From the NCBI GenBank assembly GCA_007376295.1, contig VMGB01000002.1:2843-66842 (forward strand): a DNA stretch of 64,000 nt, given 5' to 3'. This document shows positions 1 to 64,000 of this stretch, piece by piece. A model generated the notes under the pieces. That model had not been told where the DNA came from and ran no database searches. It saw only the letters and a list, made by a program, of their open reading frames with translations. Both the position numbers and the translations under genes were made by a program. This DNA is from Parcubacteria group bacterium Gr01-1014_13 (GTDB lineage: Bacteria > Patescibacteriota > Patescibacteriia > Magasanikbacterales > GWA2-37-8). Each line of letters begins with the position of its first letter. Position 1 is the stretch's first letter.

Positions 1-1447
1 ATCTGACGCCTATTACGCCGACCATTACCACCGCGGCCATCACTACAATCACGCTAAAAGAAAAAGCCAGTTTGTACTGAGGTGTGTTTTCAAGGGTGAA
101 ATGTTTTTCTTTCACCACGTTATGGCCAAGCAGAGATAATCCGGATATTATCATACCCAGTAATAACCACCAGAAAATCCAAAGAGAAACATTATAAAAA
201 TTTGTAACCATACCCACCCACATTACTATCCAGGCAATTACAGTCAAAAATACATCCAAACGGATATTGCTCTTGCTCAAATTAAGACTAAAAGTAATGC
301 CGGAACTGCTCCCTCTAGATTTAAACCAAGTGGTAAACACATGCCCCAAAACGAACAAAAGCATAAACACAAATCCCAAAGCCAACAACAATCCCCCTTC
401 GGATAAAATAGCAAAAAAGGTATTAAGGGGCTGATTAAATCTGAGTGACCATGCGGTTTTATCAAAATTAAAATCAACGGTTCTGAATTTAGAAAAATCA
501 ACGGCAAATGTTCCCAGCCCACTGCCAACCAAAAAATCTTTGGCTCCGGAAAATAAAACATTTTTTGTTATCGACCATGAAGGCTTAGCGCTCAACGAAG
601 TTTCGGCCGGCAAAACCGATTGCAGAGACCGCGGACTGCCAAACATTATAAAGACGCTAGTTACTATCAACAAAGCAAACAAAACCGAAAGCCAGCCCAA
701 TCGGGCATCTTGCAAAAAACTAACTCCCAATAATAAAAGCAGTATCAAGCCTACCAGCATCACCCACCAAAGAAACGCATAACCCATTACCAAGAGCGGC
801 ACTGCCGCTAGTATCATTATAAAAAAATAAAATAAAGCTCTGCTCACGCCAATATTCTTTTTTATCAGCGATCCGGCGGACAGGATAAAAATTATAATCA
901 TCCATAAACTAAAGGAGCTGTTCACGCTATCGACCACATTCCAAGCAAAACCGACAAATGGCAAGTTTAAACCAAAAAGTGTTTTTAAAATAAATAAAGT
1001 AGAAGCCGCTCCTCCCACCAATAATACCGTATCAAAAACTCCGCGCCATCGTTCGGGATTATGAAGCGTATTAACGATAACAAAATAAAATAAAACTAAA
1101 AAAAACAAGAACACAAAATTCAAAATAAAATATTCACCACGACCAAGAAAACTGTCGTACAGATTAACAGAAAACAGAGCGGATACCAAGGCCACCGCTA
1201 AAAATATGAGCAGAGGAATATCAAGTACCGATAACCGATAAGAAATTTTTTTTGCTAAAACAATTTTGACCGCAAAAAGCAACAAACTTAAGAGTAAAAA
1301 ACCTATAAAAACATACTGCTTGGATAATACATGGGGGTTAAATAAATTTTTATCAATAAAAAGAGATGCTAAAATAATATTTAATAGAATAACTCCATAA
1401 GAAGCTAGATCAAAAAATTTAATTAGGCCTTGATTTTGAGTTGACAT
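1..1447 (-). CDS. polytopic membrane protein, O-antigen ligase/Wzy_C-like (N-terminal ~482 aa; C-terminus runs off the window edge)
   Basis: Hand translation from the ATG at 1447 down to position 1 gives an uninterrupted frame. It is absent from the ORF track because the stop lies outside the window. Many TM helices. A GSGLGTF...PLNTFFAILSEGGLLG motif resembles the G-x-G-x-G-x-F...PHN...E-G-LLG motif of the O-antigen ligase paralog at 62621..63895. Confidence 0.5.
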   Translation of the reverse strand, partial: MSTQNQGLIKFFDLASYGVILLNIILASLFIDKNLFNPHVLSKQYVFIGFLLLSLLLFAVKIVLAKKISYRLSVLDIPLLIFLAVALVSALFSVNLYDSFLGRGEYFILNFVFLFFLVLFYFVIVNTLHNPERWRGVFDTVLLVGGAASTLFILKTLFGLNLPFVGFAWNVVDSVNSSFSLWMIIIFILSAGSLIKKNIGVSRALFYFFIMILAAVPLLVMGYAFLWWVMLVGLILLLLLGVSFLQDARLGWLSVLFALLIVTSVFIMFGSPRSLQSVLPAETSLSAKPSWSITKNVLFSGAKDFLVGSGLGTFAVDFSKFRTVDFNFDKTAWSLRFNQPLNTFFAILSEGGLLLALGFVFMLLFVLGHVFTTWFKSRGSSSGITFSLNLSKSNIRLDVFLTVIAWIVMWVGMVTNFYNVSLWIFWWLLLGMIISGLSLLGHNVVKEKHFTLENTPQYKLAFSFSVIVVMAAVVMVGVIGVR

Positions 1448-1615
1448 ATTATTGTTTAAATATTTTAAAGGCAGTGTTTAAATTATACCATGTCTTATAT
1501 TTTCAAGCAAAGTGAACAGAGCAAGTGTTTATACACAGGTTTTTGACAATTTTAAATTAATAAATTATAATGAGTATGTTTCTCAGAGAAACAGAATGTT
1601 TCATAAGAAACTTAT

Positions 1616-1993
1616 GTGTTAGAAACAATTCCGCTCCTACCCCTACCATCATATGACTTCATTGCCGGTCTATTAACTAGTACCGGATCTTTTCTTTGGG
1701 TAAAACAAAAAAACTCAGAGGTACCGGTTTTTCAGCTCAAAATGCAAGCTGGGGATCATGAGCTACTTGAACTTGTCAAATCCAAGTTAAGAATTAAAGA
1801 AAGTATACACCAATATATACATCAAGGCCGTAACTACTCACTTTTGCTCATCAGAAGCAGAAAAACAATTGAAACTATACTTATACCTATCTTTGATGGG
1901 CGGTTATTTGGACAAAAACAGGTTCAATTTGATTTATGGAAAAAGAAATACTTTGAGAAGAAACTTGATTTTGTGTATAAAAAGCATTCTTAA
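1616..1993 (+). CDS. LAGLIDADG-like homing-endonuclease fold protein, probably catalytically degenerate
   Basis: The N-terminal FIAGLLTSTGSF matches the LAGLIDADG-x-F block, but the conserved acidic residues are replaced by Thr. It is about 125 aa, like the single-motif family, and is free-standing rather than inside an intron. Confidence 0.35.
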   Translation: MLETIPLLPLPSYDFIAGLLTSTGSFLWVKQKNSEVPVFQLKMQAGDHELLELVKSKLRIKESIHQYIHQGRNYSLLLIRSRKTIETILIPIFDGRLFGQKQVQFDLWKKKYFEKKLDFVYKKHS

Positions 1994-2140
1994 ATATATA
2001 AATGTTCCGTGTGAAACATTTATCTCAAAAAATGCCTTATACACTGGATAAATTGAGTTATTTGTATACTCTAGTCTATACAATTGTGCACTTAACCACC
2101 CATTTATACACAGAGTTATCCACTTTTATAAACACCCAGA

Positions 2141-2170
2141 CAAAAATAAAAGGAGCGTTTTTGCGCTCCA
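2141..2170 (-). terminator. intrinsic terminator of the Cys-rich three-gene operon
   Basis: GGAGCG/CGCTCC hairpin followed by a T-tract on the minus strand, immediately after the stop of 2184..2489. Confidence 0.6.
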
Positions 2171-2183
2171 GAATAAACAACTA

Positions 2184-2489
2184 TTACTCGTCAGGTACGT
2201 AATCCTTAGGCTTCTCAGAAAAAAGTTTCATAGAAGCAATGGCGTGGGTTTGATCGCTTAGATCTTCACCTGTTACAGCGTCAAATGGTCCCTCCGCAAC
2301 ATCTAACCAAACCTTGCCTTCACTAACAGCTACTACTTCATCCTTCTCATAAAGGCCGCGTATAGCAACCCAAACGGTTTGCCCCTTCTTAAATACAGGC
2401 TTTGCACTAGGTTTTGGCTTATTATTAGCCTTTTTCTTGCTTTTCGCCATTTTTACTTTAACCATCCCTTCTCTTTCATTGCCTTGCAT
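2184..2489 (-). CDS. small hypothetical protein with basic N-terminus and acidic C-terminus; last gene of the operon
   Basis: ORF overlaps the stop of the upstream gene (ATGG overlap at M9), suggesting translational coupling. The true start is probably the internal Met. Confidence 0.45.
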   Translation of the reverse strand: MQGNEREGMVKVKMAKSKKKANNKPKPSAKPVFKKGQTVWVAIRGLYEKDEVVAVSEGKVWLDVAEGPFDAVTGEDLSDQTHAIASMKLFSEKPKDYVPDE

Positions 2490-2692
2490 TCACCGCAACA
2501 ATCCTTAATCTCGGTAGTGAAGTCACTTTCCGAAATTTTGGTAGTCAAGGCATAGCAATGCTTACAATAGTAACACATGGCAGTCCCGGCGGGCAGACTA
2601 CTACTATCTATCATCTTAGGTTCATTTTCGTCACGCCTCTTCTTAAAGGCTTCTACAGCAAGCCTCTGTTCTTTTGATACAGTTTCTTTCAT
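2453..2692 (-). CDS. small Cys-rich (CxxCxxC ... CCGEC) zinc-ribbon-like protein
   Basis: 79 aa ORF with two Cys clusters. Stop/start overlaps its neighbours within an operon. Confidence 0.5.
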   Translation of the reverse strand: MKETVSKEQRLAVEAFKKRRDENEPKMIDSSSLPAGTAMCYYCKHCYALTTKISESDFTTEIKDCCGECKAMKEKGWLK

Positions 2693-3147
2693 TACGGACT
2701 CCTTTTTGGTTCAGAGATCTGGTATAGACGCTCTGATTGGTTGCAACAGACAACTTGACCTTCCACCCATGTTCCTGCCATATACGAGGTATTAGCCAAA
2801 TCATTAAGGTGCCGGTGCCGCGTACAATCACCCTTCATTTCAGACGGACAACAGGCACAAAGATCTTTAACTTCGGCATTAAAAAGTTGCGGCTGAAGAT
2901 TACCAATCGTAGGCTTCGTGGGATCAAACTCTTCACCACGATGACTGAAAATCCGAAGCTTTTGGTATGAGAAACACGTTTTGATGATATGTTCTTGCCG
3001 TACGCCAGGTGTCTTGAATTCACCAATTAAATCAGAAGCCATATGATAGGCACAACCTAATTCATTTCTGCAACTTTTGCAGAGTGACTGAATCTTATGC
3101 TCCTTAAGCGATTTAATATTCTGACATGTTTCTTCTGAATTTGACAT
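2692..3147 (-). CDS. Cys-rich hypothetical protein (151 aa, about 13 Cys)
   Basis: Strong RBS AGGAGG 6 nt upstream of the ATG at 3147. A consensus promoter lies upstream. First gene of a three-gene operon. Confidence 0.6.
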   Translation of the reverse strand: MSNSEETCQNIKSLKEHKIQSLCKSCRNELGCAYHMASDLIGEFKTPGVRQEHIIKTCFSYQKLRIFSHRGEEFDPTKPTIGNLQPQLFNAEVKDLCACCPSEMKGDCTRHRHLNDLANTSYMAGTWVEGQVVCCNQSERLYQISEPKRSP

Positions 3148-3174
3148 GTTGACCTCCTAAAGGTGTTGAAGGCA

Positions 3175-3203
3175 AATATAACGAAAAGGTGACGGCGTGT
3201 CAA
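3175..3203 (-). promoter_or_regulatory. sigma70-like promoter TTGACA-17-TATATT for the Cys-rich operon
   Basis: Minus-strand -35 TTGACA (3198..3203), 17-nt spacer, -10 TATATT (3175..3180), just upstream of the RBS and ATG at 3147. Confidence 0.6.
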
Positions 3204-3244
3204 GCGCTTGCCAACAGATAAATTTTGAGTTAAAATGCCCACAT

Positions 3245-3316
3245 TGCCCCTGTCGTTCAGTGGATAGGACAAGGGTTTCCTAAACCTTAAACCCAGGTTC
3301 GACTCCTGGTGGGGGC
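3245..3316 (+). tRNA. tRNA-Arg (anticodon CCT)
   Basis: Hand-folded cloverleaf: 7-bp acceptor (two G-U pairs), D stem GTTC/GGAC, anticodon stem AGGGT/ACCTT with loop TTCCTAA, T arm CCAGG-TTCGACT-CCTGG, discriminator A. Confidence 0.8.
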
Positions 3317-3329
3317 ACAGAAGGTCAAC

Positions 3330-3400
3330 TGGGCCTATGGTCTAGTGGCATGACGTAGCATTCGCATTGCTGAAACGCGAGTTCGATTCTCGCTAGGTCC
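3330..3400 (+). tRNA. tRNA-Ala (anticodon CGC)
   Basis: Acceptor GGGCCTA/TAGGTCC with the G3:U70 alanine identity pair. Anticodon loop TTCGCAT. T arm GCGAG-TTCGATT-CTCGC. Confidence 0.8.
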
Positions 3401-3407
3401 ACAAAAT

Positions 3408-3626
3408 ATGTTTTCATTACAACCACAATTCTTCGATATATTTGGAGCCATCGCTTTTGTTTTTATCATCTACTTTTCTATACGAGGATTGTTTGACAGA
3501 CAAATTTTGTGGGGACTATTTGGCAAGAAAATTCCTAACTGGATGCTAATTACCCTTTTATCAATAGGACTCTTGGGATTAATCATAGATAGTATAATGG
3601 TTTACACGTTTTATCTAAAATACTAA
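3408..3626 (+). CDS. small two-TM membrane protein (72 aa), hypothetical
   Basis: ORF starts 8 nt after tRNA-Ala. Hydrophobic. An imperfect hairpin plus T-rich tract follows. Confidence 0.35.
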   Translation: MFSLQPQFFDIFGAIAFVFIIYFSIRGLFDRQILWGLFGKKIPNWMLITLLSIGLLGLIIDSIMVYTFYLKY

Positions 3627-3702
3627 GGTATTTTCTTCGTTCACTCGAGAAAGAAAATTTATTTTCTTTCTCCTCATTCAACTTGAAAATAATTTTTACC
3701 GT

Positions 3703-4788
3703 ATGCAAACTCTCATCATCATTTCTCTATTGCTCCTGCTATTTACCTCTCTAGTAATCGCTTTTTTGCTTTTTAAAAAAATAAATGAATCACAAAAACC
3801 AAAGGAAGGCGAACAGAATCTTTTTTTGATGCTGCAAAATCAAATTCAAGATTTAAATAGATTAGTAGAACAAAAAATTACTGACACTCACAAGGTAATG
3901 ACTGAAACGCAAACTAATTTAAACAAAACAATCCAAACGCAATTCGGCCAGAGCATGAAAATAATTACCGATGTTACGGAACAGTTAACTAAATTAGACG
4001 AAACAAACCGTCAAGTAATTAATTTCACGGATCAATTGCAAAGTTTGCAAGATATTTTAAAAAATCCGAAGCAACGCGGAATTTTAGGAGAATATTATCT
4101 GGAAACATTATTAAAAAATGTTTTGGCTCCAAGCCAATATCAAATGCAATACGGATTTAACAATGGCGAAATAGTTGACGCAGTGGTTTTTGTTAAAGAC
4201 AAAATCATACCAGTTGACTCCAAATTCAGTCTGGAGAATTATAACCGCATGATTGAAACAAATGAGCCTGCCGAAAAAATCAGATTAGAAAAACTTTTTG
4301 TAAATGATTTAAAATTGCGTATTAGCGAAACGGCAAAATATATTAGACCCGAAGAAGGGACAATGGAATTTGCTTTTATGTTTATTCCTCACGAAGCTAT
4401 CTACTATGATTTACTGATTAATAAAATCGGCGCTATTACCGAAGATACAGAAAATTTAATCCAACGGGCAGCAGGGAAGTATAAAGTAATAATTGTTTCA
4501 CCAACATCATTTCTCGCTTATTTGCAAACTGTCCTACAGGGTCTAAAGGCAATGCAGATAGAAGAAACAACTAAAGATATTATAAGACGTGTCGGGGAAA
4601 TAGGCACACACTTAAAAAAATACGAGGAATACCATGGCAAGCTAGGCAATTCTCTTGGTACGGTTGTCAGCCATTTCAATAACTCAAGCAAAGAATTCAA
4701 AAAGATAGACAAGGACGTTGTGCGTATTACCGGCGCCTCGGCCGGTTTTGAGACTACTTTGATAGACAAGCCAGACTTGGAAGAATAG
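3703..4788 (+). CDS. rmuC: DNA recombination protein RmuC
   Basis: N-terminal TM plus coiled coil, then a PKQRGILGE...L motif and conserved C-terminal RmuC-domain blocks. 361 aa. Confidence 0.8.
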   Translation: MQTLIIISLLLLLFTSLVIAFLLFKKINESQKPKEGEQNLFLMLQNQIQDLNRLVEQKITDTHKVMTETQTNLNKTIQTQFGQSMKIITDVTEQLTKLDETNRQVINFTDQLQSLQDILKNPKQRGILGEYYLETLLKNVLAPSQYQMQYGFNNGEIVDAVVFVKDKIIPVDSKFSLENYNRMIETNEPAEKIRLEKLFVNDLKLRISETAKYIRPEEGTMEFAFMFIPHEAIYYDLLINKIGAITEDTENLIQRAAGKYKVIIVSPTSFLAYLQTVLQGLKAMQIEETTKDIIRRVGEIGTHLKKYEEYHGKLGNSLGTVVSHFNNSSKEFKKIDKDVVRITGASAGFETTLIDKPDLEE

Positions 4789-4794
4789 ATCCCC

Positions 4795-4823
4795 TTGACA
4801 TATATCTAAAATATAGCTATAAT
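4795..4823 (+). promoter_or_regulatory. perfect consensus sigma70 promoter TTGACA-17-TATAAT for the dinJ-yafQ operon
   Basis: TTGACA 4795..4800, 17-nt spacer, TATAAT 4818..4823, about 30 nt upstream of the ATG at 4853. Confidence 0.7.
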
Positions 4824-4852
4824 ATATATGTTAAATCATTCATTTAAATAAT

Positions 4853-5128
4853 ATGGTAACACAAGTAATCTTCAAAATCGATAAAAAACTCAAAGATAAA
4901 GCTATGGCCAAGGCGCAAAACGAGGGTATTGCTTTTGCTTCAGTTCTTAAATTAGCCACTAAAGCATTTGTGGATGGAGATTTTAATATCGGCCTCATTA
5001 ATAGAGAGCTTAGTCCGCGAACAAAAAAAATGCTTGCTCGTGAAATTAAAGATATAAAGGCCGGTAAAAACATGTCGCCAGCATTTAACAATGCAAAGGA
5101 TGCCATTGCTTATCTTAGGGGATTGTAA
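4853..5128 (+). CDS. dinJ: type II antitoxin, DinJ/RelB family (ribbon-helix-helix)
   Basis: N-terminus KIDKKLKDKAMAKAQNEGI...LKLATKAFV resembles the DinJ RHH. Sits directly upstream (3-nt gap) of a YafQ/RelE-like toxin. Confidence 0.65.
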   Translation: MVTQVIFKIDKKLKDKAMAKAQNEGIAFASVLKLATKAFVDGDFNIGLINRELSPRTKKMLAREIKDIKAGKNMSPAFNNAKDAIAYLRGL

Positions 5129-5131
5129 TTC

Positions 5132-5386
5132 ATGAAAATCGTCTACAAAAAACGGTTTGAAAAAAATTTCAAAAAACTTCCGCCAAATGTCGGGGAACAG
5201 TTTTATCAACGGTTAAACTTATTTTTGCAGGATAAATTTGATAAAACACTTAACAACCATTCGGTATATAAAGTTTTTCCTAATTGCAGAAGTATTAATG
5301 TAAATGGTGATTACCGGGTAATTTTTGAAGATCATGGAGACTTGATTGTATTTATCACTATAGACACTCATTCAAATCTTTACTAA
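5132..5386 (+). CDS. yafQ: type II toxin, RelE/YafQ family mRNA interferase
   Basis: 84 aa with ...GDYRVIFEDHGDLIVFITIDTHSNLY, typical of the YafQ/RelE C-terminus. Confidence 0.75.
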   Translation: MKIVYKKRFEKNFKKLPPNVGEQFYQRLNLFLQDKFDKTLNNHSVYKVFPNCRSINVNGDYRVIFEDHGDLIVFITIDTHSNLY

Positions 5387-5483
5387 CCTTGCCCTTGACT
5401 TTTCTACTTATATATAGTACTCTTATTTCCAGTTAACAAACTTCACTCTCATTTTTGTTGACCTTTAATCGTTAATTTACACT

Positions 5484-5729
5484 ATGCCTAATATACAAAG
5501 CGCCAGAAAAGAACTTCGTAAAGCAAAAAAGCGCGCCGCTCTAAACAAGCTACGCCGCGAAAATTTTAAAGATTCTATCAAAAAGGCAATAAAAACACCT
5601 AGTGCTGACACTATCAAAGCTGCTCAAAAAGCTTTAGACAAGGCAGCAAAAGCCGGTGTAATAAAAAAGAATACGGCTTCCCGTAGACTTTCCCGCCTGA
5701 TGAAGAAACTAGCAAAAACAACAAAATAA
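5484..5729 (+). CDS. rpsT: 30S ribosomal protein S20
   Basis: MPNIQSARKELRKAKKRAALNKLRR... basic alpha-helical 81 aa protein, a classic S20. Confidence 0.9.
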   Translation: MPNIQSARKELRKAKKRAALNKLRRENFKDSIKKAIKTPSADTIKAAQKALDKAAKAGVIKKNTASRRLSRLMKKLAKTTK

Positions 5730-5740
5730 ATTAAAAATTT

Positions 5741-5926
5741 ATGAAAACTGTTAAGTGCGACTTATGCGAAGTAACTGTGGAAGGTGAGACTTTCGAAGAC
5801 TGGATGAACGCTCTTAAACCACACTATTTCGAAGCTCATGCGGACGTAATGAAGGATTCCACTAAAACTAAAGAAGATATGGAGAAGTGGATGGTAGAAA
5901 ATAAGGCGAGATTTGAAGCTGCTTAA
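5741..5926 (+). CDS. DUF1059-like small metal-binding protein
   Basis: MKTVKCDLCEV...FEDW...H..EAH pattern resembles the DUF1059 family. Confidence 0.4.
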   Translation: MKTVKCDLCEVTVEGETFEDWMNALKPHYFEAHADVMKDSTKTKEDMEKWMVENKARFEAA

Positions 5927-6882
5927 GCTAGCTTCCCTACAAACAAATCAATCAGCAAAGACTGGTCCGCAAGACCGGTCTTTGTTTTTATATCAATTTC
6001 GAGTAACTGGTTATATATATCTTTTAATTTATCTAAAGAATATTTTTTTATAAACGGCAAACTTTTTTTCACCACAAACGGATGCAGATCCAACATTTTG
6101 GCCATGGTGTCACTAGTAATATTTTCCTGGCGATTAAATAAATCGCGCATGGAAATTAATATTCTAAATTGTCGCAGTGCCATTCCAAAAATCAAACCGT
6201 CTTCTTCACCCAAACGCCGCTGTTCTTCTATAAGCTTAAAAGCTAATTTGCGATTACCAACTACAATTGCATCCACCATGTTAAAAATATTGTCATCAAC
6301 TTTTTCTTCCAAAAAAAGTTGCACATCAGCCAAAGAAATTTCTTTTCCTTCGGCATAGGCTATCAGTTGATCAATTAATGAATCCGCATACCAAATATCT
6401 TTACCAACATTTTGCGTTAGATACGCTATAGCAGCCGGATTTATACTTCCTCCGCGCTGCTCTGCTTCAGTTTTTATCCAACCACTCAATTGCGCGCCAA
6501 CTAAATTAATAAATTCTTTGGCCCATTTTTCTTTGGCCAATAATTTTTGTAGTTCTTGAACCAATTTGGATTTACCCATTGATTCACTTTGATAAAATAC
6601 CACGATATTTTTTTCTGGAATCTTTTTTATTCCTTCTACCAATGATTCTAATACATCTGTATCTTTGGTAGACAAAATATTTTGTACCACAATCATTTTT
6701 TTCTCTGCTAAAAATGGCGTGGCCGTAATTTCATTCCAAAGCTGACTACTTTCTACTTTTTGGCCATCTAAAAAAACTACGTTCATCCCTTGAGGATCAC
6801 GTTCTTTTTTAAAGCGTTCTACGTTTTGACTCAAAAAATCCCGGCTTCGAAATGTGTCTTCGCCGTATATATAGATGATCAT
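5923..6882 (-). CDS. holA: DNA polymerase III delta subunit
   Basis: 319 aa. The N-terminus MIIYIYGEDTF is the delta-subunit hallmark, and the helical C-terminus matches. Confidence 0.75.
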   Translation of the reverse strand: MIIYIYGEDTFRSRDFLSQNVERFKKERDPQGMNVVFLDGQKVESSQLWNEITATPFLAEKKMIVVQNILSTKDTDVLESLVEGIKKIPEKNIVVFYQSESMGKSKLVQELQKLLAKEKWAKEFINLVGAQLSGWIKTEAEQRGGSINPAAIAYLTQNVGKDIWYADSLIDQLIAYAEGKEISLADVQLFLEEKVDDNIFNMVDAIVVGNRKLAFKLIEEQRRLGEEDGLIFGMALRQFRILISMRDLFNRQENITSDTMAKMLDLHPFVVKKSLPFIKKYSLDKLKDIYNQLLEIDIKTKTGLADQSLLIDLFVGKLA

Positions 6883-7901
6883 ACTAATGCTCTTTTAATC
6901 ATAAATTCCACTTCCGAATTTGTATTAATATATGTTATTTTTTTATCCGGATGAGAATTTTGATAAGCTCTAAAAATCTCATCAACAAATCCTTGACCCA
7001 CCATCTCTACTCTATCGAAATCCAAAACGATTTCTTTAAACTCATTCAAACCGGCTAACAAACGTCTGGCTTGCGAGCGAGAAATAAAACTGGTATCCAA
7101 GGTATAAAGTTTCACTTTTATTTCGGTCTTGGTAAAACCATGCTCTACTCCGGCAAAATGCGCAAAAATATTTGCCAATTTCTTATTTGTATTTATGTTA
7201 ATCTTAAAAAAAACTTTCGTGCCTCGTTTGTGGCGATGCGGACGGACAAAAATATCATTGATTATATTTTCTATAATCAATTCCGTTTTTTCACTGGCCA
7301 AAGAAAAGACGTCGGCAGCTTTGGAAGTAAAGAAAATACCTTCGCCGGAATGAAACTCGCGCGCCGTAGTTTGTTTGCCTTTAAGCAGATCCTGTATGGC
7401 CTCATGTTCATTTTTCAAATGGCGGCTTCTCATGATTTTGTTAAATATGCCCACGCCAAAATCATCTACAACAAACTCTATGGCATTTTCCGCCTTCTTA
7501 AATTCCACAATAATTTGCCGCGAACCGGAGTGATCAATGGCATTATTCAACATTTCCGTAAAAGCGTATTCCAAAATATTGACCGTTTGTTCAGGAATGT
7601 CTTTAAAAAAATCGGAATTGTATTTTATATCTTTAAAAACTTCATCCTCGTTCAAATCTTTATTTTGCAATTGCTTGCGCCAAACCAACCCTTCCAATCG
7701 AAAAGCTTCTTCGGTATAAGCGATATAACGCACCTGATTTGTTCGGCCAAGGCGCATTATTTTTTTTTGATTAATAACCTCTCTTAAAATTCGGTTAACA
7801 TAGGCTCTGCTAAAACCAGTTAAACCAACCAAATCGGCTATGCTAGCCTCTTTTTTGGTGTTTATAAATTTTATTATTTTTTCTTTAATACCTGGCGCCA
7901 T
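6879..7901 (-). CDS. HTH domain - GHKL ATPase (HATPase_c) - DUF4325/STAS-like protein
   Basis: N-terminal wHTH (ADLVGLTGFSRAYVNRILREV). N-box EMLNNAIDHS and G-box VDDFGVGI of GHKL ATPases. C-terminal IVLDFDRVEMVGQGFVDEIF matches the DUF4325 STAS-like module. Confidence 0.6.
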   Translation of the reverse strand: MAPGIKEKIIKFINTKKEASIADLVGLTGFSRAYVNRILREVINQKKIMRLGRTNQVRYIAYTEEAFRLEGLVWRKQLQNKDLNEDEVFKDIKYNSDFFKDIPEQTVNILEYAFTEMLNNAIDHSGSRQIIVEFKKAENAIEFVVDDFGVGIFNKIMRSRHLKNEHEAIQDLLKGKQTTAREFHSGEGIFFTSKAADVFSLASEKTELIIENIINDIFVRPHRHKRGTKVFFKININTNKKLANIFAHFAGVEHGFTKTEIKVKLYTLDTSFISRSQARRLLAGLNEFKEIVLDFDRVEMVGQGFVDEIFRAYQNSHPDKKITYINTNSEVEFMIKRALV

Positions 7902-7955
7902 AAGGCAAATTTTTAAATAAGGGATTTAATGCCTTTATTATAACATAATTACATA

Positions 7956-8027
7956 AACTTGTCAACTAGTTATTAAAACTTGTATACTAACTTATCAACT
8001 AAATTTATTAACTTGTATACTAACTTA
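7956..8027. repeat. iteron-like direct repeats (about 16-18 bp units, AACTTGTATACTAACTTA x2 exact plus 2 variants) in the divergent intergenic region
   Basis: Exact 18-bp copies at 7977..7994 and 8010..8027. Variants at 7956..7972 and 7990..8008. Each contains a GTATAC core. Confidence 0.6.
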
Positions 8028-8129
8028 GATACAAAGGGTGGTTAGGGCGGCATAAGCAAACGGACCCTTTTTGAATATTTACAAAATCAAACTAACAATA
8101 TAATATATTTCTACCCCAAAAGGAGCCAA

Positions 8130-8393
8130 ATGTCCCAGGCACCAAAACCACCAAACCCATTTGACCCAGTGGAAGAAACAAAAAAACCTCGTAGCCAGCC
8201 TGATCAATCTGAGGAAACCCAAATCTCCAATATGGTGAATGAGGGTGGACATGAACCATCTGATTCTGAAACAGTGGTTCAAAGGGCGTTAGAAACCTTC
8301 AAAAGACTAAACGAAGGTGGTCCAGCCCCCAACCTTGTCATCGAGACAGATGGCAACCATAGCTCTGCCAGATGGGAAACTCCCAAGAAGTAG
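8130..8393 (+). CDS. hydrophilic hypothetical protein (87 aa)
   Basis: RBS AAAGGAG 5 nt upstream of the ATG. Low-complexity acidic/Pro-rich sequence. Confidence 0.4.
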   Translation: MSQAPKPPNPFDPVEETKKPRSQPDQSEETQISNMVNEGGHEPSDSETVVQRALETFKRLNEGGPAPNLVIETDGNHSSARWETPKK

Positions 8394-8404
8394 CCACAAA
8401 ACTA

Positions 8405-8433
8405 TTGACAAAAACCAAGAAATAGGGTATTAT
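8405..8433 (+). promoter_or_regulatory. consensus promoter TTGACA-17-TATTAT driving the GC-rich unit A
   Basis: TTGACA 8405..8410, 17-nt spacer, TATTAT 8428..8433. Confidence 0.55.
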
Positions 8434-8439
8434 AAGCCC

Positions 8440-8705
8440 TGCCTAACGATCGCTCGTCTAGGCCTACGGCAACTTTGCCGGGAGAACAGGAGGCAACGTG
8501 AACAGTATCCGCGGACCGACGAACATCAACCATGCCAATCATAACGCGAACTCGATCTCGTTCAATCTCGGCTAGCTCGACCTCGTCGACGCCGGCTCCG
8601 GCCTTGGCACAATTCCTCATTCTGAGGAGCTGAGCGCCACGGCCCCCAACCCCAGGAGGGTGACAAAGTGTCTTCGGACACCGCGTCGCCCTCCTCTTTT
8701 ATTTC
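8440..8705 (+). ncRNA. GC-rich (about 58%) self-contained transcription unit A: candidate sRNA or short-ORF mRNA (26-aa ORF with AGGAGG-GTG at 8498..8575), unclassified
   Basis: Promoter upstream. Strong terminator GGAGGGTGAC...GTCGCCCTCC with an inner UUCG hairpin plus T-tract at 8655..8705. GC content far above the flanking DNA. Confidence 0.35.
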
Positions 8706-8762
8706 ACGCTACTTGCGTGCTTTTTTTATTATGCTACACTACACTGTGTAGTATTTATTTTT

Positions 8763-9143
8763 ATGTTAAAAAATAGCATTCAATCTTTGGGCAGTTTGGA
8801 AGAAGAGATAATGCAAATTATTTGGAAAGAAAAAAACGTATCCGTACGTTTTATTTTTGATAAAATAAAAACAAAACGGCCAATTGCCTATACTACTGTC
8901 ATGACTATAATGTCACGCCTGCATACCAAAGGAATTTTAAACCGGCAACAGCAAGACGGTGCATATATTTATTCCCCGGCCCAAAGCAAAGAAAAGTTTT
9001 TAGAAAAAATTTCCGAAAAAATAATAAAAAATCTGATAAATAGTTATGGCGATGTGGCTGTAGCGCAATTTATCGATATTATTGAAGCGAGTCACTTAAA
9101 AAAATCTTCCGACTGGCAGAAAAGATTAAAAAAAATCAAATAA
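8763..9143 (+). CDS. BlaI/MecI/CopY family transcriptional repressor
   Basis: N-terminal winged helix (EEEIMQIIWKEKNVSVRFIFDKI...YTTVMTIMSRLHTKGIL) typical of penicillinase-repressor family proteins. Confidence 0.8.
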   Translation: MLKNSIQSLGSLEEEIMQIIWKEKNVSVRFIFDKIKTKRPIAYTTVMTIMSRLHTKGILNRQQQDGAYIYSPAQSKEKFLEKISEKIIKNLINSYGDVAVAQFIDIIEASHLKKSSDWQKRLKKIK

Positions 9144-9144
9144 T

Positions 9145-10206
9145 ATGCGTGCCAGCCTGCGAATAAAATCAAATTTGCTTTTTTTTCAAATTGTTTCTTT
9201 GGGAACAATCATATTTTTATTATTTGCCGGTCTGATTTTCAAAATTTATAACTATATTTTTTCCGCCACCGGTGAATTCGCTTTGGATAAAGCTAACGCG
9301 GCTTGCGGATGCACAACATTTGCTTCGCCAAACCACACTACTCTTATCGGCTTTCTTCTTTTTGTTGGTGCGGCTCTGGCACTGACACTAATCATCGCAG
9401 CCGGCCGGGTAATTTTTTCCACTATTAAAACAAACAGATTTGTTCGGTTTAAAAAAACAAAACTGACTCAAAAATCTTTTAAGTTAGCCCAAATTACGGA
9501 TATACTTGGCATTACCAGCAGAGTAGAAGAAATTGCCAGCAATGACCCAACTATCTTTTGCTACGGACTAATCAAACCAAAAATCTGCGTTTCGTCTAAA
9601 GTCGTAGATTCCCTCAGCTCTGCCGAATTGCGAGCAGTGTTAAGGCATGAAACTCAACATATGATCTCACGTGAACCAGCTAAATTACTGGTAATCAAAT
9701 TCATTAATACCTTCCGATTTATTCCGGGGATCAAAAACCTCACAAAAAAATATTTATCTTTTTCTGAACTAGCCGCCGACGAACTTGCCACAAACAATTT
9801 TACAGAAAAAACAGACCTGGCGCGGGCTATGAGCAAAATTTTGGCGCTTGAAGAAAAAACAATCATCCAAAAAGGTATGGCACTTTCCTTTTTCAGTCAA
9901 ATTACCGAAGACCGGGTGCGTGTGTTGAGTGAAAACGACTACATTCCAACATTTAGCCGAGAAATTATAAAAGTTTCTTTGGGTATTGCCGTAGCTATCG
10001 CGATATTTTTTTATTTCTCTTCCGAAATTAAAGCGCAGACAAATTATACCAAACAACTTTATGCAAATTCCCCGTGCATTAACCAAGAACTCAGACCTGA
10101 GCGATGTGAAAATGGCTGGACCAATTGTAAAAACCAAATTTTTCACAAAAAAAATATTTCCTGCAAAAATAACAACGTGTGGATAACTAATACTTTGACA
10201 AAATAA
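9145..10206 (+). CDS. BlaR1-like M56 family membrane metalloprotease (no sensor domain)
   Basis: Multiple TM helices. HExxH zinc motif (LRHETQHMISREP). 1-nt gap to the upstream blaI-like gene. 353 aa, with no beta-lactam sensor domain visible. Confidence 0.65.
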   Translation: MRASLRIKSNLLFFQIVSLGTIIFLLFAGLIFKIYNYIFSATGEFALDKANAACGCTTFASPNHTTLIGFLLFVGAALALTLIIAAGRVIFSTIKTNRFVRFKKTKLTQKSFKLAQITDILGITSRVEEIASNDPTIFCYGLIKPKICVSSKVVDSLSSAELRAVLRHETQHMISREPAKLLVIKFINTFRFIPGIKNLTKKYLSFSELAADELATNNFTEKTDLARAMSKILALEEKTIIQKGMALSFFSQITEDRVRVLSENDYIPTFSREIIKVSLGIAVAIAIFFYFSSEIKAQTNYTKQLYANSPCINQELRPERCENGWTNCKNQIFHKKNISCKNNNVWITNTLTK

Positions 10207-10254
10207 TTCTCTTCTACTACAATACGTAGTAGATATATAAATAATATAAAAATT

Positions 10255-10989
10255 ATGAAACTTCCGTTTCTAGAAAATAAAAAAAATGTTTTAAACTTGG
10301 TGCTATTGGGTCTACTCACAACTTCTATAGTGACCAACCAAACAGTTCTGGCTAATACTAAAAAAATAATTGGTGTAAATCATGGAGTTTTATCATCAAT
10401 CGGCTCAATTAAACTATTTAGCAACACAAAACTTACTGGTAACCTGTCAGAAGATGCCACTAAGATTTCATTTAAACAGGGCATACCCGAAAAATACGGC
10501 CCGGAATTAAATGTTAATTTTGACCAAGTACAGGGTGCTATAGACATTTTGAAACAATATGATCCTGGCTATGGCAGACAAAAAATTTCTTTGGCCGGCG
10601 AAGAAAAACAACGCTACATTAACGTCGGACGAAAAATATCCTGTGAATATTGCTGTGGAGTTGATGGTATTGTCTTTGCAAACGGAGAAGCCGCTTGTGG
10701 TTGCGCTCATTCCCAAGCAATGCGCGGTTTGGCAGCTTATTTAATAAAAAATCACGGCCCAGAATATACGGACGACCAAATTTTAAGAGAACTAGCCGCC
10801 TGGAAGGGTCGTTATTTCCCTAAACAAATGGTACAAAAAACCATGGACCAAATCCAAAGCGGTAAATATACTCCTGATATAGCCGCCCTGCTCTTAGATG
10901 TAAAGCTGCCAAAATATGGAGCAAATGACATCAAATCACCTGCGCCGTCTGACTTAGAAAATGCGCCAGGCATGGTGGGCGGATGTTAA
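10255..10989 (+). CDS. secreted Cys-rich protein ending in ...ENAPGMVGGC
   Basis: Signal peptide. Cys cluster CEYCCGVDG...ACGCAHS. The C-terminal nonapeptide is shared with the next ORF. Confidence 0.5.
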   Translation: MKLPFLENKKNVLNLVLLGLLTTSIVTNQTVLANTKKIIGVNHGVLSSIGSIKLFSNTKLTGNLSEDATKISFKQGIPEKYGPELNVNFDQVQGAIDILKQYDPGYGRQKISLAGEEKQRYINVGRKISCEYCCGVDGIVFANGEAACGCAHSQAMRGLAAYLIKNHGPEYTDDQILRELAAWKGRYFPKQMVQKTMDQIQSGKYTPDIAALLLDVKLPKYGANDIKSPAPSDLENAPGMVGGC

Positions 10990-11030
10990 AAATAATTGAA
11001 ATAATGAATAATTAAAAATAATTTAAAAAT

Positions 11031-11330
11031 ATGCACGACCACACAACAAATCAACAACCAATGCCGGAAAATAACACCCCTCACAACGAATTGGAAGCAA
11101 TAAAAAATGAAGTCACTGCTAAAATGGCAGAAACCAAGGATAAAAATTTACCTTGGGGAAATATTACTGTCACAGTTATTTTAGCAGCGCTTACGCTGAT
11201 GTCTGTGGGACAAACTGTAGAATCTGTTTATATCTTCAACAAACTAAAATCCGGCAATATTGGTCCATCGACTGGCGCGCCGCAGGCGAACTCACCACAG
11301 AACGCTCCGGACATGGTGGGTGGTTGCTAA
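11031..11330 (+). CDS. small membrane-anchored protein ending in ...QNAPDMVGGC
   Basis: One TM helix. Identical NAP-x-MVGGC C-terminal tail, but the body is unrelated to 10255..10989. Confidence 0.5.
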   Translation: MHDHTTNQQPMPENNTPHNELEAIKNEVTAKMAETKDKNLPWGNITVTVILAALTLMSVGQTVESVYIFNKLKSGNIGPSTGAPQANSPQNAPDMVGGC

Positions 11331-11344
11331 AATAAGATTTTATT

Positions 11345-12178
11345 ATGCAAGAAAATACTAAAGACGAATTAAAAATAAATCACCGATTTCTAATGGCGGT
11401 TTCTGCAGTAATATTTTTGGGTACGGCCGTTACTACCGCACTATTTGTCAAAAACAATGACGTTTTAAATAAAAAATTAGCGCAAACAGCTGAAACCAGC
11501 CGCCCAGCCAACTTAGAACTAGTGATGATAAATGACAAAACTTGCCCAGATTGTTTCGACACAGCCGCCATAATTAATCAAATAAAAAAAGAGGGCGTAA
11601 AAATTGATTCCGATAAGAATATAGATCGCTCTAGTGACGAAGGCAAACAACTAATTGCAAAATTTGCTATAAAAAAACTACCAACATTTTTGGTAAAAGG
11701 GGAATTGAAAAAAAATTCCGTCTTAGCCAATTTCTTTTCTCAGGCTGGAGATACAATTGATGATACTTTTGTCTTTAGACAAGTAGGCGGGCCATATTTT
11801 GATACAGCTACTAACAAAGTAAAAGGCAAAGTTAATTTGGTTTTAATTACAGATGTTACCTGCACCCAGTGTTATGATGTTGCCCAACATGAAGCAATTT
11901 TGAAACAATTTGGCATTACCACTGCAGCAAAAGTAGCGGATATAAAATCAGATCTTGGTAAAGCGTTAATAAAAGCTTATGGTATAAAAATGGTTCCGGC
12001 TTTCGTGCTAACTGGTGAAATAAAAGAATATCCTAGTTTGACATCAGTCTGGTCTCAAGTCGGTTTTGTAGCCAAAGACGGTGCTTATGTCTTTACCAAA
12101 GGCGTACCATTTATGGGTACTTACAAAGACCTCGCTACCAACAAAGTGGTAACTCCTGCGCCAGAAACATCTAACTAA
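11345..12178 (+). CDS. membrane-anchored tandem thioredoxin-like (DsbA/TlpA-like) protein, CxxC motifs CPDC and CTQC
   Basis: N-terminal TM. Two repeated domains of about 120 aa, each with a CxxC and the thioredoxin-fold pattern (KKLPTFLV / KMVPAFVL). Confidence 0.6.
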   Translation: MQENTKDELKINHRFLMAVSAVIFLGTAVTTALFVKNNDVLNKKLAQTAETSRPANLELVMINDKTCPDCFDTAAIINQIKKEGVKIDSDKNIDRSSDEGKQLIAKFAIKKLPTFLVKGELKKNSVLANFFSQAGDTIDDTFVFRQVGGPYFDTATNKVKGKVNLVLITDVTCTQCYDVAQHEAILKQFGITTAAKVADIKSDLGKALIKAYGIKMVPAFVLTGEIKEYPSLTSVWSQVGFVAKDGAYVFTKGVPFMGTYKDLATNKVVTPAPETSN

Positions 12179-12183
12179 CTTTT

Positions 12184-12684
12184 ATGAATGGTAATAACCA
12201 AAAATCCTCCCCTGTAGTTTGGATTATTATCGGTTTAATTACCGTTGCTGTTGTATTTCTTATTTTCAAGAGCACAAACGCTCCAGAGCGGCCACCTAAA
12301 ACAAATAGAGAAGTAGCTATGATTTGTACCACAGATATGGCTACCCAATTTCATATCCATCCTAATCTAAAAATTATAATCAATGGCCAGGCACAAGAAC
12401 TCCCCACAAATATCGGCATTAGTAATAGCTGTATGAATCCGCTTCATACTCATGATGACAGCGGAAAAATCCACGTTGAATCACCAGAAAAAAGAGATTT
12501 TACTTTGGCTGATTTCTTTGCCGTTTGGAAAAAAACTTTCACCAAAGACCAGATCCTAAATTACAAAGTTGACGAAACACACACTATCCGTGAAACAGTA
12601 AATGGTGTTGAAACAAAAGATTACGAAAATACCGTGCTTTATGATGGAGACCAAATAATTATCTACTACGAAGAAAAAAAGTAA
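12184..12684 (+). CDS. membrane-anchored extracytoplasmic protein with a His/Cys/Met cluster (HIHP...SCMNPLHTHDD...H), putative metal-binding
   Basis: N-terminal TM, then a beta-rich domain with H-x-H, C-M-x-x-x-H-x-H motifs. Confidence 0.4.
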   Translation: MNGNNQKSSPVVWIIIGLITVAVVFLIFKSTNAPERPPKTNREVAMICTTDMATQFHIHPNLKIIINGQAQELPTNIGISNSCMNPLHTHDDSGKIHVESPEKRDFTLADFFAVWKKTFTKDQILNYKVDETHTIRETVNGVETKDYENTVLYDGDQIIIYYEEKK

Positions 12685-12685
12685 T

Positions 12686-13171
12686 ATGATGTTGCTGCAA
12701 ATTATTACCTCTGTTTTAAAAAGAAAAAAATACGGCCTTATTGCGCTGGGCGCGGGAATTATAATGGCCGGACTTTCGTATTATCTTACAATTGTAAATG
12801 TGGCCTTCCATAGTTTCTCAATTCTTTTACAGATGGACGGACCATTATTTACCACCGTTTCCTTTGCGCTTTCTCTGGCTATTTCGGCGCTATTTGGAAT
12901 CTACCTGGGGTTAATTTTTTTTAGACATGACCTGATGAAAGGCAATAAAAATGCCAAAGCAATGGCATCTGGCTTAGGAGGTACTATTGCCGGGGTTGTC
13001 GCTTCAGCCTGCCCTACTTGCGGAGCGCCCTTACTAGCTTTGTTTGGCGCGCCTTTAGGCCTGATGGCTCTGCCTTTTCAAGGATTGGAAATTAAAGTTG
13101 TGAGTATTTTACTTCTACTTCTTTCTGTTTATCTTCTAGCTCAGAGTATAGAGAAAAAATTGAATTGTTAA
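12686..13171 (+). CDS. integral membrane protein with an intramembrane CPTC (CxxC) motif, possibly a VKOR/DsbB-type thiol oxidoreductase or metal transporter
   Basis: 4-5 TM helices. ASACPTCGAPLLALFGAP within a TM segment. Start overlaps the stop of the upstream gene. Confidence 0.35.
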   Translation: MMLLQIITSVLKRKKYGLIALGAGIIMAGLSYYLTIVNVAFHSFSILLQMDGPLFTTVSFALSLAISALFGIYLGLIFFRHDLMKGNKNAKAMASGLGGTIAGVVASACPTCGAPLLALFGAPLGLMALPFQGLEIKVVSILLLLLSVYLLAQSIEKKLNC

Positions 13172-13240
13172 AACCGACCGGACAAATCCAAATCCCAATC
13201 CAAAACCGCTGACATCCGAATCCAAATTCCAAATCCAAAT
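13172..13240. repeat. degenerate CCAAATC heptamer microsatellite between convergent genes
   Basis: ...caaatccaaatcccaatccaaaacc...atccgaatccaaattccaaatccaaatc... Confidence 0.6.
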
Positions 13241-14347
13241 CTATTTCTGTTTGCGCGAGAGGACGAGACGAACGGCAATATCCGGATTAGCAAAGACACG
13301 CCAGTAGTCGCCTACGCGAGCAGCCCCACCATCATCACGGTCGCGGCCAATAAGGCCGTGACGGTCATCGACCCCAAGAAAATAATTATCAAAATTGGTC
13401 CAAAGATCTTTTTGACCCCAGCCTTGAGCTGACGCTAGTCGGGCATATTCGTCTTGTCTAATGGGGCGAAATTCAAATTGTTCAGGGTCGCATTTTAGTT
13501 TATTTAGGATTTCTTTGTGTTTTTTGGTGGGAATACGTTTGGCCGGATCTCCTTCCCAGAGGGCGGTGTCTAGGTCTTGTCGGCGGATATTTACCGCGCT
13601 ATCAGCAGACTTTCTGCCATGTTGATTGGCCAGCTCTGGAGGAAGCAGGGCTTTTAAAAGTTTGGATGTGTGAGATTTTTTGGCTTTTTTATCTTCATAG
13701 TCTTGTTCTGTCCAGTTATCTACAAAAAGAATTTCGTCTTCTTGAAAACGAGGAGCGGCAGACTGCCTGTCTGCTCCTTCTAAATTAGAGACAATTCTGT
13801 TTTGGGCTAATTGTTGTAGATACCAAAAATCGTTTGGCGGCACACAGGGCATGGAAAGGTTAGGACATTCTTTTTTCCAATTCTTGATAAAGGCTTGTTG
13901 ACCCTGTTCTGTATTTATATCCATCTTGTTGTTTATCACTTCTTGCAACAGACGCTCGGCAGCTTCGCTGCCGCGGATAATACTTAATTCTAGATTATAT
14001 TCTTCTTTGGCTTTTTCATAGTCTATATTATTGGTTTCAGGGTCGGATTGAAGAGCGGCGGCGGCTTCTTCATCAGTAAGTGTTAAAGAATATTGCGAAC
14101 GCAATTTGTCTAATTTTTCTTTAATTATTTTTGGTTCTGGCCAAATTTTTTGATCTATATATTGGAGAATGATATCTGCCTTGGTGGAGTCAAAGCTATT
14201 TAGAAATTCAAAATATTCGGCTGTGTCGGTTTTCACAACTCCCAATTCCTCTAATTTATCATGGAGTACGTGATGCTCCGGAGAGAATTTGGCAACTTCG
14301 ACTTGGATTTTTTGAGATTCGGGGTTAAATTCTTGGGATTCGGACAT
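13241..14347 (-). CDS. hypothetical protein (368 aa), acidic and hydrophilic
   Basis: Long ORF with typical host codon usage. No recognisable motif. Confidence 0.5.
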   Translation of the reverse strand: MSESQEFNPESQKIQVEVAKFSPEHHVLHDKLEELGVVKTDTAEYFEFLNSFDSTKADIILQYIDQKIWPEPKIIKEKLDKLRSQYSLTLTDEEAAAALQSDPETNNIDYEKAKEEYNLELSIIRGSEAAERLLQEVINNKMDINTEQGQQAFIKNWKKECPNLSMPCVPPNDFWYLQQLAQNRIVSNLEGADRQSAAPRFQEDEILFVDNWTEQDYEDKKAKKSHTSKLLKALLPPELANQHGRKSADSAVNIRRQDLDTALWEGDPAKRIPTKKHKEILNKLKCDPEQFEFRPIRQDEYARLASAQGWGQKDLWTNFDNYFLGVDDRHGLIGRDRDDGGAARVGDYWRVFANPDIAVRLVLSRKQK

Positions 14348-14417
14348 ATGGGTTAGAGTTTAAAAATTTAAATTATTTAATTTATACTTACTCTTAAAAA
14401 ACCCCAATTTAAAACGA

Positions 14418-17156
14418 CTACTTCATTTCACCCCAACTGCGGTTGATACTAATACCAACTTTTACCGGTACACGCAGAGTCACCACATTCTCCATTATAC
14501 TTTTTACCAGATCGGCAACTTCGTCGGCCAATTCTTTTTTTACTTCCAAAACCAATTCGTCGTGTACCTGTAAAAGTATTTTGGCCTGACTTAGAGATTT
14601 ATTTTTATTATCTTTTATTTTTTTATGCACTTCAATCATCGCCATCTTCATCAAATCCGCGGCTGTACCCTGTATTGGATGATTTACAGCCATGCGTTCA
14701 GCAGCTGCCCGCATCTGAAAATTAGTTGCGTTTAATTCTGGCAAATAACGGCGGCGGCCAAACAAAGTTTCGCAATAACCTTCTTTTTTAGTAAATTCCA
14801 AAGTCCGGTCTATATATTCCCGCACCCCGCTAAACGCCTCAAAATATTTTCTGATAAAATCTTTGGCTTCGGCCTGGGAAATACCGGTGCGCCAGCTAAG
14901 CCCATACGAACCCATGCCGTAGAGCACGCCAAAGTTTACTTCCTTGGCTGCATAACGCATCTCTTTGGTTACTTCTGAGAGTGGCACGTTGTTTATGGCC
15001 GCGGCAGTCGCTTTATGAATATCTTCATCGTTGTTAAAAATCTCAATCATGCGCTTGTCTTGGGCTAGCGAGGCCACTATACGCAATTCAATCTGTGAAT
15101 AATCCGCGCTGACCAAAACATTGCCCGGTTCAGCCACAAAGGCCTTGCGTATTTCTCGTCCTAACTCGCTACGAATAGGAATATTTTGCAAATTTGGATC
15201 CAAGCTAGACAAACGGCCAGTAGCAGCCACAGTTTGATTAAAGTGAGAGTGGATTCTGCCGGTTTTTTTATTTATCAAATCCGGCAGTACATCTATATAT
15301 GTATTTTTCAGCTTAGCCAGTTCGCGATAGGTAGAAATCTCTTCGATAATCGGATGCAGACCGCGCATTTTTTCCAATTCTTCAGCTGAAGTAGAGAGAC
15401 CGGTCTTGCCTTTTTTTATACCAGCCACAGAAATATCTAATTTATCAAACAGAACTTCCCTTAATTGTATTGGCGAAGCGATATTAAATTCCATGCCGGC
15501 TAGTTTATATATTTTTTTGGTTAATTTGTCTAAACTTTCTGTTGCTTCAACGGATAATTTTTTTAACATGGTTTTATCTACCGCAATGCCATTTAGTTCC
15601 ATCTCAGCCAAAACATATTCCAACTGCATTTCCATTTTTTTAAACAAACCAAAATTATCAGCTTTTTCCAATTCAATTTTTAATTTTTCTTTGGCCTGAT
15701 TGATTAAAAATATCTCTTCCGCCAAACTTTTTTTATCTATGCCAAACAAACTTGTTTGCGCTGTATTTTGCGGCAGAACTTTTCCCAAAACTTTTAGCAG
15801 TATGCTGGTAATATCGTGCGCTTTACTGCCAGAATTTAATAAATACGAAGCAACCATCACATCAAACATGTCATTTTCTGGAACTAATTCAAAATTGTAT
15901 TGCAAAGTTTTTATTAATTCTTTCAGATCATGACCAACTAATTCTAAACTGCTGTCCTTAAACAAAGGTAAAACTTTTTTTACCATTTTAGCATCAACAA
16001 AAAATACTTCTGACTTAACAGTTACCATTAAACCAAGAAATTCACTATCCAAAACTTCTTTGCCGCTTAAAACTGCCCGGCAAGCAAATGATTTATTTTC
16101 TTTTACTAATTTAATTAATTTTTCCAATTCATTTTCTTTATTTACTTCAGAAAAAATCATTTTTTCTGCACTTTTGTGTTTTCCCTGCTTGTCATGTAGT
16201 TCCGCTTCAGTAGAAAAACCGGGAATTCTTTTTAAAAGTGAAACAAATTCAAACTTTTGGAATAGCTTACTGATTTTCTCCTTATCAAAATCTTTAATTT
16301 CGCAATGCTTAAAATCAAACTTTAAATCGGGAACATCACAATTTATGGTCGACAATTCTTTGCTCATCTTAGCGCTGGCTTCGCCCTCAATCAGTTTGGC
16401 TATCACGCCAGGTTTTAATTCTTTAGCTATTTTTTCTCTATTTTTTAATTGTTTATATATATTATCTATACTCCCAAATTTTAAAATTAATTCGGTTGCG
16501 CTTTTCTCTCCGATTCCAGGCACGCCTGGAATATTGTCTGAAGCATCACCGCGTAAAGCTTTATAATCCACCATTTTTTCTGGTCCAAAACCAAATCTGG
16601 CTTTTACGCCAGCTACATCATAAACTACTACATCGCTAATTCCTTTGCGCAAGGTATATACTTTTGCTTTGTCGCTCACTAGTTGTAAAGTATCCATATC
16701 GCCAGTGACGATAAATACTTCTGTGTCCTTTTCTTTTTCCAATTTTTTTACAATCGTGCCAATCACATCATCGGCTTCATAACCTTTTTTTTCATAAATC
16801 GGCAAATCAAAAGATTCTACCAATTCGTGTACCAAAGGTATCTGATCATATAATGCTTGATCTGCTTTTACCCGCGTGGCTTTGTATTCTTTGTATTGCA
16901 CATGCCGAAAAGTCGGGCCAGACATATCAAAAGTCACGGCAATACAGCTTGGCTGTAAATCTTTCCAAACTTTAAGCAGCATGGAAGCAAATCCATAAAC
17001 TGCATTTACCATTTTTCCATCTTTAGTGGTAAGCGGAGGAATAGCGTGATAGGCGCGATGGATAATGGCGTTGCCGTCGAAAATAATAATTCTTTTCATA
17101 CAAAAAACGAAAAAGTTTAGCAGTACTATTCTACCTTGTTGAATTTTTTTGAGCAA
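14418..17156 (-). CDS. polA: DNA polymerase I (5'-3' exonuclease + polymerase domains)
   Basis: MKRIIIFDGNAIIHRAYHA 5'-nuclease N-terminus and conserved polymerase motifs (RRxAKxxNFGxxYG, YxQIELR, HDELVLE). The likely true start is the internal Met about 19 codons into the ORF (near 17099). Confidence 0.95.
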   Translation of the reverse strand: MLKKIQQGRIVLLNFFVFCMKRIIIFDGNAIIHRAYHAIPPLTTKDGKMVNAVYGFASMLLKVWKDLQPSCIAVTFDMSGPTFRHVQYKEYKATRVKADQALYDQIPLVHELVESFDLPIYEKKGYEADDVIGTIVKKLEKEKDTEVFIVTGDMDTLQLVSDKAKVYTLRKGISDVVVYDVAGVKARFGFGPEKMVDYKALRGDASDNIPGVPGIGEKSATELILKFGSIDNIYKQLKNREKIAKELKPGVIAKLIEGEASAKMSKELSTINCDVPDLKFDFKHCEIKDFDKEKISKLFQKFEFVSLLKRIPGFSTEAELHDKQGKHKSAEKMIFSEVNKENELEKLIKLVKENKSFACRAVLSGKEVLDSEFLGLMVTVKSEVFFVDAKMVKKVLPLFKDSSLELVGHDLKELIKTLQYNFELVPENDMFDVMVASYLLNSGSKAHDITSILLKVLGKVLPQNTAQTSLFGIDKKSLAEEIFLINQAKEKLKIELEKADNFGLFKKMEMQLEYVLAEMELNGIAVDKTMLKKLSVEATESLDKLTKKIYKLAGMEFNIASPIQLREVLFDKLDISVAGIKKGKTGLSTSAEELEKMRGLHPIIEEISTYRELAKLKNTYIDVLPDLINKKTGRIHSHFNQTVAATGRLSSLDPNLQNIPIRSELGREIRKAFVAEPGNVLVSADYSQIELRIVASLAQDKRMIEIFNNDEDIHKATAAAINNVPLSEVTKEMRYAAKEVNFGVLYGMGSYGLSWRTGISQAEAKDFIRKYFEAFSGVREYIDRTLEFTKKEGYCETLFGRRRYLPELNATNFQMRAAAERMAVNHPIQGTAADLMKMAMIEVHKKIKDNKNKSLSQAKILLQVHDELVLEVKKELADEVADLVKSIMENVVTLRVPVKVGISINRSWGEMK

Positions 17157-17157
17157 G

Positions 17158-17187
17158 AAAAAAGACGGTTCCCGAAGGATTGCCGTC
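17158..17187 (-). terminator. intrinsic terminator of unit B (GACGG-CAAUCCUUCGGGAACC-GUC plus U6)
   Basis: Hairpin with an inner UUCG-capped stem followed by TTTTTT on the minus strand, about 60 nt upstream of the polA start. Confidence 0.65.
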
Positions 17188-17467
17188 TGTAGTCTGGCTG
17201 GTAAGCCTCTGGTCCAACTTAGCCGGGACTAGAGAAACATCATCAGCCAGGCAAGGGCTAGAATCAAAACGAAAGTGGTTGCTTCCAGCAGAACAATTAC
17301 TGCTGGCTCGATCTTCAGTCCCACCCGCTGCAACCACAGATGGTGGTAGCGGCGGTGTGAAAGCTGCTGATTCTGCAAGTAAGAAGGCCTGTCCTTCATA
17401 TCAATCATTTCTGAAATTCCCCCTTTAGCGATTCTTGTTGTTATGGTGAAAATTCACCAATTACTCG
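17188..17467 (-). ncRNA. GC-enriched transcription unit B: highly structured RNA of about 280 nt, or mRNA of a 59-aa membrane peptide (17229..17408)
   Basis: Consensus promoter upstream and terminator downstream. Several perfect hairpins (CCAGCAG-N8-CUGCUGG; CUCUAGUCC-N10-GGACCAGAG; GGUGAAUUUUCACC). An in-frame 59-aa ORF MIDMKDRPSYLQNQQLSHRRYHHLWLQRVGLKIEPAVIVLLEATTFVLILALAWLMMFL is preceded by GGGGGA. Confidence 0.4.
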
Positions 17468-17473
17468 ACCGCT

Positions 17474-17502
17474 ATTATACTCTAAAACAAGCCTTTTGTC
17501 AA
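17474..17502 (-). promoter_or_regulatory. perfect consensus promoter TTGACA-17-TATAAT for unit B
   Basis: Minus-strand TTGACA at 17497..17502, 17-nt spacer, TATAAT at 17474..17479. Confidence 0.6.
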
Positions 17503-17598
17503 GAGTATAATGCCATTTTTTGGCTAATATTAGAAAAAAGAAGACCCGCCGAGGCTTTATGCCAAGACGGGTTGTTGGTTGGGTCTACTATTATAGAG

Positions 17599-18168
17599 TC
17601 AGAGTCGCCGCCACAAACGGTAAGTGAAGAATAGTGGCGGAATACTGAACAGAAAGAAGCCAAGAGCGTAGAAGATATTGTTGGGAAAGACACTGATGCC
17701 GCTGGGTACTGTTACCTTGTACCCGTCATTCCCGTGATCCAGAAGCGTTTCACGCAACTTGAGTAAGATATTACTCCGCTCCAACTGCGTGGTTTCCGGT
17801 TTCACCTTCTCCAACTCATCGAGAGAAGATTTCAGGTTATTATACCAGAATCCAACATCATCATCTGGAGTATTGTACAGAATGGAAGTGTAGCCTTCCA
17901 TCATCTTGTTCTCTTCGAGATACGAGACAACAATTCTCATTTCCTTCGCAGCCATCTCTACGGTATTTGCATCAGCCGCCCGCTTAATATGATTGCCACA
18001 GTCACGGTCGAACAATACCATCTTAACGACACGCGCCCCGCTCAAAACAAGTAGTGGCAAAAGGACAAGTGTTCCCTTAAACACCCATTTCCAAAGCTTA
18101 TTTCTTGTCTTGGCCTGTTCTTTCTTGATCTCTTCCAGGATGCTTTGTGTCTTTTTACTGTAACTCAT
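17599..18168 (-). CDS. hypothetical membrane-anchored protein (N- and C-terminal hydrophobic segments)
   Basis: RBS GGAGGA 4 nt before the second ATG of ATGATG. An intrinsic terminator (GACCC...GGGTC plus T-tract) follows at about 17540..17585. GC content is somewhat elevated. Confidence 0.5.
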   Translation of the reverse strand: MSYSKKTQSILEEIKKEQAKTRNKLWKWVFKGTLVLLPLLVLSGARVVKMVLFDRDCGNHIKRAADANTVEMAAKEMRIVVSYLEENKMMEGYTSILYNTPDDDVGFWYNNLKSSLDELEKVKPETTQLERSNILLKLRETLLDHGNDGYKVTVPSGISVFPNNIFYALGFFLFSIPPLFFTYRLWRRL

Positions 18169-18267
18169 CATTCCTCCGGTTCGTAGTTGCAGATTCACCT
18201 AAAATTTACTCTAAAAAGACCCTCGTGTCAACAAGATGCTGGGTAAATTTATTACTACTGAAAAGTG

Positions 18268-18339
18268 AGGTCGCGGTGGGAATTGCACCCACGCATAGAG
18301 GTTTTGCAAACCACTGCCTTACTGCTTGGCTACGCGACC
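18268..18339 (-). tRNA. tRNA-Cys (anticodon GCA), with one U-U mismatch in the anticodon stem
   Basis: Acceptor GGTCGCG/CGCGACC, T arm GTGGG-TGCAATT-CCCAC, anticodon loop TTGCAAA, discriminator U73 (a Cys identity element). Confidence 0.7.
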
Positions 18340-18384
18340 ATTTAAGTGATAGAACACTATCACTTATTATAAAATTTTTCAAGC

Positions 18385-19692
18385 CTACTTCACAAATCTA
18401 AACGGATTGGTACGAATATTGTTTACCCAAACCTCAAAGTGCAGGTGGATACCTGTAGGACCGCGTACATTACCAGTGTTACCCATCAAACCGACAGTTT
18501 GTCCGGCGTCAACAAGCTGACCGACATTCACCAACAGTCGGGAATTGTGTCCGTACAAAGTTTTTATTCCACCACCGTGATCTATCACAACTACACAGCC
18601 ATAACCAGAGTTCCAGCCACATTGAGATTTAATGACCACACCCGATTTAACCGCATAGTTCGGAGTAGAAAAGCCCCCGCCAGCAATATCAATACCGCTA
18701 TGCTTCCAAGTAAAGTACTGGGTAACCAAACGAGTCGCAGTCGGCCAAATAAATCCAGAAACAGAAGGTACCTGCCGTGATGATGGCGGTGTGGCAATCC
18801 GGCTAATATTACGCAATGGGACTACATTTAATTTTGTAGGTTGCTTTACTCCATTTGGAACTATGATTTTTTCTCCGATTACCAAATCAGAGCCATCAGC
18901 TTTTAATTTATTGAACTTGATTATGGCTTCTGCAGTAGCGCCATACAGAGTGGCGATTTTTTTGATTGTATCACCTTTCTTTATGACATGAGTCAAACCA
19001 CTAACTGGAAGGATTTTTAATTTATCACCGGGGTGCAAAAAGGAATTCAAACCTAAATTATTTTCCCAAAGAATTGTAGCAATAGTAATCTGGAATTTCT
19101 GCGCGATACTGCCCAAAGAGTCACCGGGCTGTACTTCGTGGGTAATAATTTTATCACGAGTACCACCCGGAGCTTGGCCAGGAAAAATTATTGGTTTTGA
19201 TAAAGCCGACCCACCGGCCACCACGCTACCTAACTCGATATCTTGAATTGAGGTGTAAGAAAATTGATCTGAACTGACTGCGCCCGCTGTCCAAAATGGA
19301 GATGGGGAAGTAAACTGCGTTTCGTCAGCAAAAACTTCCTCTATGGAATAATCTGTATCAGAAGGGGTTAAGCGGTAAGCCAAGGTTTGTTGGCCCGGCA
19401 AACTGACCTCTTTTTTAGCATAAAGCTTGGTTTGGGGCAGGGCTACTATAAATAGAATAAGAAAAACAGCCACTTGCAAATTGTCGCGTTTTACCAGCTG
19501 TCGGTCTAGCCCGGCGGCACTGATTATTTTTTTGAAAAAATACTCAGTCTTGTAATGAATAAAGCCGATTAAACGCCAGCCAGGAGCGAATATTTTGGCT
19601 AAAACAAAAAGACTTTTGGCGCCTAACCACCAAAAAAATCTTTTTACGTATATCAGGACTCGCAGCGTTTTAAGCAGTATTTTATAACGCAT
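18385..19692 (-). CDS. M23 family metallopeptidase with two LysM domains (cell-wall hydrolase)
   Basis: LysM repeats (GDSLGSIAQKF, GDTIKKIATLYG). C-terminal M23 motifs (HxxxD ... GNTGNVRGPTGIHLHFEV). Confidence 0.85.
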   Translation of the reverse strand: MRYKILLKTLRVLIYVKRFFWWLGAKSLFVLAKIFAPGWRLIGFIHYKTEYFFKKIISAAGLDRQLVKRDNLQVAVFLILFIVALPQTKLYAKKEVSLPGQQTLAYRLTPSDTDYSIEEVFADETQFTSPSPFWTAGAVSSDQFSYTSIQDIELGSVVAGGSALSKPIIFPGQAPGGTRDKIITHEVQPGDSLGSIAQKFQITIATILWENNLGLNSFLHPGDKLKILPVSGLTHVIKKGDTIKKIATLYGATAEAIIKFNKLKADGSDLVIGEKIIVPNGVKQPTKLNVVPLRNISRIATPPSSRQVPSVSGFIWPTATRLVTQYFTWKHSGIDIAGGGFSTPNYAVKSGVVIKSQCGWNSGYGCVVVIDHGGGIKTLYGHNSRLLVNVGQLVDAGQTVGLMGNTGNVRGPTGIHLHFEVWVNNIRTNPFRFVK

Positions 19693-19697
19693 ATAGC

Positions 19698-19726
19698 TTG
19701 ACGTAAAAGCTATATTAGCATATCAT
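19698..19726 (+). promoter_or_regulatory. promoter TTGACG-17-TATCAT upstream of hppA
   Basis: Spacing and hexamers close to consensus, about 80 nt upstream of the ATG at 19808. Confidence 0.45.
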
Positions 19727-19807
19727 ATTGATTAAAACAACCTGGCTTTTGGGCTTTTTAAAGACTCAAACCGGGGCAAAATATCTAATTTTTAAATCAA
19801 ACAACGT

Positions 19808-21793
19808 ATGACCGTTTTTTTATACGCGATATTGCCAGCTCTTTTGGCAATAATTTATGGAGTAGTTTTAATTACCTGGATAAACAGACAACCAAATGGC
19901 GATGACCGCATGAAGTCTATTGCCAAGGCTATCCAAGAAGGCGCCAAAGCCTATTTGGGACGACAATACAAAACAATTGCGATCGTAGCTGCAGCCGTCT
20001 TTGTAGTGTTATGGTTAACCGTAGGATCGCTCACAGCGCTTGGTTTCTTGACTGGCGCGTTTTTATCTGGTCTAGCGGGAGTTATTGGCATGAACGTTTC
20101 TGTACGCGCTAATATCAAAACTGCTGAAGCTGCCAAAAAAGGATTAAAAGAAGCTTTGAATGTGGCTGTTCGCGGCGGAGCCACCACTGGTTTATTCGTT
20201 GTCGGTTTGGGATTACTCGGTGTAGCTGGTTTTTATTTACTAACAAAAGATTTATCCGCTCTAATCGGTCTGGCATTTGGCGGCAGTTTGATTTCAATTT
20301 TTGCCAGAATCGGCGGCGGTATATTTACTAAAGCGGCTGACGTGGGCGCAGATTTAGTAGGTAAAGTAGAAAAAGGAATTCCTGAAGATGATCCACGCAA
20401 CCCAGCTGTGATTGCTGACAATGTCGGAGACAATGTTGGTGACTGTGCTGGCATGGCGGCAGATTTATTTGAAACATACGCAGTGACTGCTATTGCCACT
20501 ATGGTACTTGGCGGATTAATTTTTGTGGGCAATGAAAAAGTTGTTATCTATCCTTTAGTTTTGGGCGGCGTATCAATTATTGCTTCCATCTTGGGAACTT
20601 TCTTCATCCGCTTGGGCAAAACTCAACACATCATGAATTCTTTATACAAAGGTTTGGCTGCTTCCGGAATTCTTGCTCTCATCGCTTTTTATCCAGTGAC
20701 CAAATGGCTCATGACCGGACTTGATGGATACAGTGTGAACAAAATTTATCTTGCTTCTGTAATTGGTTTGGTTCTGGCCGCCGTTATGGTTTGGATTACT
20801 GAATATTATACTTCTACTGAATACGCTCCGGTAAAACAGATTGCCAAGGCGAGTGAAACTGGCCACGGCACTAATGTTATTTCCGGTTTGGCAGTATCAA
20901 TGAAATCTACCGCTTGGCCGACATTCTTTATAGTTGCCGCAATTTTATCTACTTACTGGCTAGCTGGATTATACGGCGTAGCTGTCGCAGCTATGAGCAT
21001 GCTATCTCTGGCTGGAATTATCGTTACTATTGATGCTTACGGACCAATCACTGACAATGCTGGCGGTATTGCTGAAATGAGTGAACTACCAGAAAATGTC
21101 CGTGAAATTACTGATAAATTAGATGCGGTTGGCAACACTACTAAAGCTGTTACTAAAGGTTACGCTATTGCCTCTGCCGCTCTTGCCTCCCTCGTTCTCT
21201 TTGCCGATTACACTCACAAACTTCCAGATACAGTAAAATTCCTAATTAATGATCCAAAAGTTTTAGCCGGATTATTTATCGGCGGTTTGCTTCCATATCT
21301 ATTTGGTTCCATGCTTATGGAATCAGTTGGAAAAGTTGCGGGAAAAGTTGTAGAAGAAGTACGCCGACAATTTAGAGAAATTCCAGGAATTATGGAAAGA
21401 ACTGCCAAGCCAGATTACGGCAAGGCGGTAGACATCGTAACCAAAGGCGCGATTGGCCAAATGATTTTACCAGCCACTATCCCTGTTTTAGCTCCGGTAC
21501 TAGTTGGTTGGATTTTGGGTGTAGAAGCTTTAGGCGGATTACTTCTTGGAACTATCATCACCGGATTATTCGTGGCCATTTCTATGACTACCGGCGGCGG
21601 CGCTTGGGATAACGCAAAGAAATATATTGAAAAAGGAAATTACGGCGGCAAGGGATCTTTTGCTCACCAAGCTGCAGTTACTGGAGATACCGTTGGTGAC
21701 CCATACAAAGATACTGCTGGTCCGGCTATTAACCCAATGATTAAAGTTGCCAACATTGTCGCTTTATTGATTGTAGGGTTGTTGATTAGATAA
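19808..21793 (+). CDS. hppA: membrane-bound proton/sodium-translocating pyrophosphatase
   Basis: 661 aa, about 15 TM helices. Conserved [21 protein letters not shown] and [14 protein letters not shown] motifs. Confidence 0.95.
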
Positions 21794-21811
21794 AATATTA
21801 TATTAAAAACA

Positions 21812-21843
21812 AAAGAAGGTCGTTAACAGCGATCTTCTTTTTA
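21812..21843 (+). terminator. intrinsic terminator after hppA
   Basis: GAAGGTCG-TTAACA-GCGATCTTC hairpin plus TTTTT. Confidence 0.6.
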
Positions 21844-21914
21844 ATTTGCCAACAATACAAGCCATTGACTTTGTCTAATAAAAATGATAGTGTCCTCCTC
21901 ATAGGAGGTTTCAA

Positions 21915-22352
21915 ATGCAAATCGACGTGGAAGTGGAAATAGAACAAACTCCACCAAGTAAACTGTACTTTGGCAAAATCCTCATCAAAATTGAGGAATG
22001 TCGATTTTCCAAAAATTTTACATTCACAATTGACGGTAATAAAGAAGATGGCACTAGGCATCTAACTATCCGAAAAGGGTTAGAAAAAGATAGTGAGACT
22101 GTGTTGAATATTACTACGGCCGCAATCAAAACCGGAGTTCTTTCAACTTTATCAGAGAAGCAACTCACGATGTACGAAATAACTTTTCCAGTAATACAGC
22201 GAGCACTTTTGAACCTAGCTGAGGAGCACTACAAACCTCCTCGCTATATATTGTTGGGTAAAAAATACGAAGCAACGGCAGAATGCAAAGTCACTGCAAA
22301 CAACAAAAGTGACATCAAGCGTATCTTGCATGATCTAGAAATATCAGCCTAA
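21915..22352 (+). CDS. hypothetical protein (145 aa)
   Basis: Strong RBS AGGAGG 6 nt upstream. No recognisable domain. Confidence 0.5.
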   Translation: MQIDVEVEIEQTPPSKLYFGKILIKIEECRFSKNFTFTIDGNKEDGTRHLTIRKGLEKDSETVLNITTAAIKTGVLSTLSEKQLTMYEITFPVIQRALLNLAEEHYKPPRYILLGKKYEATAECKVTANNKSDIKRILHDLEISA

Positions 22353-22362
22353 ACTTTGGCCA

Positions 22363-22397
22363 GGCCGTCACGATCAAATCGAGACGGTTTTTATTTT
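22363..22397 (+). terminator. intrinsic terminator, copy 1 of a duplicated about 36-nt terminator element
   Basis: GGCCGTCACGATCAAATCGAGACGGTTTTTATTTT. The near-identical copy is at 22981..23017. Confidence 0.6.
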
Positions 22398-22490
22398 ACA
22401 ACTTAATATTTTTAATATCAACGCTGCGGACTTATTGATTATCTCTCCGTTATATGCTAGGGTAAATCCACACACAAAGGAGTGTGGCTC

Positions 22491-22730
22491 ATGCCAACAA
22501 TCAAAGTCAAAATGAATGACACGCAATTTAAAAACGCGATGGCTATAATTGAGGCTTGGGAAAAAGATCCAAAATATTCCGGTCTAATAGAGGTTCTGGA
22601 CACTCCCGATGAGGAGAGACACAAGGATATCGAAACGACTTTGCTAAAGGTAAGCGGCGGAATTACCTACGATATCTGGAATGAGTTTTGCCGCCACCTA
22701 AGAATGAAGATTCCGTTCCCCATTAATTAG
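22491..22730 (+). CDS. small hypothetical protein, paralog 1 of a tandem pair (MPTIKVKM...WNEFC)
   Basis: RBS AAGGAG. Clearly alignable to the next ORF (MPKIAKVKM...DP+..GLI...W NEFC). Confidence 0.5.
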   Translation: MPTIKVKMNDTQFKNAMAIIEAWEKDPKYSGLIEVLDTPDEERHKDIETTLLKVSGGITYDIWNEFCRHLRMKIPFPIN

Positions 22731-22747
22731 GAATAAGGAGCAATGTC

Positions 22748-22972
22748 ATGCCAAAAATTGCAAAAGTCAAAATGACCGCAAATCAGGTGGGTGTAGCTCT
22801 AGACATACTTCGCGATTGGAACCAAGACCCAAAACGTAAAGGTCTAATAAAGATTATAGCGGAAACCTTGGATAAATTTGTCTGGATTCAAGCAAGCAGC
22901 GATATTACCGAGGAACTGTGGAATGAATTCTGCGCGCAAGTGGAAATTCAAGGCCCCGTCACATGGCATTAG
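22748..22972 (+). CDS. small hypothetical protein, paralog 2 of the tandem pair
   Basis: RBS AAGGAG. 74 aa. Conserved blocks shared with 22491..22730. Confidence 0.5.
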   Translation: MPKIAKVKMTANQVGVALDILRDWNQDPKRKGLIKIIAETLDKFVWIQASSDITEELWNEFCAQVEIQGPVTWH

Positions 22973-22980
22973 GAGGCAGC

Positions 22981-23017
22981 GGCCGTCATGATAAAATCGA
23001 GACGGCTTTTTTATTTC
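22981..23017 (+). terminator. intrinsic terminator, copy 2 of the duplicated element
   Basis: GGCCGTCATGATAAAATCGAGACGGCTTTTTTATTTC. Confidence 0.6.
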
Positions 23018-23027
23018 TCATCCACCA

Positions 23028-23056
23028 TTGACAATTGCCTAGTTTTATACTATACT
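23028..23056 (+). promoter_or_regulatory. promoter TTGACA-17-TATACT
   Basis: Precedes RBS GGAG and the ATG at 23090. Confidence 0.55.
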
Positions 23057-23089
23057 CCGACCGAACAACCGAAACAAAACAGGAGAACC

Positions 23090-23524
23090 ATGTCTCTACT
23101 ATGTGGCGTCTGCAAGTATGATATTCGTGAAGGCTATGGACTTATCTATGGCCTACAGCGTAGTAAAGATGGCGATATCATCCTTCCCGACATGAAAAAT
23201 GATATCGTGCCGCCAAATTGTGCGGTGTGCGACGGGTGTTTTGGGAGGGTACCGGAGGGTATCGTTGGGCCAGTAACTTCTGCCCAAGATCTGACAAAGA
23301 TGGATGACCCCATCTATGTCTATGCAAAAGCAAGTAGTGGCACTGGCATGTTTGGTGCCAGGGAATGGAGTAGTATCCAGGCCGACGACAACAATCTTCG
23401 TCCTGTACAGGCGGCGTGGCTCAAACAAAATTTTGCTTTCCTTGCTAAAATTATTGCCAACATGGCAAAGAACAAGGAAGAACCGATGGAAATTCGGGTT
23501 GGAGTTGTTACCACAAAAGCCTAA
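23090..23524 (+). CDS. hypothetical protein with an N-terminal CxxC...CxxC zinc-ribbon
   Basis: Internal Met start with RBS AGGAGAA. CGVCKYD ... CAVCDGC. Confidence 0.5.
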   Translation: MSLLCGVCKYDIREGYGLIYGLQRSKDGDIILPDMKNDIVPPNCAVCDGCFGRVPEGIVGPVTSAQDLTKMDDPIYVYAKASSGTGMFGAREWSSIQADDNNLRPVQAAWLKQNFAFLAKIIANMAKNKEEPMEIRVGVVTTKA

Positions 23525-23585
23525 GTATAGAAATATGCTCATGGCAGGCTACTAGCGACAATGTCGTAAGTAGCCTTTTTTATTT

Positions 23586-23626
23586 TAATTAAAAAACCCC
23601 AAGTAGAAAATTATTCTACTTGGGGC
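23586..23626 (-). terminator. 12-bp perfect hairpin terminator (bidirectional) after the minus-strand small membrane gene
   Basis: CCCCAAGTAGAA-AATTA-TTCTACTTGGGG flanked by A-run/T-run. Confidence 0.65.
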
Positions 23627-23646
23627 CAGATACAAGACAAAAATTT

Positions 23647-23859
23647 TTAGTCCCCCCAATACATTTGACGATCCCGAAGATACTTCAAATTCTTATAGTT
23701 CTTAACTGTAAAAAATACAGATATGATTACCATCAATGAAAGCACAAAGACTTTCATCCACTCTTCCTGAAACGCATTTAATACAACGAAACTGCTAAGA
23801 AGAATGATGCCAAAAATACTGAACATAATAACCAGACTAACTGAGGTGGTGGGCTTCAT
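23647..23859 (-). CDS. small two-TM membrane protein (about 70 aa)
   Basis: RBS AAAGGAG before the internal Met at 23859. Hydrophobic. Confidence 0.45.
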   Translation of the reverse strand: MKPTTSVSLVIMFSIFGIILLSSFVVLNAFQEEWMKVFVLSLMVIISVFFTVKNYKNLKYLRDRQMYWGD

Positions 23860-23967
23860 TTTCTTTCTCCTTTGAACCACACTATCACATATAAACCCCA
23901 AAGTCAATGCTTGACATTTCGCTATTTTTCAATTAAAATTAGCGGGTATTAAATACTATATAACTAT

Positions 23968-25254
23968 ATGAAATACGAAGTAAAACCAATGGAAAAATCA
24001 CAAGTAGAACTGACTATTACTGTCGAGCCTGATGACTACAAAAAAGAAATGGATGCTGCCGCTGTCCGCATCTCCGAACGAGCCGCTATCAAAGGCTTCC
24101 GCCCAGGTAAAGCCACCTATGACACCGTCAAACAACAGGTTGGCGAAATCCGCATCATTGAAGAAGCTATGCAAAGCATTGTGGAAAAGAACTTTTTTGA
24201 TGCTGTTAAAAAAGAAGGGCTAGACACCGTAGGCATGCCGCAAATTACCATTACTAAAGTAGCTCCGGGCAATGCATTAGAATTTAAAGCGGTTGTTGGC
24301 TTGTTGCCAAAAATTAAACTGGGTGATTTTAGTTCAGTAAAAGTAAAACACCAAGCCAAAGAAATTTCCGACAAAGACGTGGATGCTGTTTTGAATGATT
24401 TGAAAAAAATGCAGACCAAAGAAATTTTAAAAAATGGCGCTGCTACCAAAGAAGATAAGCTGGTGGTAAATTTAGAAATGTTTTTGGATAAAGTACCAGT
24501 CGATGGCGGCCAAGCTCCGAACCACCAAGTATATCTAAACGAACCTCACTATATCCCCGGCCTCGCCGAACAATTAATCGGTGTAAAAAAAGACGACATC
24601 CGTGAATTTAACTTAAAATTCCCTAAAGATCATTACCAAAAAAATTTAGCTGGTAAAGACATTGATTTTAAAGTAAAAATCAATGATGTTTTTGAGTTAC
24701 AACATCCCGCCTTGGACGACGAATTTGCCAAATCTCTGGGACAGGAAAGTATGGAAAAATTAAAAAATGTTTTGCGAGAAAATTTAATTGCTGATGCTAA
24801 ACACAAGGATGATCAGAAGATAGAGATAGAAATTTTGGACAATCTGATTGAATCCAGCGAGATCAGCGAAGTGCCAGACGTTCTTATCAATGCCGAAAAA
24901 AATAAAATCTTCCATGAGTTGAAAAATAGTCTTGGCTCCCAAGGTATAGAAATGGAACAATACCTAAAAGATCTAAAAAAATCCGAAGAAGATATCTACA
25001 AAGACTTTACCGAACAGGCTTTGCGCCGGGTAAAGGCTGCCTTAGTGTCCCGCCAAGTGGCTTTGGAAAACAAAATTGAAGCAGACAAAAAAGATATTGA
25101 GGAAGAAGTAAAAATGATTAAAGCCGCTTATCCAGACAACAAAAATGTAGAAGAAAATCTCAAGAAACCGGAGGTTATGGAAACTCTGGCTCTTACCATT
25201 CAAAACCGCAAAGTTCTTAGCTTCTTAAAAGAAAAAATCTTAGATAAAAAGTAA
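23968..25254 (+). CDS. tig: trigger factor
   Basis: 428 aa. N-terminal ribosome-binding domain with the GFRPGK motif. Central FKBP-like and C-terminal helical arm. Confidence 0.9.
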   Translation: MKYEVKPMEKSQVELTITVEPDDYKKEMDAAAVRISERAAIKGFRPGKATYDTVKQQVGEIRIIEEAMQSIVEKNFFDAVKKEGLDTVGMPQITITKVAPGNALEFKAVVGLLPKIKLGDFSSVKVKHQAKEISDKDVDAVLNDLKKMQTKEILKNGAATKEDKLVVNLEMFLDKVPVDGGQAPNHQVYLNEPHYIPGLAEQLIGVKKDDIREFNLKFPKDHYQKNLAGKDIDFKVKINDVFELQHPALDDEFAKSLGQESMEKLKNVLRENLIADAKHKDDQKIEIEILDNLIESSEISEVPDVLINAEKNKIFHELKNSLGSQGIEMEQYLKDLKKSEEDIYKDFTEQALRRVKAALVSRQVALENKIEADKKDIEEEVKMIKAAYPDNKNVEENLKKPEVMETLALTIQNRKVLSFLKEKILDKK

Positions 25255-25325
25255 TACTGATTGGAAATAAAAATGTCCTGCCCGATAAATATCGAACAGG
25301 ACGCCTACGCCCTCCCCTCAACCAA

Positions 25326-25541
25326 CTAACTGCTGCTGAAATCCTTGTTATCGTCCCGTTTCTGTTCTCGCTCTTCCAGAATCATTTCGAGCGTCTCCTC
25401 TTCTTCTCGAGGAGAGCCCTCCTTTGCGTATAGTTTTGCCAGATTGGCAAAAAAATTATCCTCATGACAGTCATTACAGATGTCTGGATTGTCACTGTCG
25501 CTGGGCCTGAAGCGCACCTGACAACACTTGCATATTTGCAT
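25326..25541 (-). CDS. small zinc-ribbon protein (paralog of the 25559..25849 gene)
   Basis: MQICKCCQVRF...C..C N-terminus parallels MIQCKRCSLCF...C..C of the upstream ORF. Confidence 0.4.
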   Translation of the reverse strand: MQICKCCQVRFRPSDSDNPDICNDCHEDNFFANLAKLYAKEGSPREEEETLEMILEEREQKRDDNKDFSSS

Positions 25542-25558
25542 TCTTTTTCCTCCTATCC

Positions 25559-25849
25559 TTACTCTTCTACGGGGCTTTGTTTGAACCACGCCGCTTCTTC
25601 AGGAGACAACGACCCCCAGCCAACGTCGAAGCCTTCATTAGGAGATCGTGGAAGAGAAATCACGACTTCTTTTTTGGGCCTTTCGGGCAACACGACCTTG
25701 CTTGGCTTGTAATCTTTGTGCACTTCCGCCAATAAGCGGCTCAAGCCTGGTCTCTCCTTAAGACAGCTGTTGCAGACGACCTGGCTAATATTGCTAGGTT
25801 CGAAACAAAGGCTGCAACGCTTGCACTGGATCATGCAGATAGTAATCAA
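25559..25849 (-). CDS. small zinc-ribbon protein
   Basis: Four-Cys N-terminus. Paralog of 25326..25541. Confidence 0.4.
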   Translation of the reverse strand: MITICMIQCKRCSLCFEPSNISQVVCNSCLKERPGLSRLLAEVHKDYKPSKVVLPERPKKEVVISLPRSPNEGFDVGWGSLSPEEAAWFKQSPVEE

Positions 25850-25930
25850 AACAACGCTCCCTGGTTATGGTCTGCAAAATTACAGACGGGAACATTTATA
25901 CCACAGGTACTCCAGGTTGTCAAGATAACT

Positions 25931-25959
25931 TTGACGATAAAATTTTTAAATACTATAAT
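25931..25959 (+). promoter_or_regulatory. promoter TTGACG-17-TATAAT upstream of nfo
   Basis: Near-consensus hexamers with 17-nt spacing, 30 nt upstream of the ATG. Confidence 0.55.
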
Positions 25960-25988
25960 CTATATATCGTAATATTTTAAATATTTTT

Positions 25989-26819
25989 ATGTATTTTGGA
26001 GCTCATATATCTATTGCCGGCGGTTTGCCTAATGCGCCGCTAAACGCAGCCAAAATTGGCTGTGAAGTTTTTCAGATGTTTACTCGTTCTCCCCGTGGCG
26101 GCTGGGTAGCTCCGCTAGATGAAGCCATTGCCAAACAGTTTAAAGATAATTGTAAAGAAAAAAACCAAAAAGAATGGGTCATCCACGCCCCGTATTTTAT
26201 AAACTTCTCTTCTGCCAACCCAAAAATTAAGCATGGCTCAATTTCCGTAATCCGCCAGGAACTTGAACGCGGCACTATGCTCGGCGCCGCTTACCTTATG
26301 ACCCACCTGGGCAGCTACAAAGACTTAGGACCAGAAAAAGGATTTAAAGCCTTAATAGACGGCCTGGCAGAATCAATCAAAGGTTACAAAGGCACTACAC
26401 AACTGCTAGTAGAAATTTCTGCGGGCTCCAGCAATGCTATTGGCAGTACATTTGAAGAATTAGGAAAAATTGTTCACCATCCCAAATTAAAAAACAAGGT
26501 TGGTGTCTGTTATGACACCCAGCATGGCTTTGTCGCTGGCTATGATTGCCGCACTCCCCAATCTGCCAAGGCCACTTTAGATAAATTTGACCAGGAAATT
26601 GGTCTGGAATATTTCAAAATGTCTCATTGTAATGATTCCAAAACTGATTTTGGCTCTCATGCCGATAGGCACGACCATATTGGTGATGGCAAAATTGGCT
26701 TGGGCGGATTTAAGTCTCTGTTAGCAGACAAAAGACTCGCTAAAGTTAACTTTATTCTGGAGACCGAAGACGACAAGGTTGTACAGGATTTGGAAATATT
26801 GAAAAAAATAAGGGGATAA
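25989..26819 (+). CDS. nfo: endonuclease IV (AP endonuclease family 2)
   Basis: MYFGAHISIAGG...HAPYFINF...THLGSY blocks of the TIM-barrel Nfo family. Confidence 0.9.
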   Translation: MYFGAHISIAGGLPNAPLNAAKIGCEVFQMFTRSPRGGWVAPLDEAIAKQFKDNCKEKNQKEWVIHAPYFINFSSANPKIKHGSISVIRQELERGTMLGAAYLMTHLGSYKDLGPEKGFKALIDGLAESIKGYKGTTQLLVEISAGSSNAIGSTFEELGKIVHHPKLKNKVGVCYDTQHGFVAGYDCRTPQSAKATLDKFDQEIGLEYFKMSHCNDSKTDFGSHADRHDHIGDGKIGLGGFKSLLADKRLAKVNFILETEDDKVVQDLEILKKIRG

Positions 26820-26887
26820 ATAAATGACAACATTTTTGTCTTGTAGTAAAATATAATTACTGCGATTTTAATTTAAACTTCTGTATT

Positions 26888-27991
26888 ATGTTCAACTCTT
26901 CAAATCTTCTCTGGTTTGGTTTAGTTTTAGCAGCTACGGCTGTTGTTTATTTTGTCCAAAGAAAAAAAGGCGGGTCTTTTTTCTCCAAATTTCAGGGTGG
27001 TAGTTCTAATACTCCTTTTCTAAGTTTGTACACCGTAGATTTCACCAAAATGGCCAAGGATGGCAAGTTAGATCCGGTTGTTGGCCGAGAAGAAGAGGTC
27101 CGAAAACTTACCCAGATTTTAGCCAGACGCGGAAAAAATAACGCTATGCTGATTGGTGATCCGGGAGTAGGCAAAACCGCTATTGTCGAGGGATTTGCCA
27201 ACCTCATTGCTAAGGGAGATATCCCAGATACGCTCAAAGACAAACGAGTATTGGCATTAGATGTAGCTGGCCTGCTATCTGGCACAAAATACCGTGGAGA
27301 ATTTGAAAACAGAGCTAAAAAAATCGTCCAGGAAATCAGCAACTCCCACCGTTCTATAATCCTTTTCATCGATGAAGTCCAATCTGTGGTTCAATCCCAG
27401 GGCAGCGAGGGCTCAATTAACTTTTCCGATATCCTCAAGCCAGCCCTAGCACGTGGTGATTTACAGATGATCGGGGCCACCACTGTAAATGAATATGAAA
27501 AATATATTAAAACCGATCTTAGTTTAGAAAGAAGATTCCAGCCGATAGAGGTTGGCGAACCAAGCGAAGATGAAACATTTACAATCATGACTGGAATCAA
27601 AGACAGATACAGAGAATACCACAAAGTAGAGTTTACCGATGCCGCTCTAAAAGCCGCTGTGGAATTAACTAAAAAAATGATTAATGACAGAAAGCTTCCG
27701 GATAAAGCTATTGATGCCATAGACGAAGCAGCTGCCATGGTGCGTGTTTCTCATCTTCACGGGGCAGTTTCGGCTGTGCTGTATAAAGCAGTGGCGGAAA
27801 AATATCCAAATGTGGAAACACTCTGGAAACAGATCCAAGATACTGATGCTAAAATTAGCCAAAGTACTGGCTCTGATAAAGAATCCGCCATCAAACAAAG
27901 AGAAGATCTGGAAGCTCAGTTATCGGCTGAGGGTATGTCTGTTGTTGATTCAAGCGACATTGAAAAAGTAGTAACAGAATGGGTTAAATAA
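26888..27991 (+). CDS. membrane-anchored ClpA/ClpB-like AAA+ D1 module only (truncated Clp ATPase, possible pseudogene)
   Basis: N-terminal TM instead of the Clp N-domain. Walker A GDPGVGKT and Walker B ILFIDE. The ORF stops at the D1/D2 junction (...DIEKVVTEWVK). Confidence 0.55.
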   Translation: MFNSSNLLWFGLVLAATAVVYFVQRKKGGSFFSKFQGGSSNTPFLSLYTVDFTKMAKDGKLDPVVGREEEVRKLTQILARRGKNNAMLIGDPGVGKTAIVEGFANLIAKGDIPDTLKDKRVLALDVAGLLSGTKYRGEFENRAKKIVQEISNSHRSIILFIDEVQSVVQSQGSEGSINFSDILKPALARGDLQMIGATTVNEYEKYIKTDLSLERRFQPIEVGEPSEDETFTIMTGIKDRYREYHKVEFTDAALKAAVELTKKMINDRKLPDKAIDAIDEAAAMVRVSHLHGAVSAVLYKAVAEKYPNVETLWKQIQDTDAKISQSTGSDKESAIKQREDLEAQLSAEGMSVVDSSDIEKVVTEWVK

Positions 27992-28035
27992 ATATCTCAA
28001 GGTCGATAAATATTTTAATTATATAAAATTTTACT

Positions 28036-28479
28036 ATGCCAACTGATACTTTAACAAAAACTAAAACTAAAACAAAACTTTTAATAGCCACTGCTGCTTT
28101 AGCCGCGGCCGGCGGACTGGCTTTTATTATGTTACCAAGGCTTTCTTCTTCCCTTACGACTACCAAAACTGCCATTACCAGTACCAGTAGTCTCATTTGC
28201 GTAGATTCCGACGGAGGAAACAAGCCAGGTACAAAAGGAACGGCTAGTGTTCAAGACACTGCCAATAATTACAATGTAGTCACCTCTGGCACAGATTATT
28301 GTATATTCTCTACTGCACTAATAGAATTTAACTGTTTAAGCAGTTCTACTATAGAACAATCTCTAGCTTCCTGTACTTATGGTTGTACATCCGGATTTTG
28401 CGCGTCCCAATTTTCTCTTCCAACTACTCTGCCAAAAACGGAGGTATATCAAACATCAACAAATGTACTAACGCAATAA
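28036..28479 (+). CDS. secreted Thr/Cys-rich small protein, paralog 1 (shared N-terminal KLLIATAALAAAGGLAF)
   Basis: Signal/anchor segment near-identical to the next ORF. 12 Cys in the C-terminal half. Confidence 0.45.
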   Translation: MPTDTLTKTKTKTKLLIATAALAAAGGLAFIMLPRLSSSLTTTKTAITSTSSLICVDSDGGNKPGTKGTASVQDTANNYNVVTSGTDYCIFSTALIEFNCLSSSTIEQSLASCTYGCTSGFCASQFSLPTTLPKTEVYQTSTNVLTQ

Positions 28480-28480
28480 T

Positions 28481-28723
28481 ATGGATAAACTACTTAATAA
28501 AAATATGCAAACAATAACTTCAACTACAACTAAATCAATCACCAAAACAAAAATGCTGATCGCTACTGCTGCTTTGGCAGCCGCGGCTGGGCTGGCTTTT
28601 CTTGCGACTCCAAAACTGCAATCTCCGACTAACACTAATACCACTACTACCAGTCCAACCCTTGCGGAATACAGCATTATCACCGCAGTAATCAATGTAA
28701 TCAATGTGCTCACTAGTAAATAG
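28481..28723 (+). CDS. secreted Thr-rich small protein, paralog 2
   Basis: Shares the KMLIATAALAAAAGLAF segment with 28036..28479. Confidence 0.4.
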   Translation: MDKLLNKNMQTITSTTTKSITKTKMLIATAALAAAAGLAFLATPKLQSPTNTNTTTTSPTLAEYSIITAVINVINVLTSK

Positions 28724-28740
28724 GAAAAAATTGTCTACCA

Positions 28741-28776
28741 AAAAACCATCCCGACTTAATCGGGATGGTTTTTTAA
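28741..28776. terminator. bidirectional intrinsic terminator
   Basis: ACCATCCCGA-CTTAA-TCGGGATGGT hairpin flanked by A6 and T6. Confidence 0.7.
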
Positions 28777-28796
28777 ATTAAATTACTAAAAACGGA

Positions 28797-29081
28797 TTAT
28801 TTAACAGGGTCAACCCCACCTTTAGTCCAAGGATTACAACGCAAAATACGCCAAGCTGTTTTGAGGATACCGATTATTAGGCCGTATTTCTGGATACTTT
28901 GGTAGCCATATTCACTACAAGTAGGGTAAAACCGGCAATAACCGTGCGGAAAAGCAGCTTTAAACAAGCCATGATCCGGAGAGATAGTATTTTGATAGAA
29001 TTTTATTAATAACAAAATTGGTTTTCTTGGCAGAGTTAAGAGAAAATGTACTATTTTATTACTCATACGCTTTATATTCAC
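28797..29081 (-). CDS. yidD: membrane protein insertion efficiency factor YidD
   Basis: [10 protein letters not shown]...AI.KYG...RILRCNPW signature. Confidence 0.85.
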
Positions 29082-29128
29082 CCCCTGAATTTACAGAATT
29101 TATCCGCTTCACGGAGAACGATAAATAT

Positions 29129-29524
29129 CTATGCTTTTAAAACTTTCCCGCGGCTTAACAATAACTTCAATTCTGCGCTAATCTCTGCATAATTTTTATC
29201 CAAAACTTCCTTTTTTGCCACTATTAAAACATAAAAACCAATTTTTAATAGATTATCCTTAATTAGAAGCCGGATGGCTTCCCTGATCTGCCGGCGCACC
29301 CGATTCCGCTTTACAGCGCTTTTATGCACCTTTAAACCGGCTGCAATGGCTAACTTTAGCTGTTTTTTGAAACTTTCCGGATCTTCTTTTTTGGGAAAAA
29401 AGTTTTGATTCTTGGCTAACTCTAATACTTTGATATCCAAAAACCGGCCATTTACCCATTGGCCATGCTTCATTACCAAGTTAAAGTCTCTTAATTTCCT
29501 TAGTCGGTTGTCTTGCTGTAACAT
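29129..29524 (-). CDS. rnpA: ribonuclease P protein component
   Basis: Basic 131-aa protein with AVKRNRVRRQIREAIR. Located between rpmH and yidD, the classic order. Confidence 0.85.
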   Translation of the reverse strand: MLQQDNRLRKLRDFNLVMKHGQWVNGRFLDIKVLELAKNQNFFPKKEDPESFKKQLKLAIAAGLKVHKSAVKRNRVRRQIREAIRLLIKDNLLKIGFYVLIVAKKEVLDKNYAEISAELKLLLSRGKVLKA

Positions 29525-29575
29525 ATCTACAATATTACCATAATAAAACCCGCTTTAGAAGCGGGTCTTATGTTA

Positions 29576-29755
29576 TTAACGTGTTTTTCTAGTTCTCTTT
29601 CCCTTTCTCTCGTCAGAAACCGTAAGTTTCTTTCGTCCTTTTAGGCGTCTGCGGCTTAAAACTCCGCGTCCACCTTTAGTTTTCATTCTAGCGCGAAAAC
29701 CATGGGACTTAGCTCGCTTTCTTTTCTTTGGTTGATAGGTTCTCTTTGTTGACAT
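29576..29755 (-). CDS. rpmH: 50S ribosomal protein L34 (59 aa, C-terminally extended)
   Basis: Hand translation: [46 protein letters not shown]... Absent from the ORF track because it is under 60 aa. Confidence 0.8.
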
Positions 29756-29984
29756 ATTTTTAAAAGACCATTAAGATTTACAGAGAGATTATACGTCACT
29801 TTTTAAACTCTGTCAAGCCGGTAAGAAAAATTTCCCACACCTATCCCCAGTTCATCCCCATTCTTTCCCCTCACATCTTTTCTTCACTATTGGTCCTTAT
29901 TTCTTACTGTGATAGAATTAAATTTCCGAAGAACTCTTAGGGCGCTTCTAAAAATTTTAACTCTCTACTTTTTCAACCTCGTTT

Positions 29985-31379
29985 ATGTCCAACCACGAAA
30001 TATGGCAAGCTGTTCTGGCAGAGCTAGAATTGTCTATTTCTAAACCAAATTTTGTAACTTGGTTTAAAAATACTGACATAATCTCCTACCAAGATGGCTG
30101 TGCTGTCGTGTGTGTTCCCAATGAATTTAATCGTGCCTGGATGGAAAAAAAATACAATCAAATGATTGTTAAATCTCTGGAGAGAGTAACCGGAAAACCG
30201 ATAAAAAAACTTGAGTATAAAATCTGTAGTATTAAAAATATCCCTGCTCAACAACCGGTTAGTCAACAGGAAAACAAAGTTGAAGAATTTTCCACTATTT
30301 CTACAAGTTCTGCTCCAAGTGAAGCAGCCGTTCCGCCGCGAATAGGTGAATTTGGTTTAAATCAAAAATATGTTTTTGAAACTTTTGTAGTTGGCGGCGG
30401 TTCCGAACTAGCTTATGCTGCCGCTCAAGCGGTGGTAAACAAACCCGGCGAAGCTTACAACCCGTTATTTATCTATGGCGGTGTCGGATTAGGTAAAACT
30501 CATCTTATCCAAGCTATTGGTAATCATATTTTAGCTGTCCGGCCCCAAACCAGTATCATGTATGCTAGCGCCGAGAAGTTTACCAACGACTATATCTCTT
30601 CAATGCGCGATGGTAGCGCTAAAAATTTTCAAAACAGATACCGCAACATCGATGTTTTACTTATCGACGACATTCAATTCATTTCTGGTAAAGAAAAAAG
30701 CCAGGAATCTTTCTTCCATACCTTCAATGACTTACACCAACAGAACAAGCAGGTGGTAATGACCTCTGACAGGCCACCAAAAGCCATTCCTGCCCTAGAA
30801 GACCGCTTAAAATCACGTTTTGAGTGGGGTATGATTGTAGATGTGGCTCCACCAGACCTAGAGACACGCATCGCTATTTTACAAAAAAAGTGTCTAGAAA
30901 AGAGTTTTGCTCTGGCCCAAAACATTTTACAAGTAGTAGCCGCCACCTTCCAACGAAACATCCGTGAATTAGAAGGTGCGTTAAACAAAATTATCGCTTT
31001 CCACCAACTAAAGGCTATGGAACCGACTCTAGAATCGGTAAAATCACTTCTTTCTAGTTTAGAAGTACGATCTATCCACCGTTCAGTCACACCCCAACAG
31101 ATTATAGATGCGGCTAGTCAGTTCTACGCGATAAATATTTCCGACCTACTTGGCCAAAGCAGAGAAAAAAAGTTCTCCTTCCCTCGCCAAATCATTATGC
31201 ACTTGATGAGAAAAGAACTTAGTATGTCTTATCCAGCCATCGGCAACGAACTTGGCGGCCGAGATCACACCACAGCTATGCACGCTGATAATAAAATAAC
31301 TCGTGAATCAGAAAATGATTTGAAATTGAAACAAGAAATAGAGTTAATAAAACAAAAATTGTATATAAACATGATGTAA
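29985..31379 (+). CDS. dnaA: chromosomal replication initiator DnaA
   Basis: 464 aa. AAA+ domain with GGVGLGKTHL Walker A. C-terminal DNA-binding helix. Confidence 0.95.
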   Translation: MSNHEIWQAVLAELELSISKPNFVTWFKNTDIISYQDGCAVVCVPNEFNRAWMEKKYNQMIVKSLERVTGKPIKKLEYKICSIKNIPAQQPVSQQENKVEEFSTISTSSAPSEAAVPPRIGEFGLNQKYVFETFVVGGGSELAYAAAQAVVNKPGEAYNPLFIYGGVGLGKTHLIQAIGNHILAVRPQTSIMYASAEKFTNDYISSMRDGSAKNFQNRYRNIDVLLIDDIQFISGKEKSQESFFHTFNDLHQQNKQVVMTSDRPPKAIPALEDRLKSRFEWGMIVDVAPPDLETRIAILQKKCLEKSFALAQNILQVVAATFQRNIRELEGALNKIIAFHQLKAMEPTLESVKSLLSSLEVRSIHRSVTPQQIIDAASQFYAINISDLLGQSREKKFSFPRQIIMHLMRKELSMSYPAIGNELGGRDHTTAMHADNKITRESENDLKLKQEIELIKQKLYINMM

Positions 31380-31660
31380 AAAGTTAACAACCTGGGGATA
31401 ACAAATGTATAAGTGTAAAAATTTATTAACTTTTCACACACTTACGAGATAAGTTATAAACACCAACTGAAAAAATAAATTTCTTTCCACACACTTTATA
31501 GATTTATCCTCAACAAGTTTTGCACTGATAAAAAAATAAAAAACGTTTAGATTACAGTAAAAAAATAGTTTTACCACCTTATCCACTCCATTATAGTTAC
31601 GATTATAATTTATAAATAAATATTTAGACAATATAACGATGCAAATAAAATGAATAAAAA
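31380..31660. promoter_or_regulatory. candidate oriC: AT-rich dnaA-dnaN spacer with at least 5 DnaA-box-like 9-mers and an A/T-rich unwinding tract
   Basis: Box matches: TTATCCCCA (reverse, 31393), TTATAAACA (31453), CTTTCCACA (31484), TTATCCTCA (31504), TTATCCACT (31578). An AT-run lies at 31530..31575. Confidence 0.5.
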
Positions 31661-31690
31661 ACCCGCTGGTTGGCGGGTAAGGTAACAAAT
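31660..31690 (-). terminator. intrinsic terminator of the GC-rich gene C
   Basis: CCCGCCAACCAGCGGG hairpin plus T-tract on the minus strand. Confidence 0.6.
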
Positions 31691-31707
31691 AACTAAATTG
31701 TGTGCTG

Positions 31708-32004
31708 CTAGCGGTGACGACCGTTGTTGACTCGCCAGTAGCTGGCGCCGCGACTCTCACGACGCAGATCGCCGTCGCGGAGCCTGGCATCCTTGCGGAG
31801 GCCGACGGTGCGCGGGGAGGTCTGAGGATTGAACTCCCTCAGGTAGATACCCCGTTCGGAGACGTCTTCCACGATGTTGTGGAAGTGGTCGTCCTCGATG
31901 TCTTCAATGAGCTTGAGGGTATGGTCGGGGATCCAGCGGAAGCGACGGTTGACCTGGAAGTTGCCTTCGGGGTCGGCGGACGCGATCATCGTATCCTGCA
32001 GCAT
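31708..32004 (-). CDS. GC-rich (about 60%, GC3-biased) foreign-looking gene for a 98-aa hydrophilic protein, inserted between dnaA and dnaN
   Basis: Codon usage (CTG/GAC/ATC/GCG) unlike the host. RBS AGGAAGG. Host-type consensus promoter and terminator. Confidence 0.55.
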   Translation of the reverse strand: MLQDTMIASADPEGNFQVNRRFRWIPDHTLKLIEDIEDDHFHNIVEDVSERGIYLREFNPQTSPRTVGLRKDARLRDGDLRRESRGASYWRVNNGRHR

Positions 32005-32056
32005 CTAGAGATCCTTCCTGTAAAAGTGTGGTTTTTAGCCAAAATGGCTGGAGCAG

Positions 32057-32085
32057 ATAATATCACAAAAACACGATTTTGTCAA
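32057..32085 (-). promoter_or_regulatory. consensus promoter TTGACA-17-TATTAT for gene C
   Basis: Minus-strand TTGACA 32080..32085, TATTAT 32057..32062. Confidence 0.6.
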
Positions 32086-32107
32086 TATATAACAATAATC
32101 TACCTAT

Positions 32108-33229
32108 ATGAAATTCTTTTGTACTAGAGAAAACCTATCTAAAGCCTTAGCGCTAGTAATCGGTATAGCTGGAAAAAGCATTAATTTGCCTATACTTAGC
32201 AATGTTTTGATCCGGGCTAGTGAACAAAAAGTGGAATTTATTGCCACCAACCTGGAATTGGCTATAGTTTCCAATTTACGGGCTAAAATAGAAGAACCAG
32301 GGATGTTTACTGTCCCAGCCAGAACGCTAAACGACTTTGTAAACCTGCTTTCTGATGAAAAAGTAGAATTAAGACTAAAGGATAATGAGTTAGAGGTGGT
32401 TAGTGGTAAGTCGGCTACAAAGATAAAAGGTACTCCAGCAGATGAGTTTCCGGTTGTGCCGGTAGTTGGAGAGGGTAAAGGATATTTAATCGATGCAGAG
32501 GCCTTTAAAAGAGGTTTAGGACAGGTATCACAGGCTGCGGCCAAGACCGAGATTCGTCCAGAGTTGGCTGGAGTACTGTTTTGTTTTAATGATGAACCAA
32601 ACACTCTTACTATGGCCGCCACAGACAGTTATCGTTTGGCTGAAAAAAAGATAAAACTATTACAAGGTGAAGAAAAGGCGAGAATAATAATCCCTGCCCG
32701 TACAGCGCAGGAGATAAATCATATCCTATCTTTGTCAAAGGGTATGGAAAATGAAAAAAATGTCCGTTTACTAGTTACTGATAGTCAGGTAGTACTACGC
32801 TGTAACGAGGTGGAGTTAGTTTCTCGGTTGGTAGAGGGGCAATATCCGGATTATACCCAGATTATTCCAAAAGAATTCAAAACAGTGGCCGAATTTTCAA
32901 CAAATCAAATTACTAAAGAGATAAAAGCGGCTAGTTTGTTTACTACGACCGGTGTAAATGCGGTGAATTTTGATTTTGACACTGCCGCTGGCGCTATTTT
33001 AATCTCTTCTACATCTACCCAGACCGGCGAACACAAATCTGAAGTTACGTCGGATATTAAAGGAGATAAAAATAATATATTACTCAACCATAGATATGTT
33101 TTGGATGGTTTAGCAAATATCGATACGGAAAACTCTTTATTGAAAGTGATTAACGCAGACAGTCCTTGTGTTTTTGCGCCGAAGGAAGATAAAAATTTCG
33201 TTTATATTGTGATGCCGATTCGGCAGTAG
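32108..33229 (+). CDS. dnaN: DNA polymerase III beta sliding clamp
   Basis: 373 aa, three-domain clamp. MKFFCTRENLSKAL N-terminus. Follows dnaA. Confidence 0.95.
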   Translation: MKFFCTRENLSKALALVIGIAGKSINLPILSNVLIRASEQKVEFIATNLELAIVSNLRAKIEEPGMFTVPARTLNDFVNLLSDEKVELRLKDNELEVVSGKSATKIKGTPADEFPVVPVVGEGKGYLIDAEAFKRGLGQVSQAAAKTEIRPELAGVLFCFNDEPNTLTMAATDSYRLAEKKIKLLQGEEKARIIIPARTAQEINHILSLSKGMENEKNVRLLVTDSQVVLRCNEVELVSRLVEGQYPDYTQIIPKEFKTVAEFSTNQITKEIKAASLFTTTGVNAVNFDFDTAAGAILISSTSTQTGEHKSEVTSDIKGDKNNILLNHRYVLDGLANIDTENSLLKVINADSPCVFAPKEDKNFVYIVMPIRQ

Positions 33230-33252
33230 GTTTAATAAAATATTTTTAAATT

Positions 33253-33759
33253 ATGGACGAAGATACTAATAAATCAGTAGAGCAACAATTTGCTAAAATG
33301 CTAGCAGATCGGGAGTGGAATGATGTTAAGTATTCAAATGATAGGGAAAATAAAGTTTCAGATCAAATGATGGCTACGGAGGTGCAGGCATCTGCTATTT
33401 TTATAACGCTTCTGGGGGTTTTTCTTGGGAAGGGGGAAGGTTTGGTGTTTCTCGATAAATTATTTTTAGTGGTTGGAATTCTTTTGTTTGCTATAAGTAT
33501 TGTTTTTGGAATTTTGGGTTTTTATATTAAAGAATTGTTTTGGAAAGGTATGGCAAAAAAATATAATCTTTCTAGTTCAGAATGGGTTGAAGTTTGGAGA
33601 GGGAGATCAAAAGAGGAACATGCGTTAAAATTTGTGCAATTTATTAGAAATGGTGTTACTTACAATCAGTCACCATCCTGGCCGGTATTACTACAAATAG
33701 TCTTCTTTTTTCTTGGGTTAGTATTGTCTTTTATTGGTTTGGTCAGCGGTAGTTTTTAG
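33253..33759 (+). CDS. hypothetical membrane protein (168 aa, 4 TM)
   Basis: Hydrophobic ORF. Confidence 0.45.
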   Translation: MDEDTNKSVEQQFAKMLADREWNDVKYSNDRENKVSDQMMATEVQASAIFITLLGVFLGKGEGLVFLDKLFLVVGILLFAISIVFGILGFYIKELFWKGMAKKYNLSSSEWVEVWRGRSKEEHALKFVQFIRNGVTYNQSPSWPVLLQIVFFFLGLVLSFIGLVSGSF

Positions 33760-33866
33760 AGGTGTATCTTCTGAAAAAATTAAAAAATATACCCAGAACG
33801 GGGTGTTTAATATTGACACCGCGTTATATTTTTGTTATACATAAACTAACCTCAGTAGGAGAAATC

Positions 33867-34157
33867 ATGCCCGTTAAACAGAAGTGGAAGACGTTTTTCT
33901 TTGACTCCAACACATGGTTTGATGTGGTGGAAACACCGGACAAATTTAAAGATTTGTTGTACACGCATAATGGTAATCTAGAAGAAATTCTTGGTTCGAA
34001 GCGTTCGGTGATGTCAGAAGAGAAAAAACATACCGATGAAATGCCAAGGTTTGGTAATCGCCGTGAGCATGTTGGCGGTAAGCAAACTCTTGGTGAATGG
34101 TTAAAAGAAAACAAAATTGATTTGGGGTTTTTAAAATCCCAGAAAAGGAAAAAATAA
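33867..34157 (+). CDS. hypothetical protein (internal start with RBS AGGAGAA)
   Basis: Promoter TTGACA-17-TATACA at about 33803..33831. Basic C-terminus. Confidence 0.4.
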   Translation: MPVKQKWKTFFFDSNTWFDVVETPDKFKDLLYTHNGNLEEILGSKRSVMSEEKKHTDEMPRFGNRREHVGGKQTLGEWLKENKIDLGFLKSQKRKK

Positions 34158-34426
34158 TGCGTAAAGGAAGAGGGTTGGTTGAAGTGGAAATTTATGACGA
34201 GCTCCTTAAGATTACTGGTTGCGCAAAAATTCTTTTGGATAACATTTGTAATCACAGAGAAAATCCAAAAACAAAAAAGTTGTGCGCGGAAATTAATGAG
34301 GAAGCTTGGCCACAGGTTAAGAAGATGGTCGCAGACTTCAAGCGTCTAAAGGCACAAAAAAAGAAGACGTCTCCAGAACAACTTCCATCACCAGTTGAGG
34401 GTAAATACTCGGTAAGACGAAGATAA
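34157..34426 (+). CDS. hypothetical basic protein (89 aa)
   Basis: TAATG overlap with the upstream gene. Confidence 0.4.
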   Translation: MRKGRGLVEVEIYDELLKITGCAKILLDNICNHRENPKTKKLCAEINEEAWPQVKKMVADFKRLKAQKKKTSPEQLPSPVEGKYSVRRR

Positions 34427-34470
34427 GGAGAAAGAAAATTTAGGCAGCTAAAAAATAGCTGTCTGTTTTA

Positions 34471-37320
34471 TTATGATTCTATATTGACACTCAAAACCTT
34501 TTCGACAGTTTGTCCTGAGTTACCTGTTAAAATTGCTCTGAGGGTATGTAAGCCAGCTGCAGGCGCATTTTTCCAAGTAAATATTAATTGGTTATTGGTT
34601 AGATTGTCCTCTTTATGATTGAAATTGTAAATTAATTTTGGCGTACCAGTTTCAGAAGAAAGATAGATATCAATTTGTTTGGTATCTTCCCAGCGGAATG
34701 GATTTATACTCATGCTGCGAGGAAATTCTTCCGGACTTAGTGTTACTGAACTGCCATCAGCCCAATCAAAATTTGGCGGATCAAATTCTGCTTGCAAAGC
34801 AAAATTAACACTTTTTTGGGTGCTGTTGTTTTGGTCGTCAATCGCTACCGCGCTTAAAGTATGGGGGCCTTTTAATAGCGCTTGGGCGTAGTAAGAAAAG
34901 TTAAAAGGAAACTCCGTAACTTCGCCAATGGAATGTCCATCTAATTGGTACATAACTTTTTTGACTCCACGCGCTGAGCTGGCGCTTACTTGAATATCGA
35001 TAGTGCGCGAATTTAATATTGCGCCTTCGGTTGGAGAAATAAATTCTAGAGTTGGTACCAAGTCAGAAGAATTTGGGTCGTCATACTGAGTTGGTGGTTC
35101 TTCTAGTGTTATGCTTCCTCCCAAGCCATTTGCCCAAGCGTGTAGACCGGCTTCCCAAGCCATATATTGTGGATCATCAGCTGGAAAAGCTGGATAAGGT
35201 CCGCGTGGATCGTCTTTAATCACATAATGCAAAATATCATGAGGTGGTAAATAGGTGCGTTGGACAATTAAACTTTCCGGAGTAGATGAACTGGCTATTT
35301 TTCCAGTTTCGGAATTTATATTCAAAGTAATACCGCCGCTACCACCTCGTAGTACTGGTTTGGTAGCATCATTTGGCAGTGGGGCTGGGAAATATTCCGG
35401 CTGAGTACCCTTTAATGATTCACGCATGAATTTATTCCAAATTGTACCGGCTAACGCGTTACCACCAGCTTTCATTGGTGAAGGAATTGTGTTGCCCACC
35501 CAGACACCAACAGCCAGTGATGGCACATACCCCATAGTCCAGGCATCCTTATTGTCATTGGTAGTACCGGTTTTAGCTGCGACTGGGCGATCTGGAAGAG
35601 TAAGGTTGCCACGAGCGCCGAAAATAAAGGCGCGTTGTACATCGTCGCTAAGAACATCCGAAATTGTAGCGGCAAGTTCTGGTGTTACTGCCTCTTGTTC
35701 GCTAGCCGGTGTCCATTCGTAGAGGGTTTCGTCAGCACTGTTGGTAATTTTCAAAACACTGGCGGGTTCTTTGTATGCACCATTGTTGGCCAAAGTGGCA
35801 TAACCGTTGGTGTGTTCTAATAAATTTACTTCCTCACCACCTAAAACTAACCCTAAACCAGATACTCCGGTAAAAGTACTGTAGCCAAATTTTTTGGCAA
35901 AGTTTATAGTATTTTTTGTGCCTACTAAATAAAGGGTTTTTACGGCCGGAATGTTTAGTGATCCTTGCAGGGCGCGGCGCATAGTAACTAAACCGTGGCT
36001 TTTGCCATCATAATTTTTCGGAGTGAAATTTTCACCGGCGCGCGCATCAAAATTTGTAGTAACATCGTAGAGAACAGTTTCTGGAGTGTAGCCTTTTTCA
36101 AAGGCGGCAGTATAAACAAAAGGTTTAAAAGAAGAACCAGGCTGACGTTTGCCGAGCGTAGCTACATTGAATTGGCCATTGATATCTTCGTTGTTGTAAT
36201 CACGTGAACCTACCATTGCCAAAATTTGCGCAGTTTTTGGATCTATAGCCACAAGTGCAGCATTGTTGGCGTTGGCATTCTTTGCATTCTTATCTCCCAA
36301 TTCTTTTACAATAGCTTCTGCACTTTTTTGTTTATCATAATCAAGGGTGGTGATTACTTTTAATCCGCCCTCATCGATTGTTCTCTCACCGAATCTGTCA
36401 GCCAAAAGTTGTTTTACATAAAGTACAAAGTGCGGCGCGTCCATAGGTCCGCCACTGCGGAAAATTCGCAGTGCTGCGCCCTGCGCTTCTTTTTTTTCTG
36501 CTTCGGTGATGTATCCTTGATCATGCATTAAAGCCAAAACCAAATCGCGGCGATCGCGCAACGCGTCTAAATTATTTAAATATTTACTTGGAGCTTTTGG
36601 TATGGCTGCTAAAGTAGCGCTTTCGGCTAAATTTAATTCCGCAGCTGTTTTATGGAAATATGATTGGCTGGCCGCCTCTATACCGTAGTTGGTGGAGCCG
36701 TAAGGAATTTCGTTTAAGTATAATTTTAGGATTTGATCTTTGGTATATTTTTTTTCTAGACGAATAGCCAGAATCGCTTCCTTTAATTTTCTAAAGTAGC
36801 CTGCGAAACCTCTGCGTTCATCGCCGACAATCGCGTTTTTAATAAGTTGTTGGGTAAGGGTGGAGGCTCCTCCCGAACCGGCTTTGCGTCCAATTAAGTT
36901 GTTAAATCCGGCCCGGATAATACTTTTGACCTGTATACCGCCATGCTCATAAAAATTTTTGTCTTCTACGGCTACAGTGGCTTTTAGCGCTGAGGTGGCA
37001 ATTTTATCTAACTCAACTAAAGTTCTCTTTTGGTTTTGATAAACTTCATAAAGCATGTGCTCGCCAGTGCGATCGTAGATTTTTGTGCTTTGGGAGACTT
37101 GGCGGTCATTTAATCTGTTTGGGTCAGGCAAGTCCCGGCTTACCCAGGCAACAAGGATTGTACCGATAACAAAAAGAATAGTTGCACCTATTAAGGCGGC
37201 TTGGGAAATAAGTTTTATTAGCTTTTTTCTGTTATGGGCAGCCTTTTCTTTGCGGGGAGCTGGTTCGGTATCAGGGAGCCGTCCATAATGTCGGGATTGG
37301 TGTAATTGGGGAATTGGCAT
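34471..37320 (-). CDS. mrcA: class A penicillin-binding protein (transglycosylase + transpeptidase) with a long C-terminal extension
   Basis: N-terminal TM. GT51 motifs (EDKNFYEHGG, RKAGSGGASTLTQQL). Transpeptidase SxxK/SxN/KTG motifs. About 300-aa C-terminal beta-rich extension. Confidence 0.9.
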   Translation of the reverse strand: MPIPQLHQSRHYGRLPDTEPAPRKEKAAHNRKKLIKLISQAALIGATILFVIGTILVAWVSRDLPDPNRLNDRQVSQSTKIYDRTGEHMLYEVYQNQKRTLVELDKIATSALKATVAVEDKNFYEHGGIQVKSIIRAGFNNLIGRKAGSGGASTLTQQLIKNAIVGDERRGFAGYFRKLKEAILAIRLEKKYTKDQILKLYLNEIPYGSTNYGIEAASQSYFHKTAAELNLAESATLAAIPKAPSKYLNNLDALRDRRDLVLALMHDQGYITEAEKKEAQGAALRIFRSGGPMDAPHFVLYVKQLLADRFGERTIDEGGLKVITTLDYDKQKSAEAIVKELGDKNAKNANANNAALVAIDPKTAQILAMVGSRDYNNEDINGQFNVATLGKRQPGSSFKPFVYTAAFEKGYTPETVLYDVTTNFDARAGENFTPKNYDGKSHGLVTMRRALQGSLNIPAVKTLYLVGTKNTINFAKKFGYSTFTGVSGLGLVLGGEEVNLLEHTNGYATLANNGAYKEPASVLKITNSADETLYEWTPASEQEAVTPELAATISDVLSDDVQRAFIFGARGNLTLPDRPVAAKTGTTNDNKDAWTMGYVPSLAVGVWVGNTIPSPMKAGGNALAGTIWNKFMRESLKGTQPEYFPAPLPNDATKPVLRGGSGGITLNINSETGKIASSSTPESLIVQRTYLPPHDILHYVIKDDPRGPYPAFPADDPQYMAWEAGLHAWANGLGGSITLEEPPTQYDDPNSSDLVPTLEFISPTEGAILNSRTIDIQVSASSARGVKKVMYQLDGHSIGEVTEFPFNFSYYAQALLKGPHTLSAVAIDDQNNSTQKSVNFALQAEFDPPNFDWADGSSVTLSPEEFPRSMSINPFRWEDTKQIDIYLSSETGTPKLIYNFNHKEDNLTNNQLIFTWKNAPAAGLHTLRAILTGNSGQTVEKVLSVNIES

Positions 37321-37427
37321 AATTTTATTGATTTTTTCCCCGCCAAAGCGGAATTCTCCTTCGGGGAACCCTGATATTCTATACCAAGTGGTCAGATTTT
37401 ACCAGTCCTCTGACTCTGTCCGAATGA

Positions 37428-37456
37428 TTGACAAAAAGCTCAATTTATGGTATGAT
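37428..37456 (+). promoter_or_regulatory. promoter TTGACA-17-TATGAT for the 3D-domain gene
   Basis: Consensus -35 and 17-nt spacer. Confidence 0.55.
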
Positions 37457-37512
37457 TCTCCGTTAATTCATTGAAGGTATCCCTAAGGGGTACTTTCGTT
37501 AAATAACGAATT

Positions 37513-38067
37513 ATGAGCATGGTTAACACGAAATCTGCCACGATTACCTTGCAAATTGCCATTAATTTGGCAGTTTTAGGAGCTGTAATTAGCCAAATTG
37601 CCCTTCCGCTGGTAGTAAAAGCTAATGTTAGCACAGAAATGCCTAAGATTAGTCCAGATACTGTATTTCAGAAGCCAACTTTCATAAAACTTCCATCTGC
37701 CCCTACTAAACTCGGATTACGACCAGCAGATAGGGAAGTACCTGATAGGGTAATTACCAAAGCTGTAATTACTGCCTATACCAGTACCCCTGACCAGACT
37801 GATGATTCTCCGTTTATTGCTGCTTCTGGTAAAAGAGTACATGATGGTATGATTGCCGCCAACGGTTTACCGTTTGGTACCAGAGTCAAAATCCCAGCTG
37901 TTTATGGTGAAAAGATCTTTGTGGTCGAAGACCGCATGAATCGTCGCTATGGATACGGACGTTTTGATGTTTGGTTGGATACAACCAGAGCTGAAGCCAG
38001 AAAGTTTGGCGTGAAGCGAGTGGAGGTAGAAATATTCTATCCGGAGAAAATGGTTGCTAAGAAATAA
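37513..38067 (+). CDS. 3D (Asp-Asp-Asp) domain cell-wall-binding protein (MltA/RlpA-like fold)
   Basis: Signal/anchor, then ...AANGLPFGTRVKIPAVYGEKIFVVEDRMNRRYGYGRFDVWLD, typical of the 3D domain. Confidence 0.7.
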   Translation: MSMVNTKSATITLQIAINLAVLGAVISQIALPLVVKANVSTEMPKISPDTVFQKPTFIKLPSAPTKLGLRPADREVPDRVITKAVITAYTSTPDQTDDSPFIAASGKRVHDGMIAANGLPFGTRVKIPAVYGEKIFVVEDRMNRRYGYGRFDVWLDTTRAEARKFGVKRVEVEIFYPEKMVAKK

Positions 38068-38079
38068 TACTTAATAAAA

Positions 38080-38110
38080 CAAAAAAGACCCATTATGGGT
38101 CTTTTTTGTT
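38080..38110. terminator. bidirectional intrinsic terminator
   Basis: AGACCCATTATGGGTCT flanked by A6/T6. Confidence 0.7.
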
Positions 38111-38122
38111 TTATTTTAAAAT

Positions 38123-38857
38123 TTATTTCTCCACGATTTCAATCGAAAGAATTTTTACTGGATTAACGGGTTTAGAATTTTCACCGGATGAACTCATAGT
38201 TACTTGAGCCATAGCAATTTTATCGACTACATCCAGACCTTTGGTAACTTTTCCAAAAATTACATAATTTGGCGGCAATGGATAATCATCATGCATGATG
38301 AAAAATTGACTGCCATTAGTATTTGGTCCGGAGTTGGCCATAGCCAAAGTGCCGCGTAAGTATTCACCGGTAAATGGCTCGTCATTAAATTTATATCCTG
38401 GTCCGCCTTTGCCAGTTCCTTCTGGATCGCCACCTTGAATCATAAATCCTTTTATTACGCGGTGGAAAATAGTGTTGTCGTAGAAATTTTTCTTGGACAG
38501 GAACACAAAATTGTTTACAGTTTCCGGTGTCATGCTTGCATTCAAAGCAATTTCCATTTCTCCGGCGGTTGTTTTCATTTTGGCGGTGTAAGTTTTCTTT
38601 TGATCGATAATCATAATCGGAATTTTGTATATAGATAAATCCATATTTAATTTGCTTTTAGGGGTGTTGTCTACGGTAGAAGTTGTGCTGGTAGAGTTTG
38701 GTGCAGTTACGTTCATATCGGTTGAGGTAGGCTGGGAAGTTTGGGTGCTGGTAGTTTCTGTAGCCGGTTGTGGTGATGCGGCCTTTTGTTTACGGTATAA
38801 GTAAGCTCCGCCAACCAAAACTGCTACAACGAGCAGGAAAATAAATGCTTTTTTCAT
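38123..38857 (-). CDS. ppiB: cyclophilin-type peptidyl-prolyl cis-trans isomerase, membrane-anchored with a low-complexity linker
   Basis: FHRVIKGFMIQGGDP...GTLAMANSGPNTNGSQFFI catalytic blocks. Confidence 0.9.
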   Translation of the reverse strand: MKKAFIFLLVVAVLVGGAYLYRKQKAASPQPATETTSTQTSQPTSTDMNVTAPNSTSTTSTVDNTPKSKLNMDLSIYKIPIMIIDQKKTYTAKMKTTAGEMEIALNASMTPETVNNFVFLSKKNFYDNTIFHRVIKGFMIQGGDPEGTGKGGPGYKFNDEPFTGEYLRGTLAMANSGPNTNGSQFFIMHDDYPLPPNYVIFGKVTKGLDVVDKIAMAQVTMSSSGENSKPVNPVKILSIEIVEK

Positions 38858-38917
38858 GTTAATTTAATTAAATTTTAATTGTTAGAATTGTAACAGGAAC
38901 AAATTTTTTTAGCAAAT

Positions 38918-39358
38918 TTATTCAACTTTTTTTGTTTTTAAGCCGAATAGATATATTACTAGTCCTCCCACTATCAACACATCACCTAAATTTATTATAG
39001 CCGTACCGATTAAAAAATAATCTATTACCTGATGGTAAATTATTCTATCAAGCAAATTGGAGATTGATCCAGCCAGCAACATAGACCAAGCTAATAAAAG
39101 TTTTGGCGTATTTAAATTTTTATAAAATAAATAAGTGATCAGTCCGATCATCGGCAGAGTGATTAGGATAGTAAAAATATTTGACAGTGGCAAACCAAAA
39201 GCTACGCCTTTGTTTAAGAAAAGTTGCCAGCCAAAGTAGGGAAAAATTAATTTTGTTGTAGTCCAATGATAAAAGGCTTGAAATTTTAAAATTTGGTCTG
39301 TTAACAAAAAAAGCCCGCTGAAAATAATTATTATCAAACGAGCTTTTTTCGGAGACAT
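38918..39358 (-). CDS. lspA: lipoprotein signal peptidase II
   Basis: 146 aa, 4 TM. NKGVAFGL and ISNLLDRI..HQVIDYF conserved blocks. Confidence 0.85.
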   Translation of the reverse strand: MSPKKARLIIIIFSGLFLLTDQILKFQAFYHWTTTKLIFPYFGWQLFLNKGVAFGLPLSNIFTILITLPMIGLITYLFYKNLNTPKLLLAWSMLLAGSISNLLDRIIYHQVIDYFLIGTAIINLGDVLIVGGLVIYLFGLKTKKVE

Positions 39359-39359
39359 A

Positions 39360-39752
39360 TTAAACCTCTTGGGTAATAGTTTTTTTGCAACTCATGCAAG
39401 AGCTGGAAGTCAGTCTGGCGAGCAATCTTTTTTCTTCAATTGGTTTGTGGCAATACTTGCAGATGCCATAGTCGCCTTTTTCCATTCTGGCCAAGGATTG
39501 ATTGGTATCACGTAAGGATTTTTCTAAATTTTCTTCCAAAGAAAGATTTACCACATAGTCGGCCACTTCGGCAGCGTTTTCATCTTCTTTATCGCCGTAG
39601 TCAGGGAAAGTAGTATCAAAATCATCACCAGAGTTGGATTTTTTTTTGGCAAACTTAGCCAATTCTTTTTCGAGTTTGGTTTTTTCTTCCAAAAGCAAAG
39701 CTTTTACTTTCTTTAGGAAATCAGCTGAATAGGGTAATTTTGTCTTGCTCAT
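39360..39752 (-). CDS. DksA/TraR family C4 zinc-finger protein
   Basis: Coiled-coil N-terminus. C-terminal CKYCHKPI...SSSCMSCK four-Cys finger. Confidence 0.8.
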   Translation of the reverse strand: MSKTKLPYSADFLKKVKALLLEEKTKLEKELAKFAKKKSNSGDDFDTTFPDYGDKEDENAAEVADYVVNLSLEENLEKSLRDTNQSLARMEKGDYGICKYCHKPIEEKRLLARLTSSSCMSCKKTITQEV

Positions 39753-39861
39753 AAGGGCAGGGGTTCTATTTTAGAAAAAATAAAGCAGTCGGAGCGACTG
39801 TTTTTACTGTCTGTGAGTATTTTATCAGTGAGCTGCACGGTTGTCAATAACAGCAACTGTA

Positions 39862-40212
39862 AGCAAATTAATTATAAAAGGCGATCACCTTCTACCTCAA
39901 TTTTTAAATTGATACAGAAGGCGGATCGCCTTTGAAGATATTACTAAGGGGAGGTACTTTCTCCCTCTTAAGGAGAACTTGTACGCTACCTACCTCTGGT
40001 AATATTGAAATTTTGACCCTAACCGCTTGTGGGTAGAGCCCCAGTGTTAAAGTGACCCGAGGGTATTTAACTAATTTAGGGTTACCCGGGAAGAAGTTGG
40101 GCACGCCATTGCTTTTTTTCTATGTAAAGCAGTTGTTTGCCCAGTTCTAAATTGCAGTTTATAGGTCATTTGTATACAGAAGTGTATACATTTGAATTGT
40201 AGAATGAACTAC
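39862..40212 (-). ncRNA. candidate structured ncRNA of about 340 nt (unit E), unclassified
   Basis: Perfect TTGACA-17-TATAAT promoter at 40219..40247 on the minus strand. A 17-bp-stem terminator hairpin at 39877..39934 is followed by a U-rich tract. Multiple internal hairpins. The only ORF (GTG start, no RBS, Pro-rich) is unconvincing. Confidence 0.4.
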
Positions 40213-40374
40213 AAAGATATTATAGCATTTTTTTCACCCTTTGTCAACTATTTGTATACACTAGTATATACAAATATATTTTAGCTGTAATTAGCTAAAA
40301 TTTCCACAGTTTATCCACATTCCCTATAGGTTATACCCAAAGTTATCCACAGTTGTATACACTAGTGTATACAA
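40171..40374. promoter_or_regulatory. regulatory hub: three paired palindromic TGTATACA operators (40171..40190, 40253..40272, 40353..40374) and two perfect DnaA boxes TTATCCACA (40311..40319, 40343..40351) plus weaker boxes
   Basis: Each operator is two self-complementary 8-mers separated by 4 nt (TTGTATACActagTGTATACAA is a perfect 22-bp palindrome). The boxes lie in the same orientation between divergent promoters. Confidence 0.6.
40219..40247 (-). promoter_or_regulatory. perfect consensus promoter TTGACA-17-TATAAT for unit E
   Basis: Minus-strand TTGACA 40242..40247, TATAAT 40219..40224. Confidence 0.6.
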
Positions 40375-40399
40375 ATTTTAATTTTTTTAAATTAACAAC

Positions 40400-40428
40400 T
40401 TGACAAAACACCTGTTTCATCATATATT
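40400..40428 (+). promoter_or_regulatory. promoter TTGACA-17-TATATT for the 40445 gene
   Basis: Followed by RBS GGAGG and an ATG. Confidence 0.55.
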
Positions 40429-40444
40429 CTGTTTGGAGGTTACA

Positions 40445-40921
40445 ATGAACGTACCCCGGATAAAATCAGTCGACCAAGCAACTATTGGGTTAGTCAGTCT
40501 CATCAAAGAGGCAGTCGGCCCAAAAAACATCTACAATATCCACGAGAATTTCTTTTCCAAGCAGTTCAGGAAAAAGGGTATCCTAATGGGTGGGAAGCCA
40601 CTCATTGCGCCATTTTTGGATGGTGAGACTGGCTATGGAGCCCTGAATCGTCTGGCTGCTCATTATACAGGTAAAAATTTCGAATTCTCAAATACATTTA
40701 GCTTGGCTCGGTACATGATTGATAATTCGGCTGAAGTTAGTAAATTTGCCGGAGTTTTGGCTATGAGCGGGGACTCCCTGTGGGTATCGCCGGATAGCCA
40801 TGCTTACTACGCTCCATATGCTTTTGCGAGTGGCGATAGGCGTCGAAGCTTTAGCTTTTATGAGCTTGGTGCTAAGTTCAGTTCTAGGCAAGGGATACTC
40901 CTTTTTGGTCCTAGCGCCTAA
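40445..40921 (+). CDS. hypothetical protein, paralog 1 (..SGDSLWVSPDSHAYYAPYA..)
   Basis: Internal Met with RBS GGAGG. Shares an S-x-D-S-x-W-x-x-P-D block with 41063..41662. Confidence 0.5.
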   Translation: MNVPRIKSVDQATIGLVSLIKEAVGPKNIYNIHENFFSKQFRKKGILMGGKPLIAPFLDGETGYGALNRLAAHYTGKNFEFSNTFSLARYMIDNSAEVSKFAGVLAMSGDSLWVSPDSHAYYAPYAFASGDRRRSFSFYELGAKFSSRQGILLFGPSA

Positions 40922-40945
40922 AAAGGTGGTTAGTAAGGAGTAGAT

Positions 40946-40970
40946 GGGGTTCCACAAGGACCCCTTTTTT
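40946..40970 (+). terminator. intrinsic terminator
   Basis: GGGGTTCCACAAGGACCCC plus T6. Confidence 0.65.
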
Positions 40971-40972
40971 AA

Positions 40973-41001
40973 TTGACAAAACCTTTTATCCACTATATAT
41001 T
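40973..41001 (+). promoter_or_regulatory. promoter TTGACA-17-TATATT containing a DnaA-box-like TTTTATCCAC in its spacer
   Basis: Immediately after the terminator. Drives 41063..41662. Confidence 0.5.
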
Positions 41002-41062
41002 TGTATTTACAATTGACGCTAAAAACATCCAGTTTTGGGATAGTGCGTCTAGGAGGAAAAAC

Positions 41063-41662
41063 GTGGAGAATACAGAGGATAAGAATAATCTCAATCGTGG
41101 GTTTTTGGTTTCCTATGATCAGTCAATGGACATTCAAGAGTTGATGAAACTATCCCTGAATGTGCTAAATAGTAGAAACATCAACTATGATATTACCCAA
41201 GAGCATTTTGACAAACTCTCGGGAGTTGGTATTCGGACAGTGAGTTTGCGGGTAGAGCCGTACCTTTTGATTGAAACAAGCGCACAGGCTGTCCTGCGAC
41301 TAGTAGCCGCGGGTCACACTTTGGCAAACCTGAAGGATCTGGCGGCCTTTATTCGTAGTTATCCCGAGGAAGCAAAAAAGTGGTGGTGGATATTTGCGCT
41401 CAGTGAGGACTCTTGGTGGGCATACCCTGATAATACTAGAGTGGTATATGCCAATATGCAGGGTTGGCTTGGTTACACTCATTGGGGTTTACGCGACCAG
41501 GTCAGTTCGTCAAAATCTGATCTAAACGGAATTCTTGTGTTGGCGGAATCCGACGAGGTATTGGAAGCAAAACGAATTCTTGCTTCAGCTCCCGTGCTGA
41601 AGAAGGGAGACAAAGTAGATCTAGATCAGCTGCAGAAAGATATTAGTAAGTTGGGAACTTAA
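41063..41662 (+). CDS. hypothetical protein, paralog 2 (..SEDSWWAYPDNTRVVYANMQG..), GTG start
   Basis: RBS AGGAGG 6 nt before an in-frame GTG. Trp-rich. Confidence 0.45.
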   Translation: MENTEDKNNLNRGFLVSYDQSMDIQELMKLSLNVLNSRNINYDITQEHFDKLSGVGIRTVSLRVEPYLLIETSAQAVLRLVAAGHTLANLKDLAAFIRSYPEEAKKWWWIFALSEDSWWAYPDNTRVVYANMQGWLGYTHWGLRDQVSSSKSDLNGILVLAESDEVLEAKRILASAPVLKKGDKVDLDQLQKDISKLGT

Positions 41663-41764
41663 ACCACACCCCTCAAATTCGCATCGCGGTTTGGGGGTTT
41701 TATATTTTTGACTTGTGTATCGGGGGTGATATAATTCAAAAGGCTAATTTTTACCTTAATTTGT

Positions 41765-43198
41765 ATGCGTCATATCCCTTTGGCTTTAACTTACGACGAT
41801 GTTTTAATTATTCCAAAAAGATCCACACTTTTTTCCCGAAGCGAAGCAATTACCAAAACTCGACTCACCAAAAAAGTTAATTTAAATATTCCGATTGTTA
41901 GTTCCAATATGGATACGGTCAGTGAATCAGAAATGGCGATTGCTATGGCGCGATTGGGTGGAATTAGTATCATCCACCGGTTCATGACTATCGAAGAAAA
42001 TGCCGAAGAAATTAAAAGAGTAAAACGCGCGCAGAATTTTATTGTTCCCGATCCGTATACTATTGATGTAAACAAAACAGTTGGCGAAGCAAAAAGATTT
42101 ATTGCCGCTCACGGGGTGAGCGGGCTACTCGTTACTAGTGGCGATCGCCGACTTCGCGGCATACTTTCTAAACGTGATTTTGTTTTTGTAAAAGATGATA
42201 ATCAGTTTGTGGAACAAGTGATGACTCCGAGAGAAAAATTAATTGTTGGCGGCAGAAATACAAATTTTGTGGAAGCTAAGGAAAAAATGATGATGTATAA
42301 AATAGAAAAGTTGCCTCTAGTGGATGAAAATGATTTTATTATCGGACTAATTACGGCAGATGATATTAAAAATTTAACTGAATACCCATTAGCCAATATT
42401 GATTCTTCCGGCCGGTTGATTGTCGGTGGTTCAGTAGGCGTGCATGGTGATTATTTAGAACGAGCGCAAGAATTGGTGAAAGCCGGAGCAGATGTGCTCG
42501 TGGTAGATATTGCGCATGGCCATTCAGAAATGATGTTTAATGCTTTAAAAAATTTACGAGATAAATGTGGTGACGCGCAAGTTATTGCTGGCAATGTTGC
42601 CACAGCTGATGGCGCCAGAGAATTATGTGAAGCCGGAGTAGATGCAATAAAAGTTGGCGTCGGGCCAGGTACGATTTGTATTACCAGATTAGTTACCGGT
42701 TGTGGTGTACCGCAACTCACTGCGGTAATGGAAGCCGCAGATATGGCTAAAAAATATGGCGTGCCGGTGATTGCTGATGGTGGTATTCAAAAATCAGGAG
42801 ATATAGTAAAGGCTTTGGGCGCGGGTGCAGACAGTGTGATGCTGGGCGGATTATTGGCCGGTACCAAAGAAAGTCCGGGGGTAATAATGTCGCGCGGCGA
42901 TAAAAAATATAAAGTATGTCGAGGCAGCGCCAGTTTTGCCGTGGCTCAGCGTCGCCAAGCTGTACAGCAGGAAAATAAAAATTTAAGCGAAGTTGTTCCC
43001 GAAGGCGTGGAATCGGTAGTGCCATACAAAGGGCCAGTGGCAGATTTGGTAGGCCAATTGGTGGGCGGTTTGAAGTCGGGAATGAGTTATACAAATTCAC
43101 ACACAATTGCAGAACTACAAAATAATACGGACTTCGTACAAATTACTTCTGCGGGTTCTCGCGAAAGCGGGGCGCATGATTTGATAGATGTGAAATAG
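41765..43198 (+). CDS. guaB: inosine-5'-monophosphate dehydrogenase
   Basis: 477 aa TIM barrel with a CBS pair. [18 protein letters not shown] catalytic-Cys loop. [18 protein letters not shown]. Confidence 0.95.
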
Positions 43199-43274
43199 AT
43201 TGACAAAATCATACTTCTGTATTTAAATTGAATGAACAATTCAGCGAATTTTTCGTTGGAAAAAAATAGGAGGC

Positions 43275-44255
43275 ATGCTCATGGCCGAAGACGTTACAGC
43301 ATTTGTGGAAAGAGTTGGATTGACCGATGCGCTAGAAATTTTGGGCGAGGATGTTTGGAAATACACCAAATTTTCTTTTGAACAGTGGGCTGAAGAGCAC
43401 AACCCTTGTATGTATGATCAGGCGCTAAAGGCAAAGGTCTTGGCCAAAATGGTGGAGATCGCTTCTGTTACTGAGCATTGGCTCAAGATTTGGCATCTGG
43501 CACCGGCTGATAGTGTGGAGCACAGGTTGGTCATTGAAAAAATAAAAGAGAGGCTCAATTTGTTAACCACCTTTGAAGAAGTTCAGAAGTGGCAGCCGTT
43601 TGATTTTCGCCTGGATTTTCAGGGAAAGAACAAAAAGCTAAACACGCTTTGGCTGCAGAGATTAGCAGAGGTGGCGATAGGCTTTGAACAGTGGAAAGCT
43701 GTTTTTTACGAAGCAAATAATTTGCCGACAAAAAATAGCGACGTGTCTGATTTGGCTTTGGCAAATATGGTGGGGAATGCCACAAACGGCAGACGCTGGC
43801 TGGAAGTTTATCATGCTGCTCAAGACGGTAGCTTTGCGCAAAAGAAAGCGCTTGATTATTTCTTCAATCAAGCCAAGACGTATGACGATTGGTTTGATGT
43901 TTGGTATAGAGCCAGAAATAAAGATGAAAATATGGCAAAGCTGGCGCTGGCCAAAGCAGTTCGTAGCGCCGAAACTTTTTCACAGTGGCATCAGTTATTC
44001 TCGCACCACAAAGACAACCAAACACTTCGTGATCTTTGTCTAGAAAAACTTGTGCCTCGGGCCAAAACCTTTTACGATTGGCTATGTGTTTATCAGGCAA
44101 GCGAAGGCCAGGCAAAGCTGGACGCTTTGGAGCAATTGTTGACCAAACCAGAAAATGTAGGTGACTGGCTACATATTTGGCATCATACCCCCGAAGACAG
44201 CAAAGCCAAAGCCAGGGCATTGCACTGGCTGCAAAGTTTCGTCATTAGAGATTAG
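43275..44255 (+). CDS. Trp-rich internal-repeat protein (WLxIWHxxPxDS repeats), hypothetical
   Basis: At least four repeats of about 40 aa (WLKIWHLAPADS ... WLHIWHHTPEDS). Confidence 0.5.
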   Translation: MLMAEDVTAFVERVGLTDALEILGEDVWKYTKFSFEQWAEEHNPCMYDQALKAKVLAKMVEIASVTEHWLKIWHLAPADSVEHRLVIEKIKERLNLLTTFEEVQKWQPFDFRLDFQGKNKKLNTLWLQRLAEVAIGFEQWKAVFYEANNLPTKNSDVSDLALANMVGNATNGRRWLEVYHAAQDGSFAQKKALDYFFNQAKTYDDWFDVWYRARNKDENMAKLALAKAVRSAETFSQWHQLFSHHKDNQTLRDLCLEKLVPRAKTFYDWLCVYQASEGQAKLDALEQLLTKPENVGDWLHIWHHTPEDSKAKARALHWLQSFVIRD

Positions 44256-44375
44256 TTTTGTTCATTATCCAACCAGTGTACAGAAACACTGGTTTTTTGT
44301 TTACTTTTTTACAACCTTTGTTATATAATAAGCGTACATTAAAATGTATAGGGAGGGAGAAGCTTCTGTGTTGTT

Positions 44376-46931
44376 ATGAAAAAGTTCGTTGCTGCTTTTG
44401 GTATTTTATTACTGGGCAGTTTTTTTGTTTTTAATACAGTTTTTTCTGCTAATACGGACATTATTATAAACGAAATTGGCGCGTATGCTACCAGCACGCA
44501 CGAATGGATTGAAATTTGGAACAAAGGCAGTGAGCCGGTAGATCTAACTGGTTGGAAATTTTGGGAAAACAATACCAATCATGGTTTGTCAGTTAGTAGT
44601 ACGGATGCAGTTGTATCTGTGGGTGAATACGCAGTCATTGTACAAGATGCAAATCAATTTATTTTAGATTATCCTTTTTTTCTCGGCTCAATTTTTGATT
44701 CTTCTTGGACAAGTTTAAATGAAAGTGGTGAAGAGATCGGTTTAAAAGATAGTGAAGGAAATTTTATTGAACAATTCACATATATTTCCGCCCCAGACTA
44801 TTCTCTGCAGAGACGTGATCCGTTTTTGGCAGATTATACGAGCGCCAATTGGGCCGAACATGTAAGCAGTAATACAGTTGGATTTTTAAATAATTTTTTG
44901 AATATAATTTCTACTACCACCGCTTCTTCCACAGATAATGAAGACGATGGCGTGGGTGGTACACCAACTGAGTCGGATTATAGTAATTGGTTAAATTTAA
45001 AACTTAATGAATTTGTTTCCGATCCGGATTTGGGAAATGAGTGGGTAGAAATATTTAATCTCACAACCAGCAGTTTGGATGTTGCAGGCGGATATATTTG
45101 TGATTCCAAGAACACCACTTCCACCTGCAAAATTATTAGCGGCATAATTCCGGCAAATGGCTGGTTAAAAATAGATTTACAGACTGATAGTTATTTAAAT
45201 AATACCGGGGACACAGTGATTTTGAAAAATCCTGATGGCGATATTATTGATTCTGTTGTTTATAGCGAAGATAACGCGCCGACCAAAGGCCAGTCATGGG
45301 CCCGCAGTGTGGATGGCGAAGGAAACTGGCAAATTACCACTCAAATTACTCCGGAGGCGGCTAATGTTATAGTTGCTCCAGTTGTTCAGTCGCAATCAGG
45401 CTCCGGAAGCGGTGGCGGCAGTTCTTTTGTACTGGAAAGTCCAAACACTGTCAGCAGCAGTTCCAAAAAAACTAATTCGGCCAGTACAATAAAAAAATCA
45501 AAAGAAGAAAAAAACATTGGTTTGAAATGGAAGATAAAATATGATTTGCGCTTGCGCCAAAATGAAGAAAATGTTTTTGACGCTTCCAAAAGTATAGATC
45601 CCCGCGGGGGCAGGATAAATTATAGTTGGAATTTTGGCGGTCAAATTATTTCTGGAGCCACTATTAAATATTCTTTTACTACTTCGGGAACTCATTCTGT
45701 AGTTGTCCGCGCCACCAGCACTGCTGGTACAGTCGATGAAAAGAAATTAACAATTATGGTGTATCCGGCTACAGAAACTTCTGGGTCAGGAATAATTTTC
45801 AGTGAACTTTTGCCTCGTGCCAGTAGTATAGAAGACGAATATATCCAATTGAAAAATATTTCCGACCATGCGGTGAACATGTCCAATTGGAAAATAGTTT
45901 ATAAAAACGATATTTACGAAATTCCGACCAGTACGTTTTTGTCAGCCAATGATTATTTAACTTTTTATCAAACTATCACCGGATTTACTTTAAATAATTC
46001 GGGTGCGGAGTTGTTGCTTTTGAATCAGGAAAATATTTTAATAGACCAAATGGAATATGGAAAAGCAGATGAAAATGTGGCATATATATTTAATGGTGAA
46101 AAATGGAGTTGGAAAGTTCCGACAACATCAGCCAAAGTATTGGGGATTAAAATAACAACGACTGAGAAAAAAACATCGACTTCCGGCAAATTCTTTACTA
46201 GTATTGCCGATGCTCGTGCTGGACAAAAAGGCGACTGGGCCAGAGTTAAAGGAGTAGTGGCAGTTTTGCCTGGAATTTTTGGCAGTCAATATTTTTACCT
46301 CACTGACGGCAATAGCGGTATCCAAATTTATCAAAATAAAAAAGATTTTCCGCCTTTAGAGGTGGGGGATTTGGTGCAAGTATATGGCATGATTTCGGAA
46401 GCCAGTGGTATCAAAAGAATTAACGCAAGAAGCAAGGACGATATAGATATTTTGGCTATTGGTGGCATTGTAACCAGCACAGAATTAAATGTAGACGAAA
46501 TTGATGAGGCTTTGGCTGGCGGACTGGTGCAAACAGAGGGCGAGATTACCGAGATAAAAAGCAATTTTATGTATATCGATAATGGCTCTGATGAAACGGT
46601 CGCATATTTCAAACAAGGAGCAAAAATAGATAAGCATAAGTTTAAAGAGGGAGAAAATGTGCGGGTGGTGGGTATTTTGGAGCAGACAAAGACTGGTTGG
46701 CAGATTTGGCCGCGTTCCCAAAGTGATATTGAATCCCTGGGTCCGTCGGCAGATTTACTGGCTAAAGAGAGTGTAAACAAGGCAGTTGGTGCAAAACCGA
46801 AGTATTGGACAGCTACCGCTGGCGGGGCGGCTGCCATGATATTGGCGTTTTTAGCCAGAGCACGAGGGCCGATGATGTTAGGTGGAATAAAGAAAATTTT
46901 TAAGAAAGATAAGATAGAGAACCAGCCTTGA
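44376..46931 (+). CDS. secreted surface protein with three lamin-tail domains (LTD), a PKD domain and a C-terminal OB-like module, TM-anchored
   Basis: LTD signatures (IIINEIGAYA..EWIEIWNKG..DLTGWKF; LNEFVSDPD..EWVEIFN; IIFSELLP..EYIQLKN..MSNWKIV). PKD (INYSWNFGG...TSGTHSVVV). C-terminal TM. Confidence 0.7.
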   Translation: MKKFVAAFGILLLGSFFVFNTVFSANTDIIINEIGAYATSTHEWIEIWNKGSEPVDLTGWKFWENNTNHGLSVSSTDAVVSVGEYAVIVQDANQFILDYPFFLGSIFDSSWTSLNESGEEIGLKDSEGNFIEQFTYISAPDYSLQRRDPFLADYTSANWAEHVSSNTVGFLNNFLNIISTTTASSTDNEDDGVGGTPTESDYSNWLNLKLNEFVSDPDLGNEWVEIFNLTTSSLDVAGGYICDSKNTTSTCKIISGIIPANGWLKIDLQTDSYLNNTGDTVILKNPDGDIIDSVVYSEDNAPTKGQSWARSVDGEGNWQITTQITPEAANVIVAPVVQSQSGSGSGGGSSFVLESPNTVSSSSKKTNSASTIKKSKEEKNIGLKWKIKYDLRLRQNEENVFDASKSIDPRGGRINYSWNFGGQIISGATIKYSFTTSGTHSVVVRATSTAGTVDEKKLTIMVYPATETSGSGIIFSELLPRASSIEDEYIQLKNISDHAVNMSNWKIVYKNDIYEIPTSTFLSANDYLTFYQTITGFTLNNSGAELLLLNQENILIDQMEYGKADENVAYIFNGEKWSWKVPTTSAKVLGIKITTTEKKTSTSGKFFTSIADARAGQKGDWARVKGVVAVLPGIFGSQYFYLTDGNSGIQIYQNKKDFPPLEVGDLVQVYGMISEASGIKRINARSKDDIDILAIGGIVTSTELNVDEIDEALAGGLVQTEGEITEIKSNFMYIDNGSDETVAYFKQGAKIDKHKFKEGENVRVVGILEQTKTGWQIWPRSQSDIESLGPSADLLAKESVNKAVGAKPKYWTATAGGAAAMILAFLARARGPMMLGGIKKIFKKDKIENQP

Positions 46932-47006
46932 AATTTTTATGGTTTTGTGATAGTTTATTAGAGCTCTATAAAAATATTGGCAACAGAGCCTGCCCGGCAA
47001 CAGAGC

Positions 47007-47093
47007 GGAGGGGTGCGAGAGTGGTTTAACCGAACAGTCTTGAAAACTGTCGCCCATGAAAGTGGGCCGTGGGTTCGAATCCCACCCCCTCCG
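47007..47093 (+). tRNA. tRNA-Ser (anticodon TGA)
   Basis: Acceptor GGAGGGG/CCCCTCC, anticodon loop CTTGAAA, long variable arm, T arm GTGGG-TTCGAAT-CCCAC, discriminator G. Confidence 0.85.
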
Positions 47094-47152
47094 CTCTTGT
47101 GCTGGGTCTCATCGCCCTTAACGGCGAATCACGTCGCAAGGCGTCACCGAAT

Positions 47153-47181
47153 AAAAAAGAAGCGAAAAGCTTCTTTTTTGA
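47153..47181 (+). terminator. intrinsic terminator after tRNA-Ser
   Basis: AAGAAGC-GAAAA-GCTTCTT plus T6. Confidence 0.6.
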
Positions 47182-47235
47182 TTCAGCTTGCCAACAAGAA
47201 GCGGTTAAGCTAAGGTGTAAATATAGAGTATTAAC

Positions 47236-48381
47236 ATGCTTATGGAACCCCTTGCTTATAAAATCAGACCTAAAAATTTAGCCGAATTTATCGGCCAAAA
47301 ACATTTGGTGGAAAAAGGTAAACCACTCGAAGTTGCTATATCCAAAAAACACCTGTTCTCTTTTATTCTTTGGGGGCCGTCCGGTGTAGGTAAAACAACT
47401 TTGGCAAAAATTTACGCCAAAGCTCTTAATGCGGATTATCACGAACTTTCCGCTGTTTCTGCCAGCAAAGAAGATATAAAGAAAATTATTAATTCTGACG
47501 GCGGACTTTTTGGTCCAAAGATTTTATTTTTAGACGAGATACATCGTTTTAATAAAGCTCAACAGGATTTTTTGTTGCCCTACGTGGAGTCGGGCAAATT
47601 AACGCTAATAGGTGCGACTACGGAAAATCCAAGCTTTGAAGTTATCTCGGCTTTATTATCTCGTTGCCGGGTTTTTGTTTTAAACGAATTAAGTGATAGT
47701 GAAATGGAAGAAATAGTGAAAAGAACCGGGTTTGCTTTGGATAAGGAAGCCGAAGATTGGCTGATTAGCATGGCCGCAGGTGATGCCAGACAAGCAATTG
47801 CTATGCTGGAAAATACTCATAAGTTATATGGAAAAATAACGGTTGAGAATTTAAAAAATACCTTGCAGTCCAAACATTTGCGTTACGATAAAAAAGGAGA
47901 TGAGCACTATAATACTATCAGTGCTTTTATAAAAAGTATGCGGGCTAGCCAACCCGATGCAGCCCTGTATTATTTGGCACGGATGATTGATTCAGGGGAG
48001 GATCCAAAATTTATCGCTAGACGAATGGTGATATTTGCTAGCGAAGATATTGGTATGGAAGATCCTCATGCCTTGGTTTTGGCCAACGCGGTTTTTCGGG
48101 CGGTAGAAATTATTGGTTATCCAGAAGCAGGAATAAATCTTTCTCACGGTGTAGTTTATCTTTCTATGGCACCAAAAACTAAAGCCGTTTATTACGCCTA
48201 TTTGGCGGCCATGAAAGACGCTAAAGAGTATGGGAATTTACCAATTCCAATGAAAATTCGCAATGCCCCCACAAAACTAATGAAAGATTTGGGATATGGA
48301 GAGGATTATGAAAAGTATACTAAAGAGGACCTATTGCCGGAAAAGATAAAAGGCAAAAAATATTTTAATCCTAAGAAGTAA
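47236..48381 (+). CDS. rarA: replication-associated recombination protein A (AAA+)
   Basis: FIGQKHL..ILWGPSGVGKTTLA Walker A, then LFLDEIHRF, and the C-terminal MgsA helical domain. Confidence 0.9.
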   Translation: MLMEPLAYKIRPKNLAEFIGQKHLVEKGKPLEVAISKKHLFSFILWGPSGVGKTTLAKIYAKALNADYHELSAVSASKEDIKKIINSDGGLFGPKILFLDEIHRFNKAQQDFLLPYVESGKLTLIGATTENPSFEVISALLSRCRVFVLNELSDSEMEEIVKRTGFALDKEAEDWLISMAAGDARQAIAMLENTHKLYGKITVENLKNTLQSKHLRYDKKGDEHYNTISAFIKSMRASQPDAALYYLARMIDSGEDPKFIARRMVIFASEDIGMEDPHALVLANAVFRAVEIIGYPEAGINLSHGVVYLSMAPKTKAVYYAYLAAMKDAKEYGNLPIPMKIRNAPTKLMKDLGYGEDYEKYTKEDLLPEKIKGKKYFNPKK

Positions 48382-48383
48382 TT

Positions 48384-49151
48384 TTATTTTTCGCTTAATT
48401 CCTGTGAATCTGCAAAGTAAATCATCCCGTCCCTCATAAATTCTGCTAAGCCTGTGGCCACGTTTTCATAATTTACTTTGAATCTTGGGTCATCCACATA
48501 CATTTTAGCCATACCTCGGTACATTTGTAGATTCGGTTCATAGAATGTCCGCAGGCTATCATAATGTCTGGCAATTAGTTTTTGTACGGCTTCACTTTTT
48601 GGATCTTGGCCAGCAGCCATAGCCGCGGCAATTTCCAAAGTTAGTTTACCACTCTCTTCCAATACTTTATTTAAACCAGCTTTACCCATCTTTTTTACTC
48701 TTTCCTGTGATTGTTTGAATGCTTCGGTGTGGCCCCAACGTTGCTTAGCTTCTTCGGTATATTTTTCCATTTCTTCTTTGGAAAAATTTCCGTATAATTC
48801 TTCGTCTTTCATATTTATTTTTTTATTAATTTTTTTAATTGTCTTATCTATAGTTTTTATTAGCCCATCCAGGCGATTTCTTTTGAGTTTAATCAATTCT
48901 TTTTGGTCGCGTAACGCTGATTTCATATCAAAGCGGGGAGAAGAGAGGATGCGCCGTATATCATCCAAAGAAAAATCTAGCTCACGGAAGAACATTATCT
49001 GTTGCAACTTTAACAATTCGGTTTCTTCGTAATAGCGATACCCGTTGCTTTGCACCCGGGCTGGTTTGAGTAGACCCACTTCGTCATAGTAGTGGAGGGT
49101 GCGTACACTGACCCCCGCTAGATTGGCTAATTGTTGCACTGTATAAGACAT
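48384..49151 (-). CDS. MerR family regulator with a TipAS-like C-terminal effector domain
   Basis: MSYTVQQLANLAGVSVRTLHYYDEVGLL HTH. Coiled-coil. TipAS-like C-terminus. The start is taken at the internal Met of the track ORF. Confidence 0.75.
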   Translation of the reverse strand: MSYTVQQLANLAGVSVRTLHYYDEVGLLKPARVQSNGYRYYEETELLKLQQIMFFRELDFSLDDIRRILSSPRFDMKSALRDQKELIKLKRNRLDGLIKTIDKTIKKINKKINMKDEELYGNFSKEEMEKYTEEAKQRWGHTEAFKQSQERVKKMGKAGLNKVLEESGKLTLEIAAAMAAGQDPKSEAVQKLIARHYDSLRTFYEPNLQMYRGMAKMYVDDPRFKVNYENVATGLAEFMRDGMIYFADSQELSEK

Positions 49152-49317
49152 ATTTTGGTGTCGACCTAGTATTTTTAGACTCACCTTAACATACTGTAAA
49201 CTATTACGCAACGTCAGAGTCAAGAGTGAGAACAAGTATTGTTCATTTTTTCTACATGTTTGTTTTGTTATAGTATGTGGTATTATGTAGAAGCTTTTTA
49301 ATTAAATAATTAAACAT

Positions 49318-49728
49318 ATGTACAAAAATCCTGTCGTCCATTTTGAAATGCCAGCCGAGGATAAGGCGCGCATGAATAAATTCTATGAAAGCGCTTTTGG
49401 CTGGGAAACGAGACAGCTCGGCCCGGAAATGGGAGAGTATGTAATCGTTACCACTACCGAGACCGATGAAAATCGGATGGTAAAAACTCCTGGCACTATT
49501 AATGGCGGATTTTATCAGAAAAAAAAGCCAGATCAGTATACCAGAATCACAATTGCGGTAGATGATATCCAAGAGGCAATGAAAAAAGTAATAGAAGCTG
49601 GTGGTACAGTTGTTGGCGGCATGCAAAATCCTGGTCAGCCAGATAATATTCCTGGCGTTGGACTTTATGCGACTTTTATAGACACCGAAGGCAACCTTGC
49701 TAGCATGCTACAGCCTTTTAATAAATAA
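49318..49728 (+). CDS. VOC (glyoxalase/bleomycin-resistance) family protein
   Basis: VVHFEMPAEDKARMNKFYESAFGW fold signature. Confidence 0.75.
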   Translation: MYKNPVVHFEMPAEDKARMNKFYESAFGWETRQLGPEMGEYVIVTTTETDENRMVKTPGTINGGFYQKKKPDQYTRITIAVDDIQEAMKKVIEAGGTVVGGMQNPGQPDNIPGVGLYATFIDTEGNLASMLQPFNK

Positions 49729-49738
49729 TTAAAAAAAT

Positions 49739-50230
49739 ATGCAAAAAGAATTTAAAATTACTCGCGTTTTTGACGCACCACGTGAGGTGGTCTGGGCAGC
49801 ATTTACTGAACCAGAAATGGTGAAGCACTGGTGGGGACCAAAAGATTTTACTGCACCAAGCATAAAAATTAATTTAAGGGTTGGTGGCAAATACATTTTT
49901 GCTATGCAAGGACCTGCGGGTTCAGAGTGGGACAAAGTAATGTACAGCGCTGGTACATACAAAGAAATTGTTCCAATGGAAAAAATTGTCTGTACGGATC
50001 ATTTCTCCAATGAAAAGGGAGATATCCTTCCGCCAGAGTCATATGGTTTGCCAGCCAATTTTCCAAAGGAAAATATTGTGATGTTTACCTTTGAGAGCAT
50101 GGGCGACGACAAAACAAAACTCACTATTCTATATGTAGTTGATGAGGAAGTTCTAGAGATTATGAATAAAGTTAAAATGAGGGAAGGTTGGGAAAGTTCT
50201 CTAGATAAACTGGCTGAGATTTTAGAATAA
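49739..50230 (+). CDS. SRPBCC/AHSA1-domain protein
   Basis: ITRVFDAPREVVWAAFTEPEMVKHWWGP is the Aha1-domain hallmark. Confidence 0.75.
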   Translation: MQKEFKITRVFDAPREVVWAAFTEPEMVKHWWGPKDFTAPSIKINLRVGGKYIFAMQGPAGSEWDKVMYSAGTYKEIVPMEKIVCTDHFSNEKGDILPPESYGLPANFPKENIVMFTFESMGDDKTKLTILYVVDEEVLEIMNKVKMREGWESSLDKLAEILE

Positions 50231-50240
50231 GATGTAAAAT

Positions 50241-50660
50241 ATGAATCAAGATAATACAATCACTGTAGAAACCATGGTACATGCCCCAATGGAAAAAGTT
50301 TGGGAGTCTTGGACAAAACCGGAGCATATTGTAAATTGGGCCTTTGCTTCTGATGATTGGGAGGCGCCTGTTGCGGAAAATGATTTACGTGTCGGTGGAA
50401 AATTTAAAACTGTGATGGCGGCAAAAGATAAGAGTGCCAGCTTTGATTTCGCAGGAGTCTATACAGATGTGCAAGAACATGGTTTTATTGAATACACCAT
50501 GGATGATGGCCGGGTAGTAAGCATACAATTTGTACAACTTCCCGAAGGTATAAAAATTATTGAGGTTTTTGATCCAGAAAAAATAAATTCGCAAGAGAAG
50601 CAACGTGCCGGCTGGCAGGCAATTTTAGATAATTTTAAAAAATATACGGAGAGTTTATAA
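50241..50660 (+). CDS. SRPBCC/AHSA1-domain protein (tandem paralog)
   Basis: VHAPMEKVWESWTKPEHIVNW. Confidence 0.75.
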   Translation: MNQDNTITVETMVHAPMEKVWESWTKPEHIVNWAFASDDWEAPVAENDLRVGGKFKTVMAAKDKSASFDFAGVYTDVQEHGFIEYTMDDGRVVSIQFVQLPEGIKIIEVFDPEKINSQEKQRAGWQAILDNFKKYTESL

Positions 50661-50672
50661 ATAATAATCAAT

Positions 50673-51074
50673 ATGAATATGAAAAAAAATCGGACAAAAA
50701 CGAACTCAGCCAAGTACGTTGATGGATTTGTGCTCGTGGTTCCCAAAAAGAAAGTAGCCGCTTATCGCAAAATGGCTCAAGAGGGTAGTAGAATATGGAA
50801 GAAGTACGGAGCGCTTGAGTACAAGGAATGTGTGGGTGATGATCTCAGCCCTAATATGGGAGGTATGCCGGCACTTACCTTTCCGAAGATGATAAAATTA
50901 AAAAAGGGCGAGACTGTGTGGTTTTCATTTGTTACTTATAAATCACGCGCGCACCGCGACCAGGTAAATAAAAAAGTGATGGCAGAGATGGATAAGAAAT
51001 ACAAAGACGCGCCGCCTATGCCATTTGATATGAAACGGATGGCCTATGGTGGGTTTAAAGTAATAGTTGATTAA
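50673..51074 (+). CDS. DUF1428 (YbaA-like) protein
   Basis: YVDGFVLVVPKKKVAAYRKMAQEGSRIWKKYGALEYKECVGDD pattern. Confidence 0.7.
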   Translation: MNMKKNRTKTNSAKYVDGFVLVVPKKKVAAYRKMAQEGSRIWKKYGALEYKECVGDDLSPNMGGMPALTFPKMIKLKKGETVWFSFVTYKSRAHRDQVNKKVMAEMDKKYKDAPPMPFDMKRMAYGGFKVIVD

Positions 51075-51098
51075 AACTAATTCTTTAACTTTAATTGT

Positions 51099-51986
51099 AT
51101 GCAAAAAATTACCCCAAATTTATGGTATAACAAAGAAGCTAAAGAGGCCGCCGAGTTTTATGTTTCGGTATTTCCGGATTCAAAAATTAACAGCCTAAGA
51201 ACCCTTCGTAACACTCCATCTGGAGATACTGATGTTGTATCTTTTGAACTTTTAGGCTACAAATTTATGTCGATTAGTGCAGGTCCTTTTTTTAAATTCA
51301 ATCCATCAGTTTCATTTTTAGTTACCTGTCAAAGCAAAGAAGAGGTTGATAATTTCTGGAAAAAACTCTCTCCAGGTGGCAAAGTAATGATGGAGCTCGG
51401 AGAGTATCCTTTTAGTAAACACTACGGCTGGACAGCTGATAAATATGGAGTTTCGTGGCAAATAATGCTCGCTGATGAACATTATCAATTTAAACAGAAG
51501 TTAACACCGACATTGATGTTTGTCGGAGAAAATGCAGGTAAAGCAGAAGAAGCAATGACATTTTATGCTTCAATATTCCCAGATAGTAAGGTTGGCGGGA
51601 TAGCAAGGTACCCTGCTGGAATGGATCCGGAAAAAGAAGGCACGGTTATGCATGGAGCTGTTGTTTTGGCTGGACAGGAATTCTTTGCAATGGACAGCGC
51701 TCGCGAACACAAGTTCGCTTTTAACGAAGCAATATCGTTTATTGTCAACTGCGATACGCAAGAAGAAATTGATTATTTCTGGGAAAAGCTTTCAGCTGTT
51801 CCCGAATCCGAACAGTGCGGCTGGTTAAAAGATAAATATGGTTTTTCCTGGCAAATTGTTCCTAATATTATGGATGAAATGATGAAAGATAACGATGAAG
51901 AAAAGCTGGCGCGAGTTACCGAAGCGTTTCTTAAAATGAAGAAGTTTGACATCGCGAAGTTAAAAGAAGCGTACGAAGGAAAATAA
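51099..51986 (+). CDS. tandem PhnB-like VOC-fold protein (3-demethylubiquinone-9 3-methyltransferase-like domains x2)
   Basis: Two repeated halves, each with ITPNLWYNKEA../LTPTLMF and YGVSWQI / YGFSWQI. Confidence 0.7.
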   Translation: MQKITPNLWYNKEAKEAAEFYVSVFPDSKINSLRTLRNTPSGDTDVVSFELLGYKFMSISAGPFFKFNPSVSFLVTCQSKEEVDNFWKKLSPGGKVMMELGEYPFSKHYGWTADKYGVSWQIMLADEHYQFKQKLTPTLMFVGENAGKAEEAMTFYASIFPDSKVGGIARYPAGMDPEKEGTVMHGAVVLAGQEFFAMDSAREHKFAFNEAISFIVNCDTQEEIDYFWEKLSAVPESEQCGWLKDKYGFSWQIVPNIMDEMMKDNDEEKLARVTEAFLKMKKFDIAKLKEAYEGK

Positions 51987-51990
51987 TTTT

Positions 51991-52788
51991 TTATTTTAAC
52001 AAAAAGTAAATCAGCACCAATACTCCAAGAACAATTCGGTAATATCCAAACGGAACGAAGTTTTTTGTTTGAATATATTTCATGAACATTTTGATTACTG
52101 CCAGTGCAACCAAAAAAGAAGTTACAAATCCGGTGAGTAGGATAACAGCCTCTGAACCAGTCATATTTAATCCATTTTTGAGCAAGGAATATATGGAAGC
52201 GGCCGCGATAGTAGGGATAGCCAAGAAAAAAGAAAATTCTGCCGCTAGTACTCGCGAAGCACCAAGCAACATCGCACCGATAATGGTGGCTGCCGAGCGG
52301 GAAGTGCCTGGTATCATGGCCAGAGTTTGAATTAAGCCGATAGCAAAAGCTGTTTTGTAGCTTAATTCGGCTACGGAATTAATTTTATGATCCACCTTTC
52401 TTCTTTCCAGTAAAATTAAAGCTATACCGCCGATGATAAGGGTAATGGCAACTGTGATTGGATTAAAAAATTTGGCTTCTATTGTTTTGGCCAGAAAAAA
52501 TCCAATTACCAGTGCTGGTAGAACAGCGACCAGAGTTTTTCTCCAAAGCGCAAACACTTCTTTTTTATTTGCATATCGGCTAAGTGGGCAAATACGAGAG
52601 TTGAAGTACAATGCTACAGCTACAATTGCTCCAAGCTGAATCACAATATCAAACATTTGGGTAAAATGCTTGTCAAACTTCAGCCACTCGTTTACTATTA
52701 TCAAGTGTCCGGTAGAGGAAATTGGTAGAAATTCGGTAATTCCTTCTACAGCGCCCAGGATTATGGCTTTAAGCAAGTCAAAAATCAT
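51991..52788 (-). CDS. uppP: undecaprenyl-diphosphate phosphatase
   Basis: ILGAVEGITEFLPISSTGHL signature. 8 TM. The start is taken at the internal Met so it does not overlap the divergent glycosylase gene (the track ORF extends to 52872). Confidence 0.85.
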   Translation of the reverse strand: MIFDLLKAIILGAVEGITEFLPISSTGHLIIVNEWLKFDKHFTQMFDIVIQLGAIVAVALYFNSRICPLSRYANKKEVFALWRKTLVAVLPALVIGFFLAKTIEAKFFNPITVAITLIIGGIALILLERRKVDHKINSVAELSYKTAFAIGLIQTLAMIPGTSRSAATIIGAMLLGASRVLAAEFSFFLAIPTIAAASIYSLLKNGLNMTGSEAVILLTGFVTSFLVALAVIKMFMKYIQTKNFVPFGYYRIVLGVLVLIYFLLK

Positions 52789-52833
52789 AAAAAAGTTAAA
52801 TAACAGAATTATTATATCCCAAAGCCAGACTTT

Positions 52834-53460
52834 ATGCCATTGAAAGTTAATTTTAAAAAATCCATAGATCATTTAAAGTCAGTCGATCCTATTTTAGCAA
52901 AGTTGTTCGATTCTTGCTCGCCAGTTGTTTTGCGTCCGCATACTAATTATTTTCAATCGCTCACAGAAGCGATTATTAGTCAGCAATTGTCTGACAAAGC
53001 AGCTACAACCATTGTAAATCGGTTTAAAGCTTTGTTTCCCGGCGTAGATTTCCCATCGCCAAAACAAGTTTTACGCAAAAAAGATAGTGATTTGCGTAGT
53101 GTTGGTGTGTCTGGGGCTAAAGCTTCGTATATTAAAAATTTAGCCACCGCTATGGAAGATAAAACGGTTCATTTTGTAGATATATCCAAAATGACAGATG
53201 AAGAAATTATTGAAATGTTGGTGAAAGTAAAAGGGATTGGACGTTGGACTGCGGAGATGTTTCTAATTTTTTCTTTGGGCAGATTGGATGTATTTTCTTT
53301 TGGAGATTTAGGATTACGTAATGCGATAAAAAAATTATATTCTCTGCGCCAAGATCCGTCGCCGAAACAAATGCAAAAAACGTCTATCTGTTGGCAACCA
53401 TATCGCACTTGCGCTTCACTGTATTTGTGGGCGAGTTTGAATAATAGACAAAAGCCTTAA
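52834..53460 (+). CDS. HhH-GPD superfamily DNA glycosylase (AlkA/3-methyladenine glycosylase II-like)
   Basis: Helix-hairpin-helix with GIGRWTAEMFLIFSLGR and the catalytic Asp region. Confidence 0.75.
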   Translation: MPLKVNFKKSIDHLKSVDPILAKLFDSCSPVVLRPHTNYFQSLTEAIISQQLSDKAATTIVNRFKALFPGVDFPSPKQVLRKKDSDLRSVGVSGAKASYIKNLATAMEDKTVHFVDISKMTDEEIIEMLVKVKGIGRWTAEMFLIFSLGRLDVFSFGDLGLRNAIKKLYSLRQDPSPKQMQKTSICWQPYRTCASLYLWASLNNRQKP

Positions 53461-53491
53461 TTTTCGATAGAATTCGCGTATTCGTATATTA

Positions 53492-53580
53492 TGGAGAGGT
53501 GTCTGAGTGGTCGAAAGTGCCGCTCTCGAAAAGCGGTAGGGTTCATAGCCCTCGTGGGTTCGACTCCCACCCTCTCCGCC
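53492..53580 (+). tRNA. tRNA-Ser (anticodon CGA), CCA encoded
   Basis: Acceptor GGAGAGG/CCTCTCC, anticodon loop CTCGAAA, long variable arm, T arm GTGGG-TTCGACT-CCCAC, G73 then CCA. Confidence 0.85.
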
Positions 53581-53676
53581 AAGTTTTGAATTCCAGCAGA
53601 CTTGACGAAATAACCAGTGCATGGCATGCTATGGTCTCATTCTCCCCACAAAAAACAACAGAAAGGATTGTGTAAA

Positions 53677-53976
53677 ATGAAGACCCCTGAAGTGTCATTG
53701 GATGTTGCTTTTAGCCAGCTTAGCAAACGTGAACGACAAGTGCTCGTCGCGCTCGCGCAGGGTTATTCTAACCGTGAGGTTGCGACGGAGCTTGGGGTTA
53801 ACCCAAAAACTGTCGATTCGCATCGAAGCCAGGTACGCAAGAAGCTCGGTCTACGCAACAACAGTGATTTTGTTCGCTATGCCATCAAGAACGGATTGAT
53901 GGATGTCAACGGCAAGGAGTCTCCGACTCCACCGCCGGTTGAAAGATTTGATCCGCAGGCCGAACAGATGTTGTAG
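53677..53976 (+). CDS. LuxR/GerE-family HTH solo regulator, GC-rich (about 55%) foreign-looking gene
   Basis: LSKRERQVLVALAQGYSNREVATELGVNPKTVDSHRSQVRKKLGL. RBS AGGA before the internal Met. A terminator follows (GCACCTC-UCCG-GAGGUGC plus U-run, 53993..54019). Confidence 0.7.
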   Translation: MKTPEVSLDVAFSQLSKRERQVLVALAQGYSNREVATELGVNPKTVDSHRSQVRKKLGLRNNSDFVRYAIKNGLMDVNGKESPTPPPVERFDPQAEQML

Positions 53977-54089
53977 ATATTTGTACCAGTACGCACCTCT
54001 CCGGAGGTGCGTTTTCTCTCCAGTTTGCTTTTTTTAAACTATCGTGTATAATACTAACCAGATAAATTAATTTATTTAATTCAAAAGTT

Positions 54090-54344
54090 ATGCCAAAAGC
54101 AAACTCTGCTTTTATGAAGCCGTTGAATGTCAGCGCCGAACTCGCCGCTGTCGTTGGTAAAGGTCCTATGCCACGCTCAGAAGTGGTCAAAAAACTCTGG
54201 GTTTATATCAAAAGCAAGAATCTACAGGACCCAGCCAAGAAGCGTAATATTCACGCCGACGCAGCTTTAAAAGCAGTATTTGGCGGTAAAGAAACAGTGG
54301 ACATGTTTGAAATGACAAAACTCGTTTCCAAACACCTTTCCTAA
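54090..54344 (+). CDS. SWIB/MDM2 domain protein
   Basis: LSAELAAVVGKGPMPRSEVVKKLWVYIKSKNLQDPAKKRNIHADAALKAVFG matches the SWIB fold consensus. Confidence 0.8.
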   Translation: MPKANSAFMKPLNVSAELAAVVGKGPMPRSEVVKKLWVYIKSKNLQDPAKKRNIHADAALKAVFGGKETVDMFEMTKLVSKHLS

Positions 54345-54394
54345 TTATAAAAAACAAAAAATCCTCCAACTTATGGGGGATTTTTTTGTAGCGG

Positions 54395-55717
54395 TTAATT
54401 TCCCAAATCTTTTATATCCTGTTCATATTTGGCAGTCAGGGTCAAAACATTATCGCCATAAAAACGATATTTGGTATTGGTTCCTCCGGAGAAGTAACGC
54501 ATAGCTGCTTTCCATTGTCCGTCTTTAGTATTATTAGCTCCATTATTTTTTAAAAGCAGACCAGCAGCCATAAACGCATCGCGAATATCCCAAGGGTCAG
54601 CTGGACTTTTTCCGGTTAAAGCGCTGACTTTGTCTTTATATCCAATCCAAGTGGAAGGAATAAATTGAGCCGGTCCCATGGCTCCGCCCCAGCCTAGCTG
54701 ACTGCCATTTTTATTTTTCATGGGGCAAGAAACCGGAGTTATATCCGGATCACGGCCTAACTCTTCGGTAATTTTTTTAAATGGTTCCTGGTCACGAGCG
54801 GGCTTCATAATAACCCTCCAGCCTTTTTCGGGTGGATCGCCCGGCCGGTTGCAAGTGCCGACATTTTTCCCCAAGTTTGATTCTTGAGTGAGGATAGCCA
54901 GAAGAAATGCCGCTGGCACGCCGGTTTGGCTATCGGTTGCTTGAGCAATCGTAACGGCTTGGCCAAAAGTAATTTGAGTACCGACTCCCAATAATTCGTA
55001 AATACGGCTTCTGATTTCGGCCGCTTGTTTTTTACTATCCTTTAAAAGATTTTGGAAAGTGGTTTCCAGCCCTTGAGTCTGCTTCAGTAGTTGCGTTTGT
55101 TCGTCTAATTTGCCGACAAGAGAATTTTGTTGAATTTTAGCAATGCTTAAAAGTTCGCGAGTATCATCCTGTTGCTCTTCATAGGTTATTTGTTGGGAAT
55201 TTAATTGTTGTTCCGCTATTCTGGACTCTTGCACTAGGGCGCCAATAGAAGTGGATAATTTTTGGTAATTAGCTAATTCGGTAAATGCTTCATTTAAACC
55301 GCCATCAACCAAAAGCTTAAGCAAGAACAGTTCTTGATCTTTTTGATTTAAAAGTCGTAGCAATTTGGATAAATCTATTTTTAAACGCGCGATTTTGGCT
55401 TTGTTGGTCTCTATAGCTTTGACTGTGGTGGAAATTTTTTTATCTAAATCACCCAATTTAATATTGGTAGATTTAATCTGCAGACGCAGACGCTCTTGTT
55501 CGTTTTTGAGTTGTTTAATTTTATTTGCCAGAGTTTTTTTCTCGCCTTTAGTGGTGTTTAATTGTTGTTCTAGGGCCGTGATTTGGGTTTGAATGACTTG
55601 TAATTGTTGTTCCAGCTCTAGTCGGGCGGCTTCATCTGGTGCGGCGGCTGTTAAAATCGGGAAAACTAAAAAAATAACTAGGAGGGCGCCAATATATTTT
55701 TGCCAGAGTTTTTTCAT
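54395..55717 (-). CDS. coiled-coil + lytic transglycosylase (SLT domain) membrane-anchored cell-wall enzyme
   Basis: N-terminal TM, about 250 aa of heptad repeats. C-terminal ...LTQESNLG...GPAQFIPSTW is the SLT family 1 signature. Confidence 0.7.
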   Translation of the reverse strand: MKKLWQKYIGALLVIFLVFPILTAAAPDEAARLELEQQLQVIQTQITALEQQLNTTKGEKKTLANKIKQLKNEQERLRLQIKSTNIKLGDLDKKISTTVKAIETNKAKIARLKIDLSKLLRLLNQKDQELFLLKLLVDGGLNEAFTELANYQKLSTSIGALVQESRIAEQQLNSQQITYEEQQDDTRELLSIAKIQQNSLVGKLDEQTQLLKQTQGLETTFQNLLKDSKKQAAEIRSRIYELLGVGTQITFGQAVTIAQATDSQTGVPAAFLLAILTQESNLGKNVGTCNRPGDPPEKGWRVIMKPARDQEPFKKITEELGRDPDITPVSCPMKNKNGSQLGWGGAMGPAQFIPSTWIGYKDKVSALTGKSPADPWDIRDAFMAAGLLLKNNGANNTKDGQWKAAMRYFSGGTNTKYRFYGDNVLTLTAKYEQDIKDLGN

Positions 55718-55836
55718 AGTAGAGGTAGGATACCAACTTTTACTATATTTTTCAATTTATGCACAGTCTTCTAGCAGTTAAAGTTAATTTTTGTTATAAT
55801 TAAGTACAAGTTAATTTATTCATTTTTTTAAAGCTT

Positions 55837-58443
55837 ATGTTCAAGCTTAAGGAAATTCTCAAATTCGGCGCGTTGTCGCTGGCTTTGAGTTTGGTTATAA
55901 TATTTTCTGCGCAAGCGCAGACCGCAACGGATACAAGCTCTGGTTCTACAACACAGACCCATGACGAGCAGTGTTTAAGTGGTGGCGGAAAATTGTGTAA
56001 GAATTCAGACGGGAGCAATTGGTGTTCTTACTCTACGAGTCCTTGTCCAGCTTATGACACAGCCAGCTGTTCTTCGCAAGGCGGAGAATGGTGCAATTAT
56101 GCTGGCACTACCAATGGTTATTGCGCCAGCACTCCTGGAAGTTGTCCTATAAACGATGAAGCGGGTTGTACGGCCAAGAGTAGGCCATGGTGCAAGTATA
56201 GCACTGGCGGTTCTGGTTATGGTGGAGGATGGTGCGCCGAGGTGGGGTATAAGTGCCCGGCCTATGACGAACCTTCCTGTGTCGCGCAAGGTAGTGAATG
56301 GTGCACATCTTCATACGGATCCGGATGGTGCAGTACCACACCTGGAAGTTGTCCGGTAAATGATAAGGCGACTTGTGAATCAAAAAGCAGAACATGGTGT
56401 GTTGATAGTAGTTCATATAGTACTAGTGGCGGTTGGTGCGCTAATACCGGCAGCACCTGTCCGAGCAGTTCCACAAGCACAACTCCTACCCCAACACCTG
56501 TATACCCAATTTCTTCCTGGCCAAATACAGAAAGCGATTGTACGAAATATAAAGGTGTTTGGTGTGTAAATACATATACCAGTGGTTATGGCACGATGTC
56601 CGGCTCTTGTATGACGGCAGGGCAAACCTGTTATGTGACTCCTCCGTCTGGAAAAATGAGTTGCTGGGATGGTTCTTTTGTGGACACATATTCCAGTTGT
56701 CCGTCCACTCCTACCACCAAAAGTGATTGTGAAACAAAAGGAAACAAATGGTGTGATTCGTCCACTGTTTCCACTTACAGTACTTATAGTTCCGGTTGGT
56801 GTACTGGAAAAACTCAAAACTGTCCCGCTTATCCTCCGGTCGGAAAAATGACTTGTCCGGATGGCGTTACTTTTGCTACAACCTTAACCGAGTGTCCGAC
56901 TGCTGGGACAACTTTGATTTCACCAACTCTAAAAACTTGCCCAGACGGATCTATTGTAGATAAATCATGGGTATGTCCGGTAGTTCTCATTATTTGTTCA
57001 GATGGCACTAAACTTAGAGACTCAACTGACTGTCCGGTAAAAACCGACGACAGCGTATCTGTTTGTCTTAACAAGAAAGGTGTCTGGTGTTTGGATAAAG
57101 CGGGCGGGAGCGGGTATTGCGCGTTAGAGGGCAGATGTAAGACAGATTTACCAGATGAAAAAGAGGTGCTTGATGCCAAGCAAATTAAACTAATAGAAAG
57201 CATGAAGAAAGATTATGCGCGTAATCTGGATACTTTGGAAAAAACATTTAAACGCTTGGAAGATACAGAATCATTGGCAAAAATTGCGGCCCTGAAGGAA
57301 AAATTAGCTTCATTGCCATCTGACACATCTGTTTTTGATGCCTTGGAAGCTATGAAAGACGACATCATGACTCTGCGTGAGGTAAAGGATGATTTAATTA
57401 GCAAAAAAGGCGAGATTGAAATGTCGGAACGGGATTTGGAGATGCAAGCAAAAGCCTTAAAACAGATGAAGAAGAATATGCTTGCTTTTGAAAAGCAGCT
57501 TAAGAAAATGGATACAAAGGCCGCTGCGCTAAAAAAACAAGGGTTTAGTTTGCCCAGCGCGCTTGAGGACATTTTAACGCAAGGAAAAGTATTGATGGGA
57601 AAAATCAAAGCCAGTACAAATTTTGAGGAAGCGCGCGATGCTGGGGAATCGCTGGCTGAATTAAGTGAAGATTTGAATTTATGGGCAATAAATATTGACC
57701 AGTTGGTAAAAATAAGTTCTGTGCTTAGGAATATAAATGGGCAGATTACCAACCGAGAATCAGCTCTTAAGAGTGTAAAGGCGCTGGCCACAAGATTAAA
57801 AGTTGATTTGCAAGCAAATTTGGACGACGTTAGCGCGACACTTGCCTCTGTTCGGGAAGCGTATGGCCAATTAAAGACAAGGGCATGGGGGGAAGAAGAG
57901 CCATTTGAATTTGTTCAATCAGCCATCATTGATAAGCTGGAAAATGCGGATAATGACATGGCCAATATCAGGGCCCTTGCCAACCTGAAGGCCTCGGTAA
58001 ATAAAATAGCGACCCAAATCAAGAACTTTGATACCAGAATTGCTCGTCTGGTAAAACAAAAGAAAGATGTGGCGGAATTGGCGAGTCTTGTTGATCAATT
58101 AAAAGAAGTTCATGGTGAGCTAAAAGCATTAGCTGGAGAAAAATTGGCTAACTTGGATCTGGATAATGTGCTTGAAAAATTAGGCGCCGCGAACTCTTTA
58201 ATGGAAGAAATTAATGACTTGTTAAAGATTAGCGCTCCTTCTATTCTGGAGAGACAGTTGAAACAAAATTTTAAAGTGGAGAAAATAAATGTTCCAGAAG
58301 TTGAAAAAGAAGTAATCCGCGCTTATAGGGTCGCCACATTCTTCCGCAGAGCTCCTGCACAGATGGCAGAATACGTAAGTTCTATAAAGGAAGCCGGTGT
58401 TAATACTATTAACCGATGGAGAAATCGTTTGGCGATTGATTAG
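55837..58443 (+). CDS. secreted protein: N-terminal Cys-rich tandem repeats (C-x-S-x-G-G-E-W-C ... G-x-G-W-C ... G-S-C-P) and a C-terminal about 400-aa coiled coil
   Basis: Signal peptide. At least 8 repeats of roughly 30-60 aa, each with an invariant WC and CP. Long heptad-repeat C-terminal half. Confidence 0.6.
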   Translation: MFKLKEILKFGALSLALSLVIIFSAQAQTATDTSSGSTTQTHDEQCLSGGGKLCKNSDGSNWCSYSTSPCPAYDTASCSSQGGEWCNYAGTTNGYCASTPGSCPINDEAGCTAKSRPWCKYSTGGSGYGGGWCAEVGYKCPAYDEPSCVAQGSEWCTSSYGSGWCSTTPGSCPVNDKATCESKSRTWCVDSSSYSTSGGWCANTGSTCPSSSTSTTPTPTPVYPISSWPNTESDCTKYKGVWCVNTYTSGYGTMSGSCMTAGQTCYVTPPSGKMSCWDGSFVDTYSSCPSTPTTKSDCETKGNKWCDSSTVSTYSTYSSGWCTGKTQNCPAYPPVGKMTCPDGVTFATTLTECPTAGTTLISPTLKTCPDGSIVDKSWVCPVVLIICSDGTKLRDSTDCPVKTDDSVSVCLNKKGVWCLDKAGGSGYCALEGRCKTDLPDEKEVLDAKQIKLIESMKKDYARNLDTLEKTFKRLEDTESLAKIAALKEKLASLPSDTSVFDALEAMKDDIMTLREVKDDLISKKGEIEMSERDLEMQAKALKQMKKNMLAFEKQLKKMDTKAAALKKQGFSLPSALEDILTQGKVLMGKIKASTNFEEARDAGESLAELSEDLNLWAINIDQLVKISSVLRNINGQITNRESALKSVKALATRLKVDLQANLDDVSATLASVREAYGQLKTRAWGEEEPFEFVQSAIIDKLENADNDMANIRALANLKASVNKIATQIKNFDTRIARLVKQKKDVAELASLVDQLKEVHGELKALAGEKLANLDLDNVLEKLGAANSLMEEINDLLKISAPSILERQLKQNFKVEKINVPEVEKEVIRAYRVATFFRRAPAQMAEYVSSIKEAGVNTINRWRNRLAID

Positions 58444-58584
58444 TAATTGAAATTAAAAAAAGACCCGCCTGGTTTTTATCGGGCGGGTCTTTTTTATGGA
58501 CAAGTAGTATTGATTTTGATATATTTAATATTATATCGCAATTGACTTTACGCATAGATTTTGTGTTTAATTTTATAGATTAGT

Positions 58585-61500
58585 GTGATTAGCTTGAGAA
58601 ATTTATTTTTAACTTTGGTACGGGGCAGAAATGGAAAGCGCCTTTTCGCTTTTCTTTTAGTGTTATCATTGCTTTTTCAGAATTTCTTATTTCTAGTTCC
58701 CTCCGTATCTGCTGTAGATTGGTATAGTTCGGAGTGGTCTTACCGGAAACCAATTACCATCAACAACTCAAGTAACTCCGAGTCTTTGACGAACTATCAA
58801 GTGCAAGTTTCTCTTGACTCTTCTAATTTTGATTTTTCAAAAGCGTTGAGTAGCGGGAATGATATCCGATTTACAGATGACGATGGGGACACCCTTATCA
58901 GTCACCACACTGAAAGTTACGACTCAAGCTCGCAAACAGGAACAATTTGGGTCAAAGTACCATCAATCTCTGCTTCTTCTAACAAAACTATATATATGTA
59001 CTATGGCAATTCGTCAGCCACTAGCACATCAAACGCCAATGATACATGGGTTTTATACGATGAATTCACCAGTGGCAGCACTATTACAACAAGCAGTATC
59101 TATACGGCAGTAGAAAACGCAATCGGCGAAGAAACAGGAAGTGATGGCGGAGCTCTCTACGATTTAGATCAAGACGGTAAGATGGATATGGTGGTTTCGG
59201 CAGAAGAAGGCGGAAAAATTATGTGGTACAAACAGGTGTCCTCAACTTCATGGACAGAGTTTACGATTACCAGCGGATGGGGAGGAGGGCCAGAAGATGT
59301 GGATGCAGGAGATTTAGATAATGATTCTGATACAGATCTAGCTTTTGTTACTGATTTAGAAGGGGATGTTGTCATCGCAATAAATACTACGACAGCAACT
59401 ACCACTCCATGGACTACAAGAGTGCTGTTAGCTGGAGCAACAAGTGTAAATAGGCCAATAAATACCAAACTCACAGATGTAAATGGCGATGGCTACAAAG
59501 ATATTATTTATGCGGACAAAGGATCCACCTCAAGCAAGTATGTATGGCTTGAGAATCCCGACGGTGATACTTTGTCAGGGACGTGGCTTCCCCATATCAT
59601 GACTACAAGTACTAATGCAAACGGAGCTTTTGAAGTAACGTTGGTTGACTGGGATTCAGATGGAGATACTGATGTATTAGGATCAGGAAGAGACTCTAAT
59701 GATATATTTTGGCTTGAACACCCTGCAGATCCGGCAGCGATATGGACACTTAATCGTATCGCTACAGATATAGTTACTGATCCCACAGAAGTAGAAACAG
59801 CCGATATTGATAGAGATGGAGATAATGATGTAGTAGTCACTGCATTTACAGGCCAACAAGTTGTTTGGTTTAGAAATGAAGGAAATAATAACTTTACAGA
59901 TTTTTTAGTATCCAATACTACTAGCACTGTTCAAGGACTTGGCCTCTATGATGTCGATGGTGACGGCCAGACAGAAATTGTCGTTGCAGACTACATAAGC
60001 ACCGACAACACTTCAAGTATCCATATTTTTGAACCCAATAACGGGGTAACAGAAACTTGGACGCCTTTCGCCTTGATAAACAATATAACCTCAGGTGATG
60101 AGATATTTTTTCATGATGTAGACAGCGATGGTACGGTAGAACTTTTTACGACTAGCAATGACCGATCTTTTACTGCTGCAGGCGGGAGAACGTTTTGGCT
60201 GGATCTTACTATTGGAGCCTCTTCAATCGGTACAGTCAGTACCAGTAAATGGGCTGTGGGGCCAGCATATCCTAGTATTTCAGGCGGAGTTGCTTCCCTC
60301 GATGAGAACAAGCATATTAGGACTGTATCAAAACTTGGACAGTCAGAAAAACTGATTGTCGAGACAAGGGTGAGAAATTCTTCAGGAGATCCACAGCTCT
60401 CAAATACATTTTCCGATCATGCGCGAAGTTTAGATTTTAACGGAGGGGATTATGTAAAGATACCCGATCATGCCGACTTTGATTTAACTAATGGCACGCT
60501 AGAGTTTTGGTTTAAGCCTGATGGTGGCTGGGATGGCACAGATTCTAACAGCCAGTTTGTTTTTAGCAAGAATGCTTCTGTAGCTGCAGCAGGAGATCTT
60601 CAGTTAACTTTAGCCGGATCAGGTACGCCATCTGAGGCAGGCAAGTTAAAGTTTTCCATACATGGTGGTGGATCATTTCGAAATATTTTTTCCGGTTCTA
60701 CGTCCTGGAATGATCAGTGGTATCATGTCGCTGCTACTTGGGGCAGTGCAGGCATAAAGATGTATGTTGATGGCGCATTACAAACTAGCACGCATGCCAA
60801 CACCAGTTCATCCATGAATAATGCGCAAGACTTTTATATAGGTACACGGGCAACAGCTCCCACAAATGCAAATACGTCGTTTGATGGAAAACTTGATGAT
60901 GTCCGGATATGGAATACAGCCAGAACTATAACAGAAATTCAAAATAATAAGGACCAGGAGTTAAATGGAGATGAAAGTGGATTGTATTTTTATTGGAAAT
61001 TTAATGATGTTGGAACCCAGAATACGCTTGATTCAACCGATAGAGGTCATACCGGAGATTTAGGTGTGGGTGGACTTGTAGATTCTGGCGATCCGGCGTG
61101 GCCAACCGATTATTGGAATTCAAGTATTTTTATAAAAGAAAACAATAGCGCGTTTGGCTATCCAAGTTCATCGCTTGAAGTGTGGAGTGCTGTCGACGAA
61201 ATTGGCAGAATGGTTTGGTTTACAAGTTCTTCGCAAAGTAACGATGCCAGCACGCGAGCGGGCTGGGAAACATATCGTTGGTTTTGGGAATCTGATAAAT
61301 TAAGAGGGTATAGGGTAGATAGCACAACTCAAAGTTTCTCTCAGGATTTTACAGCCCTTTATGGAAGTTATTTGGATGGATATTTTAACTATGGCGGAAC
61401 ACAGCCAACTGCAGCGGGCGGATTTTATTTAGAATTTTTTACGGATTCTCCTACCCAAAGCACAGAAATTGATTATGTAAAAGTGCGTAAATATACTGCA

Positions 61501-62022
61501 ACCGAGCCATCCACTTCGGTTGGAAGTGAAGAGGATAATGCTCCTGCATCTGGCACAACTCCGACAAGTTACGTAATTCTTTCTCCTTTTTCTCCCTCTA
61601 AATTAATTGAAATGTCCAACCAATTGTTTAATACATTAGTTAATCAGCCAAACTCTGTGCAGCCAAAATTAGAACCGGTTATACCAGTTATACCAACACC
61701 AACACAAGAAGATCAGGAGGTGCCCGTTCCAACGCCAACAAAACAGATAAGCATTCCTATAGAATCTCCTAGCGGAAACTCGGGTAGCGTCAAAGTGATC
61801 GAGAATACCAGAACACCTGTCGAAGTAGTTACAGCAACTTTGTTTTTAACTCCGGAGGCAGCAACCACAAGCAAAAAAGAAGAAGTTATAAATGTTAAGG
61901 ATGTTGAAACCAAACAAAAAGCTTCAGCTTTTCGTAGTGCATACAAATCAATTGCTAATGCTGTAGGTTCGATATTTACTGCCATTTCTAATCTTTTTGC
62001 AAAGATGAAATGGAAATTATAG
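58585..62022 (+). CDS. giant (1145 aa) surface protein: DUF2341-like N-terminus, FG-GAP/VCBS beta-propeller repeats, LamG/ConA-like lectin domain, Pro/Thr-rich stalk, C-terminal hydrophobic tail
   Basis: FG-GAP calcium-binding repeats (DLDQDGKMDMV, VDWDSDGDTDV, DIDRDGDNDVV, YDVDGDGQTEIV). LamG block (LDFNGGDYVKIPDHADFDLTNGTLEFWFKPD ... FDGKLDDVRIWNTARTITEI). Confidence 0.7.
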   Translation: MISLRNLFLTLVRGRNGKRLFAFLLVLSLLFQNFLFLVPSVSAVDWYSSEWSYRKPITINNSSNSESLTNYQVQVSLDSSNFDFSKALSSGNDIRFTDDDGDTLISHHTESYDSSSQTGTIWVKVPSISASSNKTIYMYYGNSSATSTSNANDTWVLYDEFTSGSTITTSSIYTAVENAIGEETGSDGGALYDLDQDGKMDMVVSAEEGGKIMWYKQVSSTSWTEFTITSGWGGGPEDVDAGDLDNDSDTDLAFVTDLEGDVVIAINTTTATTTPWTTRVLLAGATSVNRPINTKLTDVNGDGYKDIIYADKGSTSSKYVWLENPDGDTLSGTWLPHIMTTSTNANGAFEVTLVDWDSDGDTDVLGSGRDSNDIFWLEHPADPAAIWTLNRIATDIVTDPTEVETADIDRDGDNDVVVTAFTGQQVVWFRNEGNNNFTDFLVSNTTSTVQGLGLYDVDGDGQTEIVVADYISTDNTSSIHIFEPNNGVTETWTPFALINNITSGDEIFFHDVDSDGTVELFTTSNDRSFTAAGGRTFWLDLTIGASSIGTVSTSKWAVGPAYPSISGGVASLDENKHIRTVSKLGQSEKLIVETRVRNSSGDPQLSNTFSDHARSLDFNGGDYVKIPDHADFDLTNGTLEFWFKPDGGWDGTDSNSQFVFSKNASVAAAGDLQLTLAGSGTPSEAGKLKFSIHGGGSFRNIFSGSTSWNDQWYHVAATWGSAGIKMYVDGALQTSTHANTSSSMNNAQDFYIGTRATAPTNANTSFDGKLDDVRIWNTARTITEIQNNKDQELNGDESGLYFYWKFNDVGTQNTLDSTDRGHTGDLGVGGLVDSGDPAWPTDYWNSSIFIKENNSAFGYPSSSLEVWSAVDEIGRMVWFTSSSQSNDASTRAGWETYRWFWESDKLRGYRVDSTTQSFSQDFTALYGSYLDGYFNYGGTQPTAAGGFYLEFFTDSPTQSTEIDYVKVRKYTATEPSTSVGSEEDNAPASGTTPTSYVILSPFSPSKLIEMSNQLFNTLVNQPNSVQPKLEPVIPVIPTPTQEDQEVPVPTPTKQISIPIESPSGNSGSVKVIENTRTPVEVVTATLFLTPEAATTSKKEEVINVKDVETKQKASAFRSAYKSIANAVGSIFTAISNLFAKMKWKL

Positions 62023-62071
62023 ATGGGTCTTTAATGGACAAGCGAAGAATATTTTGTTACAGTAATGTCCT

Positions 62072-62617
62072 ATGAAAAAAGAACGCCTCGGCCCCGTAAA
62101 ACAAGTTTTTAAAGGAACTATCTTTAATATTTTGCAAAGAGACGTCTTTTTTCCCAATGGAAAAAAGAAACTTTTTGAATTTTGCGTGCGTCCAGATTCT
62201 GTTACAATTTTGCCATTTGATAGCCAGGGAAGACTACTTTTAATAAAAGAATACAGGCACGGTTTTCGCAAGAATGTTTGGTTTTTGCCAGCCGGAAGAA
62301 TTGATAAAGGCGAGTCGCCGCTAGAGGCAGCTAAAAGAGAACTGCGTGAAGAAACCGGGTTAGGCGCAAAAATTTTTAAAAAAATTTATCAAAAATCTCC
62401 AAGCAATACTTTGATTTGGGATATCCATATCTATGCTGCCAAGAATTTGTTTCCGGCGCCGTTAAAGGGCGACGAGGATTATCCGATAAAAGTAGTGCCG
62501 ACTCCTTTTGCCAAAGCGCTAAAAATGGCATTGGACGGTACGATAAAGAACGAATTTATCGCTTTTCATATTATTAAGTTTGATTACATGCTTAAGCATG
62601 GGCAGTTTAAGTGGTAA
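62072..62617 (+). CDS. NUDIX hydrolase
   Basis: Nudix box GRIDKGESPLEAAKRELREETGL. Confidence 0.85.
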   Translation: MKKERLGPVKQVFKGTIFNILQRDVFFPNGKKKLFEFCVRPDSVTILPFDSQGRLLLIKEYRHGFRKNVWFLPAGRIDKGESPLEAAKRELREETGLGAKIFKKIYQKSPSNTLIWDIHIYAAKNLFPAPLKGDEDYPIKVVPTPFAKALKMALDGTIKNEFIAFHIIKFDYMLKHGQFKW

Positions 62618-62620
62618 TTT

Positions 62621-63895
62621 ATGGTTGTTGCTTTAGTGGCAATTTATTTTTTACTTTTTTTCTTACTGGCTTGGAAAAATTTTCGTTTGGCGTTTGTTTT
62701 TTTTATAATTCTTCTTCCTACTTATCTTATACGATTTCAAGTTGGGCCGTTACCATCTACGGTTTTAGAGTTATCTTTTGGCGCTTTATTTTTAGTCTGG
62801 CTCATTAAATACAGTCGGTATGATTATAAAAATATTTGGGCGGTAAGCCAAAAACATAAGCTGTTATTTATTGCCTTTGATATATTTTTTCTTTCTTCCA
62901 TAGTCAGTATCTTTGTTAGCGACATGTGGTGGTTTTCGTTGGGTGAATGGCGTGCTTACTTTTTAGAGCCAATGATCCTGTTTTTGATTTTGGTGGGACG
63001 AAAAAACGCTGTAAAAATATCGGACTTGGTTTGGGGTTTGGCGCTTTCGACAGTTAGTATTAGCTCTTACTCGGTAGTACAAAAATTTACCGGTTGGGGT
63101 ATAGCTACTCCTGAATGGACCGATGAAGCAACTCGCAGAGTGACGGCTTTTTTTAGTTCTCCCAACGCCGTGGCCTTATATCTGGCACCGATATTTATTC
63201 TGGTAATTTTTTTAATTATAAATAAAAAGGAAAAGCCTAAGAATTTAGAGTTTTGGGGTGCGGTTGTAATAGGGGTATTATCACTTCTAACAATAGTTTT
63301 CACCAAGTCTCAAGGCGCCTGGGTAGGGTTGGCAGCCGCAGTGTTAGCCTTTTTATTTTTTGTTGGCTACAAGAAAATAGCTATAGCTATGGCAGTTTTG
63401 GGTGTAATTTTTGCTTTGGTTGTACCCCCGATGCGGCAAGCTGTTTTATTCCAAGACCAGGCCAACCAAAACCGTTTGCGGCTTTGGGGTTATTCTTGGA
63501 CATTTCTTGGTCATTCACCCAAGAATTTTGTTTTAGGTACAGGCGTGCGGCAGTTTTTTAGAAAAGTGCAAAAGCCATACTATGACAAAATAGTTATGGA
63601 GAGGTTAATTTATCCTCACAATATTTTTATTAATTTTTGGACAGAGACAGGTCTTTTGGGGATGCTGGCAATAACTACAATATTGGGGTATACTTTTTAT
63701 CTGGCCAACAAAATAAGAAAGACTAATAAATTAATGGGTGCCGCGCTTTTAGGCGTGCTGACAGTATTGGTGGTACACGGTTTGGTAGATGTGCCATATT
63801 TCAAAAACGACCTATCATTTTTATTTTGGATAATTATCGCGTTTCCATTTTTTTATCATGAAAATTTTTATCAAAGCCAAACCAATGTCGCATGA
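62621..63895 (+). CDS. O-antigen ligase/Wzy_C-like polytopic membrane protein
   Basis: About 12 TM helices. GTGVRQFF...YPHNIFINFWTETGLLG signature loop. Confidence 0.7.
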   Translation: MVVALVAIYFLLFFLLAWKNFRLAFVFFIILLPTYLIRFQVGPLPSTVLELSFGALFLVWLIKYSRYDYKNIWAVSQKHKLLFIAFDIFFLSSIVSIFVSDMWWFSLGEWRAYFLEPMILFLILVGRKNAVKISDLVWGLALSTVSISSYSVVQKFTGWGIATPEWTDEATRRVTAFFSSPNAVALYLAPIFILVIFLIINKKEKPKNLEFWGAVVIGVLSLLTIVFTKSQGAWVGLAAAVLAFLFFVGYKKIAIAMAVLGVIFALVVPPMRQAVLFQDQANQNRLRLWGYSWTFLGHSPKNFVLGTGVRQFFRKVQKPYYDKIVMERLIYPHNIFINFWTETGLLGMLAITTILGYTFYLANKIRKTNKLMGAALLGVLTVLVVHGLVDVPYFKNDLSFLFWIIIAFPFFYHENFYQSQTNVA

Positions 63896-64000
63896 GGAAA
63901 AAGTTGAGAAAATCGAAGGGTCTCATTTTTTGGTTTGTGTACCCGAACCTCCACAGAATGGGCTGGCAAACAAAGGGATTGTGAGAGCTTTGGCAAAATA
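63885..64000 (+). CDS. DUF167 (YggU-like) protein, partial (runs off the window)
   Basis: MSHEEKVEKIEGSHFLVCVPEPPQNGLANKGIVRALAK... ATG overlaps the stop of the upstream gene. Confidence 0.4.
   Translation, partial: MSHEEKVEKIEGSHFLVCVPEPPQNGLANKGIVRALAK

What the first reader, a model, noticed from the sequence alone, without database searches (positions are those of the whole stretch)
53492..54344. tRNA-Ser(CGA)-adjacent islet: GC-rich LuxR-solo regulator and a SWIB/MDM2-domain protein
Directly after a tRNA-Ser with encoded CCA comes a 99-aa LuxR/GerE-type HTH protein with no receiver or autoinducer domain. Its gene is about 55% GC with GC3-biased codons, has its own terminator, and is followed by a SWIB/MDM2-domain protein. 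In bacteria SWIB is mostly a eukaryote-like chromatin-associated module. Composition and tRNA adjacency suggest horizontal acquisition. Functionally it could be a small regulator-plus-DNA-architectural pair.
Basis: partly seen in the sequence, partly recalled or inferred. Interest (0 to 1): 0.55.

Follow-up and report, generated by a model that had tools for sequence, protein, structure and literature searches.

The report
GerE-type regulator in variable tRNA-SWIB slot
A small stand-alone DNA-binding regulator gene of foreign (GC-rich) composition sits in a gene-swapping gap between a serine tRNA and a very highly conserved SWIB gene in an ultra-small groundwater bacterium. The SWIB gene is a fixed core gene and not part of an imported island.

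Summary
All the described features exist. There is a tRNA-Ser(CGA) with encoded CCA (53493-53581). There is a 99-aa GerE/LuxR_C-only HTH gene (53677-53976; 51% GC and GC3 55% in a 40% GC genome) with its own terminator. There is an 84-aa SWIB gene (54090-54344).

The two genes are not one islet. SWIB is a hyper-conserved gene (77-96% aa identity) found across Patescibacteria. It has host-like codons and its own promoter, and it forms the fixed right flank.

The interval between tRNA-Ser(CGA) and SWIB varies among relatives of this Parcubacteria MAG (Gr01-1014_13):
- One relative has 3.6 kb of extra cargo plus a GerE gene 54-58% identical.
- Another keeps the same promoter and terminator but holds a GC-rich trypsin-like lipoprotein gene instead.
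- A third has tRNA and SWIB only 86 bp apart.

No integrase and no att repeat were found. The GerE gene is compositionally foreign in both carriers (p about 2e-4). Every other family member with recoverable DNA lies in a 60-69% GC locus, three of these lineages linked to Patescibacteria. The best reading is lateral acquisition before the two carriers split.

The likely function is a dimeric HTH regulator controlled by its abundance. Nothing supports a functional pairing with SWIB. The finding is ordinary to moderately interesting.

The parts
51991..52872 (-). Left conserved flank: undecaprenyl-diphosphatase (BacA/UppP).
   Evidence: Pfam BacA 8.6e-82. It is 87% aa identical and syntenic in relative L082.
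52834..53460 (+). Left conserved flank: HhH-GPD DNA glycosylase, directly upstream of the tRNA.
   Evidence: Pfam HhH-GPD 9e-20. It is 82% identical and syntenic in L082. A 42%-identical copy also precedes a tRNA-Ser and SWIB in the distant locus L018.
53493..53581 (+). tRNA-Ser(CGA); CCA encoded at 53579-53581. Left edge of the variable slot.
   Evidence: ARAGORN and Rfam. It is 91-98% identical to the tRNA-Ser(CGA) of L082, L179 and L181. In all of those the sequence diverges right after the discriminator (CTT, CAA, CAG instead of CCA), and the other four tRNAs of the window do not encode CCA.
53582..53601 (+). 20-nt linker with no clear counterpart in any relative.
   Evidence: Alignment A3. 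Conserved sequence starts at TTGAC (53602).
53602..53635 (+). Conserved promoter-like block of the cassette: TTGACG (53602-53607) followed by TGcTATGGT, an extended -10-like motif (53627-53635).
   Evidence: Conserved in L082 and L179. The 13-mer TGGCATGCTATGG is single copy in the window, and among the 186 loci held at the time it occurs only at this slot in L001, L082-84 and L179. Promoter function is inferred. The spacing of TTGACG to TATGGT is 22 nt, so only the extended -10 reading fits sigma-70 rules.
53636..53676 (+). 5' leader with the Shine-Dalgarno-like AAAGGA (53662-53667), 9 nt before the ATG.
   Evidence: Read from the sequence. It is conserved in L082 (aGGAAGGA) but not in L179, where a different ORF follows.
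53677..53976 (+). Stand-alone GerE/LuxR_C-type HTH protein, 99 aa. This is the variable cargo of the slot.
   Evidence: Pfam GerE 2e-18. AF2 plus Foldseek match LiaR/VraR/FixJ/GerE DNA-binding domains. GC 51.3% and GC3 55%, with z = 3.7. The ortholog in L082 is 54-58% identical. NCBI TSC84279.1 is the same gene annotated at 116 aa.
53991..54017 (+). Intrinsic terminator of the cassette: 9-bp stem ACGCACCTC/GAGGTGCGT plus a T-run.
   Evidence: Terminator scan. It is conserved in L082 and in L179 behind a different ORF, and is single copy in the window.
54019..54052 (+). SWIB promoter-like region: TTGCTT (54025-54030), 16 nt, TATAAT (54047-54052). This is where homology with the 'empty-slot' relative resumes.
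   Evidence: Read from the sequence. It is conserved in L082, L179 and L181. Function is inferred.
54090..54344 (+). Stand-alone SWIB/MDM2-domain protein, 84 aa. Conserved right flank, not cargo.
   Evidence: Pfam SWIB 2.7e-31. It is 92-96% aa identical in L082, L179 and L181, and 77-88% identical in 80 GTDB Patescibacteria species. Codon usage is host-like.
54356..54386 (.). Hairpin terminator shared by SWIB (+) and the convergent SLT-domain gene (54395-55717, -).
   Evidence: inverted repeat I3. The SLT gene is 84% identical in L179.

Best explanation
The window comes from the MAG 'Parcubacteria group bacterium Gr01-1014_13' (Patescibacteria/CPR).

What the locus is. The short interval between tRNA-Ser(CGA) and the SWIB gene is a variable slot in this lineage. 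In the window it holds one monocistronic cassette: promoter, SD, 99-aa ORF, terminator. The ORF encodes a stand-alone GerE/LuxR_C-type helix-turn-helix protein.

Origin of the GerE gene. It belongs to a small family of roughly 100-aa 'MKTPxVxLD...KTVDxHR...IDVDG' proteins. Every other member with recoverable DNA lies in a 60-69% GC locus. Three of these lineages are tied to Patescibacteria by naming or gene content, and one locus is an IMG/VR viral contig. In the 40% GC genome the gene still carries a GC-rich codon signature. It most likely entered by lateral transfer from a higher-GC lineage, before the window lineage split from relative L082, which has it at the same place. It is only partly ameliorated and its protein evolves 2.5-17 times faster than its neighbours.

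How the slot changed. Entry and later changes (extra cargo in L082, ORF replaced by a protease in L179, nothing in L181) appear to have occurred by illegitimate or homologous recombination. A tRNA-targeting integrase is not indicated.

Likely mechanism (inferred from the family, not shown). The protein dimerises through its fourth helix and binds a dyad DNA site with its conserved third helix. It has no receiver or ligand domain, so it would be controlled by its own expression level or by a partner protein.

SWIB. It is an independent gene conserved across Patescibacteria, with its own promoter, and is simply the right-hand border of the slot.
For: Identity.
- Pfam GerE and SWIB hits.
- Nearest solved structures are NarL/FixJ/LiaR DNA-binding domains and GerE.
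- An AF2 model of four helices (17-27, 32-39, 43-57, 62-71) has TM 0.92 to the LiaR DNA-binding domain.

Foreign composition.
- z = 3.7 for GC and GC3 against 40 ORFs. Only 0.5% of in-frame 300-nt segments reach GC3 of at least 0.55.
- The amino-acid-controlled simulation gives p about 2e-4 in the window and again in L082 (GerE GC3 0.50 against 0.34 expected).

Family distribution.
- Only about 25 clusters of short solos were found among 5.8 billion proteins. The next-nearest hits are NarL/UvrY-type regulators of Myxococcota.
- Solos with recoverable DNA lie in 60-69% GC loci and have host-like GC3 there.
- Neighbour proteins of those loci cluster at 90% or more with proteins named 'Patescibacteria group bacterium'.
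- In an NJ tree the window copy, P0002, P0134 and the L082 copy form one clade.

Variable slot.
- L082: BacA, HhH-GPD, tRNA-Ser(CGA), 3.6 kb of cargo, GerE, SWIB.
- L179: tRNA-Ser(CGA), 3 genes, the same promoter, a 233-aa Trypsin_2 lipoprotein (58% GC, GC3 64%), the same terminator, SWIB, then SLT and the large protein as in the window.
- L181-L183 and L185, four independent assemblies: tRNA-Ser(CGA), 86 bp, SWIB.

Time of entry.
- Synonymous codon differences at identical residues, window against L082, are 0.48 +/- 0.07 for GerE and 0.39-0.40 for BacA and HhH-GPD. This is compatible with the same divergence time.
- dN is 0.35 for GerE against 0.02-0.14 for neighbours.

SWIB as core gene and flank.
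Against: - The donor is not identified, and no transfer vector, integrase or att site was found.
- The viral collection holds only 44-50% identical relatives and no copy of the leader.
- GC-richness persists in two lineages whose flanking genes differ by dS of about 0.8-1.0. That is long for incomplete amelioration. A simple F81 calculation of my own needs an ancestral GC3 of only about 0.64-0.71, so the numbers fit, but they do not exclude selection or biased gene conversion maintaining GC.
- Polarity of the slot changes is unresolved. SWIB-region identities group L179 with L181, while the tRNA groups the window with L179.
- Codon statistics rest on 64 kb of the genome, not the whole genome.
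- DNA binding, dimerisation and targets are untested.
- P0002 and P0134, the closest relatives at 69%, have no recoverable DNA or context.
Confidence: 0.6

Rival explanations
1. GerE plus SWIB form a two-gene genomic islet that integrated site-specifically into the 3' end of tRNA-Ser(CGA). The two products work together as a regulator and a DNA-architectural protein.
For: The locus is adjacent to a tRNA, and CCA is encoded only in this genome's copy. The GerE gene is GC-rich. GerE and SWIB are adjacent in two genomes.
Against: - SWIB has host-like codons. It is 77-96% identical across Patescibacteria.
- SWIB stays in place next to the tRNA when the cassette is absent (L181) or holds a protease (L179).
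- 0 of 80 GTDB SWIB loci have a GerE homolog.
- A terminator and a separate conserved promoter lie between the two genes.
- There is no repeat of the tRNA 3' end and no integrase among the ORFs of at least 150 aa from about 12 kb upstream to 10 kb downstream.
- Other GerE solos sit in unrelated contexts, namely the Mur ligase cluster and the NusG-L11 cluster.
Confidence: 0.04
2. The GerE gene is an old, vertically inherited gene of this lineage. Its GC-richness is intrinsic to the slot or the gene, through GC-biased gene conversion at a recombination hot spot or through selection on codons or mRNA. Its absence in L179 and L181 reflects loss or replacement.
For: - It occupies the same position, with the same promoter and terminator, in L082.
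- Synonymous divergence at conserved residues is not significantly above the flanks.
- Purifying selection is evident (dN well below dS).
- The other ORF found in the same slot (the L179 protease) is also GC-rich, as a local GC-raising process would predict.
- SWIB-region identities place the empty-slot relative L181 beside L179, inside the group of four tRNA-linked loci, which would make 'empty' a deletion.
Against: - The flanking intergenic DNA and SWIB are not GC-enriched.
- The family is otherwise found in high-GC genomes, where it has native composition.
- The other high-GC3 ORFs of the window are orphans without family hits rather than housekeeping genes, so high GC3 here goes with accessory genes.
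- It is absent from all 80 other Patescibacteria SWIB loci.
Confidence: 0.24
3. The conserved promoter and terminator form a dedicated expression slot into which foreign ORFs are swapped ORF-precisely. This would be an integrase-less cassette platform next to a tRNA. The GerE gene and the L179 protease are two captured cargos.
For: Homology between the window and L179 stops just after the -10-like motif and resumes around the stop codon and terminator, with unrelated GC-rich ORFs in between. The promoter and terminator motifs co-occur only at this slot among the loci fetched (186 when the promoter motif was searched, 190 for the terminator).
Against: - Only one replacement event has been seen, and a single illegitimate recombination would explain it.
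- No recombinase and no attC-like sites were found.
- The motifs are single copy in the window.
- Extra cargo in L082 and L179 lies outside the promoter/terminator pair.
Confidence: 0.12

Closest known systems
GerE of Bacillus subtilis (PDB 1FSE), the archetype of autonomous LuxR_C-type effector-domain regulators
   Same: Both are a single GerE/LuxR_C domain with no sensor domain. Both have a four-helix HTH fold (Foldseek TM 0.79, 36% identity; phmmer 2e-7). By analogy the window protein would be a dimeric DNA binder regulated by its abundance.
   Different: Sequence identity is only about 36%. The window protein has extra 11-residue N-terminal and roughly 25-residue Pro-rich C-terminal tails that are modelled with low confidence. 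It comes from a different phylum and has no link to sporulation. Its targets are unknown.
DNA-binding domains of NarL/FixJ-family response regulators (LiaR 4WT0/4WUL, VraR, FixJ, UvrY/GacA)
   Same: These give the best sequence and structure matches. The recognition-helix motif KTVDxHR is shared.
   Different: There is no receiver domain (PF00072), so no phosphorylation control. All NCBIfam equivalog scores are far below their cutoffs.
PedR (Synechocystis Ssl0564; NCBIfam NF052366), a small stand-alone LuxR-type regulator
   Same: It is a short HTH-only LuxR-type protein. The alignment covers residues 14-75.
   Different: The score is 43.8 bits against a cutoff of 120, so the window protein is not a member. 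Whether it has the redox-controlled cysteines known for PedR was not examined.
'LuxR solos' in the quorum-sensing sense (orphan LuxR-type receptors such as SdiA, QscR)
   Same: They share the C-terminal GerE-type HTH.
   Different: LuxR solos are defined by an N-terminal autoinducer-binding domain without a cognate LuxI. This protein has no such domain (99 aa), so the name does not apply.
tRNA-linked genomic islands and 'replacement' flexible genomic islands
   Same: The position is tRNA-adjacent, the cargo is compositionally deviant, and the content differs at the same site in close relatives.
   Different: There is no integrase and no direct repeat of the tRNA 3' end. The scale is tiny at about 0.44 kb. 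The right flank is a core gene, not an att site.
Bacterial SWIB proteins (chlamydial stand-alone SWIB and TopA-SWIB fusion), plant plastid SWIB-4 and yeast UAF30
   Same: All carry a PF02201 domain. The best solved match is UAF30 (7e-13). NCBIfam hits fall on the SWIB tails of topoisomerase I and III fusions.
   Different: Here the protein is an 84-aa domain-only protein, widespread and 77-96% conserved in Patescibacteria. It has no topoisomerase fusion and no H1-like DNA-binding tail.

Membership tests
GerE / LuxR_C-like HTH (Pfam PF00196) | Profile score above the curated threshold. | tested here: met
   66.2 bits against a cutoff of 23.5, E = 2e-18, covering profile positions 2-57 of 57.
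GerE / LuxR_C-like HTH (Pfam PF00196) | Four-helix bundle with an HTH formed by helices 2-3. | tested here: met
   The AF2 model has helices 17-27, 32-39, 43-57 and 62-71 with pLDDT of at least 86 across residues 11-80. Foldseek gives TM 0.92 to the LiaR DNA-binding domain and 0.79 to GerE.
GerE / LuxR_C-like HTH (Pfam PF00196) | Sequence-specific DNA binding as a dimer. | not testable with these tools
   This needs EMSA, DAP-seq or similar. No conserved operator-like dyad could be identified. The palindrome GCATGGCATGC in the leader is present in L179, which has no GerE, and lost in L082, which has GerE.
LuxR solo (quorum-sensing orphan receptor) | N-terminal autoinducer-binding domain (PF03472). 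| tested here: not met
   The protein is 99 aa and only HTH-type (GerE, sigma-70 region 4 and similar) families are hit, all on the same stretch.
NarL/FixJ response regulators | N-terminal receiver domain (PF00072). | tested here: not met
   No receiver hit. All NCBIfam response-regulator equivalogs fall far below their cutoffs and align only to their C-terminal 60 residues.
PedR (NF052366) | Equivalog score of at least 120 bits. | tested here: not met
   43.8 bits.
tRNA-integrated genomic island | Integrase or recombinase gene in or next to the island. | tested here: not met
   Pfam annotation of the ORFs of at least 150 aa from about 41.8 kb to 63.9 kb shows none. None lies in the slot of L082 or L179 either.
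tRNA-integrated genomic island | Direct repeat of the tRNA 3' end at the far border (attL/attR). | tested here: not met
   The 25-mer and 15-mer of the tRNA 3' end, with up to 3 mismatches, find no second copy other than the other tRNA-Ser. The repeat search of 53440-54460 finds none. The same holds in L082 and L179. Only a 6-nt CTCTCC plus AGTTT micro-repeat occurs at 53572 and 54016, which is at chance level.
tRNA-integrated genomic island | Deviant composition of the cargo. | tested here: met
   This is met for the GerE gene only. It is not met for SWIB (p = 0.10).
tRNA-integrated genomic island | Presence or absence polymorphism at the same site in relatives. | tested here: met
   Four states were found: the window, L082, L179, and L181-183 with L185.
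SWIB/MDM2 (Pfam PF02201) | Profile score above the curated threshold over the full domain. | tested here: met
   107.6 bits against a cutoff of 25, covering profile positions 1-74 of 74. The best PDB match is the UAF30 SWIB domain at 7e-13.
Integron-like gene cassette | Integron integrase plus attC recombination sites flanking the ORF. | tested here: not met
   No integrase was found. The conserved elements flanking the ORF read as a promoter and an intrinsic terminator, not as attC with a GTTRRRY core.

The most novel reading that the evidence does not exclude
The conserved promoter and terminator between tRNA-Ser(CGA) and SWIB form a fixed 'expression slot' in a Parcubacteria lineage. Unrelated GC-rich foreign ORFs (a GerE-type regulator in the window and L082, a secreted trypsin-like protease in L179) are exchanged there ORF-precisely, without any integrase. 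This would be a minimal cassette-capture platform in genomes that have almost no mobile-element machinery.
Probability: 0.12. Interest if true: 0.55.

Novelty: new member of a known kind. Interest (0 to 1): 0.3.

Why it matters
CPR/Patescibacteria have tiny genomes, few recognisable regulators and few mobile elements, so how they gain genes and control transcription is poorly known.

This locus gives a clean small-scale example of gene gain, replacement and loss at one site among close relatives. It also defines a small family of HTH-only GerE-type regulators whose members with recoverable context lie mostly in Patescibacteria-linked loci, in several conserved genomic positions.

It also corrects a tempting over-reading. 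The 'eukaryote-like' SWIB gene is a widespread, extraordinarily conserved Patescibacteria gene and not an import. That conservation may bear on published inferences that SWIB genes are frequently transferred between Patescibacteria (PMC12455944).

Tried and rejected
1. Att site. Searches for the tRNA 3' end (25-mer, 20-mer and 15-mer with up to 3 mismatches) in the window, L082 and L179, and a general repeat search, found nothing.

2. The 12-nt inverted repeat 53581-53592 / 54078-54089 appears to bracket the GerE segment (I4). I rejected it as terminal repeats. Its right arm lies in the conserved SWIB 5' leader, which is also present in the empty-slot relative L181, and ten such pairs occur in 1 kb.

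3. Deeper coalescence or allele replacement of GerE. Nei-Gojobori pS of 0.74 against 0.33-0.56 for the flanks suggested it. Synonymous differences restricted to identical residues are 0.48 +/- 0.07 against 0.39-0.40. The excess is not significant and was dropped as evidence.

4. High expression as the cause of high GC3. The other high-GC3 ORFs of the window have no family hits and are not housekeeping genes, so this gained no support.

5. The first terminator pattern had the wrong loop length and missed even the known site. It was repeated correctly.

6. The metagenome scan with the GerE alignment returned mostly response-regulator DNA-binding domains and no further GerE-SWIB loci.

7. Viral links. 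There are only four distant hits at 44-50% and no copy of the leader.

8. PADLOC hits are generic HTH and protease similarities (CARF-HTH, CasR), with no defence-system context.

9. Rfam found nothing but tRNAs.

10. An autoregulatory operator was sought in the leader. The only palindrome does not co-vary with presence of GerE.
Full report
**1. What is there**

The window is a 39.7% GC genome segment. Exact protein look-ups identify it as a 159.6-kb contig of 'Parcubacteria group bacterium Gr01-1014_13' (TSC84242, TSC84279, TSC84281).

- ARAGORN and Rfam place a tRNA-Ser(CGA) at 53493-53581, with CCA encoded at 53579-53581.
- After 95 nt comes a 99-aa ORF (53677-53976). Its only domain is GerE/LuxR_C (Pfam 2e-18).
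- It is preceded by AAAGGA 9 nt upstream of the ATG.
- It is followed by a 9-bp-stem hairpin and T-run at 53991-54017.
- After a further AT-rich spacer with TTGCTT-16-TATAAT (54025-54052) comes an 84-aa SWIB/MDM2 ORF (54090-54344; Pfam 2.7e-31), with its own terminator (54356-54386).

An AlphaFold2 model of the 99-aa protein (pLDDT 82.6) has four helices covering residues 17-71. It superposes on the DNA-binding domains of LiaR, VraR and FixJ and on GerE (TM 0.79-0.92). Residues 1-11 and 76-99 are poorly ordered. Sequence searches of the PDB agree.

The gene is 51.3% GC, and it is GC3 that is 55%. It is a GerE-like stand-alone HTH, not a 'LuxR solo' in the quorum-sensing sense.

**2. Composition**

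Forty long ORFs of the window have mean GC 40.1% (sd 3.0) and mean GC3 36.4% (sd 5.0). Against these the GerE gene scores z = 3.7 on both measures. Only 0.5% of in-frame 300-nt segments reach its GC3, and all of those come from two orphan ORFs.

I resampled synonymous codons for its own amino-acid sequence from the window's codon table. The expected GC3 is 0.364 +/- 0.046 against 0.545 observed (p about 2e-4). SWIB is not deviant (0.452 against 0.385, p = 0.10).

**3. SWIB is a core gene, not cargo**

The SWIB protein has thousands of homologs; 7999 of the 8000 candidates scored matched. The best are 85-94% identical and are named from Parcubacteria, Levybacteria, Liptonbacteria and others.

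In GTDB species representatives, the 80 best loci carry copies 77-88% identical across many Patescibacteria lineages. Their neighbouring genes, where they are homologous at all, are 35-42% identical to those of the window. None of the 80 loci has a GerE homolog.

A published Hainich-aquifer study lists SWIB genes among those 'almost exclusively transferred between Patescibacteria' (PMC12455944). My data cannot separate extreme conservation from transfer. Either way SWIB is ubiquitous there.

**4. Close relatives show a variable slot**

Looking up contigs that encode GerE or SWIB relatives gave three related locus types.

- **L082** (GCA_964360135.1, 38% GC). To the window, BacA is 87% identical, HhH-GPD 82% and SWIB 96%. 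The order is BacA, HhH-GPD, tRNA-Ser(CGA), eight host-like genes (3.6 kb), a GerE gene, then SWIB. The GerE leader, terminator and SWIB promoter are clearly homologous to the window.
- **L179** (GCA_964541405.1). The SLT gene is 84% identical and the 868-aa protein 74%. The order is tRNA-Ser(CGA), three genes, the same TTGACGAAAG...TGGCATGCTATGG block, a 233-aa Trypsin_2 lipoprotein-like ORF (58% GC, GC3 64%) in place of GerE, the same GCACCTC...GAGGTGC terminator, SWIB, two genes, SLT, and the large protein.
- **L181-L183 and L185**, four independent Hainich H51 assemblies at about 40% GC, with L184 a truncated fifth contig that shows the tRNA 3' end followed by SWIB. The order is aquaporin, tRNA-Ser(CGA), 86 bp, SWIB. 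There is no promoter block, ORF or terminator.

The promoter 13-mer and the terminator motif are single copy in the window. Among the loci fetched (186 when the promoter motif was searched, 190 for the terminator) they occur only at this slot.

In all four genomes the sequence diverges immediately after the tRNA discriminator base. The encoded CCA is peculiar to the window and is not a habit of this genome's tRNAs.

Homology with the empty-slot relative resumes at about 54019. The window-specific segment is therefore about 53579-54018, roughly 0.44 kb.

Polarity is unresolved. The SWIB region pairs the window with L082 and L179 with L181, while the tRNA pairs the window with L179.

**5. No integration machinery**

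There is no second copy of the tRNA 3' end in the window, L082 or L179. No integrase, recombinase or transposase lies among the annotated ORFs from about 41.8 kb to 63.9 kb, or in the slots of the relatives. No close viral relative was found.

**6. The GerE family**

A full HMMER search of 1.84 billion representatives, and a profile search of 5.8 billion proteins, find only about 25 clusters of similar 80-126-aa solos. They share an N-terminal MKTP(D/E)VxLD, the KTVDxHR recognition helix, and IDVDG after helix 4. The next-nearest proteins are NarL/UvrY-type response regulators of Myxococcota.

Where DNA was available, the family falls into three contexts:
- the window and L082 type, upstream of SWIB;
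- a MurD-(DUF2914)-GerE-Mur ligase-DivIC context in 66-68% GC genomes;
- a SecE-NusG-...-GerE x3-L11 context in a 61% GC genome.

In the high-GC genomes the gene has native composition. Proteins at least 90% identical to their neighbours are named 'Patescibacteria group bacterium'.

In an NJ tree the window copy, P0002, P0134 and the L082 copy form a clade. It sits beside the high-GC Mur-cluster clade and the 61% GC solo P0255.

The L082 copy is also GC-enriched for its genome (GC3 0.50 against 0.34 expected, p about 2e-4).

**7. Timing and rate**

Window against L082, GerE is 54-58% identical in protein, with dN 0.35. The flanking genes have dN 0.02-0.14.

Nei-Gojobori pS looked saturated at 0.74. 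Synonymous differences at identical residues are 0.48 +/- 0.07 against 0.39-0.40 for BacA and HhH-GPD. I therefore do not claim a deeper coalescence.

The simplest reading is one acquisition before the two lineages split, followed by partial amelioration and fast protein evolution under purifying selection. Taking the flanks' dS as the yardstick, dN/dS is about 0.35-0.43. A back-of-envelope F81 calculation of my own needs an ancestral GC3 of about 0.64-0.71, which a high-GC donor could supply.

**8. Function**

Shown: the fold and the family.

Inferred from established knowledge of GerE and of NarL-family DNA-binding domains:
- dimerisation through helix 4;
- recognition of a dyad site by helix 3;
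- no phospho-control or ligand control, so activity would be set by expression level or by a partner.

No operator could be proposed. No other GerE-domain ORF exists in the window.

Three observations argue against a dedicated GerE-SWIB pair: the terminator and separate promoter between the genes, SWIB's independence from GerE in all other genomes, and the protease occupying the same slot in L179.

**9. Verdict**

The features are real, and the 'foreign, tRNA-adjacent' idea holds for the GerE gene only. SWIB is the conserved border. The locus is a small flexible-genome hot spot without integrase or att sites.

It is a new member of known kinds: a GerE-type autonomous regulator and a replacement-type flexible islet. 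The ORF-precise swap between a shared promoter and terminator is the one unusual detail worth following up.

Noticed in passing
window 54090-54344; loci L002-L081, L186-L190: The 84-aa SWIB protein is 77-88% identical across 80 Patescibacteria species, while its neighbours fall to 35-42%. A 94%-identical copy sits in a different context (DAO/Rieske, SWIB, DEAD helicase). This is either extreme purifying selection or frequent intra-phylum transfer, as PMC12455944 suggests. Copies also appear in MAGs labelled Udaeobacter, Omnitrophica, Bdellovibrionales and Bacteroidales.
   Followed up: partly
loci L007, L030, L035, L055, L063, L064, L077 (and L018): In 7 of 80 SWIB loci from distant Patescibacteria, a tRNA-Ser gene (GGA, CGA or TGA) lies within 800 bp of SWIB. 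By my rough estimate that is about ten times what tRNA density predicts. L018 even keeps the order HhH-GPD, tRNA-Ser, 1.5 kb, SWIB. The tRNA-Ser/SWIB linkage may be ancient.
   Followed up: partly
L179 4149-4850: The gene caller annotated a 180-aa ORF on the minus strand. The real gene is a 233-aa plus-strand Trypsin_2 protein with a lipobox-like N-terminus (LIAFAC). It is 58% GC in a 45% GC locus and is driven by the same promoter block as the window's GerE gene.
   Followed up: yes
window 53631-53675: A 14-codon upstream ORF (MVSFSPQKTTERIV) starts inside the conserved TGCTATGG motif and stops 1 nt before the GerE ATG. In L082 the same ATG is in frame with GerE, which is why it is annotated there as 117 aa. 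NCBI annotates the window gene as 116 aa. I cannot tell whether this ATG is ever transcribed.
   Followed up: partly
window 17599-18198 (-), next to tRNA-Cys 18267-18339 (-): This is a second tRNA-adjacent ORF with foreign-looking codons (GC3 0.54, the lowest codon-adaptation value in the window). It has no Pfam, NCBIfam or PADLOC hit. Other GC3-rich orphan ORFs lie at 22988-23524, 40400-40921, 40973-41662 and 43275-44255.
   Followed up: partly
window 54022-54032 and 54095-54105: An 11-nt perfect inverted repeat joins the -35 region of the SWIB promoter with SWIB codons 2-5, and 9 of 11 positions are kept in L082. By count it is at chance level for AT-rich DNA. It would matter only for read-through transcripts.
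   Followed up: no
L094 923-2182: A 61% GC genome, probably Patescibacteria, carries three consecutive GerE-domain solo genes (93, 171 and 102 aa) between NusG and ribosomal protein L11.
   Followed up: no
L082 2308-5853: The extra 3.6 kb after the tRNA in L082 has native composition, no integrase and no att repeat. It carries DUF2200, DUF1801 x2, DUF8412, a hypothetical gene, an XRE-type HTH and DUF2975 x2. The closest GerE relative, P0002, is preceded by an OmdA-family gene.
   Followed up: partly
L181 2934-2966: A partial duplicate of the tRNA-Ser 5' half is followed by a run of N. It is probably a scaffolding artefact. The empty-slot arrangement is confirmed by three other independent assemblies (L182, L183, L185).
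   Followed up: partly
window 54090 upstream: SWIB has no Shine-Dalgarno sequence in the window, L082, L179 or L181 (the leader is AT-rich), whereas the GerE gene has one. Synonymous divergence of SWIB is also about half that of its neighbours (0.23 against 0.39-0.40). That is consistent with strong codon or mRNA constraints or with recent homogenisation.
   Followed up: no
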